From NCBI RefSeq assembly GCF_038025025.1, contig NW_027117338.1, positions 1,798,001 to 1,862,000 of the forward strand: a stretch of DNA of 64,000 nt, written 5' to 3'. A program made the translations under genes and the position numbers. Below, piece by piece: positions 1 through 64,000 of this stretch. This DNA is from Phyllosticta citribraziliensis (taxonomy: Eukaryota). The stretch's first letter is position 1. Every line of letters begins with the position of its first letter. Below the pieces are notes generated by a model, which saw only the letters and a list, made by a program, of their open reading frames with translations, made no database searches and was not told the DNA's origin.

Positions 1-583
1 CATTGGCAGCAAGGGCAAACAACAGCCTTTTTCCGACTTGACGCGCAAGTTGCGGCTGATGCGGGAATGAAAGACAGCGGGCAACGGTGTAAATTTCATG
101 CAGTGATATTTGGTGGTCTAAATGGGGTTGCAGGCGTTAGAAATGCGGCCGTGCCTCAAATCAATTCCCACAGCACAGAGATGGAAATTTTTCACATCTA
201 TGCGGAGGATTCCAAGACTTACGATCTGCTTCGGGCACAATCTTTTTGCTGGCCTGTGGTTGAGTTGCACCGGTGAAGGCTTGGAGGATAGGTCTTATCC
301 GCTCCTTCATAGCATTGCCAACGACGGAAAAGTCAACAGTCTCCAGCAAAGTGGTGGCGGCATCCTTTGATGATTCGCCATAGTCTGTTGGCCCAACTGG
401 AAAACCACGTCGGACCGGCACTTTTCTTGGTGCTCTTCTGGGCGTTTTTAGAGCATAGCCGCGCTGTTGGTAGACAACACGTTCTGGGTTCTCAAAACGA
501 CAGAACAGGCAGGTCCTCTGGACTGCATTGACAGGCGTTGGAAAATTCCTTAAGAATCCGCGATGGAGCTGTTGGCGGAGCAT
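1..583 (-). CDS. Hypothetical protein, probably mitochondrially targeted; 5' part only (runs off the window). Exons 583-223 and 117-<1
   Basis: ATG at 583 gives an Arg-rich, presequence-like N-terminus (MLRQQLHRGFLRNF...RTCLFCRF). A GTAAGT donor at 222, a CTAAC branch and a TAG acceptor at 118 keep the frame open to the window edge (DHHQISLHEIYTVARCL...RLLFALAAN). Confidence 0.65.
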
Positions 584-761
584 GTTTCGGTGACGTTGAT
601 AAGTCAAGATCGGCTCTGGTTCTGAATCCGGGTGCAGTCGGGCCGGTCAACGGAGACGGAGATTCTAATAGTCCGTTCTGCCGGGCGGTAAGAGATTTTC
701 TTCGCCCAGATGTTTGAGAGCTCGGGACTTTTTTTGGTGGGTCAACGCAGAACGGGCCTCC

Positions 762-2320
762 ATGTTTTCGCGCGTCGTCCACAGCGCCCGCGCTTTGCTG
801 ACTCGCTCGCCTTCAAAGTCTTCCGAGACGCCTACCGCAGTTTCAAACGACGAAGCAGCCGCCATGGTAGCAACGCGCAGTGGCGCCGACACAAACAGCC
901 CTCTTACAAGCTCGGCTACTCGTTCTGCGCGGAAAAGGTTCCAAGACGACACTCCCAATGGCACGCCTACGCGCAACAACAAGAAGAGAAAGTCTTCGGA
1001 AGACGAGGAAGAGCTGGAAACTCCCAAGATTTCTCTCTTAGCCCGCGAGGAGCCGCAGTCGACACCAAACACACAAACCACCAAGACCTCTGAGCCCTCC
1101 TCCGAGACACCAAAGAGAGGTCGAGGTCGTCCGAGAAGAAGCGACAATTCTCTCCTGGAGCAAGTGGTCACACCAAACCAGGCGGATAAGAAGGGCAAAG
1201 CTAGCGCAGAGACCCCACGGGAGAAAGAGACATCAGAGCAACAGGATGGCAACCAGGACGACGCGTCAATCTATAGTACTCCGGCGGATGACGACGACGA
1301 TGAATCGATTTACGCAACGCCCGCGACAACTCTTCGTCCCACTCTTCGTGGTTCCGCACGGCCAACTCCCGCATCTGTCACACCCAAACCCCGTGGTCGA
1401 GCTGCAAGAAACACGCCCTCGAAGCCGTCCAGATTGATATCTTCTCAGACCATTGATGAGGGTGAGGAGGAGAAGACCCCCAAGCCTGAGCCCTCCAAGG
1501 TGGCAAACAAACCGAGGATCATTCGCTTTGGAAGCGAGGATCCTCCAGCGGTCCCAGAGCCAGCGCCGGAACCGCCAAAGAAGACTGAGATTCCGTCGTC
1601 CTCTGCGGATGAGGACAGTGAGGATGAGGCTCCAGAAGCCGTCACTGCTAGCTCTGCACGCGAACAAGCTCGCGCCGCAGAGGAGGATGCGGCCAAAGCC
1701 GTCAAGGAGTATGTTGTCCCAAACTCGTTTGAAATCCAGCTCGCTGACATTATACCAGACAAGAGGCCGCCGCCAAGAGGAAACGCCAGGAGCGTGAAGC
1801 GCGTCTGCGAGAGCAAGCCGCAGCCTCCAAGCGTCGGAAGCAGAAGGAAACCGAATCGAAGCTTGAACCCGAGGATGATAGCCCTCCTGCCGACGTCGCT
1901 TCCAGCACCACAATTACGGCCTCCAATCCTGCCGCTCTGTCCAAGCCCGCTTACAATCTGCAAAACATCCCCGATCTGCTTCCCGATGAGTTGCTCGCGG
2001 CCGCCCCTGCTGTGAGGCCGCCTACCCCTGAACCGGCGGAGCGCGCGACAGGTCTGGGTCAAAAGGAGGGTGAGAGGAAGAAACTCAACAAACACTTGAA
2101 GTTCTTGGACGAGAAGCCTGCGAAGGATATCAAGAAGGGTCCGGTCAGACTGCACGTGTTGGAGAAGGGCAACAAGAAACTGCCGCCCAAGGTCAACAAC
2201 CAGAGCAAGAACATGAGGGACCAATGGCTGGCGGGTAGAAGAGCACAGCCAGCCAAGGGAAAGAAGGGCTTTGGTGGTCCGGAAAGGAAGAAGACCGGAG
2301 GCGGATTTCTGAGGAACTAG
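762..2320 (+). CDS. U3 snoRNA-associated / Bud21(Utp16)-like nucleolar protein, about 502 aa. Exons 762-1708 and 1759-2320
   Basis: Long low-complexity acidic/basic ORF with an AT-hook-like KRGRGRPRR. The 50-nt intron GTATGT..GCTGAC..CAG restores the frame into EQEAAAKRKRQEREARLREQ. The DEAPEAVT motif, IPDLLPDELL and a basic C-terminus (KDIKKGPVRLHVL..MRDQWL) resemble the family. Confidence 0.65.
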
Positions 2321-2515
2321 GGGGGCAGATGGAAATCTTTATGGAGTTTCGGAGGGCGTTCAAGCGACATGGGCCATGTGCGAGCTATGTGACATGGGTC
2401 GACTGAGTTTCGCAGAAAAATGGGATATGTATCCAATGGCTGTAATTGCGGCCCATGAAGCTCAAATCTAAAGAATCAACCTGCGCCATTCGAGGAATGT
2501 TTTCTGGATGGTGGC

Positions 2516-4367
2516 CTAGAAAGTGACTGTCGCTACTTTCGCGGCCTCCAACCAAGTCGGGTTCCCCTCCAACGTCTCCTTCCGAATAGCATAAAGCTCG
2601 TCCAAAAACGCCGGGACAAAGGTACCAGGGCCTCTGACATCCTCCCTCTTCGCCGCCCTCTCCGCCGCAATCTCAAAGAGCAGCACACCGGCCAGCGCCG
2701 CCACAATCTTCTGCTCCTTGCCCGCAACCAAAAACGCTGCGACCGTCGTTCCCAGCGTACAACCACTGCCCGTGATGGCGCCTAGATACTCGTGCCCGTT
2801 TCCAATCGCCAGCGTTAGCTCCCCATCCGACAGCACATCCGTAGCGCCCGTCATGAGAACCAGATTGCGCTCTCTACGGGCCAAGTCGCGCACGAGGGCA
2901 GCACGCTCGCGCAGGCCCATCGCGCTGGCGCCGCTGTCGACGCCACGCTGCTGGATATCGCCAGCGGTGCCAGCCACAGTGCGGATCTCGTTTTCGTTGC
3001 CCTTGATCAGGTCGAAGTAGCCGCCGGCTAGCAGCGTGCGCACGGCGGTGCGGCGCTGCGTCGTGGCGCCCGCGCCGACGGGGTCGAAGACGACGGGTCC
3101 GCCGACACTGTTGTAGGCGCGGAGGGCAGAGAGGTAGTTCTTCAGGCCCTCGTCCGTCACGGTGCCCATGTTGACGACGAGGGCGCCGGCGAGGCGGGCG
3201 AGGTCGGGCGCTTCCGAACCGTTGTTTGACATGATTGGAGAGGCTCCGCTGGGGTTAGGGGGTCAGTGAGAAGTGTCATACTAGCAGTAGAGCTCGGGGC
3301 TTTTGGTACTCCAGACGATAGGCTCGAGAAGGGGACGACATCTCCACCTCTTTCTCGTCCACCGTCAATTAGGACTCAATGTAGTAGACTTACATGCACA
3401 AAGCCACATTGGCAGCAAAATTTTGCACAACCATATTCGTCATGTTATGGCAGAGAGGCGTAAGATCAGCCAGCGCCTTGAGGACTGGAGGAATTTCCAT
3501 CCGTATGACATCCGGTTTCTCCAGGCCTACAGGTGTCTTTTGCTCGACGGCAAACGCTGGCGGCGTCTCAACCAGGCGCTTCAACTCTTGCGCCGCCTTG
3601 AATGGGTCATCAGCGCCAATGATCGCGCTCACAACCGCAACACCGTCGAGTTGCTTCGAGGGCGCGGCAGACTGGTACAACACCCGCTGCGTGTTGGAGG
3701 CGTTGATGCCGCCAATGCAGACAGTGGATACGGAAGGGGCGGCGCAGGTCGACAGTGCGGAGAGCATCTCGCGCAAGCCAGCGGTGCCAACAATGGACTT
3801 CGTGTTCTCTTTCGTGGAGGTTGAAAAGACGGTGCCCAAGCCGAGATAGTCTGCTCCTCCTTCGGCCGCCGTGACGGCTTCTTGAATTGAGTTGGCCGTG
3901 ACACCAATGATTGCATCTGGGCCAAGGAGCCTTCGAGCGCTGGCGAGGTCTGGATGTGAAAAGAATCATGTAGTCAGATATGTGGAAATCCAAAACGTGA
4001 CAAATGTCGACAAGAAGAGATGCTCACCAATATCATCCTGCCCGATGTGCACACCCTCGACTCCAGCAGCTAAAGCAACGTCGACACGGTCATTGATGAG
4101 AAGAGGAACGTTGCGCGCTTTGGTGACCTCGTGCAACTGTTTGGCGATGCGGATGAGGTCCCCCGTGTCGCTTGTCTTGTCACGCAGCTGGACAATGGTG
4201 ACGCCTGCCCGACCATCAAATCAGCACATTCCAAACCAGCATTTTTTCATCATTGTGCCTAACTAACCTCCCTCGACTGCAGCTTTTACAATGGCGACCA
4301 AGTCCCTGCTGCGCAGGATTGCGGGCGTGTTGTCCGTGACGAGATAGACCGAGTAGTCGACCGCCAT
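2516..4367 (-). CDS. THI6: Bifunctional thiamine-phosphate synthase / hydroxyethylthiazole kinase, about 521 aa. Exons 4367-4268, 4204-4028, 3949-3394 and 3248-2516
   Basis: ThiE motifs DYSVYLVTD, GVTIVQLRDK, LLINDRVDVALA and GVHIGQDD. ThiM motifs HNMTNMVVQNFAAN, VVFDPVGAGAT, IKGNENEI and ITGSGCTLG. Three canonical introns; spliced length 1566 nt. Confidence 0.95.
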
Positions 4368-5245
4368 GTTGCTTGGGGTGCAAACTTTTGCTTTCTTTAA
4401 CCACCTGTTTTCTGCGGCTGGATTGGTGGTATGAGCAATGCCTGGTTGCTGCCACCATGGTGAATTCGTCATGAGATGCCGGTTTCGGTGGGGCAGACAC
4501 GGCTCGCCTTGGGCTGCGGCCACGACTTCCAGTATCTTCCCACACACGTCTCGATTGACCACATTGGAAAGTTTATCGCGCAATGTAATATTCATTGAAT
4601 CAGAAGGTGGTGAACCGTTCAATATGATCCAATCCATTTTGAGACTTTGAGGACTCTCGTGGGTCACACTATCGTCTATCGAATGGATTACCATAACCAT
4701 CTTTCAGTTCAGAAACGCTGCAGATCAATACGTCTCTTTTGAACCAGGCCACAGTGATCTGTCATTCTCACTGCATCAGAGGATGAGGTTGATGCCCTTA
4801 TGCCACGAAGTATTCCTTCATCATCACTGCGACAGCCTGCTGATGTTGTTCGGTATCACTTCGTTCAATGGCTTCAGGAGTCTGTGACCAGCCTCATGAA
4901 GATCACTAGGTAGTTGGTGAAGCGTTGATTTGCCTCGATCGAACCACGAGGGAATTATCCCAATTCGTTTTGATACGCCAGACCATCCATGCCCTGCCTG
5001 ACGCAAAGTTCTTGCCCATTGTCTCACCAACACACCAGTCCATGCCCGCCCTGAATCCCACCCTGGTAGCCAAATCTTTTTAAAACTGTTATTCCTACAA
5101 TACTGAGAACTGAGAAGACCGGGAAGAAGAGAAATTTTGGGATTTGGGGGTCATTCTGGGCGCAGAGAATTCCACCAAACCTGAGATTATTTTTTTGAAG
5201 AAAAACCAATCTACCGCCCTGGAAAGGGGGTGAGCTTTTTCTTAT

Positions 5246-6925
5246 CTAGTCGTAGAAAACAGCTTCAAATCCGTAGATGAAGCCAAAGACCAGGAACGCA
5301 AATGCACCGCCGAGGGTCACTTTAGATAAAGTCAGCTTGGAATGATGGAGTTTGGAGCTTGTCAGTGTGATACTCACCAACTCTCATGCTCACGCGACCC
5401 GCGATTGCTTTGCCTCCCACAACCGCGACTCCAGTGCAGACAGCGTGACCACTGATGGCTCCACCAGTGACCCACCAATAGTCTTGACCAGCTGCCATTG
5501 CAATGGTTGCAATTTGACTCCGATCGCCCCATTCACCGAGGAAAGTCATCACAAACGTCTGTACCCACGCTGGGCTGAGTAGCAACGAAAAGAGATTGTT
5601 GAGTCCGCCAAGAACGCGTTCCATTGATGCTCCCGAGGGGGAGTTGGAGGGAGAGCGTGAAGATGACGGGCTGCGGTGCGTCGGAAGACGGCTTCGGGAG
5701 CGAGATTGGCGCCCGCGTCCAGCTTCCAGCATATAGGGATCCACTGACGAACGTCGCCGTTTGCTTGCAACCTGTTCCTTTTCCTCGAGCTCTGCTTCAA
5801 CTTCTTGCATTTCTTCCCCGACTCCTTCTTCTGGACTCATGGCGAAACCCTCGCGGAGAAGTTTTGCACCAAAGATAAAGAACAACAGAGCTGCTGCGAC
5901 GCTGGTGAGTTTCTTCGGGAGAAGTGTCGGCACTGCGTGACCAAGGACAGCAGAAAGAACGGTCATGGCGATGAGAGCGGAAAAGGCTGCGGAAAAGACC
6001 AGGACGCGCGGATGGCGCATGGCCATGAGGGCAGCCACAAGAAACGTCTTGTCGCCAACTTCTGAGAACAGAATCATGGTGAAGGAAAGTAAGAACGAGT
6101 CCCCAGGATGGATGATCGTTTCCTCTTCGGGTTCAGAGCCGGTCGAACTGAGTTTGGAGGCTTTCTGTTTGGATCCAGTACTGTCGTCCTTGGGCATGCT
6201 CGGGATGACCGGGTTTGAGGACCCGCTGTCGCCGTGAGGACTATCAGGGAGGTCCGATGGTTTCTGCCATGTATTATTAGCCTGAGCTCAGTGCCATATC
6301 GGACTGAATCATAATATACCTGGATGCCGACAGCGCCCTTGGCCTTGGATTCCGCTGTGGAGGAAGCATCCAGCTCCTCGTCAACCACCTCCACACCCAG
6401 ACGCTCCTGCTCTTCGGTCGACATGGGTCTCGCCTCGTCTGGAGAAACGGGAACCTTTTCGAGCTTTCCTCCCAGCTCTTTTTCAAGCGCCTTGTGCTTC
6501 TTGTTCCTTTCCGATACTCCACCCTCAGTACCTGTTGTGCCCTTCTTAGGACCCACATGGTCAGGGTCGTCCATGACGCTGTCCTTTCCCGCGGCGATAT
6601 CTGACGATACTTCTTTCTGGTCTCCGAGCACGCTGTCGCTGAGGCTATCGGAGCTTCCCTTGGAGCCAACGTCTACGACACCCGGCGACATCTTCTTCGG
6701 CTTGTCCTTGTCCGAAACAAAAGGCCCCCATTGCGGGCGGCCATCTTCGGCTGGCTTGACGCTGTCCGCGACGTCGACTTTTCCGGGGGCGACAGAGCCG
6801 GTTTTGGCGGTACCGCCACGTAGGTTCAGGTTGGTATCCTCATCGGTTGCACCAATGGCGGCAGCAGACGACAGTGCGGGCAAGAGCAGCAACAGCCAGC
6901 CAACTTGGCTCTTCCTCAAAATCAT
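5246..6925 (-). CDS. GDT1: UPF0016/GDT1 (TMEM165) Ca2+/Mn2+ transporter with signal peptide and long lumenal N-terminus, about 521 aa. Exons 6925-6320, 6263-5378 and 5319-5246
   Basis: Two EXGD(K/R)(T/S) motifs (SEVGDKTF and GEWGDRSQ), hydrophobic helices and an N-terminal signal peptide (WLLLLLPALSSAAA). Both introns keep the frame. Confidence 0.93.
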
Positions 6926-7589
6926 GCTGGATTGTGCGAATGATGGTTTCCGGTAGGAGCGAGGCTTGGTAAGGGGTAGAGTGTTGAAGAGTCGGCTTCG
7001 TCGCTGACGTAACTGTGCCGCGCGCAAGCTCAAACGACGGACGACGAAGAGTGGCAGGGCAGGATGGACTAAAGGAGCGGACGTCAGTCGGAGCCTCTGA
7101 CAGAGGCAAAAGACGAATGTTGAGAGCCTTTGACGGCGGGTTGGTGTGGCATTGAGGTTTGGACAACGGGCTGGGTGGGTTTGGCCGTGGACGAATGGGT
7201 TCGTGAGGCGGTGCAGGGGCTTACACGTAACGTCTAGGGCATGGTGCGCAAGGGGCTGCTGAAAGTGATTGAGCTCAGGCCTGTCCGCACCTGGCGAGCG
7301 CTCAATGACGGTCGGGGAATTAGAGTTGCTGGCCTGGCGCCAGGTGTTGTTTGCCTACCTCACCACCGCGCCGGCTGTCCATGGGCGTGGCTTGACCTGA
7401 GTCCCAGTCCCGTCCTTGGTTCCTGAGGCAAAACGCCATCACGTGCACTGTTGCCGGGCGCGACGTGAATTTATCTCACGAGTCAGTTTGGTCATCGCCA
7501 AGCAACTCCACCAAAGACGCCTCCCCGCGACATTCCCTTTGCGCCCAACTACACGCTCACGACATCTTGAATGCGACAAATCTGAAATC

Positions 7590-10216
7590 ATGGTCGTCGA
7601 GGCCAGAGGACTGCGCTCTTCGAGCCGCCGCACCCCGCAGCCGACCTCAGCCGCCGCCGCCAACGCCAGCCCGCGTGCCATGCGAGCCAACAGCCAGGAC
7701 ATCAATTCCACGCGACAAACGTCACCGCCTCACAGGACAACGCGCGGACAAGCGCGCGCTGCCAGTCTCGAAAGCACCCTGAGCACCGAAGGCGCGTCCC
7801 GAACTTCTCGAAGAACGGCCAAGCAAGCTGGTGCAGTGCGCGGTGAGTGTCTGAGAGCTGCAAAAGCATCACAACATGCTTCAGTCTACCATCCGATCGG
7901 CATCAGTCGCAAGCGGTTCATGGCTGACTAGACGGCGACAGAGCTGCCAACGGTCGAAGAGGATGCAGGGTTCCAACAACGGGGCCTTTCCGAACTACCT
8001 GCTACTGAAGACCACCCCAACCTCGAGGAAATCCAAATCTTTCAATCCGCGGCCGACTATCAAGCAGAGGGATCGCCAGGTGCTGCCTCCATCGCCTCAA
8101 CATCCGCCGAAACACTTCATCCTCCTTCCGACCTGGACGTGTTGCTCATGGTCGATTCTCTCGGAGACTTGTACACAGACGCAAACAAGGTCCTTGAAAA
8201 GATTGCCCCGGAAAGTGCCTCCCAAACCGAACTGCGCAATCTCTACTCTGATTTCAGGAAGCCAGGCTCCGCTGTGAATCGGGTACTATCCAAGCGCATC
8301 GAACGATTTGAAAGATCGTGCGAGATCTTTGGGGCGAAAGAGTATGTCAGGAGTGACGTTGTGAAAGCTGCCTTCGCCGGACAAACACCTGCTCCAAACA
8401 CCGGAAAGCCTCTCCCTCTCCGGGTCGATCCAATCTTGCAAAAGGCAAATCTAGCCCTGCTGGCGCTACGAATGAGAGACATTGAGCGCGAGACAAGTAG
8501 GACGTATGACATTCTACGTCTGCTAGACGACACTTTCCCGCGCGATTTTGTTTCCAGCGATGAAGACGGCGCAGACGACGGTTCCATGACGCGGGCAAAT
8601 GATGCTTTATATGAACTTGGTCTCGAAATCAGAACTCAGTGCGCAATTCGCGTCCTGTTCGAGAATCAAGACAAGAAAGACTTCTGGCCCCAACAAGATA
8701 TCTTGGAAACGTTTTTCTTGGCAAATGAAGAAGGCTACGGCTTTGACGCCGAGCACCGTTCTTTGCGCGGATGGGAGGTGCTCGGTCTCGACTCAGCCGA
8801 GGAGGGTTTACCAAAGGCGGTTGAGGATTTGGTCCACAAACGAGTCGATGAACTCCGCGCCTGCCTACCGGAATCAGACACTGCAGAAGATGTCGATTTT
8901 GAACAATTAGAAGCCAACTTCCCGTGGAGTCGGTTCATCACCCAGCTCCTTGAGTGGGTCTCAAGACGCAATGAGGAGATTGAGGCCGAAATCTCACATT
9001 TTGGAGGGATAAGAGCAGTCCAAAGCGCGCTACAAGAACACGTCGACCCAATTGACAGGCAGACAACACAAACTTCCAATTTCCCTCCTCAGGCCCAGCC
9101 CGCGGACCCAGAGCCTCCACCAAAACAACAGAGCCAATTTGCCTCGACGGCTCCAGGCGTGATATCTGTTTTGCAGAAATTGAAGCAAAAGGTCGATCGG
9201 TTGTCAGGGGGTGGAGCGAGAGAAGAAGCCGCAACTGCCGCCGAAAACCGCCAGCCCCGCGCGCCGCGTGCTGAGGAAATTGAAGACGAGTGGCAGCTGA
9301 TTGCGAACGAAGAAGAGGACATCTCTGCAACTGCCGTAGAGATACAAGAGCCGCCACCATATGCCGCAAAGCAAGTCTTCATGGATCAGATCCGTCTGAT
9401 GGAGCGGCAAAACAAGGAGAACATCAATCGGGTCCAGAGCGAAAAGGAAAAGACAAAATCGATATTCGACCGCCAACCAGATGCACATAAGGTCTCTTTT
9501 GACGAGGATGTGATCCGACAATCCCCTGCCAAAAGGTCCGGGGCGCCCAGCACTTCTCCAGCGAAAAGACGGCGCGTTTCTGATGAAGAGCAAGAGGAGG
9601 AAGAGGACGACGAATTCGAGACAGACCCGCGGCAAACGGCCGGCCGTCGGAGACGAGAAGCACCGGCGAAGCGTCGACGCATCACGCGCGCCCCGCGACG
9701 AGCTACGAGTCTCGCATCGACCCGGGGGCAGACCGACGGCAACGAGGACAACGGGGACGAGACGGTCGTGGAGGACGTCGACGTCGTGAGCCGCCTGGCG
9801 CGTCGGCAGGGCACGGCGTTGCCTCCAGTAACCGCCGCAGGCAACAAGCGGAAGCGCTTCCCGTGGACGGATCAAGAAGATAAGCAGCTCATTGCCCTGT
9901 TCCGCATCTATGGCGGAGGCAAGCAGCCCTGGAAGCGCATCAAGGAGGCGGACGAGGCCGACCTCGATGTCTTGCACCGCCGCGATCCTGTCGCGCTCAA
10001 GGACCGAGTGAGGACTTTGTGCTTCATCTATGACAAGTATGCTCCCCTGCGTCCCCCACCAATATTCTATGAAAGAGATGAGGCTAACAAACATTTTCCA
10101 ACAGGGCAAATACGGGCCGTCCCGACGTCTTCGAGGGCCTGGAGATCGGCGACTTTTACAAGCGCAAGGTCGACGAGAAGCTGGGCCGTCTGCCGAGCGA
10201 GGTGCCCGCAGAATAG
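7590..10216 (+). CDS. Myb/SANT (telobox-like) domain protein with a central TRF-like helical domain; putative telomere-repeat binding factor, about 819 aa. Exons 7590-7842, 7942-10036 and 10105-10216
   Basis: Single C-terminal Myb repeat (KRKRFPWTDQEDKQLIALFRIYG..PWKRIKE..HRRDPVALKDRVRT). The central LGLEIRTQCAIRVL segment is reminiscent of fungal TRF/Tbf1/Taz1-type domains. Introns GTGAGT..CAG and GTATGC..GCTAAC..CAG. Confidence 0.7.
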
Positions 10217-11296
10217 CCGCCCGCAGACCTGCATTGTACTATACTTTCCTAGCTTTACGATTTAAGAATCTGGGTTCTGGTGGGATGGATGGTTGGCGGC
10301 TTCTATCATTGCTCGGGCGTCCAGTGGCTTGCGCGTGGTTGGTGTGCGGAGAGCAAAGATTCAATCAGTTCTTGATGGACAGGGGCGCAAGTGACAAACG
10401 CCGTCTTCTCCAGGCACCTACAAGGCAGGCGTTTACGTTCAGGAGGGCGGGCGCGTCACCGTTTCTTGGGCTCGTTCATTCCAGGCGTTGATGTGGTGGT
10501 GATCTTCTTACTACATACCTAGATAGATACATGGTCACCACCGTACGGTAACCAGCCTTCTTTGGCCGATGAAGCAATTCTTATGATGGTTTGTTGCTAC
10601 TCGTTGTGTCCGCTCTCGAGTTTCGCTCTCCCCGTAGTTGTTGTCGTTGGGAAGAGGCCAAATAGCTGAGAAGGGGCTAGGCGGGCAGTGTCAGTCGCAC
10701 ATACAGGTCAATTGATCCAGAACGAATTTGATTTGGATAGTATTCACTTGAACGGCGTGATGGGCCAGAAAGCCATACCTGCAACCCCAATTCCTGTGTG
10801 GTACCATCCCTTCCATTATTTCCAGTCCTCATGTGTTCGGCCACTGCACTGTTGCTACATACATGCCCGAGCCCATCTCGACTCTGAACAGAGAGCGAAA
10901 CCTCATGGCATGATCTAGTCATCCATATTTCCCGCCATCACCACCACCATGGCCACTCAAAGAAATCTCCACGCGACAAGGCCGACGACCGCTATGCGAA
11001 GGGCAAGAAGAAACGACAAGAAGAAATGGGGAGTATTTTGAAGCGGGGGAGAGGAAGAAAGTCCAAGAAGAAGAAACCAGAGAAAGGGATCGCTGCCTCC
11101 CCAATATTAGGGTCCCCTCTCGGTCCGTGGTATCTAAACGCGCGAAGTAACAAACAATGCCTTGAGAGCTGTGAAAAGAAAAAAAAGCCCCGGGGGCCTA
11201 GGTCGATGCCAATGTCGCTGTTTGCCTGTACGCTGCAATCACGCTGCGCGATTCATGTGGCATGTGTCTCGTGGATGGATCGTCGCTGGGAGCAGC

Positions 11297-12711
11297 TCAT
11301 TCCAGAAGCGTCTGCTCAGCAACGTCGTTGAGCGTACCGGCCTTGCCGCCATAGACCTCGGGTACACCGTCACCGAGCTGAGCGGCGAGTTGGTTGCCAT
11401 AGCTGAGGACGGTGAACTTTTTGACAGTCTCCTTGGGAAGGAGGACCTTCATGGCTGTGAACATCCAGCCCATGACGACGGGCACGTTGACGAAGAACTT
11501 GCGCGAAAGCGTCTCTGGGTAGACCTTGGAAAAGAGCTCAATGGTGCGCTTCGAGGCTGCCTTGACGTGAGGGTCCTGGCGAATGAAAGAGACGCTCAGA
11601 TAGTCGTGCACCTGGATGCCTTGGTATGGGTCAGGCCCCTGGTTGAAGTCTGGGATGGGCACGGTAGCCTCGTTGAGCTTGAGCTTTGCGATTCCCTTCT
11701 CCATGAGAGCGACACGCCAGCGGATGAATCTGTAGAAACGAATAACCATTAGCGACGCCGGTTCTCAAAAGAGGGAAGAACTTATCCACTGCGTGTAAGC
11801 TTTCCCGATTCCAAAGCCGCGGAAGTAGACCTTCCAACTAAGGAATCTAGGAAGCCCGTAAGTGCGATATTGGCTCTCAGCAAAAAATTTGCGACTTACC
11901 CCTCGAGATTGCCAAAGGTGGCCTTCTTGTCCTCGACAGCTCCGTACACGTTGAAGGTGACAATGTCCTTCTTGTTTGTGCTCTCCGGGACGCCCTCAAT
12001 CTCCATGATGTAGCCCAGACCGTTGAAGATGTTCTTGTCAAAGCCAGCCTTCATGGCCTCGAGGGGCTGGAACTCGCGACGCCATTCGAGAGTCTCCCTC
12101 AACTGATCCTTGGCTTTGTCGATGTTGTTTGAGTTTGCGCGCAAGAACTTTTGGAGGATGAGCTTGGTGTGAAAGTCGCCAGATTCTTTGAGCGTGATGC
12201 CGTAGACCTCGTCGTACTGGGTGGATTTGAGAAGTTCAGGCAAGTCGGCGAGAAACTTCGAGAGGGGGTGGTCGGCAGCGAGTTCAGGCCAGACGGGACC
12301 GGTAGCCACAGGCGCGTCGGCCTTGGATTCTTCGGCACCGGCAGCAGCTTCAGCTGCAGGCTTGTCTTCCGCCTTGGGCTCCTCAGCCTTGGATTCTCCG
12401 GTCCTGGACTCTTCCGCTTTGGGCTCTTCGGGCTTGACGTCGCCAGCGGAAGCCTCCTCGGCCTTGATTGGCTCAGCTTCTTCTTTCTTTTCACCTTCAG
12501 TAGAAGCTGTAGGGGCTTCAATGGTAGGCTTCTCAGCAGTCCCATCCTTCTTGTCGGTCGTGGCGGGCGTGTCGTCCTTCTGCTCATCAGACGCGGTCGT
12601 AGCAGTCGGCGCGTTGGTCACGTCCGTGATGACGGGAGCTGTAGATTCGGCGGCAGCCATTGTGTCTGCAGGCTTGCTGGCGGCGACTTTGTCTTCGGGT
12701 TGAGAGTCCAT
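11297..12711 (-). CDS. SFH5: Sec14-family phosphatidylinositol transfer protein Sfh5, about 414 aa. Exons 12711-11900 and 11729-11297
   Basis: Acidic N-terminal extension, then YDEVYGITL, ILQKFLRAN, TFNVYGAV, FIRWRVALME, QVHDYLSVSF and YPETLSRKFFVNVP (CRAL-TRIO domain). One 170-nt intron. Confidence 0.92.
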
Positions 12712-13382
12712 TTTCGCAACGAGAGGATGTCGGGACAAAAAAGAAAGGCGTCAGGCAAGGAGCTTATAGGTAGACTGGAGCATTGGAAGCTCGGGGACGC
12801 GAGACAAGCGCGGCAGCCACCCAGGGCCCGGGCATGACTCGTACGATTACTCAGCCGCACGGGCCTCATTGCTCGGATGCGGCGACCCGTACCGCAGGAC
12901 GGGGACTGGACCTTACCTCAGGAACTCTATACCTAGATCCAACCAAGGCCATGTCCGATCCAATGCCACCATCCAGATCTGTCCTCAATATCCATCTGCA
13001 TCTCAACCTCAGTCAGTACTCTCTCACCCATTGGCGCCTCCAGCAGCCGACTCCGAATGTTCCAAAGGCCCAGGACAAATTTCCGGCCTCCGACGAATTT
13101 CCGTCAACACCCTCTCAAAGGGATATGCACGAGTCTGAGCGTGCAATCTGGGCCAGAATAGGAGGCACGCGCATATCGATGCAAATAAGGGCTACACAAC
13201 GTGAACCACCCATTGGCTGGCGCCAGACGAAGCCGCCCGGCAGAAAACCGGCCTCCGTCACTGACCCTCGATATCGGCTAATCGTGACGAGACGATGCTA
13301 TTCCAGGGAGCAAGAAAAACTGGACCCGTCACATCTTTATTCGAGCAGAGCGCCTATGTGCAGGCTCCCCTATCTGAATCTC

Positions 13383-15624
13383 TCACCATCCACCCTCTTC
13401 TTCTGTTTTCCAGGCCCGGGACCTTTTGCGGTCAACGATATCCTGCCTTCTGCTCTTTTGAGGATCTGCCTTCCAATCCTCACGTTGGTACGGTCGCGGT
13501 TCCCCCCTGAACGCTGGCTTCTCCGCCCTTACGACTCCTTGCTTGAGCCGCTGCTTCCCTATTCTTCCTTGTTCCCTTTCCCTTGTCCGCCCCTTGACTA
13601 GCTCAGGGTCCATCCCTCTCCTGACCATTTGCTTGTCAAAGGCTCTGGTGATAAACGCTGAAATTTCTGCCTTCCTGCTCGACAACTCCGAGAGCTTGTC
13701 CCGAGGGGCTTCGACTCTGTTGATGAGCCTGTCGTAGCAAGCAACCATGCGCCTCAATACGTCGAATGCAGTCTGCCTTTTTGGTTCGTCCATGCTGGAT
13801 CCGTTGTACTTGCCGTAGGTCAACATATCTCGTATATAGCGATATGTGGGCTCAACTCGCTCGAGTCCCTTGAGCACATCGATGCCTTCCTCTGCATCAA
13901 AGACTCGCGACATGTAGCTGCCAACAGTGGTGATGTCAGTACCAGGCAACATCCGTTCCATCAACTGCAAAAGCTCTGTGGCATAATCAAGGCTGTTCTG
14001 GTTTTTTGCGTCGCGTGTGCACGCGCTCATAGCGATGCGGAAGATGGCGGGCGTGATTCTCAAATTGCCGTGGACAAAGTGTGTCTTGACGAGTTGAAGA
14101 GCGTCTGCCGACGACCTGAAAACCCTCAGAACCCGCAAGTAACCGCGAATCGATGGCTCGTCTGGCTCAATTCCATGGGTTTCTGGAGTGGTCAGAACGC
14201 TCCAATAGTTGTCGGCCGCCTGCTTGGACATGGTCTTCAGGCTGGCTTCCATGAGCAGTGTGAGGGTGATGTTGCTGGGCTTGACGTAGTGTTCTCCTTG
14301 TCTCCCTCCAACAGCCCTAGGCGGGCTCACAGAATCAAACTCGTGGCCCGGGGCGATGTTGTGGTTGGTCGTGCCATTCAGAGGCACGTTGAAAGCACCA
14401 ATCGCCCTCGTCTGTGCAGGATCTGGCTCGGAAGAAATACGAGGCGTCATGCGGGGAATTCCCATTGTCTGCTCGACAAGCGAGAACAGCTCGTCGTGAT
14501 ATCGAGGCCGAGATCCACTCAGAAGAATTCTGGCCATGGCCAAGACCAAAGCCTCGTCCATTTGCAATTGATGTGCTCGCCACTTGGACACAATGTCCGC
14601 CCAAATCTTTCGAGAATCAAGAATTGCCTGATCCCGCCTCCTCTGGCCATCTTCTGTGCTCTCGTCGATCATTGTGCGTTCCGATTCGTCCTTCAATGCG
14701 TTCAGGATGATCGAGTACGTAGCACCGTCTGCCGCGCCAGGTCCGGTGTCAGGAATCTGACTTGCAACGGCCCAGAGCTGGTCAAAGGCTTTGGCCTTGG
14801 CGCAGACCTTGAGGAAGAGGTTGGTGTGGAGGATGGTTGGTCTTTTGGGCGAGTTCGGAGCAGACATGGCATAGTAGACGGCCATGGCGTTGGTCAGGGC
14901 TTGGGACTTATCCATGTTGTTGGAGATGCCGATGAGGACGAGGGAATAGGTAAAGTAGTCTGGTCTTTGTCCACGTTTCTTCATCTGAAAGTAGGCGTAA
15001 CGTTAGCCAATGGAGTCGCCAAACGCTGTGGTGGTGGTCGCAAACCTCGTTAAAGACTTTGAGGGCGAGCTTGTCAAAGCTCTTTCTCATGAAATGGTTG
15101 ATGATGTGATTCCACGCTACCACACATTCCATCTTCGAACTCATCTCACGCACACTCATTAGGGCCTTTTCCTCTTCTCCGCGTTTCAATTGCTTCAAAA
15201 CATGATCTGCTACTTTTTTGGGGTCTTCGCTCAACCACGACAATTCTTTTTTCACATTTCTCCGCACAGTTTCGCTGACTGGTCCATTGTAGTTGAACTC
15301 TTTTTCGGCTCCTTCCAATTTGATCCTCATTGGTTTTCTCTTGACTTTGTCCGGATCTGCATCGTCGTCTAGCGCCTCCTCGTCGATGTCGTTGGCTACC
15401 TCGTCCTTTGCATAGGCGTGCCAATTCTCCTCATAATGCTTTGGGGGAACATAGTTGTAGGTGCTCGGTTCCTGAGCATAGCCGCGGCGGCTGGACGTGG
15501 AGAGGACTAGTCGGGGAAGACGGCGGTTGCGGACAAGAGCGGTCGGTTGCGCGAGAAGAGGTCGATGTGCTATAGCGCGGAGACAGGGCCAGAGGCAAGA
15601 ATGGCAGCCCAACAAGCTACGCAT
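13383..15624 (-). CDS. Mitochondrial pentatricopeptide-repeat (PPR) protein, about 726 aa. Exons 15624-15046 and 14984-13383
   Basis: Arg/Leu-rich presequence. PPR-like repeats CVVAWNHIINHFM..ALKVFNEMKKRGQRPDYFTYSLVL, ILHTNLFLKVCAK and ADGATYSIILNAL. The 61-nt intron GTTTGC..GCTAAC..CAG is in phase 0. Confidence 0.85.
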
Positions 15625-18556
15625 CGAGAGCGATGGCGACGTGGGGTTGGGGAATAGCACCGGGAATGTTTTTCGTGGGAGGTGACTTTTCGCGGCGGCG
15701 CCAAACGGAAACGCGACGGCGCGGAGCGGAGGGTGCGGTCACGTGACGACGCATTAATGCCTGAGGCTGGCCAAGGAAATATATCTTCGGCGGCGGGCAG
15801 TCAACTCAAGAGACAAGAGAACCAACAAGCGAAGCGACCTAAGGCTAAGCATGCATCCATGGCGGCAAACAGTGGGCCTGGGGTGCGGACAGAGAGACCA
15901 TTCCTCGAACAGTTTAAGGCCAGATCGGATCTGGACGCTTGCTCGAGGCTTGGAGATCTGCGGCTAGCTGGTTGCTGTCTGGCTCGAAAATAAAATGGAA
16001 AAAAACAAACTGAATCGCATGCGTCAAATGTAGTGCAACACCTCACCGACGTCAATGACCGACCGGGTTCCTAGCCTAGCCTAGCCTTCGGGTGCAAGCA
16101 TCATGGTGTCGGTCAACCTTTGCTAGCGCCCTGTGGCTTCCAAACGCTGTTTTGACGACAGACCAACTCCCACGACCTCGACCTCGTCCGCTCCACTCCA
16201 CTCCACTCCAGCGTGACATGCGCTGCCTTCAGTTTGCTGTGTCATGGACGTGCCGAGTTGACAGTTCATTCTCGCCGTGCAGTTCTGCCGCTTGTGTAAT
16301 ATGACAAAGGACAGCCAACCACTGCAAAACACCTCGACACGACAAGACGACGTACAGCTCCACGCATCATGTCACAACGCCCCATAGCGCCGCTTCTGCT
16401 ATTCAAAGGCAGGGTTCCGGTCCAACTCCACGCCGTGTCACCTCCGTCGGCCGGACAGGTGGAAGCTTTTCGTCCACTCACGCATCCCGGCGCCATGTCC
16501 AAATGTCATCCACCTCCTCAGCTGTACGCACATGCTTTCCCGGGCTTCGACGACATCACGGCATCCTCTGTCACGAGCCCAGCCGCCGGCGTCTCCACGT
16601 GCTGCATGCCAGGGCCACGGTCCGTCAGCAAAATCATTTCCAACGTGAATAAATGGCCAGGTCAACCGACGCCCGAGAGCCCTGTCCATCGCAACACGAC
16701 ATTCAACGTAGTATCAGATGCTGTGTACCGTTTGATGACGAACCGCCAATCGCAACACCAAGCACGCACTCCCCATCTGGATACGGACGCCAACGCACCG
16801 TACCGCACCTATGTAGGTACATGCACGATGGACGGGAGCCACGCAGCCGGACGTCCATCTGCCACGGCCAGGCCGCCGCCTTGATCGGACGGTCCATGTT
16901 TCCAACCAACCATTGGCAACATCTTTACTCCCTCAGGGCACCGAGCGGGTACGGCTCACAAGTCTTGTGGGTGCAGTACGGCGGGGGAAAGGAAAACGCC
17001 ACCAGCCCGGCGGGCCATGACTCGGGATCGACCTCTGGACCTCTCAGTCGAGTCTCAGCTGGGCTGCACACGCTGTGCCGTTATCCGCGTGCGCACTCAG
17101 GCCGATGGATTGACGGACGGGAACATGTCCATTCCTCGTCTGCTGGTCCGCTCTGATCCATGCGTTTCGGCGGGGAAAAAAATCTTCTACTCGCCATCCC
17201 CTGCTCATCACACGCTTTTGAAAGCAACAATCTGCTTGACTGACGGTCGATAGGATTTCTGCCCAACCAAGGTGGCGGCGGAGAAGCTTTCGCGAGACAG
17301 CGAGAGCGAAAGAGAGGGAAAAGATGGCCAACAAGTCACCACCGTACCACTCACCCCACCACACTCCACCCCACCCCGGCCGCCCAAGCGAGAGCGGGCA
17401 GGACAGGGCAGGGCAGTGTAAGCGAGCACGTCCAGCAGATACCAAGGGCAGGCAAAAACGAGGGCGAAAAAAAAAAAGGAAGTCCACAGGGCTTGCACGT
17501 CCACGCCCACCCACCACACGCACGCAACACCGCACGTCCCTCTGGTCTCTGCTCTCCTCGTGTGGGACCCGGGACTGGTGGGCTGGCTGCTGAGGTGCAT
17601 TTTTGCCTTGCCCTCCGGCCCTGTGCCTTTCAACAACCACAGACCATCCCACCCAGGGTAGCACTGCCCTCGGCCTGGCTGGCACGTCCGTCCGCGAGCA
17701 CGCACGTCGCACGCGCGCACGCACGCACGCACGCACACCGATGAGCAGGTAGCTAGTGGCGGAAACCAACAAAGATCACGTCTGGCGGGCGGGTCGTTGG
17801 GAAATCCACCCACCCACCAGCCAGCCGGCCGGCCGCCCAGCCTAACCGCACAAGGTGGCCGTCGTTACTGCGTTTATGATATCAATCAATGTTACTCTAC
17901 AAGAGCCTGTAGGCAGCAAAAAAGCCATTTGGGCTGGCGCCCGCCTTCGCTGTCAAACATACACACAGTAACGATGACTGACAAAAATGACAACAACGTA
18001 CCGCGTCTCGCTCCCGGATCGAGCTGCTCCCTGCCCTGCCACTGCTGCACAGGCAGCAAGCAGAGCAGGGTGAGGGTCGACATGCAGCCCTGTCTGCCTG
18101 TCCGTCTGGTGGACTCTCATCATCCCAGTGATCGAGTAAATTAATATTGATCGACAAACACCGCGGAGCTGAAAGGCAAGAAACACGACCGTCGACCACC
18201 AACCGAGAGGTGGAAAAACAAAATGTGATACATCACTCTTTTTTTTGTTTGGTTCTTCCTCTTCCTCTTGTGAATTGCGATCCTGCCTCTCGTCTTTTGC
18301 TCTTCGATTATTACTGCCTCGATTGATGTTTCTTTGGCTCGCACGCGGTCGCGCAATCTCTTTGGCTAGGCTGGCTGCTTGTGCGGCGAGGAAATTGGAA
18401 TTGATAGGAAACTTGTTGGGTGGATGGGACGAAGTATATGCGACGATGGTTATGGTTGTAGTCCTTGTCCAGTAGTACATCTTAGCTACATACATAGCCA
18501 TTTGAGACCCTCGTTCATGCACCACTCGTCGGCTCGAAGGAAGAGGTAGAAAAGAG

Positions 18557-18558
<2 letters not shown>

Positions 18559-18600
<42 letters not shown>
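18559..18600. repeat. (AG)21 microsatellite
   Basis: Perfect AG dinucleotide run read directly from the sequence. Confidence 0.95.
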
Positions 18601-18606
<6 letters not shown>

Positions 18607-20506
18607 TTCTGATCATGTAGACGTTTGACGAATGGCGAGACAGACGCACTAGTCTTTCCACTGCAACGGGCACGTAGTAGTGGTCCACGCCAGGTACTAG
18701 ACTAGGTAGGTATGTCCGCCTGCTTGATGCCTGCTTGCCTGCTACATGCCCGCCCGCGCTTACCATCGTCTACCGTTTAGCCTGGGCTCGCCCTGTTAGC
18801 CGCCGTAGTTTGACTGACATAGGTGAGTGCTAAGGTCGTCTGCAAGCGTTGGCGGCCATCTGTCGTCCGTCTATCTTCTCTGCTAGCGCTCGGCACGTTG
18901 CGAGCGAGGAGGAGGCAGGGTTGACCGGAACCAGAGGCGCTGACAGCTGAGATACGAGAGGCAGAAAGAGAGAAAAGGAGAGGAGAAAGATGTTGTATGT
19001 GTTTGAAAGGGCAGACCAAGATTGCATTTTTGCATGTGTATATTGTGTACTCGTACAGAAGTTTTGAGTTGCGAAAAGAATCTTCTCTCCGCCGTGGAAG
19101 TTGTTCAGTTCTTCATCCCACTTCGTCGTCCGTCATCCGTCATCCGTCAAGAGTCGTCATCCCTCTTTGACCAACCCACCTACCGAATGCGGCGATGGGA
19201 GAGGCAGTAGTCGTATGGCACGAGGAGAAGCGGAGGGAGACCGGGAGGGACAAGGGCTCTGTTTGGATGCAAGATGTAGTTCTCACAAACATCTCCAACC
19301 ATCAATCCACCTGTCCGTCCAGCTGCCACCGAATTTCCTTTCCCTCTCTTCCTAGAAACCTTCGTCCCATGCCATCGTCCCCATCGAAAACCGTGGTGAC
19401 GCAAAATCATGCATTGCCCTTTCAACCATGCGCTCGATACCACTTTGCTCTTTCATCCCTTCCATCAATCACCCTTCGAGGCCGGGAACGCCTCCCTCCC
19501 TCCCACAACCAGCCGTAAAGCTAGGCCTTTGGCGTCCCCAAGCCACCGCCACCACCAAGCCCCAGATGGACCCTTCGGGCCTCGCCCCTTTAAACCCTTT
19601 CGCAACCCCTTTCCATTACACACAAAAATCTCCAGCCACCAGGATCCCCGCCGCCTTCGGACCCCGTCCACTGCCGTTTCATTCGCTCTCACACACAACC
19701 TTGTAGTAGAAACAGGGGAAGAGAAAAAGTGCACGATCAAACAACACAGGCAGCATGAATTGAACCAAAGCAAGAATGAAAGAGGGAAAACCAGAAAAGG
19801 GGTCGGAAAAAAAGCCAGAATTGTTTCATAGACGCCGGGACTGTATGCACGTCTCTAGAAAGAAGCTCCTGAGTCGACGGATGGAATTTTTGTGGTGTGG
19901 ATTTGGAGAGGAGAGAGAATACTTCTTGTTGTTGTAGCAGCCGGCTGGAGACTTTTCCAGGTGGTGGACATGTTGATTTTCCCTGCCACACAAGCTTTTG
20001 CTCCCTCCACACACCACAGGACTCTGTTCAAAGAGGACGCACCAGTAGTTTGGAGTGCTTCCAAGTGAGAGGATTTTGATGAGCGAGAGACGAAGAGTGC
20101 AGAGGCCGTCCTGTCCAAGAACTCCTAAAAGAGTTTTTCGCTTTTTTGCTTTTCCGGGCCCAATGGAGGAGACAAAACCGTAGAGGTTGTGATGCCGGTT
20201 GGTTGAAACCTGAGCGCCAGGCGTTCTCGAGAAGCTGCTGAATGCCGCCGTAGTCGTATTTCCGAAACCGGTAGGGGACAGGCCGGGCATCGTCGACCAG
20301 AGAGCTGGGGCGCGACCGACCGTCAAGTCGTCATTATCGTAGATTCGCTGTACCCCCGAAATTCGTGTGACCGCAACACCCCGAAAGAAATGGAGCCACC
20401 GCCGCGCGAAAATGCATAACACAAACCGAACGCAAATGCAATCATGCTGCGCAGACAAAACAGGAACGGCAAACGGCTGACTAATGGTAAGAACTCGAGA
20501 ATGACT

Positions 20507-22183
20507 CTATTGCTGGAATGTGGCCGATCCGTTGTCGGTTGCTGGAGAGTGGTCAGCATGTGTGCTGGCATGGCGGGGGAGGGGTCGGTTTACATTGTTG
20601 GTACATCTGCTGACCTTGAGCGTAGGGCGACTGAGGGTAGCTGCTGCTCGCATTAGACGCACCGCCATACAGCTGTGGGTTTGCGGCAGCATACTGGGCC
20701 ATGTCTCCAATTGCACTTGGGCTCTGAGTGCCGTACTGTGTCGTCGTCTGGCCCGTAGCACCAGCGGGTGCATAGCCAATGGGCGGCAGTTGAGGACCAC
20801 CCATCTGCGCCGACTGACCCATCTGGCGGTCGCCGTAGATGGGGCCTTCAGCATTGCTGTTCTCCTGGCTGCGAGCCTCCTGCTGACGCCGTCGCTCCTC
20901 GTCGGCCTTGCGCTGAGCCTCCTCCTCCTTCTTCTTGGCCTTCCACTCCTTCCGAATCTCTTTGAACTCTGCGTCGTGATGATAGTCAGCTACCATTACA
21001 CAAGGATTTAGTGTAGGCATGGCGGCGCGTTTGGTGTCGAGACTAGACAGGGCATGGGTGGGCTTGTGCTAGCTTCCGAACATCACCAAAGCGATTCGAG
21101 TCCGACCGAGCGGGAACCACCAAAATAGCCCGCGACACCAAAACACGCCTCGAGCAAGTACCCTGACCCGCGATGGCGCGTTGCGCTTGGAACGCGCCGT
21201 TGCGGCTAAACACAAATTTCTTCAGACGTACCTTCCGGTGTGCGTTTTTGACCGTGCGATTGCATCGTGACGTGCGCATTGAGGTGGTTCAGCGTGCCGT
21301 AGGCCTTTTCGCACCCATTCCAACCACACTTGTACATGCGTTCAATTTCTTCGTAGCGCCTGCGTGGTCGCTTGTGCTGCTGAGCGCCGGGGATGGGGAC
21401 GAACGAGTAAACGGTCGAGAGAGGATGGCCGCCCTGCTTGGACGTCAGAATGGAGCAAGACGAGGTTCGCGGCAAAGCGCTTACCCCGGGAGGACGCTGG
21501 ACGGGCGAGACCATTGAGGGCGCAGGCGCGCCGGTTGAGACGGGCCCGTGGCCGTACATGTGAGGAGGGTATTGCGCCCATTCGGGGCGCGTGGTGTAGA
21601 CGGGCGTGGCCGGGTGACCATACGGTTGCATATGGGGCTCCGGAGGATAAGGTGAGTATTGATTGTGAGGCGGGTAGGTTGGAGAGGTGGCGGCGGCAAT
21701 GGAGGGATCTATAGGGACATCGGGGTCAGACTTGTTGCTTTGCGCGAGGTCATTGTTGGTGGCAGCATTGCCATCGGACAGAGGCAAAGACGGACTTGTT
21801 GCTTGGGCCATGTTTGCAGCTGCTGGAGGCTGGCCCGGCGGGTACTGTCCTCGTTGAACGTATTCGGGGAAGGAGCCCGAGCGGGCGGAGGAGGGGTTGA
21901 TGCCGTATTCAGAGGTAGGAGTGGCAGACGAGGAGAAGGTGGACGAGCGAGGGTCTGATCCTTGGTACTGCGCAGCAGAGGGTTGATCTGGGTTGGCGAG
22001 ATGTTCAGAGTTGTTGTCGGCGACGAGGTAGGGATCGGTGGTGATACCTGACTGCGGGTAGTCGTTTTGTCTACCGTCCATAGACTGCGCGTGTCCGACG
22101 TTCAATTGTTGGGCGAGCTTTTGACTCGGCGACAAAGGGCTTTCGGATGATGTAGGATGGGGAGTGGGATAGCTTGCGGACAT
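20507..22183 (-). CDS. CON7: C2H2 zinc-finger transcription factor Con7, about 436 aa. Exons 22183-21485, 21433-21232, 20968-20594 and 20541-20507 (start codon uncertain; alternative 5' ends possible)
   Basis: Characteristic YSFVPIPGAQQHKRPRRRYEEIERMYKCGWNGCEKAYGTLNHLNAHVTMQSHGQKRTPE|EFKEIRKEWKAKKKEEE. Three canonical introns. Confidence 0.92.
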
Positions 22184-23082
22184 GTCACGCTTAATTTGCA
22201 AGCGTCGGCGGATGATTCGCCGCTGGGCAACGAACGAACGAGCGAGCGAGCGAGCGAGCGAGCGGACGAGAAGAGGGTGGACGAGACTGGACAAGCAGGC
22301 AGGCGGCGCTCGAGTGGATGGACGGTCGACGACGATTGATTTAGGCCGTGCGGGACCGAGGCTGGGATCCAACAGCTGACGGTGGGAGGCGGTAGTTGAG
22401 ATAGCGTGCAACTTAGACGCGGGTGATGCGCAGGCCGGTCTCTTTGAGTGCAGGCTACTCGGCTAGGGTGTCCGAGCGCCCGCTGGCCGAGTGCGAGGTG
22501 GAGGAAGAGCGGACGGAGCGCAGGCGGAGATGTGGAGGGGGTTTTGGTGGTAGGCGTCGCCGGTGGATGGGTGGTTGCTGGTCGGCGGTAAGGTAGCGCG
22601 CCAGAGAGTCGAGGTCGGGAGGGTGCGATGATGGGGACTCGTTGACGGATGGTGGTATGGTAGTAGGGTAGGGTAGGGTAGGGTAGGGTAGGCGGGCTGG
22701 TCTGGTAGGGGTTTGGTGGCGGACGTGGACGTGGGCTTGGGACTTGTCGTGGCCCTGTGAAGATTGCAGCACCAGCAGCGGATTTGGCCTTAGCTCAGGG
22801 AGTGAGGTAATGGCGCCGAGCGGACGACGTCTCGAAGCTAGGCGTTAGTGCTGTGGTGCTGCCGGTGCGGTGGTGTTGGGGGGAGACTGGGCAGTAAAAA
22901 GTGGAAAGGCGCGACGACCTCGGTACCCAGCTAGCCCGCCGCCATGAAACCACGGCGAAAGCCCAGGGCCAGACTGCCCAGTAGGAGGCCCCGGACCGCT
23001 CCTGGCTTAGTCGGCCCTTATGACTTAAACTTTGCTGGGTTCCAATCTGGGCGTTCCCGGCAAACGACCTGGCTGCTGTGTG

Positions 23083-23130
<48 letters not shown>
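23083..23130. repeat. (TGCG)12 tetranucleotide microsatellite within a cluster of simple repeats
   Basis: Direct reading. Flanked by imperfect (GTGTG/GGT)n tracts; there is also a (GTAGG)n run near 22662-22692. Confidence 0.92.
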
Positions 23131-26100
23131 GAAGCCTGTGCTGTGCTGTGCTGCGAAAGAGTGGTGTGCGGTGGGTGGTGTGTGGTGGGTGGTGTGTGGT
23201 GTGCGGTGCTGTGTTTGTGTGTGTGTGCAGTGCGGTGCTGGGCTGCAACAGGCACAGAGAGGGACCAGAGGGACCAGAGGGACTGGCTATGGCTATGGCT
23301 GTGGGTAGTCACCCTGTGCGGGCAGACAGACTCTTTTCTTTTTTTCTTTCTTCTTTTTCTTTCTGCCTCACTATATTTTTTATACACCATCCTTCACCGT
23401 CGCGTCTGGTGTTGACGACGGCCTGCCATCAACAGTCGACGGCGGCCGTTGCAACACACTCTCCACTCTCCACTCTCCACTCTCCAAAGTGAGGTGCCGT
23501 GAATCCTCTCTCTTGCACGTGTTGGACTTGGACGCACGCGGCCACCCAACCTCAGCCCTCAGATCATCACCATTGCAGCGGCTGTCGAATCAAGCTCCAG
23601 CTCCAGCTCCCCTCCCCTCCCCCCGTCCTGCAAACTCTCGCCGGCCTGGGTGCCAAGCCGCCCGCGGCCTAGCTCGAGGCTTGTCTGCGAATGAGGCTGA
23701 CAGCTACCGATTCTCCTCCTCCCTCCTCCTCCAATGGTCCCTCGCCCACTGCCTGTGCTCTGCTCTGCGCTGCTCTGCTCTGCTCGGCTCCGCTCCGTAG
23801 CATACAGTACAACCCTGGAACACACTGTACAATTTCCGTCGACGTTACATGGGCTCGACATGACTTGGACGGCTGGTCCTCATCAAGTCACGTCGGCCGG
23901 AGCAACCTCCTCGCCCACAGCCACTGGGCTGATGGCGTCCTTTGTCGTGCGCCTCACGTCCCGGGGACAGCTCCGCCGTCTCCCACTCCACCTCCGGTCC
24001 CAGGAATGCGCCCTCTGATTGCGATCTGCCGCAAATGCAAATGCAAATGCCCCCCTCCTCTGTTTGCTCGCAGCCACCCACCGCCCACGTTCCTTTGCGA
24101 CTGCAACCTCTCCATCATGATTCTGCCTCGACCTCGAGTCATTGCTGCAGCCAACATCCCTTGGCCCGTTTGCATGATCCCGTCAGTTTCGCTCTGCGGG
24201 CCCGGCCGCTTGCAATGCACCCTGTCCATGACTTTACCTTGCCGGCTGCTTGTCTTGCTTGACCTGGCCGCACCAGTGCGCTCCGTACCAAACGTCGGCA
24301 CATCCAAGAGGGGAGCCGGAAGCAGACCGCCCAACGACGTCACTGGTCGCGTCCGCTTCCCGATGAGGTGGCGTTTGACGAACCTCGACTGGGGCGCGGC
24401 CATGGCCAAATTTGGAAGCTGGCCACATGTGCGCTCTTTAATTCCTGATCGCATTGGTCGTTGGCGAAATGGGAGGGCTGGAGAGCGGAATTGCGAGTGC
24501 CACGGCCTCTTGAATCCAAATCATTGCTGCCAGATGCTTGTGCGTGGAAAGTGAGAACCAAATCTCGCTCGCAACCTCTTCGTCACCTCTCAGCTCCCTG
24601 TCGCAAATCCGATCCTTGTGGCGGCCCCCCGCGAAGGCATTTTGCTCACCCTGTGGCTGACAGGGCAAAATCGAAGAGCCCATGGGCCAGGCCTCGCTCT
24701 CCCCTGACTCGGCGAGGCGTTCTTGGTGACGGGAATCAATTCATGGCCGCAGCAGCCAAAGATGAGGGCGTCAGCTTAGCCCAGCTCAGCTTGCCTTGAT
24801 TGGTCGGCAAGACGCGCGCGTTGTAGCCATGTTTGGTCCTCATTCCCTCCGCGGAGCCATTCTTGGTCGAGCAAGCGACCCATGGTTAGACCCGGCTCTC
24901 GAACTCGAGTGTTCACCGTGTGGGGCTGGCTATGTGCTCTGGCGAGGCTCAAGGATCTTGTCGACAGGGCTTGCTTGAGGAGGGCAGAGGCCAAGAGGCT
25001 GACACAGGTACCGCACGAACGCACGCACGCACGCACTCTTCACGTCCAGGTCGTCGTTGTCGTCGTCGTCTTCTGCTCTCGTCCCGCCTCTCGCCTCATC
25101 CTTGGCTTCGGGCTTACGGATACGGCTCTTTGATTCGGTCTTCGAAACAGAACATGTCTGGCCTTTTTTGCGCAGGCAGAGAAGGGGGAGCGATAAACAA
25201 CGCAGAAACGCCATGTACGCCAAGTCGGTCGAGGTTTGCGCAATGATCGTCACATCACGTCTGTGCTGGAGAGTCGATGCCGTGTCTTTGACGTGAGGGC
25301 TTGATATCGAATTAAAGCTCATGACTAAGGCTCGCCGTGTGGTGCGGTCGCGGATCCCTCCTGGTCGTCGGTCAGTTTAGCCCGCCCGTGGCTGCTCGCT
25401 TCTCTGCAACTTCCCAGCACCCTCGCACCCTATCTTGACGACGCTCCAAACTGCCCACGACTCCTGCTCGTCTTCCATCTCTCTACTCCTACGGGCCTTG
25501 TTTTGATCGCCAAGCCTTCCCCCAGGGTCTCCCGTCTCCCACACGACCGACCTTTGCCACTCGACCTGCCCAGCGTCGTCACCGCTCGTCGGACCCCAAC
25601 AGGGACCTTCCCGTCAGCGGCACGTCTTCGACAATGGCCACTCAGCTGCCCAGACAACTGGCCGGCCAATGGCATGCACCTTGGCTAGTGAGGCTTCACG
25701 TGGGCAGTTCTTGCAGCACACTCTACAGCAATGAGACCTGTCGTCTGCCTGCAATTGATGGTTGATGCCTGAACACCTGGGACAGGAGGGTAGCAACAGG
25801 CGGGGGCTCGCAGCTCCTATGACGCAGCGACGGCATTGCCAGCTGCGTGCACATGCGAGGAGAACGAAAGAGAAAAAAACAAAAATTAAAGAATCGCATC
25901 CTTACTCAACAGCGCAAAGTTGGATCCTGATGCTGAGTGGCTGAGCAGAGGGCAGCCAAACAGCGTGTGCAACCCAAGGCCGCCGTCTCCCAGGATGCTC
26001 TCTTCAGGCCATCCGAAAGGAGCCTCCCGGCGGTCTCGTTGCCGGTCTCCGTTCGCTGTCGACATCGACGCAGGCGCATGCACGCTGCAACCCGTCTGCA

Positions 26101-29100
26101 TCAATCCTCGACCACGTCCTACCGCCCCCCTCAAGCGAGAGCACCGTGTCGAGAGAATCAGAGTATGCGCGCCGCCTTGCATCAGTCTGGGCCCTCTTCT
26201 GTTGCTCCGCTATCCGATTGATGACCCTCTTTCCGCCGCGTCCCTGCCAATCCTTCTACCCCAGTCCCGAACATGAACTGTACCATGTACATCTTGCTGC
26301 TCCCTCTCTGATTCAGATCGGATCCTTGGGCCTACACGCAGTTAGTCCAAGTCGTGTCCCTGCACACGCCTCCTCCTCCTACTCCTCCTCCTCCTCCTCC
26401 TCCTTCTTGCCCCCCGGAAAGCCTCGCTGCTCCAATGGGACGCGCCCGCCAACAACCCCTATCCCAGCAATTTTCAATAGCACTGCCTGCCTCCAATATC
26501 ATGATGCCGATCAGGTAATGCCGCCCCGTTCCCCGATCCTTTAATCGACAAGCAACCTCCTCGTAAATCTCGGCCTGCTACTGGCGCTGGTGGTTCCGCT
26601 CGTTGCAGAGAGGCAGTAGTCGCACGCAACGTTCCGCCGCTAGAGCATTCGTTAGGCCCATCCATCTCCAGGTTCAGATGCACATCACCACCCTCATCCC
26701 ATTGTTGTCATCAGACAACAGCAAAAGGGCGCACAACACGTGTGCCGTTGCAGGACGAACGGACGCGCGGTTTCTTCGGCACACATAACAATGTTCCAAA
26801 AACAGCAATACGAGCTATTGCGCGCGATGCTCCTTGCCAGTGGCAGTTAGTCTTTTTTTCTCTTCTCTTTGGCGCCGCTTGTCGTCTTTTTATGGAGAGA
26901 GGGGGAAAGAGGAGCAGCAATGAGGAAGGAAATCAATGTCGCTGCACACACCACGGCCGCCTGCCCGCCCCCGCAAAGGCAAGGCCACAAAGACAAGAAG
27001 GGATGCGCATCCGTTGCATCATGGATGTGCAGCGCTGCGCTGGGACCCCCTGCGTTTGGCAGGCGAGGGCCCGCCTACCCTTCCGCCTCGCTACTCGTCG
27101 CTACCACTCGACTTGCCTACCTGACCCGTGTGGTTGGTCAAGGTCTCGCTCACGTCGTCTCGTCTCGTCTCGTCGGTCTGGTCCCTTGTCATTCGACATT
27201 GTCGCCGTTGTCGCTGGTCGAGATTATTATCATCATCCCTCAGAATGGCCAGCCAGCCAACCAGCAACGCGGAACGAGGCGGTGCCCTGGATCTCTTCCT
27301 CGCACTCTCATTCAGTCGCTGTTGTTGCTGGGTATTGCTTCCCTTGTTCAGGGTGTGCTTGCGTGCCCTGGCTTGCCCTGCCCTGCCCTTCTCTTTGCCT
27401 GGGCGCTGGACGACGCTAGTAGCGAGCTACCCATCTACCTTGCCTTGCCTTGCCCTTTTCCCTTTTCTGCCCACCACCACAACCACCTGCCTGCTTGCCT
27501 CTTGCCTGCGAGCGAGCCTACTGCCTACTACTGCTCCAACTAATGCGCTGCACGGACGTTGATCCACGCCAGCTACCCTACATGCAGCTAGTGAGGTGGG
27601 CTAAACTCACACACCAAGCATGTGCAGTATTGGCTTGCTGCGATATCGAAACGACAACAGCAGCAACGTCTGAGCCTTGCCTTGTCTGTGATTGTTGTTG
27701 TTGTCATTGTTGTTGTCATGAATGACGTTGTTGAGACTTCGAGGCTGTGTCGTCGCCATGGTGTGATGATGATGGTGATGAGCGCAGGCGGCTGGGGCGC
27801 ATGCACGCACGCATGCACGAGCTCACACTCCTCGCTCGCTCGCTCTGCACGCATGTAGGTAGCTTTCTTGATGGGACACGAGAGCTCGAGCTCGAGTTCT
27901 CTCTCTGATATTTTCCTGTTTGCCGTACGATGCCGCGTTCTTCCTCGTTCTCCTTCCTCTCCCATCTTCTAGAGGGTCCTTCAAACCATGGCTGGCCATG
28001 GCAAACGCAACAATCTGGGAGGGAGGGTCTTGTTGGCCCAGTGTTCCGTCTTCCCAACAAAAAAAGAGTTGCAAAACTGGCGAGTGGGGGATGGGAGGGG
28101 TCTTCTGCGAACCAAGATTCCAAGTCATCCATAATCTCATCCGTATCCAATTTTGGTCTGCCCAGCAAAGAGAGTGGGAATGGGAGTCGTCTTCAAACCA
28201 AGATCCGCAACATAAGTTTAGTGAACCCCAATCCAAAGTTTTCATCTGTTTTTTAAAAGGGTCTGGTCCATTGGTCCATTTTTTTCAATACTCCATTCCC
28301 CATTTTCCTTCCCTATAACGCCATATCTACCGCCGGGTCGGTGGGTTCGTCTCCAAATCAAGAATTGCAAGATCAGCTTAATGAATCCGAATCCAATGTT
28401 CGTCTGCATTTGAGGGTCATGATCCATTGTTCACTTTTTCCAATCTTCAATCCCCCCCTTTCCCCTTCTCACGACACTCAGAATCCATGTATGGCCCTCG
28501 ATATTGAATACACCGCCCAGAATAGCACTCTGCTTCCCCCTTGTGCTGTCAATAATAAATACACCCACCGTCTTTCTTGAGCCACAGCAAGCGATGGTTC
28601 CAATGACCAGAAAAAAGGAGACGAAAGCAAGAATGACTCTCAATCAATAGCTCAGAACCACGAACATGAAGACGAGAGAGTCACTCCCCTTCGAGCGGTG
28701 ATTCTTCTCTTGCATTCGAATCGCTTCGATGCTTGATAATTTACTTGCGGCTCCGCGTTTGTGGACTCCTGCGTTCCCTTCCTTCTTCAGGGGATGCGTT
28801 TCGCTTTGCGAGTAAACAAAGTGGATGTATCGCAAAGCTGGCGAGACTCGGGATGGATTCCAGAACAGCAGGCTTCTGTGACGGAGATGGCTCTTCTTTT
28901 ATGAACACGCCCTTCCCGTTGATGGCTGATGTATTTCTTTCCCACCGCGCGAGGACAGTCGTGCGTGCTTCTGTCACTTCCTGCTGGCCGTTGCGGCTCA
29001 GACATCCTCCACTCACCTCTGCGACTTGCTCTGCTATGACTGACTCGCCCCTCGCCCCTCTCCTGTTCAAATTTCAGCCAAAATGCGCAAGGGGGCAGAA

Positions 29101-30180
29101 ATTCGTTGTGACGCCACTCTCCGTCTTCTCGAGAGCAGCAAAGCAAACAGTCGGAGTGGCTGAAATTCTTGAGTCCCCAACGCGCGTCAGAGGAACAGCC
29201 AAAAGCCGCGTCCCTCGCCGTTGACGGCATTATCTGCCGCTGCTTCAAACCATGAAGAGATCTTACTCCCTCGAACTTTCACTGCCGCCCTGTACCGTAG
29301 TCACAATTGTTCAAAATGTCTCGTTTTGCCATGAGCCTCTATTCCGTCTCGAGGCGACAGCTTGACTGATTTCTTGCCCTGCGGCGACTTCGTCTCAGAG
29401 ATTGGCTGGCTCTGACACGGGACTGCGGTGGATGCACACGTTGATGATAACATCGTGTCTGGCGATCCTCGCCCCTTCAAGTTCTTCGCAGTGTGGCCGG
29501 GAGGGGAGGAGGGAGTTGATGGTTGAATGTGGGTCATATCAAAGAAATCCTTTTGGCCGAAATACGTAATGAAAGCGCCCTAGCCTGGAGGTGTTAAGCA
29601 AACTTGTATGGATGTGGGAATTTAACGGAATAAGAGAGAGTGATGCTGAAGATTGAAAGTCGCATATTGAACTTGACTTTTGAACCCACCGACCGCAAAA
29701 GGAAAGAGAAGGTTTCTTGTTTGAACGTAGCAAGCCAAACTATCGTTTGCATCATGTCATTTGTGGGAGAAGCGTTCAATGTTGGAGTTCTGGCATTTTC
29801 TCTTTCGACGCCACGTTTGGATGTCCCCACAGTGAATATACTCCCCGTTGACCAAGATGTTCGATAGTGGGCCTCAGTATTCCCCTTTTCGTTAACCCTC
29901 AAGCCAACAAGGTGTCGCTTTCTGAACCCCCTACTACTGAATGGTTGCGAGCACAGGGGGCGGTATTGACTGGTTGTATGAGGCAAGTCCCCGTGTCCAT
30001 TCGTCTACACACTTGAGACTGATCGAAACCGTGCGGGAAGTCTCCGTGGGGAAGCTGATGAACGATGAACCCGTTCGCTGATTCGCCACACAATTTGCCC
30101 ATCCCATCTTGCTGGCTGTTGGGTATGTGAGGCGGACTTGGCTGAATCAAGCATACTGAGGCCGACGGAGCAACCTGTAT

Positions 30181-31518
30181 TCAGTAGCGAGAGTCCATGT
30201 CCTCAATGTCAGCCTCCTCTTCTGATTCCTCCTCTTGCTCCACATTGCCAACGCCGTGGTCTGGTTTTGTAAGCTTTTTCAGCTGTCCTGCGTCGCTGAT
30301 GACAACATCCTCCGAAAATCCCAAGTTCTTCTTTTGATCGGCGGTCAATTCGACCATGGTGGGCGCATACTCGCCAGTCTCGTCATCTTCGTCGTAGCCA
30401 CCAACGTCCATCTCGACCTGCTCACCGTCTTCGAGTTCCAGAATACCCCGCCGTACAAAAGAATCGTCAAGCTGCCATCCGTACTCGGATTTGAGAAACT
30501 CTTCCAAGTCGTCTAGTTCGTCCAGCACGTCGGCCTTTTGCGCGCCCTGTAGCTCGTCAAGGCCCTTTCTGAACCTTCTCAGTAGACTCTTCAGCAGGCT
30601 TGCGCCGTCCTCGCTCAAGTCGAACAGCCCTCCTTCGGCATCTTGGGTTCTCTTGAGCTGTAGTCGCAGCAATTGCAAAAGTTTGATGTAGAGCCCGGGT
30701 CTCTCCACCACTGCTCTTTTGCAGGTAAACAGCAGCTCCAGTATTCTTCTCCATTGCTCCAGGCAAGAATTGTTGTTCAGCGTCAGCACCATCAGAAAGG
30801 TAAATTGCATCTCTCCAAGAATTTCGTCCTCCTCTTGACGAGCGCAATGGTGCCCGACCAGCTCGCCCAAGGCCCACGATCGATCCCTCGCCGCTTCGGT
30901 GCGTTCCCTCCCCGTCGCACCCTCGCGCCACGTTTGCTTCAAATCGACCGGCAAGAAATGCAGCTCGCGGTCAGGCTGGAAGGCGCTCTGCTCCTCGGAC
31001 AAGCCGGGAATGTCGTCCATGTCGCGCGCGGCCGAGCTGGCAGATGTCAGGGCCCAGTGGTCGGGTGTGGCGTCATCGCCGAGGATGCGGAAGAGCATGT
31101 CGGCGGATATGCAGTCGGTCAGGTTGCGCCAGTCGCCCTCGCGGTCCTCCTGCTCCTCGCCGTCTTTGGACGCGCTCTGCCGGTACGGCGTCAGGCCTTC
31201 GCGCCACACGGCGCCGAGGTTGGCGCGCCATCGCAGCGTCTCGGCCTCGTCTGTCTCTGCGACGAGCTCTTCGGCCGCTGTGTCCCATTTTTTGATGAAT
31301 ACTTGCGGCGGCGCGCCTGGCGTATTATCCACCCGGAACCATGCTCCATGGCGCAGGGAGAGCGAAGATGTGCTGCTGGTGAAGACGAAATGCCAGCCGC
31401 TCGGCAGCTCTTTGACGCCCTTGAAGCGGTCTGTGGTGGTGAAGGAGAGGAGATTGATGCCGCCGAGAGCACCGGGTGGGAGGTTGAGGAGCAGCACGCA
31501 GGCTTTGTTGGTATCCAT
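30181..31518 (-). CDS. AAR2: U5 snRNP assembly factor Aar2 (A1 cistron-splicing factor), 445 aa, single exon
   Basis: GGINLLSFT, FKGVKELPSGWHFVF, RHGAWF, ERTEAARDRSWAL, ILGEMQFTFL..NNNSCLEQWRRIL and an acidic EDDETGEYAP tail. Confidence 0.9.
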   Translation of the reverse strand: MDTNKACVLLLNLPPGALGGINLLSFTTTDRFKGVKELPSGWHFVFTSSTSSLSLRHGAWFRVDNTPGAPPQVFIKKWDTAAEELVAETDEAETLRWRANLGAVWREGLTPYRQSASKDGEEQEDREGDWRNLTDCISADMLFRILGDDATPDHWALTSASSAARDMDDIPGLSEEQSAFQPDRELHFLPVDLKQTWREGATGRERTEAARDRSWALGELVGHHCARQEEDEILGEMQFTFLMVLTLNNNSCLEQWRRILELLFTCKRAVVERPGLYIKLLQLLRLQLKRTQDAEGGLFDLSEDGASLLKSLLRRFRKGLDELQGAQKADVLDELDDLEEFLKSEYGWQLDDSFVRRGILELEDGEQVEMDVGGYDEDDETGEYAPTMVELTADQKKNLGFSEDVVISDAGQLKKLTKPDHGVGNVEQEEESEEEADIEDMDSRY

Positions 31519-31984
31519 GGTTGGCCTGTATCTTTACGGACTTTGCGCTTCTCGACGATACATTTCCGTTCAAGTTCGAGGTGGTTTAGTTTTGAGGGAA
31601 ATTGATGTCATGGGTCGTCGCGACGCGCAGCAAAGGGTCCGCGCCAGATCCCAGTCGCGCTACCAACTCTGGTGACCAATCACACCTCTCACCAAGACAT
31701 TCAAGATTTCATAACAGGACAAAGACACAGAATCACATTGTCGCGGCGATATATAGGCACCATTCTCATTACGAGCTGCAATAGACTTCCGGAGAAGCTG
31801 TTCCATCACATTCTATCTGGGCTGCCGTTATTCGGGTATGCTGGCCAGTACACGCCTGAAAAGACCGGAATCAAAACAGGGAGACCAGCCAGAGGATGAG
31901 GACCAGGCAGTTAAAGCCGTTCCTCGCGTATTCGTTACCAATCCCATATACCTCGAGCGCACACCCAAAGCCACCAGCACCAAT

Positions 31985-32604
<620 letters not shown>

Positions 32605-32819
32605 GGTGGACGAATGTGATCGAGGTTGACGGGATGGTCTGTCGCGAATGGAGAGCGGAGGTCGGGTGGCAGAAAAATGGGTGGTTTTGCTGTGCGGTCT
32701 GCCAAGAGTTCTCCCGAGGTGACGCCGCCCTCGCTTAGATTTTTCCGACGACTACTTCAACCTTTCTTCGCGCCGTCCGTTTCTCTTCTCCATCTCCTTC
32801 ACACCTTCAATCCGCCAAC

Positions 32820-34712
32820 ATGGACGCCACCGAGAAGACGGTCGGCATCATTGGCATGGGCGACATGGGCGCCATGTACGCCAAGAAGCTCAGCGACGCT
32901 GGATGGAGGTAGGTGGCCTTTCTACGCTGTAGTTGGGTCACGCGCGCGTACGAGGTAAGCAACTCCAACTTTTCCCTTTCCCTCACCACCCGACAATGAT
33001 GACCGTGAGTGCATTTGGCTCGAGTATGACCCTCTGTTCCGAAGTGCCATTCTGGATACTGAGGAGCGGGGGGTCGTCGATGATGTAAAAACCACGCTAC
33101 CTTATTTCTTTTTGTCTGAAAAGTCGTCTCACCGCACACTTCAAGTCTCGTTCTCTTTGGAACCAGAAGCTGACTTGACCAGACCTTGTAGATTCTCCTC
33201 GTACTCGCCGTGACTCGCTCACATGCAATGACCTCTGCTCAATGGCATCTCTGACGTCTCACTCGCCAGAATCAATGCCTGCGATGCCCCGCACAAGTTT
33301 GACAAACTCAAGGAAGCCTATGCTGGAAATGTAGGACGCGCGTGCCCACGTCCAGCAGAGCGGCTAGCTGAGGCTATGATAGAATAATATACACATTTAT
33401 CCCGACGGTCATCTCGTCTCCAGATGTAGTGATTTCATCATCTACAGCGTGCCGGCCGAACACATCGGCTCGATTGTCGCCAAATATGGGCAGTGTATGC
33501 AAGTGGGACGCCCGCAAACGTGACGGCCGTCGACTGATGCGGATACTGTCCAGCAACCAAGCTCGGTGCCGTCGTGGGTGGACAGACGTCGTGCAAGGCC
33601 CCAGAAGTCGCTGCGTTCGAGAAACACCTGCCCCCCGACGTCGACATCGTGCCCATCCATTCGCTCCACGGTCCTGGTGTTGATCCCAAAGGTCAGCCTC
33701 TGGTGCTTATCAGGCATCGTGCCAGCGATGCGTCGTTCAACCTCGTCGAGCGCGTCTTGTCATGTCTGCAGTCCAAGAAGGTCTACCTCACGGCCGCCGA
33801 GCACGACCGCATCACGGCAGACACGCAGGCCGTGACGCACGCTGCCTTTCTCTCCATGGGCGCCGCCTGGGCCGCCAACAGGCAGTTCCCGTGGGAGAAC
33901 CCGCGCTACATTGGCGGCATCGAGAATGTCAAGATCAACGTGACGCTGCGCATCTACGCCAACAAGTGGCACGTGTACGCCGGACTGGCCATCCTGAACC
34001 CATACGCGCAGCAGCAGATTGCGCAGTACGCCAAGTCGGTGACGGAGCTGTTCAAGCTGATGCTGGGCGGCCACAAGCAGGAGCTCTCGGAGCGCATCAA
34101 GAAGGCCCGCGCCGCCGTCTTCCGGACCAGGCAGTCTGACGCCGACCTGCTGCTCAAGGACCAGGTCCTGGATCGCTTCAGCCTGGGCGAGCTGCCGCCC
34201 GAGCGCGTCAGGAACAACCACCTGAGCCTGCTGGCCATGGTCGACAGCTGGTGGAAGCTGGGAATCAATCCCTACGACCACATGATTTGCTCGACGCCGG
34301 TACGTGTGTGCTCCATGTCGAGCGACATTCAAACTAACAAGCGATCTACTATCAGCTCTTTCGCCTGTGGCTCGGCGCCACCGAGTACCTCTACCGTCGC
34401 CCGGACCTGCTCGACGAGTGCATCGAGACGGCCATCACGGACAACACGTTCCGCGCAGACGACCTCGAGTTTACCTTCGCCGCGAGGGTACGCCATCAAC
34501 ACCTCCCCGCCCCCTACTCTCCACGGCTCATCAGCGCACAATGCTAACAAAGACACAAGGACTGGAGCGAGCGCGTCAGCCTGGGCAACATGGAGGCCTA
34601 CCGCGAGAAGTTCGAGACGATCCAGTCTTACTTCGAGCCGCGGTTCCCCGAGGCCAAGCGCGTCGGCAACGAGATGATCAAGACCATCCTGGCCAAGACG
34701 AAGAGCTCGTGA
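32820..34712 (+). CDS. TYR1: Prephenate dehydrogenase (NADP+), about 430 aa. Exons 32820-32908, 33270-33330, 33383-33494, 33554-34299, 34356-34487 and 34560-34712
   Basis: Rossmann motif VGIIGMGDMG, then GGQTSCKAPE, HSLHGP, HDRITADTQAVTHAAFLSMG, KWHVYAGLAILNP and YDHMICSTPLFR. Five introns; spliced length 1293 nt. Confidence 0.95.
32991..33126 (+). ncRNA. snR13: Box C/D snoRNA, snR13 homologue (guide for 25S rRNA 2'-O-methylation, Am2280/Am2281 in yeast numbering), intronic in TYR1
   Basis: C box ATGATGA at 32996-33002 and D box CTGA at 33116-33119, with a terminal stem CGAC/GTCG. GAGTGCATTTGGCTCGAGT and GCTACCTTA segments are complementary to the 25S TAAGGTAGCCAAATGC region and match my recollection of yeast snR13. 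Confidence 0.88.
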
Positions 34713-36763
34713 GGTGGAGGATTGTCAAGTTGAGATGGTGGTGGGTGGGAAGTCACTTCTTTCTCTTTACCGCAGCGAGGAATTCTGAGCGACGTCAGTG
34801 GTGCCTGGCGGGTCGAGTGTGAATATCCCTGGCTCTCCGATAGCTCTTCGCGTAATATTGCAGTCAACTTCGCGGAGCAATGGATACAGGACACAGTCGC
34901 CGGTTCGATTGTTGGAACACATGAAAGCAATTGCGTCCCTCCCTCCTACTCAAAACCCGCGGGCACTTTGGACGTATCAAGCCGCTCGAAACAATCGCTC
35001 TCTGAATCCTTGTCGACGGCTGGAATATCCCCTTGACCATTGCTCACAGACCCTCCATTCCTCGCGGCGATCCCCCATTCCCACGCGACACAGTCGGACG
35101 GACAACGATGACGACCTGGAAAAGAGCGATGGTGTGGTTTTTTTCGACCATTTGCAGCATGACAATTCACGCACGCACATTTTGAGACAGTCATGCCATT
35201 CGTCATGCGCCCGCATTCAATCCACTGTCCATCTTTGCCCTGCGCTTCCTTGGCTTTATCACGCATTCCCGGTTAGTCTTTCCGCAGACACGGACGGACA
35301 ATTGAATGAGTTGACATTGTGACTGGAGCCTTGAGGCAACATGGCAGTAGCAGCAGCAGCTGCAGAAAACAGAAATGGGGAACCACGGGAAGATACTGTG
35401 TCCTACAAAAATATTCATATAACCAGCGGGCGCCTACCGAATCATCCAATTCCATTACCCTAACTAGCGAATCAATCCATCTGCTTGTTCCGGGGTATAC
35501 ATATTGCCGTTACCAACCATCATCCAACCCTCTCGACAAATCACCAGGAAGAAGAAACGAGGGAAGAGAGGACCCGGGGGAAAAAACGTCAAAGCTGGAG
35601 AGTGCCAAAATCGGTCTGTCCCAGAGTCGACCGGCGGCCAACTTCACTTAGTCGGACAAAGAGTGACCGGGCAGCCAATCTGAACCATCTCGTTCTCTCA
35701 ACGTGACGTGTTTTTCCCTTGACGGGTAGATGTTCTTTTCTTTAGAGCCACTTTGGCCGGCTAGCGTATCAGCCCAATCCGCATCGCCTGTGAGGACGAA
35801 GACCAAGGAGAAGGTGAAGAAAGGCGTGTCTCGTAACGGCATTGATTCATCATCCGTCCGCTCATCCGTGTCCGTAACACAGCCGTAGCCGCGTTTTCAA
35901 TCAACGGAGCCAACCCGAATACTGTGAGAAGACTTCCACCCACACCACGTACGCCCGGACAAGGAGACTACTAGATGGAGAGAAGAGGAGAGAGGACTGT
36001 AAACCGAGAGGGAAGCTAGTAGGTAGGTAGGGAGATTTGTAGGTAGGTAGGTAGGTAATAGGGGTAGTAATAGAAGCAACACACACCGGAACGAAGAAAA
36101 AAAAAGAGACGAGGAAAAATCATTAGCTCCCGCACCCTGACACAATCCGCGCGCGCGCACCCATTTCCCGCAACCCAGTAGTACCCAGAACCGGAACCAG
36201 AACCTCCAACCCTCGAACCCTAGAACCCACAGTCCCGACGCACCGCCTGCACCACATCAAATGTAGGTAACGACAAGAAAAACTCCTCCCGAAGCAAAAG
36301 CCAAAAAAACAACAACAAAAAAAATCGTTCGTTTCCCCCGTCCGCCCGTGTGCGCACCTAACCAGCTCCAGTTTGTCCTGCAACCCCAGCAACCCGAACC
36401 CAGTTTCATTTCGTGTGTGTTTTGCCAGCCTTTCCTTTTCCCTTTTCCCTGGAAAAAGAAACAAACAAGCGCCCCTGTTGTGGTAGTCATGGAAAGCAAA
36501 ACCAAAAAACCTTCGCCGTCATGACCTGTGAATGTAGATAAGGAGACAAGGAAAGAAAAACGACGGGGGAATTAACCTTTTTTTGTTCGTGTGTGCGAGT
36601 GACGAAAACACCAGAGGAGAAAAGCGTGGGGGGGATATCAATCCGAAAAAGACAGATGCCGGCGCCGTGCTCCCCTTGTGTTTTTGTTGTGTAAAAGCCC
36701 GTCCCGAACGATGACAGCAGCAATGGCATGCGTGCGTATGCTTTTTTGGGTTTTTGCAATTCA

Positions 36764-38373
36764 TCAACCCCAGACCGAAGCCTGGACGCCGAGCGAACCC
36801 TTGGAAGATCCCCAAACGCTGCTGTTGCTTCCCCAGCCAAGCCCGGAGACGGTGGCGGCGGTGTTCTTCTCCGCGGCGCTGGAGGGGTTGGAGGCAGCCG
36901 ATGCATCGGCGGCAGCAGCGGCGGCAGCGGCAGCGGCTTGGTGTTGGTCGCTGGCCGTGAAGCCGTAGCTCAATGGCGAGGGCAACGGCGTGGTGGAGCG
37001 CTTGCTCAGAGCCGGGTTCGCGGCCTGGCCTGAGGGCTGAACCGGACGTGTGCCGATCGGCGCAACGCCCGCAGATCCGGGCGCTTTGATGGAAACGCCG
37101 CCCTGGCGAGGCGGCGAGCCGCCCGTGGGCGAAGAGTTGGAGGTACGGCTTGACTGCTGGGCCGTCTCGAAGAGGCTGAAGGAGGCGGCCTGGTTGGAGG
37201 CGGGAGACGAGGTGCTGTTGGCACGCGAACGTTGAGCGCCGACGCCGGCATCCTTGCCATCACGCGGCGGCATCTGGACGGGCGGCTCACCGCCTGGCTT
37301 GATCGGAGCCGACATGCCGAAGGGGTCAAAGGCCAGCGGCGAAGTGCCGCGTCCAGCAAGGGAGGTCTGCACTCGGACGTCCTGGCTCGGCTGGCGCGAG
37401 TCGGGATACAATGTGGAGTTTTCGCCGTACAGGGCGCGGTGCTGGCGCGCAATGAGCTCACGGCGTTCTTCCTCACTCATGGCATTTGGAGACATTGAAC
37501 GGTCGGACTTGGCTCCCGAGATATCTGAAAGAACACCTAATGGGTTAACCATTGTTTCCTACTCTATTGTCCATTCTCGATCTCCTTACTCCTGTTGTAT
37601 TGCTGCTCCTGGTGGTAGTTACGCAGCTCCCGTTCCCGCTGAGCAGCCATGCGCCGCTTTGCCTGCATCATCTGGTCGGCTTCGTTTGGGCGAGGGGCGA
37701 AGCGCTGGTTGGCGTAGTATCCCTGGAGGTTCTGCGCCGAGTGCGAGCGGATGCCGTCGTAGTCGCTGACCGAGTGGTGGCGCTGCTGGGAGTTCATGCT
37801 GCGAGGGTCTGTCACCGGAGTCAGTACTGCGACGCTTGAGGGTGGCGACGAGACGTTGCTGCAGGTTGGCGTGCAACACTTACCATAACCTTCGCCGCTG
37901 CCGCCGCCGTACGCACGGCCCATGGGAGGCATCGAGTCCCGGCGCGGCACGCCAGGGGCGCCAAAATAAGGCATCTTGCCGCTCTTGTAGAGGTTGTCAA
38001 TGGCGCGGTCGACCTCTGGTAGAAAGTTAGCGCAGGGTCTTGCAGGGCTGGTGGTTGACGTGACGAAAATGGTACGACGGCAGCGGTTGTGGAGCCTTCG
38101 GGTGGAATTTCGGGCATTTGGGAACACCTGGCAGGTAGGTACATTAGGCAAAGAGGACACTGACCTTCTATTTGAGTGAGGAACGCATTGGGTTCCTCGC
38201 GCTGCACCGTCGAACTTGTGCCTGTACGCCATTGTTACTATTGTGCGGGTGGGTGGGTGGAAAGACGGCTGCTGAGCGGGCAAGGGCATACCAGATCGCG
38301 ACGGAGGGGCGGGGGCCTCCCAGGACGGCTGGCGTCCAGCAGACCAAGCGGCGGATTCGTAGTAGGCAGACAT
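36764..38373 (-). CDS. Conserved fungal hypothetical, largely disordered protein, about 420 aa. Exons 38373-38292, 38221-38165, 38015-37884, 37808-37590 and 37536-36764
   Basis: Four canonical introns give one frame. It has short structured-looking blocks (EEVDRAIDNLYKSGK, QAKRRMAAQRERELRNYHQEQQYNRS, MSEEERRELIARQHRALYG) and ends LGVQASVWG. Confidence 0.8.
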
Positions 38374-40987
38374 GACGGTCGAGGAGTGGCGATGGGTCGG
38401 GAGCGGTGGGCGGGCGAGGAGGAGGAGGGCTCTCGTCTCTCGTCGACAGGTCGCAAGGGCAGCAGGGTCTGTGTGCGAAATGTCGGACTGTGTGTAGGGG
38501 AGGATTAGAGATTAGCTGGACAATGCCAAGCTTGCGAATTTGGCACGAGGCGAGGCGGTGACGGAGACGGAGATGGGTATGTACAGGCGAAGCGGCGGTG
38601 GTGGTGGTGGTGTTGGGACGGGGCGTGCGGTGCTTGAGCGGATGGGATGGGATGGGATGGGATGGGACGATGGGGGTGGTGGGCGGTTGAAAGGTGGGTG
38701 CACGCAAAAAGATTTCGTGGGAGTCGCGCGGAGATGATTGGGCTGCGCACACACACCTTGCCGAGGAATGCTCTCTGACTTTTTTTTGTATTTTATTTTT
38801 TATTTTGCCGCGATCCGCAGGGCAGGGCAGACTGGAGACGGCGACGTGAGAGCGGCGCAGGGCAGGGCGGACAGAGGGCAAAGGAGCGACCGAGGGTAGA
38901 GGGTGCAAAGAGTCTCGAGGGTCTTTTCCTTGGGTGTCGGAGTCGAGTCGAGGTGGGATGGTTGATTACAGTAGCAGGTGTTGAGGGAATGGTAAATTAA
39001 TGCCCGTGATGGGTCCGCCGACGCTAGGCCACTCTCATTTCCGGCCCATGGCCACCTGCAGAGACACAACGGTGCCTGCGAAGACGCTGACCGGCTACAG
39101 TCCCTACATCTACACCTACTGCGCTCTCCACCGCCCGCCATCGATGCTCAGCCATCATCGAAGAGAAAGGAAAGAGAAAAAAAAAAATAAAAAAAGAAAA
39201 AGTCTGCCTGGCCGCGCGCACATGTATGACGTTTCGTCCAGTCCGGCTTACGCTGGGCCAAGCGACCTGCCTATCCGGTATATACTCCATGCGCCATATT
39301 GGGCGACGCTGCTGCTACGGCGACTGCGACTGCTGCTTCATTGTCTGGTGCTGACAGTTTTCGACACAGACTCACGACTCCTCTCCCCCTCCCTCTTTCT
39401 CCATCATCTCTCTCCCTCTATTTCTCTCTCTCTCTCCCCCCACATCCATGCACCCCCGCCCCCAAAACCCTCCCAACAGCCACCCGCGCCATCCGGGATA
39501 GCTGCTGCTTCTCACTCGCCGCGCCACACCTGCATGCCAAGTGCCCAAGCTCCCTCCATGTCCCGTCCTGCCTGTGCCTCTTTCGTCAGCAGACTGCCAA
39601 AAGTCCGTCAGTCACATGGCGCTACCATCACTCGCCCGCTCAAGTCCGCCCTTCGCCTTTGCCGCCCAAGACCGCCTCCGGACGCGGAGGAAATTATCAA
39701 TCCTCAAATAAGCATCTTGGCCGTTGACGACGACCTCTGATTCATCCGTCACAGGATGATCCATCTCGCTCGCGCCAAGCTCCATTATACTCGTTACGGC
39801 CTGGGTGCGAAAATCCTCAGGCAGAAGTACCGCCAGTTTCAGACCGCAACATTAAGGTTGTTTGAGCTGGGGCCCGCGCCTGCCGTCGCCCGTTGTTATG
39901 CTTAACCCGCTAGGTCGTCCTTTTGTCGCCTGCTGCCCTACCTTGCCTGCTCTTTTCTGTCCTGCCCGACCAATAACTGTCGTTGGTTCTCATGGTGCGA
40001 CCCAACGTTCAGCTATTTTCTCTTGCTAGCCTCCGTCTTTTCCCAGGCTTTTTCAACTAATTCGTTTGCAATAGATGACCGTGCACCCGCAGGTCTGCTG
40101 CAGCTACCCGTTGGCTGCGGGAGACGTCAGTCACATCCAACACCCCCCCATCCACGTGCTTTGCTCGTCAGTACATGTAGCCACCCACCATCGACCCTTA
40201 GCCCCTTTTGCATCACCGGACGAGCGCCAATCTTCTCACGTGCTGTCCGTCTGGCAGCAGGACGCGCCCTTTTTTCCCTCCGCATGCCACCGTGCGCGTA
40301 CCTAGGACCCTGGATATTGGGGCGACAACACTTTGTCACTAGCAGCTCATGTAAACCACTCGCAAGCGTGCATCACCGCCGTGAAACGACCATGGACAGC
40401 TTCCTCGTGCTTCTTTGGCGCGGCTGCCGTTGTACACATCCGGTATCAAGTTTTGTCAATGAGCGTCCAGGCTTCCGCTCAGAGTTGCCAGCCCTAAGCG
40501 TCATTTCTGTGCAGTCAATAGTCATCTGAGGGCCAGAGCCGAGTTCAAGTATTGAATCATTAAATAGCTGACGGTCCTGTCTGTCCAGCTGGTCTGCTCA
40601 GTACGAGGAGGACCGTTGACCCTTTTTTCCAAGGTCAGTTGCCGTGGCTGCGGACCTGACCACCGGTCGTTTTGACTGGCTCACCTTTGTACCTGACGCT
40701 ACGACGCCCCAGTGGCTGAGGTTGGTCGACGGCGATGCCACCACGAAGCTGACATGTTTGGCGTACAGCTCCCCCCCCCCCATCTTGATAACCGCGCGCC
40801 TTGGGTCTTCATCACCCGGGCGCCAAACTCCGAAACCGTATGTGGAGGCCCTGGTCGTTGATTTACTGCGCCGCATGTCGCGCCTAGTCGAACATATATC
40901 AAGGAGACAAAAACAAAGTACAAAATCAAGTCTTTCATATATTCGACGGTTCAAATCGACGGAAAAAGTCTTGTTGCACCCAAAGTC

Positions 40988-42568
40988 ATGACTGCTCAGG
41001 CTCAATCAGCATGCTCTGTACCCCTGGCTACAACACCCCCTGACCGTCCCAACCCACCGGTACCACCCCTCCTCCGCCTCCCTCTCGAACTCCATCACCT
41101 CGTCGCCGCACAACTGTCTCTGCCGGGCCACCTCGCGCTCCGTCTGACGCACCCCTACTTGTACAATGCGCTCGCCGCGCCATTCCCCGCGCCATCACTC
41201 AGGAACCTCGACTCGTGCGCTCGACTAGCAGTGCGGACATATCTGTCACCGTACTTTGCCGGCTGCACCGGCGAATCGAAGCGGACGTCACTGGCTGACG
41301 AGAGGAGCCAAACGACAAAGGTTGCAACCAGGGCACCGGCACGAGAAAAAGCTAGACTGCGATCCAAAACCACATCGACACACTGCCTCCTCTGCGCCGC
41401 ACCCTACGCCCCACGCCTCTTCAAGAGCACGTCCAGTCCAGCCGTCGACGCAGCGGACCACGGCATTCCGATCACGTCGTCTCCACTCCTCTCGTCCGTA
41501 GCCGCCAGAACGTCATCTTTCTCCTCGCTACCGGTACCCCTGGCCGACAGCAGCAATGTGCCGCCAGCCGTCGAGCCAGGCCGACAAAAGCTTCCACGCT
41601 CGCATCCGGACTGGGACGTGCTGGCGCTGCCCGACGGCGTCTGCGCGTGGCATGTGAGCCGGTTTGCGCGCGTCGTCCGCGAGTGGCCGGCCGGCCTGCC
41701 GCGGCCTCCCTCTGCATCAGACGACAGTGCCGGTCACAGTTCGGATGCCAGCAGCGCCGAGGGACACCAAAGCGACGCAGAGCAGCAGCAGCAGCAGCAG
41801 CAGCAGTGGAGCTGGCTCGCCGTCACCTCGACCCTGTGTCCGCACTGCGGCGCCGTCGCCGCTTTTCGCACCTGCGCCTGCTGCACCCCTTCATCCATCA
41901 CGTCCACTTCGACGTGGAGTTGCGGTGCGCCGCGCAGGGGCATCTCCTCGTCTCCTCCTCACGCCGCCGCCGCCGCCGATACTCCCACTCGCACGCACGT
42001 CATTGGCTGCGAGGCGTCGGCGACGAGTGCGCCACGGCGACGCAGCGGCGCCGGTGACGAAAACGCCGCCACCACCACCACCACCACCACTTCTTCAAGC
42101 ACGGGCACCACCAATATCGCGGGAACCGTGGCGTCGTCTGCCGCCGCCACTCCCGTCACGTCTGGCGGCAGCGACGACAGCGGCAGACACTGCCAGACGT
42201 GCGCCCTGCGCCCCGTCACCGTGTACGTGCGCCACCTGCCCACGACCACCAACGACAGCACGGCACGGACGCGGCAGAATCAAGCGTGGAATATCTCCTC
42301 GTACCGCTTCTGGCGCGACGCCCACGACAGGCTGTGGGTGCGGGAGGAGGGCTTCTCTTCGCCTCCTACTGAGACGACAGGTCTTGACGACGGCGACGTC
42401 GTCGTCGGGAGGTGGACTTGGGGCGCGAGAAGCATGTGGGCGTGGGCTTGGGGCCGCGAGGCGGGATGGGGGAGGCACGGCGAACGGGGCATAGCGGGGA
42501 TGAGGCGAGAGAGGAGAGGAGAGGTCAAAGTGGTTGATGTTCCGGTTCGGTGGGTTGCGGGCTCGTAG
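40988..42568 (+). CDS. F-box-like domain protein with dispersed Cys/His motifs, 526 aa, single exon
   Basis: N-terminal PLLRLPLELHHLVAAQLSLPGHLALRLTHPYLY fits the F-box pattern. Long open frame with CLLC, CAWH, CPHC, CACC and CQTC motifs. Confidence 0.65.
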   Translation: MTAQAQSACSVPLATTPPDRPNPPVPPLLRLPLELHHLVAAQLSLPGHLALRLTHPYLYNALAAPFPAPSLRNLDSCARLAVRTYLSPYFAGCTGESKRTSLADERSQTTKVATRAPAREKARLRSKTTSTHCLLCAAPYAPRLFKSTSSPAVDAADHGIPITSSPLLSSVAARTSSFSSLPVPLADSSNVPPAVEPGRQKLPRSHPDWDVLALPDGVCAWHVSRFARVVREWPAGLPRPPSASDDSAGHSSDASSAEGHQSDAEQQQQQQQQWSWLAVTSTLCPHCGAVAAFRTCACCTPSSITSTSTWSCGAPRRGISSSPPHAAAAADTPTRTHVIGCEASATSAPRRRSGAGDENAATTTTTTTSSSTGTTNIAGTVASSAAATPVTSGGSDDSGRHCQTCALRPVTVYVRHLPTTTNDSTARTRQNQAWNISSYRFWRDAHDRLWVREEGFSSPPTETTGLDDGDVVVGRWTWGARSMWAWAWGREAGWGRHGERGIAGMRRERRGEVKVVDVPVRWVAGS

Positions 42569-45362
42569 GTGCTCAGGGAGGGGGGAGGGGGGGGGGGAAG
42601 GGACAGGGGCAGAGGCGAGCAGATGATGGAAGAGCGAACGAGCGGTCCGACTAGTCTAGTCCATGAGCTTTCTCTCATCGTCGAAGGGTGATGTGAGGTG
42701 ACGAAGACTGACTGAGGTGGATGCTGGACCAATTTTGGATCCGCTCAATGGGCCGAAGTTGGTGTAGAATCATGGCATAGAGTTGAAGAACAGGTACTTT
42801 AATTGCAATAAAGCAGACTGACAACCATGGAAGCGAATAAGTCCTGTGGAAAAGGGAGTCCATTGACACAAGATCTTTATGATTGATTTCCTGTCCTGAT
42901 GCCCACTAGCGTTCTCGAACAAAGACTTACTTTTTTGCTTGTTTGATGTCCATCTCTTCAGTGCCCCCCCCACGGAAGAGGGGCGCAGTCTCGCCCACGA
43001 CCAAACGAGTGGGTTAACGTGGAAACACTGCCCGCACGCTTCAGGTGAAACACATCCGTCCCTTCTCTCCCCATCCAAAGCCTTCTCACCGCAAAACCAC
43101 CTTCTGTCCACGTATCGAATCGCCCTGCACCATCTTCCCTGCTCTTGAACCGTTACATTACACCTGCCCGCCCGTTCTATTTTTGTCGACAAACGCCATC
43201 AATTTTACCCACGAGATTGGAGACATGGGGGGCGGACGATAAGGTTCACTAGGTCCCGCGCGCGCAGCAGGCAAGCATGCAGCCAGATACCTGGTGGCCG
43301 CTTGGTGGATGTCTCCGCTTGCTTGCGCGCGGCTCTCGTGGTCTACCAGGGACAGGAAGAACCGGGGGAGGATGACAAGGCATGGTTCCTCCATAGAGAT
43401 GGAAGACTGAACGAAGATGAAGACGAAATGAAAGAAAAAAGGCAAAAATTAAAAGGGAAAAGAGCTAGCAAACCTACACTTCGCGGCAAAGCCAGTCCCA
43501 TGCCGCAGACGACAAGCGGTACATCGAAAGTGTACATACGGTGAACAAGTAGCACATGTCGCCGAATCGACGCGGCACACCACCAGAGTATCGAATCGAA
43601 TCAGAGCTGGAGAATAGCGCCATACGCTACGCTACCATATCGTCGCACGCACGTGTCGGCACATGCAGCGGCACGGCAGTCTTCATGGGGTTGATCAGGG
43701 AGGTTGGGATTATTGAGGAGGTGAGGCGAAAGAGGCGGTTCAGATCCAGTTCCTGGGATTGCGACAGAGCCAATTTGGGAAGAGCGCTGATTTGCAAGGC
43801 GGTCGGGATGTTCCTGGTCATTTTTGTCTTTTGGCAGATTGAGTCTATTGCGTCGTGCATTTCATTCTGGGCGATGCGGCTGCTGTAAAATCGACAATGT
43901 TGTCGGATTGGGGTCGCAATGGCGACGAGGCTGGCGTGGATGTCGATAGACAGCCTGGGTAAAGTAAGCAAGGAGCTGTTTGGTAAGCAGACGCAGATGA
44001 TGGATTAGTCAAGGGGAAGAAAAAAAGAGGGGTGCGTCGGGTTCGCAGCAGGTGGAGTGCTAATGGTGTTCGCATGGTCGCATCCTATATTTCGTGCATG
44101 GGCGCAGCCGATGCAGGATGCGGGGTGCGGTGAGCGGATTGCGAGGATGAGGCGATGCTGCAAGGTTTCGAGTTTCGACACATTCGAGTGGAAACAAAGG
44201 CAAGTCACGGCGAGCGACGGTGCCACGGTCGACGCGCTCTGGTGCTCCATCAGATGTTTCAGCACGAATGCTGCGGAGCTCGCGGTAGAGCGACGAGGGG
44301 GAGCGGAGGGCTATGTGCGCGTGACTGCAGGGCTGGTGGTGGTGTTGACGATGATGGATGATGATGACGATGCTCAGGTGCCGACGACGGGCGCAACCGC
44401 GTCGATTGCCAGTGCCAACTAGCAACGCCCTGTCAGATCAGCGTCTGACGTGAAAATCTGGAAACGGACCGGTCACGGCAAGGCGGCCTGGAAGAAGTCT
44501 TCTCTTTTCTGCTTCTTCAGCCCACGGTATTCCGAGTTTCCGACGCCCGGGAGCGAAGCACGCGGGACGACGCGCCGGACGGAGTTAGGCACTAATGCCT
44601 CATGGCGTTTTCTTTCCGGTCCTCGATCCATCACATCAGCCTTTGCAGACGGCCGTCAAGGGCAAGCTGATGGTTCAATTGGCGTTTGCTGACAAGGGCA
44701 GCGTCGACGTCTCTGGGTCGCCAGTAGGCCAGCCACCGAGTGTCGACAGGAATGCCGAAAAAGCTCAGGCTGACCAAGCCAGCCATGGAGCCGAGTTCGG
44801 GACGTGCGCATCGCGTCGCATCGGAGTGAGGAGCATGATCTCATGGCTGCAAACGAGGCGCCCTTGAAGACAATGGCTGGCGACTGGAGCGACGTGTGCC
44901 AGCTGGGTGGAAGGGGCTGCATCATAAGCTTTGCCGCCATCAATAAGACGACCCAGCCAAGCCAAAAGGTACTGTGGTAAGTAAATGTAGATGGATCGAG
45001 TGACTTGACTGATGGCGGCGGCGGCGGGAGTGCCGGGTCGCGTCGTGTCTGTGCTCCAGGGCAGGCAGGAATGCACAGCTGCAAGATCAAGACCAGAGCT
45101 CCCTCCACCGGCAGTAGTGGAGGGCAGCCGCGCTACCAACTCACTCACTACTACTTACATGCCTCACTCCTCCTCTTCTCTCTCTCCTCCTCTCGCTCTC
45201 TCTCGAAACCCATCTTCAACTCTCTCCCCCTCCAATCTCAATCCAATCGCTCGCTCAACAGGGGAGCGGTCCGCCACCCGCTGCGGCTCGCAACACAGCC
45301 AACAAGCTTAATTCCGCTTCCAGCACCCACCTACCCTGTCGCTTTGTCTGCCGTCCACCAAC

Positions 45363-46351
45363 ATGCCTGTCGACAACAATGCTGGCGAACGGTACGTCCA
45401 TGTTTGTTTTCTATTCTCAGTCTGCCTGCTAGACGACATAAAACCAAACGTTTCTCTTCGCTTTTCCTCTCCACGACCAATCTCGCTGACCATGACCCCT
45501 GCTCGTTGCGGCTGCAGCCACCTCACCATCGCCTTCAGCTCTTTCATGCTGTTCTTCAACGCAACATTGCTAGCCTGCGTCGCATATTTTTCGAGCCAGC
45601 TTCCCTTTGGCATCTCTGGCTCCTTCATTGCCTACTTCTCCGTCGCCAGCGCCCTGTGCCTGCTTGGCCTGGTTGGCAGCGTCAAGGTGCGTTCGTGCGT
45701 CATCATGGCTGGATTTCCTCAGGTCCCAGCGTCACGTCCTTGCTTCGATCCCCTGCCTCACCCCTTCCTGATGAAACGCCGTCACAGCACGCGTGCGCCA
45801 ACGAAACGTAAAAATTGCAAAAATTCACACATTCTCCTTGGACGACGTTGCACCATCACTGTAGCACCCTTCTAACTGCCGCACAGCGCTTCGAGCCCTT
45901 TGTGTCGATTTTCGCCAATCACGTCCTTCTCGACGCCATCCTCCTGACCATTCCGCGCATCGCCTTCCTCGCCTTTCTCTCCACCCTTCCAACTAGCATC
46001 TGCAGCGCCTCCGACTTTCCCAACTTTTTCCTCCCGCCCACGTCACCTACCCTACCTGGCACAGACACGACCCGCATCCATGCCTACGCAGGCTCGTATG
46101 GCGGCGCTGCCACGTCCAACGGCCACTTTTGGAGCAAAAACCGCGACCAATGTTTTGTCGTGGTCAACACGCTTATGGGCGTCGCGGCGTGCTTGGCTGT
46201 CATGACCGGCGTGGCACAATGGTGCGTTGCGCTGCGGGTGAGGAAGTTTGCACAGGCGCTGCGGAGGCAGTGTCTCGTGGAGCAGGCCGTGGAAGGCGAC
46301 CAAGTTGTGGTTGTGACTGTGGATGAAAAAAGGGGCCTGGAAAAGGTGTGA
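45363..46351 (+). CDS. Small four-TM (tetraspanin-like) membrane protein, about 220 aa. Exons 45363-45391, 45518-45686 and 45887-46351
   Basis: Phase-compatible introns GTACGT..GCTGAC..CAG and GTGCGT..CTAAC..CAG. Three N-terminal hydrophobic helices, a Cys-bounded loop (ICS...DQC) and a fourth helix. Confidence 0.65.
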
Positions 46352-47841
46352 AGCACCAAAAGCTATGGCACCCACAAGACACAAGCAAGGAGCGCAACGT
46401 CGCGCTGTCCAGTCGCGGCGCCGACAGCCCCGAAAATGCTATCGCCTGCATCGTTTGAGCCAACGCATATCCAACGCGCCTGGAACGCACAAAGACGAGA
46501 CGAGACGAGATGCGAATTATACCCCTACCGGCACGGCTCCAGGTATCTTTTTTCCCTTTGGTATTTCTTCTTCTTATCATGACCTGGTGGTGCTACGGAT
46601 ACGACCAACACATGACAAAGCATGACACGGTTTGGATTTTGGATTTTGGGTTTCTGTTTGGTTTGGCAAGAGAAGCATCTTGTATTACCACATGCTGAAC
46701 TGCCCATGGGACGGTGGAGGAATTGCACGGACGCAAGCACGGATTTGGAGTTTTAGAGAACGACACAACGATGGAATGGCATGGGTTCGGTTTAGCGGCA
46801 GGGACCTGAGGCTGTGCGTGGGACAATAGTGAAGCATGTGAAGTCGAGGGGTGGAGTGCGACGACGGCCTTGGATACTCCCGCCTGCGCGCGGGAGATCA
46901 GCGATGTGGAATAGCGACAAGGGGTAGCAAATGACTTCATGCGAAGAAACGAAAATGAGCACTGGCTGTACCTGTGACATCAGAGGTAGTCGAAGAGCAC
47001 CCGGCATCATCGCACTCAGTCCAACTCCACAGCGCGATTTGGATCACAACATCGCAACCCCAGATCTACGCCACCGTCCGCGCTAGCCAAATAGTCGACC
47101 CACCCCACCCACCACCCCCTGGAATTCTACTCGTCGATCGCTACCCCTCGCCTCGCTTAGCTGGCCCCCCTGGCCGCCGTGTACTGACGTCTACCCATTT
47201 ATCGTCCCCCTTCCCTCCGTCCTCTCAAACACTTCAACTCGCCTCTCCTGCACACGCTTCAGTGACCGGAATCGTTGCTGAACCGACCGCGCTTTATGAG
47301 CAGACAAATGAACGACAGCATTTGAGAAGCGAGCGCACATTTTTCAGAGGTGGTTTGGTTTTCGTCTTTTAGCTCCAACTATTTCAACTATTGACGAGTA
47401 GAAGTGGGATGGATGGCAGAGATTCTTGCTTTTACGCTGGCTTGATGTAAACGCCCGTCTTTCTGCTGTGGTCGGTTGGTAAAGTCAAAAGTCAACGACC
47501 AAGTCAAATCACCTTCTTGATTCTCTTTCTTCATTTTTCATGTTCTTTTCTTCAGCTTCTGCTTGTCTGCAACGCTTTTTGGTTGCTCGCCGAAAAGCCA
47601 ATCAAGGTGTGCGAATGGTGTCCAACACCCAGGTGCCCACCACACTTACTGACAGCGCTTATGCATCATGAAAATCGGTCTCAACCCGTACTCGCATCCG
47701 CTCGTGCGTACCGCGTCGCCCGCTCGCTCGCTTTAAACGCCGTATTCGTTCGTGCAACTCCCCTCTCGCGCCAACTTTTTCCTCCCCGTCTGTTTACTTG
47801 CCTCGCTCACCGCGCCGTCCGTCGTCGAAAAGAACTTTTTC

Positions 47842-49341
47842 TTAGCCGGCGTAGTAGCGCACCACGTCGTCGCCGTACCAGCGTCTGCCGACGTCCTCGT
47901 GGCTGCGGATCCACTTGCGCAGCTGCGACTCGCCGAGGGCGTCCCAGCGCGCGTCGAGGAAGCTGGACACCGTGTCGGCCGGTTTTGGTCTTGTGGTCGC
48001 GTCCGTCTTTCCTGAACTCTTTGCTGCGTCCTTTTGATTGTCTTGGCAGTCGTGGTTGGAGTGGCTGTCTTGCTGTCGACGCAGGGTTCGCACGGATAGC
48101 GGCATGTAGGAGCGAATCTCCGACACGGTCATGTCCAAGGGGAGGCCTTGGAAGAAGGGGATGCTGTAGCGCGCGGGTGAGGAGGGTGGGGGTGCCTGCT
48201 CATGTCAGGGTATTATTTTGCAGCAAGAGGGGTTGCGGCACGGTATCGGTCGTGACATGAGCATCGTGCAGATGGACTAAGAATACAAAGGTGGTAGACT
48301 TGGACATTAAAGAGAAGCGGTGGGGCATGAGATACGGGTGGCCGACACGTGATAGGTATCAAGCTGAGCTACAGGTGGGTGGTAAGGCAGGCAAGATGAA
48401 CAATAGCACGAACTCACCGTTACTCTGTGCACTGTGGCCTTGACTGCCCCCTCAGTCGCGGCTTCAAAAGCATTTCCAAAGTTGACGACGAACGTATCAT
48501 CAATTGGCGGAGCGGATATCCAAGTCTCGCCATCGGCGGCCAGCACCTCAAGGCCCGCTTCCCGGCCAATCTGCAAGAGGAAGGTGAGCCAGCCGCTCGA
48601 GTCCTTGTGCGGGCCAACCCCTTGACCGCAATTCGTGCTGTTGGGTGGGTACTTGAGAAGCTTGATGCGGTGCTGGGGGGGCAGGTACGTCAGCCTGGTG
48701 GTGGTCGGCTTGTCCGAAACGAGGCGCGGGTCGTCCGAAATGGACCTGTTGTCGGAGCGAAAGAATTGATCAAACGTGCCCACTGGAATTCCAAAGGCCT
48801 CCTCGACCAGGTGCACGAAGCGGTACGAAAGGGCCTGCAGCGCGTCGTGGTAGGTCTCGAGGGCCTGCCGGAAGCCGGGCAGTAGGGCCTCGGGCGGCCA
48901 TTGATTGGGTCCGCGCAGTCGCCAGTACAGCTGGGAAAAGTCGCGCGAGGAGCCCGCGTTGCTGTTGGACGAGGCGGCGCTGTTTCTTCTGCCTTCAGCC
49001 GGCTTGTACACGACGGGCAGCTCGGTTGCAAAGTCGAATTGCTCGCGGAGGTCCTTTTGGCCCAGAGTCGTCTCTTCGGCGAAGCCACTGTAGCCGAGGA
49101 AGTGCGGCGAGTTGAGCTTGGACAAGTCGGCCTTGATGTCAGTGGGCAGGTCGAACAAGGCCGGCAGGCGGCTGGTCAAGTGGGATATGGTAGAGCTGGC
49201 AACGCCGTGGCTCTTGATGTATAAAAAGCCCACGTCGAACAAGGCCTCGCGCAGCTGGCCGAGCAGAGCGGGGCGCTGGGCCGGGTCGTCTGCCAGAGCC
49301 AAGTCGAGGATTGGGAGATGCGCCGGGACAGATGAACCCAT
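47842..49341 (-). CDS. 2-oxoglutarate/Fe(II) dioxygenase (IPNS/DIOX family), about 425 aa. Exons 49341-48418 and 48195-47842
   Basis: LPILDLA, VGFLYIKSHGV, GPNQWP, the facial triad HKD...H (GPHKDSSG, VHRV) and the RYS 2OG-binding motif after a 222-nt intron. Confidence 0.9.
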
Positions 49342-49986
49342 TGTGAGATGACGAAGCTAGAGCAGTTGACGTTGAGGTGTGGCTGGCCCCCTATATGGTG
49401 GTAGTCAAGGAAAAGGAACTGGAAAGCAGCCATCCATGGCTATGACGTGCTTTGACAAAGACTGGGCTCTGCTAGCACTGAGTGGTCTTGATGATACAGC
49501 GGAGGGACAGGTCAGGTCGTTCCGTCCGCCTCGCCTCGTCCCCAACAAAACCAAGTCGGTCACATCGCGACTGAGACGCCAAGCGGGAGTGACTCTTGTA
49601 TCTGAGCTGCTGACTCTCATTCGGTCCTCACAGGGATCATGTCTGTCAGGCCGTCAGGACGTCATGGCTGGGTCATGTGAGCCTGCCCGTCACGTCACGT
49701 GTGATAAGGTACCACCCGGACTATCACGACCCCGGTCACCGCCCAGACTCCACAGCTCCTTGACCACCACCCACGACCATCACTCGTTCCCTCTCTCTCT
49801 CGACCTCGCCCACTCTCTCTGACTCGCCCACATCCTTCGCGACATTCTGCCTCACGTCCCACAAGTCGACGCCACCGAAATCATCGTCTGTTGCGATTCT
49901 CAAGTCTTGCGCTCGAGCGCTGCAACACCAACCAACGCACCTCCGCATCAACGGTTGAGCAGTCAGCCCCACATATACGCCCAACC

Positions 49987-51106
49987 ATGCAGTACATCCG
50001 CAGTACCCTCAACACGCTGCGCGACACGTATGCGCCCATCACTCACACGTCGACCTTTCGTGCCACGGGCCAAATCACCCCCGAGGAGTTTGTTGCCGCT
50101 GGCGACTTTCTCGTCTACAAGTTTCCCTCGTGGAGCTGGTCCGACGCAGCACATCCCAGCAAACGCGTCTCCTACCTACCACCCGGCAAGCAATTTCTAG
50201 TCACTCGCGGCGTGCCATGCCACCGACGTCTGGACGACAACTTTGCCGGCGACGGTGGAGATGAGGGCACCGTCGTTGGCGATGGCTTTGCTGGAGGCAG
50301 CGGCGGAGACGACGGCGACGACGGCTGGTTGAGGACCGGAGGCGGTCCCGGAATGGGTGCCAGCCAGGAACGGGCTGCCCGCGACGTTAGGACCGTTGAC
50401 GACAAGGGCGAGCTGAGCGACGCTGCTGAAGAGGAAGAGATTCCAGACATGGAAGACGACGAGGACGACGAAGAGGCAATCATCCGTGACCCAAAGGCTG
50501 GCACCGGAACGACAGCGTGAGTGCTTCGGCAAAGACTGTCCAAAGCTTGTACTGACCCAAGACAGCCCGCTTCGTACATACACGCTCTACATCACCTACA
50601 CGCCTTACTACCGCACCCCGCGCCTCTACCTTAGCGGATATGTCTCCCCAAGCGAACCCCTTCCCCCTCACCTCATGATGGAGGACATTGTCGGAGATTA
50701 CAAAGACAAGACCGTCACGCTTGAGGACTTTCCCTTTTTCGACGCTGGCATCAAGATGGCATCGGTACACCCCTGCAAGCACGCTTCGGTCATGAAGGTA
50801 TTGCTGGACCGCGCAGATGCTGCCCTGAAACTGCGTCTGGCCAAGCTCAAGGCGGGTCAAGATGCCCAAGACCTCGGCAAGGAGTTGGGCATGGAGGGCC
50901 TTACCGAGCAGCTACAGGGCGTCAAGATTGAAAAGAAGGACTCGGACAAGAAGGACGGCGACGAATGGGAGGTGCTCGATCAGGCAAGTGCGCCGTCAGA
51001 GGAAGAAGAGGTGGCCATCCGAGTGGACCAGTACCTGGTCGTGTTCCTCAAATTCATGGCGAGTGTCACACCAGGCATTGAGCACGACTTCACCATGGGC
51101 GTGTGA
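49987..51106 (+). CDS. ATG3: Autophagy E2-like conjugating enzyme Atg3, about 356 aa. Exons 49987-50516 and 50566-51106
   Basis: [45 protein letters not shown], catalytic SVHPCKHA and [24 protein letters not shown]. Confidence 0.96.
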
Positions 51107-51759
51107 GGACGCGGTCTTATTCCGCAACGTTTGCCGTCTTCACGCCATTTCTTTCGATACGATACTTATGAGTCAGCGGGTTGAACGGCGTTCAATGAGT
51201 GGCACGGCCACTAATGTCTCCGAGCGTGATGGATTTGCCACGTTCAGGGTAATGAGAAAGGCGTTCAGCCGGCGAAATGGCATTCGAGCAAGCAGAGGTC
51301 GAGGTAGCGGATAGCACCGGACAGTCAGGGCATTCGAGTAAGCGTTTATGATGATCCCAGAATAGATATGCTTTCAAGTCGACATAGGTCCCGCCAATTC
51401 TTTCTCTTCTTTAAGCCAGTGTTCATTTAGGCCGGGTCCAGCTTCAATACCATCAGTGGAAAGCCTCGACGCCTCGACGCCCTGAGCGCTTCCTTTCAAC
51501 TTCACGCTCTATTGCTCCACCCGATACGCCGTGATCTCAAGCAGACACCAAATCTCATCATTTTCACATCAGAAAGAGAACTCATTCATCGTCGTGTCAT
51601 CATCGTAACGGCGTGACTCATACCAGGGGCGTTTTCCGCCACCACGGGACAAGGATCAAGGCACAAGGGGACAACCTTCTTGTCCTCAACCATTTCGTTC
51701 CACATTTTTGGACTCTCGCTCAGGAGGGCGCTCGCTCCACGGACAGTTATCTCCAACTT

Positions 51760-53544
51760 TCAGTTGAGGTTGCCCAGGAAAACCACCAGCACGGCACAAT
51801 ATCTGCGGACCAAGGATTGTCAGGCGCAGGCTCATCATGATGCGGAGGAGATTGCAAACGAGTGACTGATTGACTGACTGCTTCTTCCGCCGATAGGGAC
51901 AGACTTGACGAGTGGATGTACAGGTGATGCTCGCCGGCTACATGGAACGGATACATGTACGAAAGGGAACAAGAGAAGACCGTGAGGTCAAGGTTTCTGA
52001 GGGTTTGTCCCATTTTTCTTGCTCGTATAGAGACAGACGACAGGCAAGGGGAAGAACAGAATTGACAACAGAAAACGAAAACCCCATCAACACGTACAGA
52101 ACATCGGCACACGAAACATACACACGGTAAGCAACAGAAGAATATTCACAGATAGCGAATAGAGACGGAGAAAGAAAGCAAGCTCACGACTTACGCTGCA
52201 GTAGCGGCAAACACCTCGTGGCGCTTCGCCTTTGTAAAGACGGACAGGGCTGCCGAGAAGACGAGAGTAAAGGCCAGAATGACGAGGATCTTGGCCGTGC
52301 CCGACTCCTCCTGTAGGAAGAGCACGACGACGGGCGCCATGAGCAGCGCCACGGCCACCATGGTGATGAGGATGCGCGCAAACGTGTCGACTCGTTGCTT
52401 CGAGTAGAGCTTGGTCTCCTTGTTGGCCGTGCTGCGCCGCTGCGCCGGATCTGAAAAGGCGAGCTGTGGAGGGCATGGCGTTAGTGATAAGGACTGAGAT
52501 TGTGCGAAGGGTAAGACTGCATTACCCTAGTGAGGCGATCCGGCAACATGGGCAAAAAGTAATCCTCAATGAAGGCGTCGAACCAGCCGCCTTCCTTGGG
52601 GTCGACCAGCGCCACGAGGTCCTGCTCGGCCATGATGAATCCGTTCTCTGGCTCGTAGAGCGGCTTCTTGTTATGCATCCAGTTGGACACGGAAGTAAAG
52701 TTACGGTGTGTGGCTTGAGGCAGTGAAGCCATCTGCCTTGCACGAATCACCGCGTCGTCTGGATTTTGCCAATCCGTTAGTGAAAGAGTTCTGCTTGCCA
52801 CCACGCTTCTTCTGGACGGTTTCAGCAACTACGCACCATACTCTCTGAGCTTGTCGTCAATCTCTCGAATCAGATTCGCCCTCACGTCAGACCGCGAATC
52901 ATCGGACTCGCGGGATTTGAGGAAGCGATCATTCCCATCTCTGATATCCATCTTGTCCAGCGCGAGCAGTTTGGATTCCAGCGCTCGCAGCTCGTCTTGC
53001 CGGTACAACAGCACTCTGTTGTGAAGAAAGCCGTAGCGCCGACACATCATGAAATTCTCGTCACTGTTGAGCATGGCAGCGAGCATCGGGTAGCCCTGGG
53101 GATGGTAGTCGATGCAGTGCATGTCTAGCTCGCTCTTCTTCCTCTTCTTTGGGCTCTCGAAACCCGTCGCCCGTCTGAATCTGTGCCAGGCATTTGGTCT
53201 TGGACCGCTGTTTCCATTATCTGCCGGTTGTCAACGAGGAAGTGAGCTAAGAGTGAAGGAAGTGTCAACTCACTTGCTTCGAGGTCCTCAGAGACATTGC
53301 TTTCCTCGAATTCCTCTTCGAACTCGATAACCTCTTCGAACTCTTCAGACTCGTCCGCCTGGAAATTCGTCTCAACACAAGTATCTTCCGTATTGATGGT
53401 ATCGTGCCTGTCATTTGGTGGCTTCTCCGGATCCCTTGTCTTCGTATAGTCCGAGGTAATTGATGATGAGGCTGAGGGAGACGATGGCTCAGGTGACTCG
53501 AAAAGTGGGGGCTGTGTCTGCGGAGGCGTGACGATTGTCGACAT
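51760..53544 (-). CDS. DUF6594-like integral membrane protein with acidic disordered N-terminus, about 399 aa. Exons 53544-53274, 53220-52837, 52758-52526, 52463-52195 and 51802-51760
   Basis: GYPMLAAMLNSDENFMMCRRYGFLHNRVLLYRQDELRALESKLLALDK, DLVAL, and C-terminal TM helices ending HEVFAATAAYCAVLVVFLGN, which is the pattern typical of this fungal family. Spliced length 1200 nt. Confidence 0.82.
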
Positions 53545-53920
53545 GGTCAGCGCGAGAGAGGTAGATGGGGCCGTATCAGAAGCATCAAATGTCCAATGCC
53601 ATGGATCAGGTCGGAATGAAATGGAAGATTGCAAAGGCATATAACTGGAGTTGAGTTGCCGCCGAACCCCGTAAGCATAGCCTCGACTCGCGCAGGTTGG
53701 GGCAAGGCTTGAGGCACAGCCTTGTACAACGCTTGAAGGCGGAGTTGCAAGCCCATGATTTGTCCGCGCAACCTATCACAGGATAAGCGCCCGGGAAGCC
53801 ACACGGCATGTTCTAGCCACTTGGTTCAGAAGGAACGGACAGGATAGACAATCGATTTCCTCAATTGAAGACTACTAAGCCACACCTCCCTAAAACCGAT
53901 AGAGCTGCATTGGCCACTGC

Positions 53921-54363
53921 TCAGGATCGTTTTTCCAGCCGGACGTACTTCTCAGGCACCCCCTTGACCAATGATGTGTCTTTCTTCAGATTGTAGACCC
54001 ATTTCCCATTTTTGTCTTTGGAGACTTCGTGTACTGTGAAGCCCTTTTGCACTTGCAGCGCATTTCCACCCTTCTCATAAGACACATTTTCTCCCTTCTC
54101 GAACAGAGACGTTGACTGGCAGCAAGTCAAACATTTGGTCCGTGCTGAGGAACGACGAGAATACGTACCGTTTTAACGTCTGAGGCTTTTACGACACGCG
54201 ACCTGAGGTCGGGAGCATCATCCAGATTCGCCTCTTCATCCAAGCTGAAAAATGTGACGGTCTCCTGAGGATCGTTCTCCATCTCGTCAAATGTCAGCAG
54301 CAAGCAGGAGCCACAGGTGGCGAGAAGTCTTACGATGTCAAGGTTCTGGTCCGACTCGGACAT
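53921..54363 (-). CDS. Small (about 129 aa) protein with a C-terminal SH3/Tudor/KOW-like beta-barrel. Exons 54363-54169 and 54115-53921
   Basis: A 53-nt phase-0 intron (GTACGT..TTGAC..CAG) joins two short ORFs, and a TATAAA lies about 70 nt upstream. The pattern FEKGENV..GFTVHEV..GKWVYNL..VPEKYV fits a small beta-barrel. Confidence 0.6.
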
Positions 54364-54432
54364 GATGTATCGACGCGAAAGCGGGCAACCGGCCTTTCTC
54401 GACTATACTGCACGGTCTAACGTCTTGAAAGC

Positions 54433-54438
54433 TTTATA
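54433..54438 (-). promoter_or_regulatory. Candidate TATA box for the small beta-barrel gene
   Basis: CATATAAAGC on the minus strand, about 70 nt upstream of the ATG at 54363. Confidence 0.4.
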
Positions 54439-54981
54439 TGCAGTCTGGAGAGCCTCATAGACGGCGACAAGCCCAATTGCTGGATTGATGCGATTGCAAG
54501 AACGCTTCCTAAGCGCGAGGCTGAAAGCTGGCAATAAGCGTGTCGGCCCCCAAACGCAAGGCAAACGTGGTGGTGGCTAGCAGATGCCGGTTATGTCCGT
54601 GATGTGGCATCCACACGCCATACACGGTACGTGGAGCGTGTGGCTTTCGGCAAAGCACCACTGCCGCCCCCGTTGTTATCTGCGACCGGTTCGCAAGTCT
54701 TCAAAGCCCCCATCACAAAAATGACATTTGCCAATCACCAGACAGTTGCCATTTGAGGATCAAACAGCCTTCCCATTTTATGGTAAGCCGCCATAAGCAA
54801 TAACTGATTACTGATTGAGTATCCAGAAGCCCAAGATCGAATCAAAGACACGTGCGACCCGCCAACGCGCCCAACTTGCTGGAAAGCAGACACTACCCGT
54901 CAAAAGCAAGCTCGGGGGATGTAGACAAAAACTGTGGATGAAGGAAATGGGAACGAGGCTGGAGCGTGAGCTCGGGCCCAA

Positions 54982-56561
54982 TCACTCATTCCGTGGCCTC
55001 TTCAAGCGAGATTCGTCTAGATCCAGCGCCACTGGATGGCTGTCTCGTTTCTTTTTGACCGGCCTCGCCTTCGTCGAATCCGAAGTTTCTGCCTCGGATA
55101 TGGCTGCGAGGGGCGATGGCGATCTTCTGCGTCGAGTTGGACTGACCAAAGGTTCCTGAGGCCTCGAGCCATCAGGCGTGTTGGGTGCAACAGGATTCAA
55201 GCGCAGAGTCTGGGACAATTCCCCTTTCGCGGCTTCTGGTCTTTCATAGTTGTTCCAGTCATGCAGCTCGGAGTTGCGCCGCGACAATGGCCCAAATGAA
55301 TTTTCCTGCTGAGTTTGACTGATGCCCATTCCGTCCTCTTTCTGCTTGCTGAGGCGCGTCTTCTCTCTCTTCATGCGGATTTTATTCAGCAACGGCTTGA
55401 TCATTTGAACCCTGTTTACAGATTCGACAAAGTCATCAATCTGTGCCGCGGGTGCGACGAGGTTCGTGAATTTCATCTCTTGCACATATGGGACGTACTG
55501 CATGTGCGATGCCAGTTCTGTCATGATGCCTGGATTGGGAAGCTCTGAGAGTTGAAATCGCAAATCCACAAATATGGGAGAAGACTTTGGAGGTTCTGGC
55601 GTCGTTTGGGGCGAGTTTGATCTTGGAGCAAATGGGATGATCCTGATATAGCCAAAGTTTTTCGAAGAGCAGTCGAACAGGAACGGCTTCTTTGACAGAG
55701 GAGATGCAAAGTAGACCTCGCGATACAGATCGGAAGTGGTGAATCCTTTAAGGCCATGCTCCTTTCGAAGAGCACTGAGTGCCCGCGTGAGTCCACCCGA
55801 GAACGAGGACGCGTGAGTTGGTCCAAGTGCTTCCTCTTCAGGGGGAACGCAGCTCAAGAGTTCGAATTTTCTCTTCCCGCACCTGTTTTCGGAAAAGGCA
55901 TGAGCAGCGTAACAGCAGTCAACAATGACAAGCGTGTCGGTATCCTTCGCCTTCAGGGGTCGGAGAAGTCCGTCAGCCTTGAAAAACGCTCCAGCTTTGG
56001 AGCTGACCATTTATTTGATTAGTGAATTGATGAGAATGCCAATTGAAGATGTACGCACCTGATGTTCATTGAATGGCCCTTTTTCTCGCCATGGCCTCCA
56101 TAGTAGATGATGCTTAACTTATCCGGGCCTTCATACTCATTGGCCCACTCTTCCAACCGCACCTCGAGTTCCTTGGCTGAACGAGCTGGTGTATCTGGGA
56201 ACAATGGAATGGCATATCGCTCTGTGTAGAAGCCAAACTGCTCTCTCAACACGGCTTCGAGATGCATCGCCTGCATACAGTTAGTAACATGACCGCAAAA
56301 GAAAACAGGGCTGCCTACTTCGCGCTCGAAATTCTTGTTGTCGCCTTCCCAGTAGATCAGCAAAACGCCAACCTTGGAATAGCCCGTCGGTCCGTTCCCA
56401 TAACGACCATGTAGAGTCTTTTTGAAGTTCAACTTGGCTTCTTTTCGCCGAATCCAACCGTCGTTGTCTGACTCTTGTGTAGCCGTCCGTTCTGGAATGG
56501 GTGCTTCTGAGACTGGGGTTGCAGGTGCCGGAGCACTGTCCGAAGGGAGCGAATACACCAT
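54982..56561 (-). CDS. Caspase-like (clan CD, peptidase C14-like) cysteine protease, about 491 aa. Exons 56561-56319, 56270-56059 and 56002-54982 (start uncertain)
   Basis: First strand GYSKVGVLLIYWEGD, catalytic-His motif LSIIYYGGHG, catalytic-Cys motif DTLVIVDCCYA, then FELLSC..SFSGGLTRAL. Two canonical introns. Confidence 0.8.
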
Positions 56562-57720
56562 GACAGACCGAAAAAACAAGTGTGCCTGGCAGTCAAGTTG
56601 TAGAGCAAGAGTGTCCGGAGTGAGGGAATGACCTGGATTTGAGGCTTCGCGAGCAGCAGCCGGACGCCTTTAGTTTGCGCAAACGAAGAGCAGAGAGGCT
56701 TTTGCCAGAAACGCCAACAATGGAGGTATATCTAGAAGAAGCTGATTGCAAAGTACAAACATAGCGTCGGGCGAGGCCGCGGTGGGCAGTGCGGCGGGCT
56801 GCTGACATGCGCCATTGGGGGCGACAATATTTACAACGTGGAGGGCGAGCGGAGGCTGACAGCCTTTACAACCCCATCCACGTTCGGGCACCAGCTCAAT
56901 CGGGCCCTTGCTGCCGTGAAGCGAGCTTGATTCGGGTCTGATTTCTTCATCGGCGGCTTTAGCTGCCAAGACCTTCTGGGCGAGTGATGGAGGATGGTAG
57001 TGGTGTAGGGTGGAGATGGTTGACAGGGAAGAAGGAAAGCCGGCAGCTTATCTCCATAACATCGGATGTGCGACCAGGATATGTCAGTGCATCAACACGG
57101 CTAGACTAACCGAATGAGGATGCGGCATGAAGGGGAAGGTCTTTTGATTTTCCTCCTTGTTAACCTTATTTCTACTGTGCCACTGAAAACTTCCTGTTGC
57201 ATCTTTCTCTACCCCACATTTGGTACTCGACCGCGCTCACATCATACTACCTTTGAGGATTGCTCTCTTGGTGAAAGGTGGACATGTTGAATTCATGGCT
57301 TTGAAAAATGCATTTGTGATAGTACATGCTGTTGAAGGAACGTCCCAACCACTGGAGTTCCCTGCGAAGTCCATTCACAGCATTCGCAACTATTTACTGT
57401 CGATCAACATTGACAAACCACCGACTTTTCCTTATCCGTTCATGGACGCTTCCAGAACAAAACACATTAAGCATTACCCGTAGAGACTGTCGCAGTTGGG
57501 CTGATTGTACTGATCGAACCCTGCGATTCCAACACCGAGAGAGCGTCGTATAAAGAGTGTCGTGGTATCATAATCATAAACCGTCTCTTTCCTCCTCAAT
57601 TACCGCGAGGCCAGCCGACCCAAATATCAACGAGCGGAGCCGTCAACGCCGACGCATGCAAAAGGCGACTGTGTCGTCATGCAAACAGAAAAGATGATGC
57701 GAAGTCGGAGAAAGAGATGC

Positions 57721-58225
57721 CTAGGGGCAGTTTGTGCACTTCTGGCAAAGGAACGACGTCATGTTGCTGTAGTTGATGCCGTTGTAGTTGTCGAACTGGG
57801 TGGAGCCGGGATACTGGATGAAGAGATCGCCGTGAGTAGTGCATGAATCTTGCGAACTGATTAAGAAACATTGTCAGCGCATGGAACATGAGTGCAGACA
57901 GTGTGGGAGATTCGTACTTTGTGACACGGCACAGAATTTGGTGGCCGGGGGCAAAAGTGAGAACGTTCTGGTAGTAGGGTGCGGGGAGGATGTTGCATTC
58001 GTTGGATTTGTACGTCTTGGTGGAGCAGTCTCCAGAATTGTTGGCGCCGGTGCAAATCGTTACCTACGGGCAGTGAGTCAGTGGCTTGATTTTGGCCTTT
58101 GAAGTCGGTCGTCAACTTACTTGACCTGCCTCGGTGTCCACATCCTGACGCTTCTCAATGGTGGGTGCGGCAGCGGAGAGGGAGAAAATGGAGACGAGAG
58201 CAGCGGCGACGGTGAAGACGTGCAT
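57721..58225 (-). CDS. Small secreted cysteine-rich protein, effector-like with a beta/gamma-crystallin-like pattern, 128 aa. Exons 58225-58121, 58063-57918 and 57856-57721
   Basis: Signal peptide MHVFTVAAALVSIFSLSAAAP, a Kex2-type EKR site and 8 Cys in the mature part (VTICTGANNSGDC..EC..LC..SC..IQYPG..TSFLCQKCTNCP). Two canonical introns; spliced length 387 nt. Confidence 0.8.
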
Positions 58226-60531
58226 TTTGTGTGATTGAACGGTGTCGATGCGACAAAGAGTAGGGCGGAGATGGGCGGTTGGTGATGAATGATCTCGGGT
58301 GGTTGATTATTGATTAAATGGTAATGGGGCGATGGATGATTGACTTTGGAGGGAGTGGAGTAGTCTTTTAAGTATTGAGCAATTGGAGGAATAGGAACAG
58401 GCAAACGGGCAATGACGTCCCGGCAGCAAGGTAACGGCAGCGGCCGCCTGGGTCAGAATGTGCGCTAGTGGAGTGCGGATACGATTGACAAGGGTCGAGG
58501 ACAAGCAGTCTTGGCTCCATGACCGTGCTGTAGCAACGATGGATTGTGGTGGTGACTGAGGTGGCGTCCGTGAGCAGTACGACGTAGGATCAGTGGATGG
58601 ACTGGGCTGCCAAAAGTCGAAGCACACGCCATTCCACTCCACTGCTCCCTACAGTCATCCTTCTGGACAGCTTGAATACTCCTTGGTTAATTCGATGACT
58701 TCCCTTGTCTTCTGTAATCAGGGGCTCGAATAATCGATATTGATCCTCCTTGAAGATATGAATTCCGGTTGCTCACCCGCTTTCCGTCTTCCGTCTTCCG
58801 TCTTCCGTGTGCCGTGAGTTTTGGCAGCACGCCTGGTCCCTCGCCAAAGCACTAGAAAAGCCGACCCGATGACCATGACGCCCCTCAATTCCTGTTGTGG
58901 TAAGGAGGGTCGGTCGAAGCGAAAAGGCGGGGAATTCGCTTGCGGCTGCAGCGCCTGGCTGCAAAACGTCCCTTTGATGCTGACCGTAGAGTTCCATCGC
59001 AGCAATAACAAGACACCAAGGCAATTGAAAATTCCAGAGCGACACGGCAGTGACCTTGCATCCTTCCGTAACACAGTCTAGAAGGCTCTTTCCAGCTCAT
59101 GTACGCGTGAATGCACCGAAAGCCGCACCCGACGGCAACGGCGACACCCCTGCACACCGCCAATGAGCAAAAGGAAGACGCAAGGAATATTGAGGCATCC
59201 CGCATTCTCAAGGTTGAACGTTCGGCGAGCTGCTTCCGAAAATCTTCTTCCTGCTTCGTCGTGTCCTGGTCCTTGACCCCCGGCCGTGACCCACCCTGAA
59301 TGGACAAATATAGAATCCATGATCATCCGACCGGGCGCCTGTCTTGCCATTCTCGCTTTAGCTCCAATGCTTAGTTGCACCTTGTCTGTAGCTGCACCTG
59401 CAGTAGTCCGTACTTCAGCACGTATATCGACATCCAATCGCTTGTTCCGACCGTAAAATAGGTCAGTACGATAGACTCCGGGGGCTGTACATGTCGCACT
59501 CAGCCTTTCATATGCAAGACAACAACTCGCTGTTTCCACTCGTCAACTCCGCACGTGTCTGCAGACCGGTATGTTGTCAGAGCAACTCACTTGATCGAGA
59601 GGCTGTGTAACCGTTTGCCCTGCGTTGCCCACCGTCCGCTGTGTCTCGGCCCTTCACAGCCGCGCTGGTGGGCGGACGCCTTGCCGCCGCCTCGCTGCCA
59701 TGTGGCTGGCCAGAAGCTGCGGGCGCGGATGGCACTTGAACGAAGTACAGAATGTGGTCATGGTGGCGGCATACCAAGCTCTGATAGGACGCGCGAATTC
59801 GTCGGGAGGTACGGCCACCATCTTCAACGTATTTTAGTCCTGGTCTCTCGTACTTGCTTGTCCGGCATGTTCCAATGGCGCCTGTGCGCACACAATGAAA
59901 GTGGCCTCAAATGTTGCTATAGTAGGCATTGCTTATTGATACCGAGACCGTTCGGCCGAATCCCAGATGTTAGAGACAGAGCGACCTTGATGTCCATTTC
60001 TGAGCTTGTGTGGTCCGAGGATTCTAAGCCAGTATCGAGAAACCACGCGAGGCGCTGGAAGAGGAGCGCCGCCACGCTGTCATGCAAGTGTCTCGCGTGG
60101 TGCTCGATTAGAATCGACGTGTCGGTGGCTTCAGACGCAGGAAACGCCATTCGGATGGCGAGTAAATCAGGATACGATCACGGAACGCGTAATCGTGGAC
60201 AACTCGTAAGTTGAGCTGTGGAAATCCAGACAGGCATGAGCCGGCGACCGCGGAACTGGACAGAATGACAGGTTATACTGCAACCAACGATGCTGCCTGT
60301 GCCATATGCTTGCGAGAATCCTCGATGCATGCCGTTACGAAAAGAGCAACTTGGACAATCATCCCATCTGATACGCTGCAGCTGGGTATCTGTCAGTCGT
60401 AAAAAATCGCTGTCCACAAATCCACCAAACCGGTTCCTCCCAAGAACCAAAAAACACAGAAAACGCCAATCGTGAACGGTTTGCAGACGACGTAGAAGAC
60501 CAGCGCCATGTCCAAAAGTCGAATGAGAGCT

Positions 60532-63149
60532 TTACATGTAGCCTTCTTGAAATCTCTCCATCCCCTTGCGTATTTCTGCCACGATCTCGATTGCTTCCTC
60601 GCGACTCTGGCATTCAAAGTCATACCGCTTGCTTTCGCGCTCGCGATAAACCACGACTCGAAAGCTTTTTGGGTGTTTGCTACTGACTTTGCTCCCAACT
60701 ACACTGCTGAAATGCACCGTTGTCGTCTTGCCAGTTCCAGCCGCCTTGTTCGTTGCCCCGTTTGCAATCGTCGTATCTGCTGGCATAATGTGCATGTACT
60801 CGCCATCCATGGCGAGCACGCGTGTCGACGAAGAGGTAAATGACATTGGTTGCTTTCGCGTCACGACGTAGCGCTTGTACGGATTATTTGACGTCGTCAG
60901 TGAGAGCAAAGCGTCTTGCTTTTGGGCAAGGGGATGCAGTAGGCCTGTCGACGACGCGGCCGCAGCAGTGGCCTTCTTGCCCTTTTTGGGCGTCCCGCCA
61001 GTGCTAATGAGCAAAGGAGCATTCGGACTGGAGCTACCAGGAGACCCTGAAAGTCCAAATGCACCGTCGCCGACGAAACGGCGCCGCGCAAGGTCTAGCT
61101 CGGTGCGGGTGCCTAAAGCCTCGACAGTGCGGTCCAACGGCGCAACTGTGGCTGTACCGGACACTTTAAGGACGTAGAGAGCTTTGTCGACATTTAGATC
61201 TCGGCAGACCCTGTCAAAAACTTCGGCGATGTATGTATCTGTCGTGAATTCAAGACGCGAGGTGCGTGAGGTGAAATCATCGGAAATATAATGGATTGTC
61301 AGCGTTCGCGGAGCTCCTGTTCGAGGAGTGGCATGGGACACGGGTATTGCCGGAGCATCGAGAAGGTTGTTGCTATCTTTTCTTGGCCCACTTGGAGCGA
61401 AGGATGGACCCGTGATGGGATTCTGCTGAGGTCCAAGGAGTATTGCCGACGTTGGATTTGAAGACGGAAGGGGCCCAGAGTTTGAAGTTGGCGTTGGAGA
61501 TGGAATCTTTTGCAGTTCATTGGGACCGCCGGCATGAGCTTCGGCAGTCTCTTTACTGTACTCGGGCGTGGTTCTTTCGTTGTCTGCAAGTTCTTCAGGC
61601 GAGGCCTGGACAAGAGCAAACTCATCCCATGGTTTGTCGCGAGACCTTCCCCGCTGAGGCCTGTTGTTGGTTGACGTAAAATCCTGAATTGGACGAGTCC
61701 GAGCGAAAGCAGGAAATTCGTAGTCGACCTCCTCGTCCTCAATCATTCTCAACACCCAGCAGTTGACGTTTTTCTTCTCTGGGGGAAGCTGGGGTTCCAG
61801 GCCTTCATCCTGGTATTTGAAAAGCGCGAAACCAATCGCCTCGGCGACTATCACTTTCGTGCCTTCGTCAACGGTCTTGCGAAGCAAAATCTCATAAGGC
61901 TTGTGAGGCCTGCTAGACCAAGGCGCATAGATTTTGATGTACAGTGGATTCGGTTCTCCTTCGCCAGACAAGGTACCAAATCTCTGCAGAGGATCCGCGG
62001 GTTTGTTCGACTTGGCTTTGAGGGCTTGAGTAAGCGCGCTGACAGGCTGCACCATGCTGATGGGTCTCGCAGGAGGTAAAGTTGGCAAGGCTGATTGTTG
62101 TGCCTGTTTAGTTCGCTTGTTGGGTGACGAATTGTGCGGTGTGATGGCCGGCGGGATATTTGTTGGTTTGGGCAAAGGCGTCGACCCCAATGGATCGGCC
62201 TCAACACCCAGAAGCGAATTGGAATCCGCTGTGCCTGCTGCAAAGTCCGAGTCCAGGTCGCTATCATCGGACTCGGAGCCGTCAATGTCCTCTCCTTCGT
62301 CTTCCTGGATCTTTTCAGCTAACAAATTGGTGGCTTGAGTAGCTCTGCGCGCATTGATTTGTTTCCTCTTGAAGACAGAGGGGTCAAGCTCATTCTCGGA
62401 TGACATCTCACTGCTTGTGACGGTATCCCTCCGAGACCTTTCTTTGACAGACTCGAGCGCGCTCAGCGAGCCCCTTCTCGGTGGAGCGGCTGAGTCCAGT
62501 GGTTTCGATGGCGACGTAACCATTATCATGTCCGGTCCTTCTGCCATACTTGTCTTTTGCAAAGGTGAGGATCCTGCCCTCGTCCGTACCGGCATCTTGG
62601 TAAACTTGATCTGCTGCGCTGCTCGTTGCCCATCTCCTTCGTCGTCGCTGTCATCACTGAGATCGCTGCTGTCCTCTTCCTCCAATTGTTCTTTCCTTCT
62701 CTTCCTTCTGGCGTGCATGCCTGGTCCTACAGTCTCATTGCTTCCGCCTCCACCTGTTACCATGCCGCCTTCTTCATCGTCGTCTCCGAATGCCGGCCCA
62801 GTAAGTCCTGCTGATCGAGGCGCTTGGAAGTAGTCGGATGCGATAGCGGTAGGAATTGGGGGCGAGTATGTGCGCTTGATGTCGGAGGTGTTTGGTAGCC
62901 AGCCAGCAGCTCGAAAGGCCGGGTTGTTCAGGACCGAAGTGTTTACGCCGATAAGTCGCTCACCAACGCCGTCTTTGATGTGTGAGAGGTAAGCGGTGCG
63001 AAGCTGGTAGAGGACAAAGCTGTGGACCAGTCAATCACAGCCAATCTCCCAGGTCATGTAGGGGCAGTTCCCCTGAATTCGAAGCGCGCTTTTGTGTATG
63101 CACCTGATTGCGTGAGATAAACTTACTCCTCGTTCTGAAGCAGCGACAT
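60532..63149 (-). CDS. SIN1: TORC2 subunit Sin1/Avo1 (SAPK-interacting protein), about 836 aa. Exons 63149-63127 and 63019-60532
   Basis: MSLLQNEDFVLYQLRTAYL, IKRTYSPPIP, a CRIM region (WVLRMIEDEEVDYEFP), an RBD-like region and a C-terminal PH domain (YKRYVVTRKQPMSF..KRYDFE). Confidence 0.92.
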
Positions 63150-63454
63150 AGATGGCAGTGAGATTATGAGGCGAAGCGGCACAACATCATGAAGCAGGCT
63201 GACAGACAGATACCACTCGATAGGTAGGCGAGGGCGGAGAATTGGCTGCGAACAAGAATTGCGCTGAGACGGAGGGGTATTGGGTACACGCCGGCGGGTT
63301 GCGGCGGCGCGCGGACGTCAGCCTTAGCGCGAGACGCTGCTGTGGGGGAACAACCCATGCCGCAGATCGTCGATGCGACTTTGTCGTCTACGCCTTTGCC
63401 AGCACGCCTACCACCATCTCATCGTTCCCGAAATCACATCCTGCCCTCCGCATC

Positions 63455-64000
63455 ATGAATCTCGTGCAGTATTCAGATTCCGAAGGCTCCGACACCGAAG
63501 CACCATCGACCGCTCATCCAGCGCCCAAGCCCGCCGTCAACTCGAAACCCGCCTTCCAAAAGGTCGTTGACCGATCAAAGCCAAACAAAATCCGCGTAAA
63601 CCTCCCCTCGACCGCCGGAACCGAGCAAAAAAACGGAGATGAACCTCCCGCGAAGAAGGCACGAACGGGTGGTGGAACCTTCAGCGGATTCAATTCATTT
63701 CTTCCGGCACCAAAGCGTGCAGGAGAGGCGGCGGCCAAGAAAGCTGCTGGGAGCGGGCTTGGGAAGGGCGTCAGCCTGAAAACCAGTGGTGCGGCAGCTT
63801 TCAGTAGGCAGGTTCAGGAGGAAGAGGGTCCCGCAGATGATCACGGGACAAACGGCGCGAATGAGGGACACCCATCGAAGACTGCCACCGAACCAGCAGA
63901 AGCAGAAAAGACAGAGGAAGAAGTGAAACTCGTTGGCAAGCCAATGATGTTCAAGCCTTTGTCTGTCGCGAACAACCAGAAGAAAAAGAAGAAGGCTACT
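63455..64000 (+). CDS. PRCC-like (MAD2B-interacting) proline-rich protein, 5' part; runs off the window
   Basis: MNLVQYSDSEGSD, AFQKVVDRSKPNKIRVNLP, FSGFNSFLPAPKR and MMFKPLSV; open to the end of the window. Confidence 0.7.
   Translation, partial: MNLVQYSDSEGSDTEAPSTAHPAPKPAVNSKPAFQKVVDRSKPNKIRVNLPSTAGTEQKNGDEPPAKKARTGGGTFSGFNSFLPAPKRAGEAAAKKAAGSGLGKGVSLKTSGAAAFSRQVQEEEGPADDHGTNGANEGHPSKTATEPAEAEKTEEEVKLVGKPMMFKPLSVANNQKKKKKAT

What the first reader, a model, noticed from the sequence alone, without database searches (positions are those of the whole stretch)
51760..56561. Co-oriented trio of caspase-like protease, small SH3/Tudor-like protein and DUF6594-like membrane protein: candidate protease-activated cell-death / non-self-recognition module
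Seen in the sequence: three adjacent minus-strand genes in the accessory stretch between the core genes ATG3 and SIN1. They encode a clan-CD protease with an intact His (YYGGHG) and Cys (DCCYA) dyad, a 129-aa beta-barrel protein, and a multi-pass membrane protein with a roughly 130-aa disordered N-terminus. Established: fungal regulated cell death can use clustered protease + membrane-effector pairs (e.g. Podospora HET-Q2 protease cleaving the gasdermin HET-Q1), and caspase-like proteases are known neighbours of microbial death effectors. Inference: the DUF6594-like protein may be a membrane-damaging or signalling effector released by cleavage, with the small barrel protein as sensor, adaptor or inhibitor. 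I know of no described function for this gene combination.
Basis: partly seen in the sequence, partly recalled or inferred. Interest (0 to 1): 0.8.

Follow-up and report, generated by a model that had tools for sequence, protein, structure and literature searches.

The report
Conserved fungal caspase–barrel–membrane gene trio
Three neighbouring fungal genes (a caspase-like protease, a tiny barrel-type protein and a membrane protein of unknown function) stay side by side in distantly related fungi, which points to an undescribed protease-linked membrane system whose job is still untested.

Summary
The three minus-strand genes are real, and spliced cDNA-like contigs confirm all eight introns. 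The models give proteins of 491, 112 and 399 aa. Gene A has a caspase fold (Z 16.1 to metacaspase 4) and a His/Cys dyad invariant in 20 of 20 relatives. Gene C is a clear DUF6594 protein with a disordered N-terminus and three C-terminal hydrophobic helices. Gene B is 112 aa, not 129; its SH3-like barrel rests on weak leads only.

The main new result is that the linkage recurs. A DUF6594 gene lies within 6 kb of a caspase-family gene in 4 of 9 informative metagenome locus groups. In 3 of those 4, a small barrel ORF sits directly upstream of DUF6594 on the same strand. Flanking genes and protease orientation differ between loci. Neofusicoccum parvum has consecutive accessions for all three genes. 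Three lichen-fungus gene models run the protease into the barrel protein.

So this is a conserved module, not chance neighbours. Cleavage, binding and cell death remain untested. No polymorphism of the kind expected for a non-self-recognition locus was seen. I found no paper naming DUF6594.

The parts
54982..56561 (-). Gene A: caspase-like (clan CD, C14-like) cysteine protease, 491 aa. Exons are 56561-56318, 56269-56059 and 56002-54982. A conserved beta-alpha-beta-alpha extension follows the caspase core. The tail is basic (KKKR...KRPR), where most relatives carry a hydrophobic tail-anchor-like helix.
   Evidence: Introns confirmed as joints 56269>56318 and 56002>56059. Translation is clean. 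Fold: Foldseek gives 267 PDB matches with E<=0.001, all listed ones clan CD. VIA gives Z 16.1 to metacaspase 4 (6w8r) and about 15.5 to caspase-3/7/8 and MALT1. Pfam Peptidase_C14 scores 26 bits on P0001. Tails compared.
56091..56093 (-). Codon of the catalytic His (His141, motif YYGGHG).
   Evidence: Read from the sequence. Position confirmed. Invariant in 20 of 20 aligned family members.
55912..55917 (-). Codons of Cys181-Cys182 (motif DCCYA). The catalytic Cys is one of the two.
   Evidence: Read from the sequence. Position confirmed. Both invariant in 20 of 20 sequences and in the 20 sequences of alignment A1.
53921..54363 (-). Gene B: small protein of 112 aa. Exons are 54363-54334, 54282-54169 and 54115-53921. 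It has an acidic N-terminal half, a conserved PDLRSRVVKASDV motif, and a last exon of about 60 aa encoding a putative SH3-like barrel.
   Evidence: Joints 54282>54334 and 54115>54169. Translation is clean. Relatives: P0062 and P0063 at E 1e-6. The spliced protein aligns to the C-terminal ends of the lichen-fungus protease gene models P0069 and P0070 with BLASTP E 3e-5 and 3e-4, against a tiny subject set. The nearest named language-model clusters are DHFR_2 and DUF3104, at 0.85-0.87, which are leads only.
51760..53544 (-). Gene C: DUF6594 membrane protein, 399 aa. Exons are 53544-53274, 53220-52837, 52758-52526, 52463-52195 and 51802-51760. It has a disordered acidic N-terminus of about 120-130 aa, an all-helical middle part and three C-terminal hydrophobic helices.
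   Evidence: Joints 53220>53274, 52758>52837, 52463>52526 and 51802>52195. Pfam PF20237 scores 68.6, 39 and 80 bits on three exons and 211 bits on P0026, which is 99.7% identical. Model and helices. Hydropathy.
51803..52194 (-). Unusually long last intron (392 nt) of gene C. It precedes a 43-nt exon that completes the third hydrophobic helix (YCAVLVVFLGNLN).
   Evidence: Joint 51802>52195 in X2 and X5. The same C-terminus is annotated in P0027. The annotated models P0026 and P0028 stop before it.

Best explanation
The three genes form one conserved, co-inherited functional module of Pezizomycotina. It consists of a divergent metacaspase-like cysteine protease, a DUF6594 protein anchored by three C-terminal membrane helices, and a small protein with an SH3-like barrel. 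The small gene always sits directly upstream of the DUF6594 gene.

Proposed working model. The protease works at a membrane: most relatives carry their own hydrophobic tail anchor, and some are fused to a kinase-like domain. It processes one of its two partners and so switches the state of the membrane protein. Candidate sites are the conserved Arg-Ser-Arg motif just before the barrel and the basic motif in the disordered N-terminal tail of DUF6594. The outcome may be regulated cell death or defence, by analogy with protease-gasdermin gene clusters.

Shown: the genes, their expression as spliced RNA, the caspase fold with an intact dyad, and the recurrence of the linkage.
Inferred: physical interaction, cleavage, basic P1 specificity, and any role in death or immunity.

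My odds: functional module about 0.85; proteolytic coupling within the module about 0.45; cell-death or immune role about 0.3.
For: 1. Linkage in metagenome contigs. A scan with the protease family gave 28 loci, which collapse to 21 distinct groups.
- A DUF6594 gene lies within 6 kb of the protease gene in 4 groups: L002/L003, L007/L008, L009 and L017/L018/L027.
- That is 4 of the 9 groups that have a family match of E<=1e-9 and at least 3 kb of flank on one side.

2. Arrangement.
- Window and L002/L003: protease, small gene and DUF6594 in tandem.
- L009 and L017: small gene and DUF6594 in tandem, divergent from the protease.
- Flanking genes differ. L017 has CorA and PAP1 on one side and PfkB, Pkinase and APH on the other. 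L002 has a LITAF-like gene and Fung_rhodopsin. The window has ATG3 and SIN1. General synteny therefore does not explain the linkage.

3. Depth of divergence. The L002 protease is 71% identical to a Heterodermia protein and 35% or less to the window's. The L017 and L009 proteases and DUF6594 proteins are only 25-39% identical to the window family.

4. Named genomes.
- N. parvum has DUF6594 GME26786.1, a 108-aa small protein GME26787.1 and the protease GME26788.1, with consecutive accessions.
- The protease gene models of Heterodermia (P0069), Lasallia (P0070) and Squamulea (P0077) end in the small-barrel protein.
- The N. parvum DUF6594 model P0030 begins with a piece of the small protein.

5. 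Homology of the small gene.
- A profile built from the lichen-type proteins finds the L017 ORF at E 5.8e-5 among 6844 ORFs. The window's ORF is the next best hit, at E 0.94.
- A profile built from the window type has the L009 positional candidate as its best non-self hit, at E 7.2.
- The spliced window protein aligns to P0069 and P0070 at E 3e-5 and 3e-4. This includes the motif PDLRSRVVKASDV against PESRSRYVKHSDL.
- By my reading of the ORFs, the intron lies at the same place in the window and in L002.

6. Protease competence.
- Caspase fold. His141 and Cys181/182 invariant in 20 of 20 sequences.
- All characterised non-caspase C14 members cleave after Arg or Lys (PMC5756287, passages read).

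7. Membrane location. A hydrophobic C-terminal helix occurs in 12 of the 32 family models examined.

8. Expression. All eight introns are removed in contigs of X2. X5 shows six of them and a variant of a seventh. X9 shows three.

9. Precedent. 80% of 1,884 fungal gasdermin genes lie within 10 kb of a protease gene, and 19% of them lie near a caspase-like CHAT type (PMC8851545, passages read).
Against: - No result here shows binding, cleavage or toxicity.
- The linkage is not universal: 5 of 9 informative locus groups lack a DUF6594 gene. L001 and L024 are cut on the downstream side. L005 has a repeat-ridden upstream region. L014 belongs to a Myb-fused subfamily. L015 has no such excuse.
- DUF6594 is a multi-copy family, and I could not measure its background density. 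My only in-session control, all 5 copies within 6 kb of a protease against 82 kb of DNA further away, gives just P = 0.08.
- Part of the small-gene homology is below threshold (E 0.64-7.2). Its fold is unverified.
- Consecutive accessions and merged gene models are indirect signs of adjacency.
- One RNA contig spans all three genes, but another spans the neighbouring region and SIN1, so this says little.
- The DUF6594 model matches no solved pore-former or other solved fold.
- The genes look stably inherited in the genus, with ordinary divergence. That fits a housekeeping-type role as well as a death module.
Confidence: 0.55

Rival explanations
1. The module is real but is not a death or immune system. 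It would be a membrane-bound processing or signalling complex. For example, a tail-anchored protease could mature or turn over the DUF6594 protein or the small protein for organelle or stress homeostasis, with DUF6594 acting as receptor or scaffold rather than effector.
For: The genes are present in all Phyllosticta species returned by the searches. Divergence is like that of flanking core genes, 3.3-5.2% against 2.8-6.4%. Spliced transcripts are seen in runs from two related organisms, and traces in a third. Non-caspase C14 proteases have many non-death roles (PMC5756287, discussion passage). The DUF6594 model resembles no known pore-former.
Against: The distribution is patchy among the fungi returned: Botryosphaeriales, Oleoguttula and lichen-forming fungi. 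The protease architectures vary: tail anchor, kinase-like DUF7580 fusion, Myb fusion, and kinase-ankyrin neighbours. Both features are more typical of accessory conflict or immune-type systems. The published fungal precedents for protease-plus-membrane-protein clusters are death systems.
Confidence: 0.3
2. The three genes are neighbours by descent only. An ancestral adjacency has survived without any functional coupling.
For: Window, N. parvum and Macrophomina all belong to Botryosphaeriales, so part of the recurrence could be plain orthologous synteny. 5 of 9 informative loci lack DUF6594. The near/far control is weak, P = 0.08.
Against: The trio persists while flanking genes and the protease's orientation change. 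It persists across protease identities of only 25-39%. The small-barrel family is rare: 2 true relatives among 1.84 billion representatives. Yet it recurs at the same position.
Confidence: 0.1
3. The locus is an allorecognition (het-type) locus like het-Q1/het-Q2, with incompatible alleles or idiomorphs.
For: The cluster has the form protease plus membrane protein.
Against: No presence/absence variation was seen. All 30 bins are covered in X2, X5 and X7. Divergence is ordinary. Orthologues occur in at least six named Phyllosticta species. Only four runs were laid and no population sample, so this is weak evidence.
Confidence: 0.05

Closest known systems
Fungal gasdermin-protease clusters (het-Q1/het-Q2 and het-Q2-like genes; Clave et al. 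2022, PMC8851545, passages read; review PMC12881547, passages read)
   Same: A two- or three-gene cluster in filamentous fungi pairs a protease gene with a gene for a membrane-targeting protein. The protease can be of the caspase clan. The review says such proteases can be fused to kinase-like domains, as seen here in L005 and L017.
   Different: The partner here is an all-helical DUF6594 protein with three C-terminal membrane helices, not a gasdermin. The protease is a C14/metacaspase-like domain, not S8 or CHAT, and lacks the repeat or NOD sensor domains. There is a third, small barrel-type component. No idiomorphs were seen. Cleavage is untested.
Metacaspases and other non-metazoan C14 proteases (for example Arabidopsis metacaspase 4, PDB 6w8r; review PMC5756287)
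   Same: Caspase/hemoglobinase fold: Z 16.1, rmsd 3.9 A, 196 residues aligned. His then Cys dyad. The Asp-Cys-Cys motif before the catalytic Cys resembles the metacaspase DCCHSG motif, which I recall and did not test.
   Different: Sequence similarity is marginal: Pfam gives 26 bits on one orthologue and none on P0004 or P0011. A family profile finds no PDB sequence. No metacaspase prodomain or p10 region was identified. The family has its own conserved C-terminal extension and, in most members, a hydrophobic tail.
Pfam DUF6594 (PF20237), a fungal family of unknown function
   Same: Gene C is a full-length member: 211 bits, profile positions 1-232 of 238, on the 99.7% identical P0026.
   Different: Nothing is known about the family. 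I found 0 papers with 'DUF6594' or 'PF20237'. The link to a protease and a small barrel protein is new information for a subset of the family.
Bacterial caspase-like proteases paired with small membrane proteins (EACC1-caspase 'System 4' of Kaur, Burroughs, Iyer and Aravind). I know this only from an earlier scan note (e1-2849648) and from memory. The paper was not read here.
   Same: A caspase-clan protease gene is linked to genes for membrane proteins, and the pairing is read as a conflict or death module.
   Different: The kingdom and the partner families differ. No homology between the partners was tested.
SH3-like small barrels (integrase C-terminal GPY/F-type domain PF22938; R67 DHFR; DUF3104)
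   Same: The small ORFs of L002 and L017 both have Integrase_p58_C as best Pfam hit, at E 0.041 and 0.03, below the cut-off. The window's barrel and the L017 ORF share the nearest named language-model clusters DHFR_2 and DUF3104, at 0.85-0.87.
   Different: All these matches are below significance. No structure was predicted for the small protein.

Membership tests
Clan CD / family C14 (caspase-like proteases) | Caspase/hemoglobinase alpha-beta fold | tested here: met
   The model is of orthologue P0004, which is 65% identical to the window protein; its core has pLDDT 70-89. Foldseek finds 267 PDB chains with E<=0.001, and the listed ones are caspases, legumain, GPI8 and GSU0716. VIA gives Z 16.1 to 6w8r and Z about 15.5 to caspases and MALT1, over model residues 49-281.
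Clan CD / family C14 (caspase-like proteases) | Catalytic His followed by catalytic Cys, each after a core beta-strand | tested here: met
   His141 and Cys181/182 are invariant in 20 of 20 sequences. In the model the His follows strand 132-139 and the Cys pair follows strand 176-182.
Clan CD / family C14 (caspase-like proteases) | Score above Pfam's gathering threshold for Peptidase_C14 (PF00656) | tested here: inconclusive
   P0001 scores 26 bits against a cut-off of 21.4, and its caspase domain is identical to the window's. The window exon 1-2 piece alone scores 13.3 bits. P0004 and P0011 have no hit at E<=0.1.
Clan CD / family C14 (caspase-like proteases) | Proteolytic activity and P1 specificity | not testable with these tools
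   Basic P1 is expected only from the literature rule for non-caspase C14 members (PMC5756287).
CHAT domain proteases (the het-Q2-like caspase type) | Match to Pfam CHAT | tested here: not met
   No CHAT hit appears among the Pfam results for the window pieces (E<=1) or for P0001, P0004 and P0011 (E<=0.1).
DUF6594 (PF20237) | Full-length match above the gathering threshold | tested here: met
   The three window exons score 68.6, 39 and 80 bits against a cut-off of 30. P0026 scores 211.2 bits.
SH3-like / Tudor-like small barrel (gene B) | Five-stranded small beta-barrel fold, or a match to an SH3/Tudor family profile | tested here: inconclusive
   No Pfam family reaches threshold. No PDB sequence match has E below 0.22. 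Language-model neighbours DHFR_2 and DUF3104 score 0.85-0.87, which are leads only. No structure was predicted, because both jobs went to the other two proteins.
Gasdermin-protease death cluster (het-Q1/het-Q2 type) | The partner is a gasdermin-fold pore-former | tested here: not met
   The gene C model is all-helical. Its only Pfam hit above the curated cut-off is DUF6594, and no gasdermin family appears. No PDB match has E<=0.001.
Gasdermin-protease death cluster (het-Q1/het-Q2 type) | Recurrent genomic clustering of protease and membrane partner | tested here: met
   4 of 9 informative locus groups, N. parvum accessions and merged gene models.
Gasdermin-protease death cluster (het-Q1/het-Q2 type) | Protease cleaves the partner and releases toxicity | not testable with these tools
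   This needs co-expression and cleavage assays.
Gasdermin-protease death cluster (het-Q1/het-Q2 type) | Idiomorphic or polymorphic alleles (allorecognition) | tested here: inconclusive
   No presence/absence variation or excess divergence was seen in four laid runs. There was no population sample.
HeLo / HELL / MLKL four-helix-bundle membrane effectors | Fold or profile match of the helical N-terminal part of gene C | tested here: inconclusive
   No such family appears in the Pfam output, the PDB profile search, Foldseek or VIA wide. The VIA rows cover almost only residues 303-400, so the middle helical part is barely tested.

The most novel reading that the evidence does not exclude
DUF6594 proteins, a large and wholly uncharacterised fungal family, would be a new class of protease-gated membrane effectors. 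That would make this a gasdermin-independent, pyroptosis-like or signalling pathway. A membrane-anchored, Arg/Lys-directed metacaspase-like protease would release or activate the DUF6594 protein. The small SH3-like protein would be the cleavable lock or adaptor, cut at its conserved Arg-Ser-Arg site. The kinase-like and kinase-ankyrin partners seen in sister loci would be the sensors.
Probability: 0.2. Interest if true: 0.9.

Novelty: new variant of a known kind. Interest (0 to 1): 0.72.

Why it matters
Fungal regulated cell death and immunity are currently explained by a few effector types, HeLo/HELL and gasdermins, whose genes cluster with their activators. This trio has the same genomic logic but different parts: a divergent caspase-fold protease that sequence profiles barely recognise, a rare small barrel protein, and a member of a large fungal family (DUF6594) with no known function and no paper naming it in the library searched.

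If the coupling is functional, it gives the first experimental handle on DUF6594. It would also add a second kind of caspase-linked membrane system in fungi. The test is short and clear: wild-type against Cys-mutant protease, tagged partners, and a mutated RSR site. Even if the role is not cell death, a conserved three-gene cluster shared by Dothideomycetes and lichen-forming fungi is unusual and worth explaining.

Tried and rejected
- Complex prediction. Chains were protease residues 50-347, DUF6594 residues 95-386 and the small barrel as partner. The verdict was 'no answer' with score 0.00. The alignments were not used and the controls were not run. This counts neither for nor against binding.
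- Whole genome. None is held for this window. The records behind the metagenome loci could not be searched for DUF6594 copy number. A proper background rate is therefore missing.
- Near/far control on the DNA held. All 5 DUF6594 copies lie within 6 kb of a protease gene, but 125 kb of the DNA is 'near' and only 82 kb is 'far', so P = 0.08, which is too weak.
- Earlier scan notes. There was nothing for this genome or for these sequences. The word search returned only bacterial caspase systems.
- The look-up of sequencing runs listed no holder on record as RNA. The kind of X2, X5 and X9 is a guess. I treat them as cDNA-like because their contigs lack the introns.
- Small barrel. PDB sequence search had best E 0.22, to superoxide dismutase, which is chance. 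Pfam DUF5633 at E 0.011 is below the cut-off. 15 of the 17 hits of the representative search were long repeat proteins. The two I fetched share only a GKWTYTL-like motif, and I set the rest aside unread as the same kind. My first small-protein profile included the L002 ORF and was circular for L002 and L003, so I replaced it.
- DUF6594 fold. Foldseek found 0 matches with E<=0.001. VIA wide gave a best Z of 7.2 on the three C-terminal helices only, which is generic. A profile against PDB sequences had best E 0.25.
- The protease family profile found 0 PDB sequences.
- Single transcript. X2 contig 3 (4074 nt) runs across all three genes. X2 contig 4 (5320 nt) likewise joins 58117-59529 to SIN1, and the tool warns that such contigs do not show one transcript. 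I rejected this as evidence.
- The fusion of barrel and DUF6594 in P0030 is probably a merged gene model. P0029 and P0088 give the same DUF6594 protein a different N-terminus, and P0089 is annotated separately.
- Literature. I found 0 papers for DUF6594, PF20237 or DUF7580. Three wider searches listed no paper whose title or abstract start describes this gene combination. Of these I read passages of only three. Subscription journals are not covered.

Full report
WHAT IS THERE

The window is fungal. The annotated proteins closest to the three genes come from Phyllosticta: P0026 is 99.7% identical to gene C, and P0001 is identical to gene A apart from a gene-model difference.

I read the minus strand of 51400-56900 and derived three gene models. 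Laying contigs of four public runs on 46000-64000 confirmed all eight introns. They appear as joints with CT..AC ends, which is GT..AG on the minus strand.
- X2 shows all eight.
- X5 shows six, plus a variant of a seventh.
- X9 shows three.

The spliced models translate cleanly to 491 aa (A), 112 aa (B) and 399 aa (C).

THE THREE PROTEINS

Gene A.
- Sequence profiles barely see it. Peptidase_C14 scores 13.3 bits on the exon 1-2 piece and 26 bits, against a cut-off of 21.4, on P0001. P0004 and P0011 give nothing. A family profile finds no PDB sequence.
- The fold is clear. The model is of the 65%-identical orthologue P0004, with mean pLDDT 57 and a core of 70-89. It gives 267 Foldseek matches with E<=0.001, all listed ones clan CD. 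VIA gives Z 16.1 to Arabidopsis metacaspase 4 and about 15.5 to caspases 3, 7 and 8 and MALT1.
- His141 and Cys181/182 are invariant in 20 of 20 relatives.
- A conserved beta-alpha-beta-alpha extension and a conserved Asp-Trp motif follow the core.
- 12 of the 32 family models examined end in a hydrophobic, tail-anchor-like helix. The four Phyllosticta models end instead in KKKR...KRPR.

Gene C.
- It is a full DUF6594 member.
- The model of the 88%-identical P0027 is all-helical, with mean pLDDT 64.9. Residues 1-118 have low confidence, and three helices lie at 319-397. These are hydrophobic.
- It matches no solved fold: 0 Foldseek matches with E<=0.001, and a best VIA Z of 7.2 on the C-terminal helices only.
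- The middle helical part is barely tested.

Gene B.
- It has an acidic N-terminal half and a last exon of about 60 aa.
- An exhaustive search of 1.84 billion representatives found only two true relatives, P0062 and P0063. Both carry the domain at their C-terminus.
- Its SH3-like nature rests only on sub-threshold leads.

THE LINKAGE RECURS

This is the main result. A scan of metagenome contigs with the protease alignment gave 28 loci, or 21 distinct groups. A tblastn search with 26 DUF6594 proteins found a DUF6594 gene within 6 kb of the protease gene in 4 groups.
- L002/L003: protease, then small gene, then DUF6594, in tandem, as in the window.
- L009 and L017/L018/L027: small gene then DUF6594 in tandem, divergent from the protease.
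- L007/L008: DUF6594 is separated from the protease by a kinase-ankyrin gene.

Nine groups have a good family match (E<=1e-9) and at least 3 kb of flank on one side. Four of these are positive. The five negatives are:
- L001 and L024, whose downstream side is missing;
- L005, whose upstream region is full of repeats;
- L014, a Myb-fused subfamily;
- L015.

In three of the four positive groups, a small ORF lies directly upstream of the DUF6594 gene on the same strand. In L008 that DNA is cut off. Flanking genes are unrelated between loci.

The proteins are far apart. The L002 protease is 71% identical to a Heterodermia protein. The L009 and L017 proteins are 25-39% identical to the window family.

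NAMED GENOMES AGREE

- In Neofusicoccum parvum, the DUF6594 protein, a 108-aa small protein and the protease carry the consecutive accessions GME26786.1, GME26787.1 and GME26788.1.
- The protease gene models of Heterodermia, Lasallia and Squamulea run on into the small-barrel protein.
- One N. parvum DUF6594 model begins with a piece of the small protein.

I read these as merged gene models or fusions. Either way they show adjacency.

IS THE SMALL GENE THE SAME GENE EVERYWHERE?

- A profile built from the lichen-type sequences finds the L017 ORF at E 5.8e-5 among 6844 ORFs. The next best hit is the window's own small ORF, at E 0.94.
- A profile built from the window type ranks the L009 positional candidate first among non-self hits, at E 7.2.
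- The spliced window protein aligns with the ends of P0069 and P0070 at E 3e-5 and 3e-4, against a tiny subject set. The alignment includes PDLRSRVVKASDV against PESRSRYVKHSDL just before the barrel.
- By my reading of the ORFs, the intron sits at the same place in the window and in L002.

Homology is therefore likely, but it is not proven for every locus.

HOW IT MAY WORK

This section is inferred. The protease is probably active and probably cuts after Arg or Lys, as all characterised non-caspase C14 enzymes do (PMC5756287, passages). In most relatives it is tethered to a membrane by its tail. The DUF6594 partner is a membrane protein with a long disordered tail carrying a conserved basic motif. 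The small protein carries a conserved Arg-Ser-Arg motif.

The simplest model is a proteolytic switch at a membrane. The published fungal precedent for such clusters is gasdermin plus protease (PMC8851545 and PMC12881547, passages). Sister loci fuse the protease to a kinase-like domain (DUF7580 in L005; L017 similar by eye) or place a kinase-ankyrin gene beside it. The review describes such architectures for gasdermin-controlling proteases.

WHAT SPEAKS AGAINST, OR IS MISSING

- Nothing here shows binding or cleavage.
- The background density of DUF6594 could not be measured, and the in-session control is weak (P = 0.08).
- The locus shows no presence/absence variation or excess divergence. Against organism B the trio differs by 3.3-5.2% and the flanks by 2.8-6.4%. 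The non-self-recognition reading is therefore unsupported, and a non-death membrane role remains a serious rival.

NOVELTY

I found no paper that names DUF6594, PF20237 or DUF7580. Three wider searches listed none whose title or abstract start describes this combination. The scan's earlier notes hold nothing on it. I rate it a new variant of a known kind: protease-linked membrane-protein clusters.

Noticed in passing
window 57677-58306 (-): A small three-exon gene lies just upstream of the trio. It has a signal-peptide-like start (MHVFTVAAALVSIFSLSAAAP) and a Cys-rich body. Its introns are confirmed by joints 57856>57918 and 58059>58117. It has no Pfam family. It may be a small secreted protein.
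   Followed up: partly
window 58117-63019 (-): One X2 contig of 5320 nt joins 58117-59529 to SIN1 (59591-63019) across a 61-nt intron. Either SIN1 has a very long 3' part or neighbouring transcripts overlap. This shows that multi-gene contigs are common in this run.
   Followed up: no
L005 9962-12229, L017 9893-12034, L008 2055-6017: Sister proteases are fused to a kinase-like C-terminal domain. In L005 this is Pfam DUF7580. In L017 an HKELKSDN motif is visible by eye but has no Pfam hit. In L005 and L008 a protein-kinase-plus-ankyrin gene lies next to the protease.
   Followed up: partly
L021 1441-3297, L014 5983-7263: Another branch of the caspase-like family is fused to Myb-like DNA-binding domains. 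It has no DUF6594 neighbour.
   Followed up: no
proteins P0011, P0071-P0076, P0079, P0080 against P0001, P0002, P0004, P0006: Most family members end in a hydrophobic tail-anchor-like helix. The Phyllosticta proteins have replaced it with a basic KKKR...KRPR tail that looks like a nuclear localisation signal. This may be a change of compartment within the genus.
   Followed up: partly
protein P0063 (705 aa): The closest relative of the window's small barrel carries it at the C-terminus of a long protein. By eye that protein has C2H2-like Cys/His motifs, but it has no Pfam family. The barrel therefore also occurs as a domain of larger proteins.
   Followed up: no
window 51803-52194: The last intron of the DUF6594 gene is 392 nt, long for this genome. 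The annotated orthologues P0026 and P0028 miss the final 13-residue exon.
   Followed up: yes
run X9 (organism D) on window 49811-61435: Nine short contigs, all at least 99% identical to the window, appear at depth 2-5 in a run labelled with another organism. The fungus or a very close relative seems to be present at low level in that sample.
   Followed up: no
window 48307-49356 (-): A 2OG-Fe(II) oxygenase gene (DIOX_N plus 2OG-FeII_Oxy) lies upstream of ATG3.
   Followed up: no
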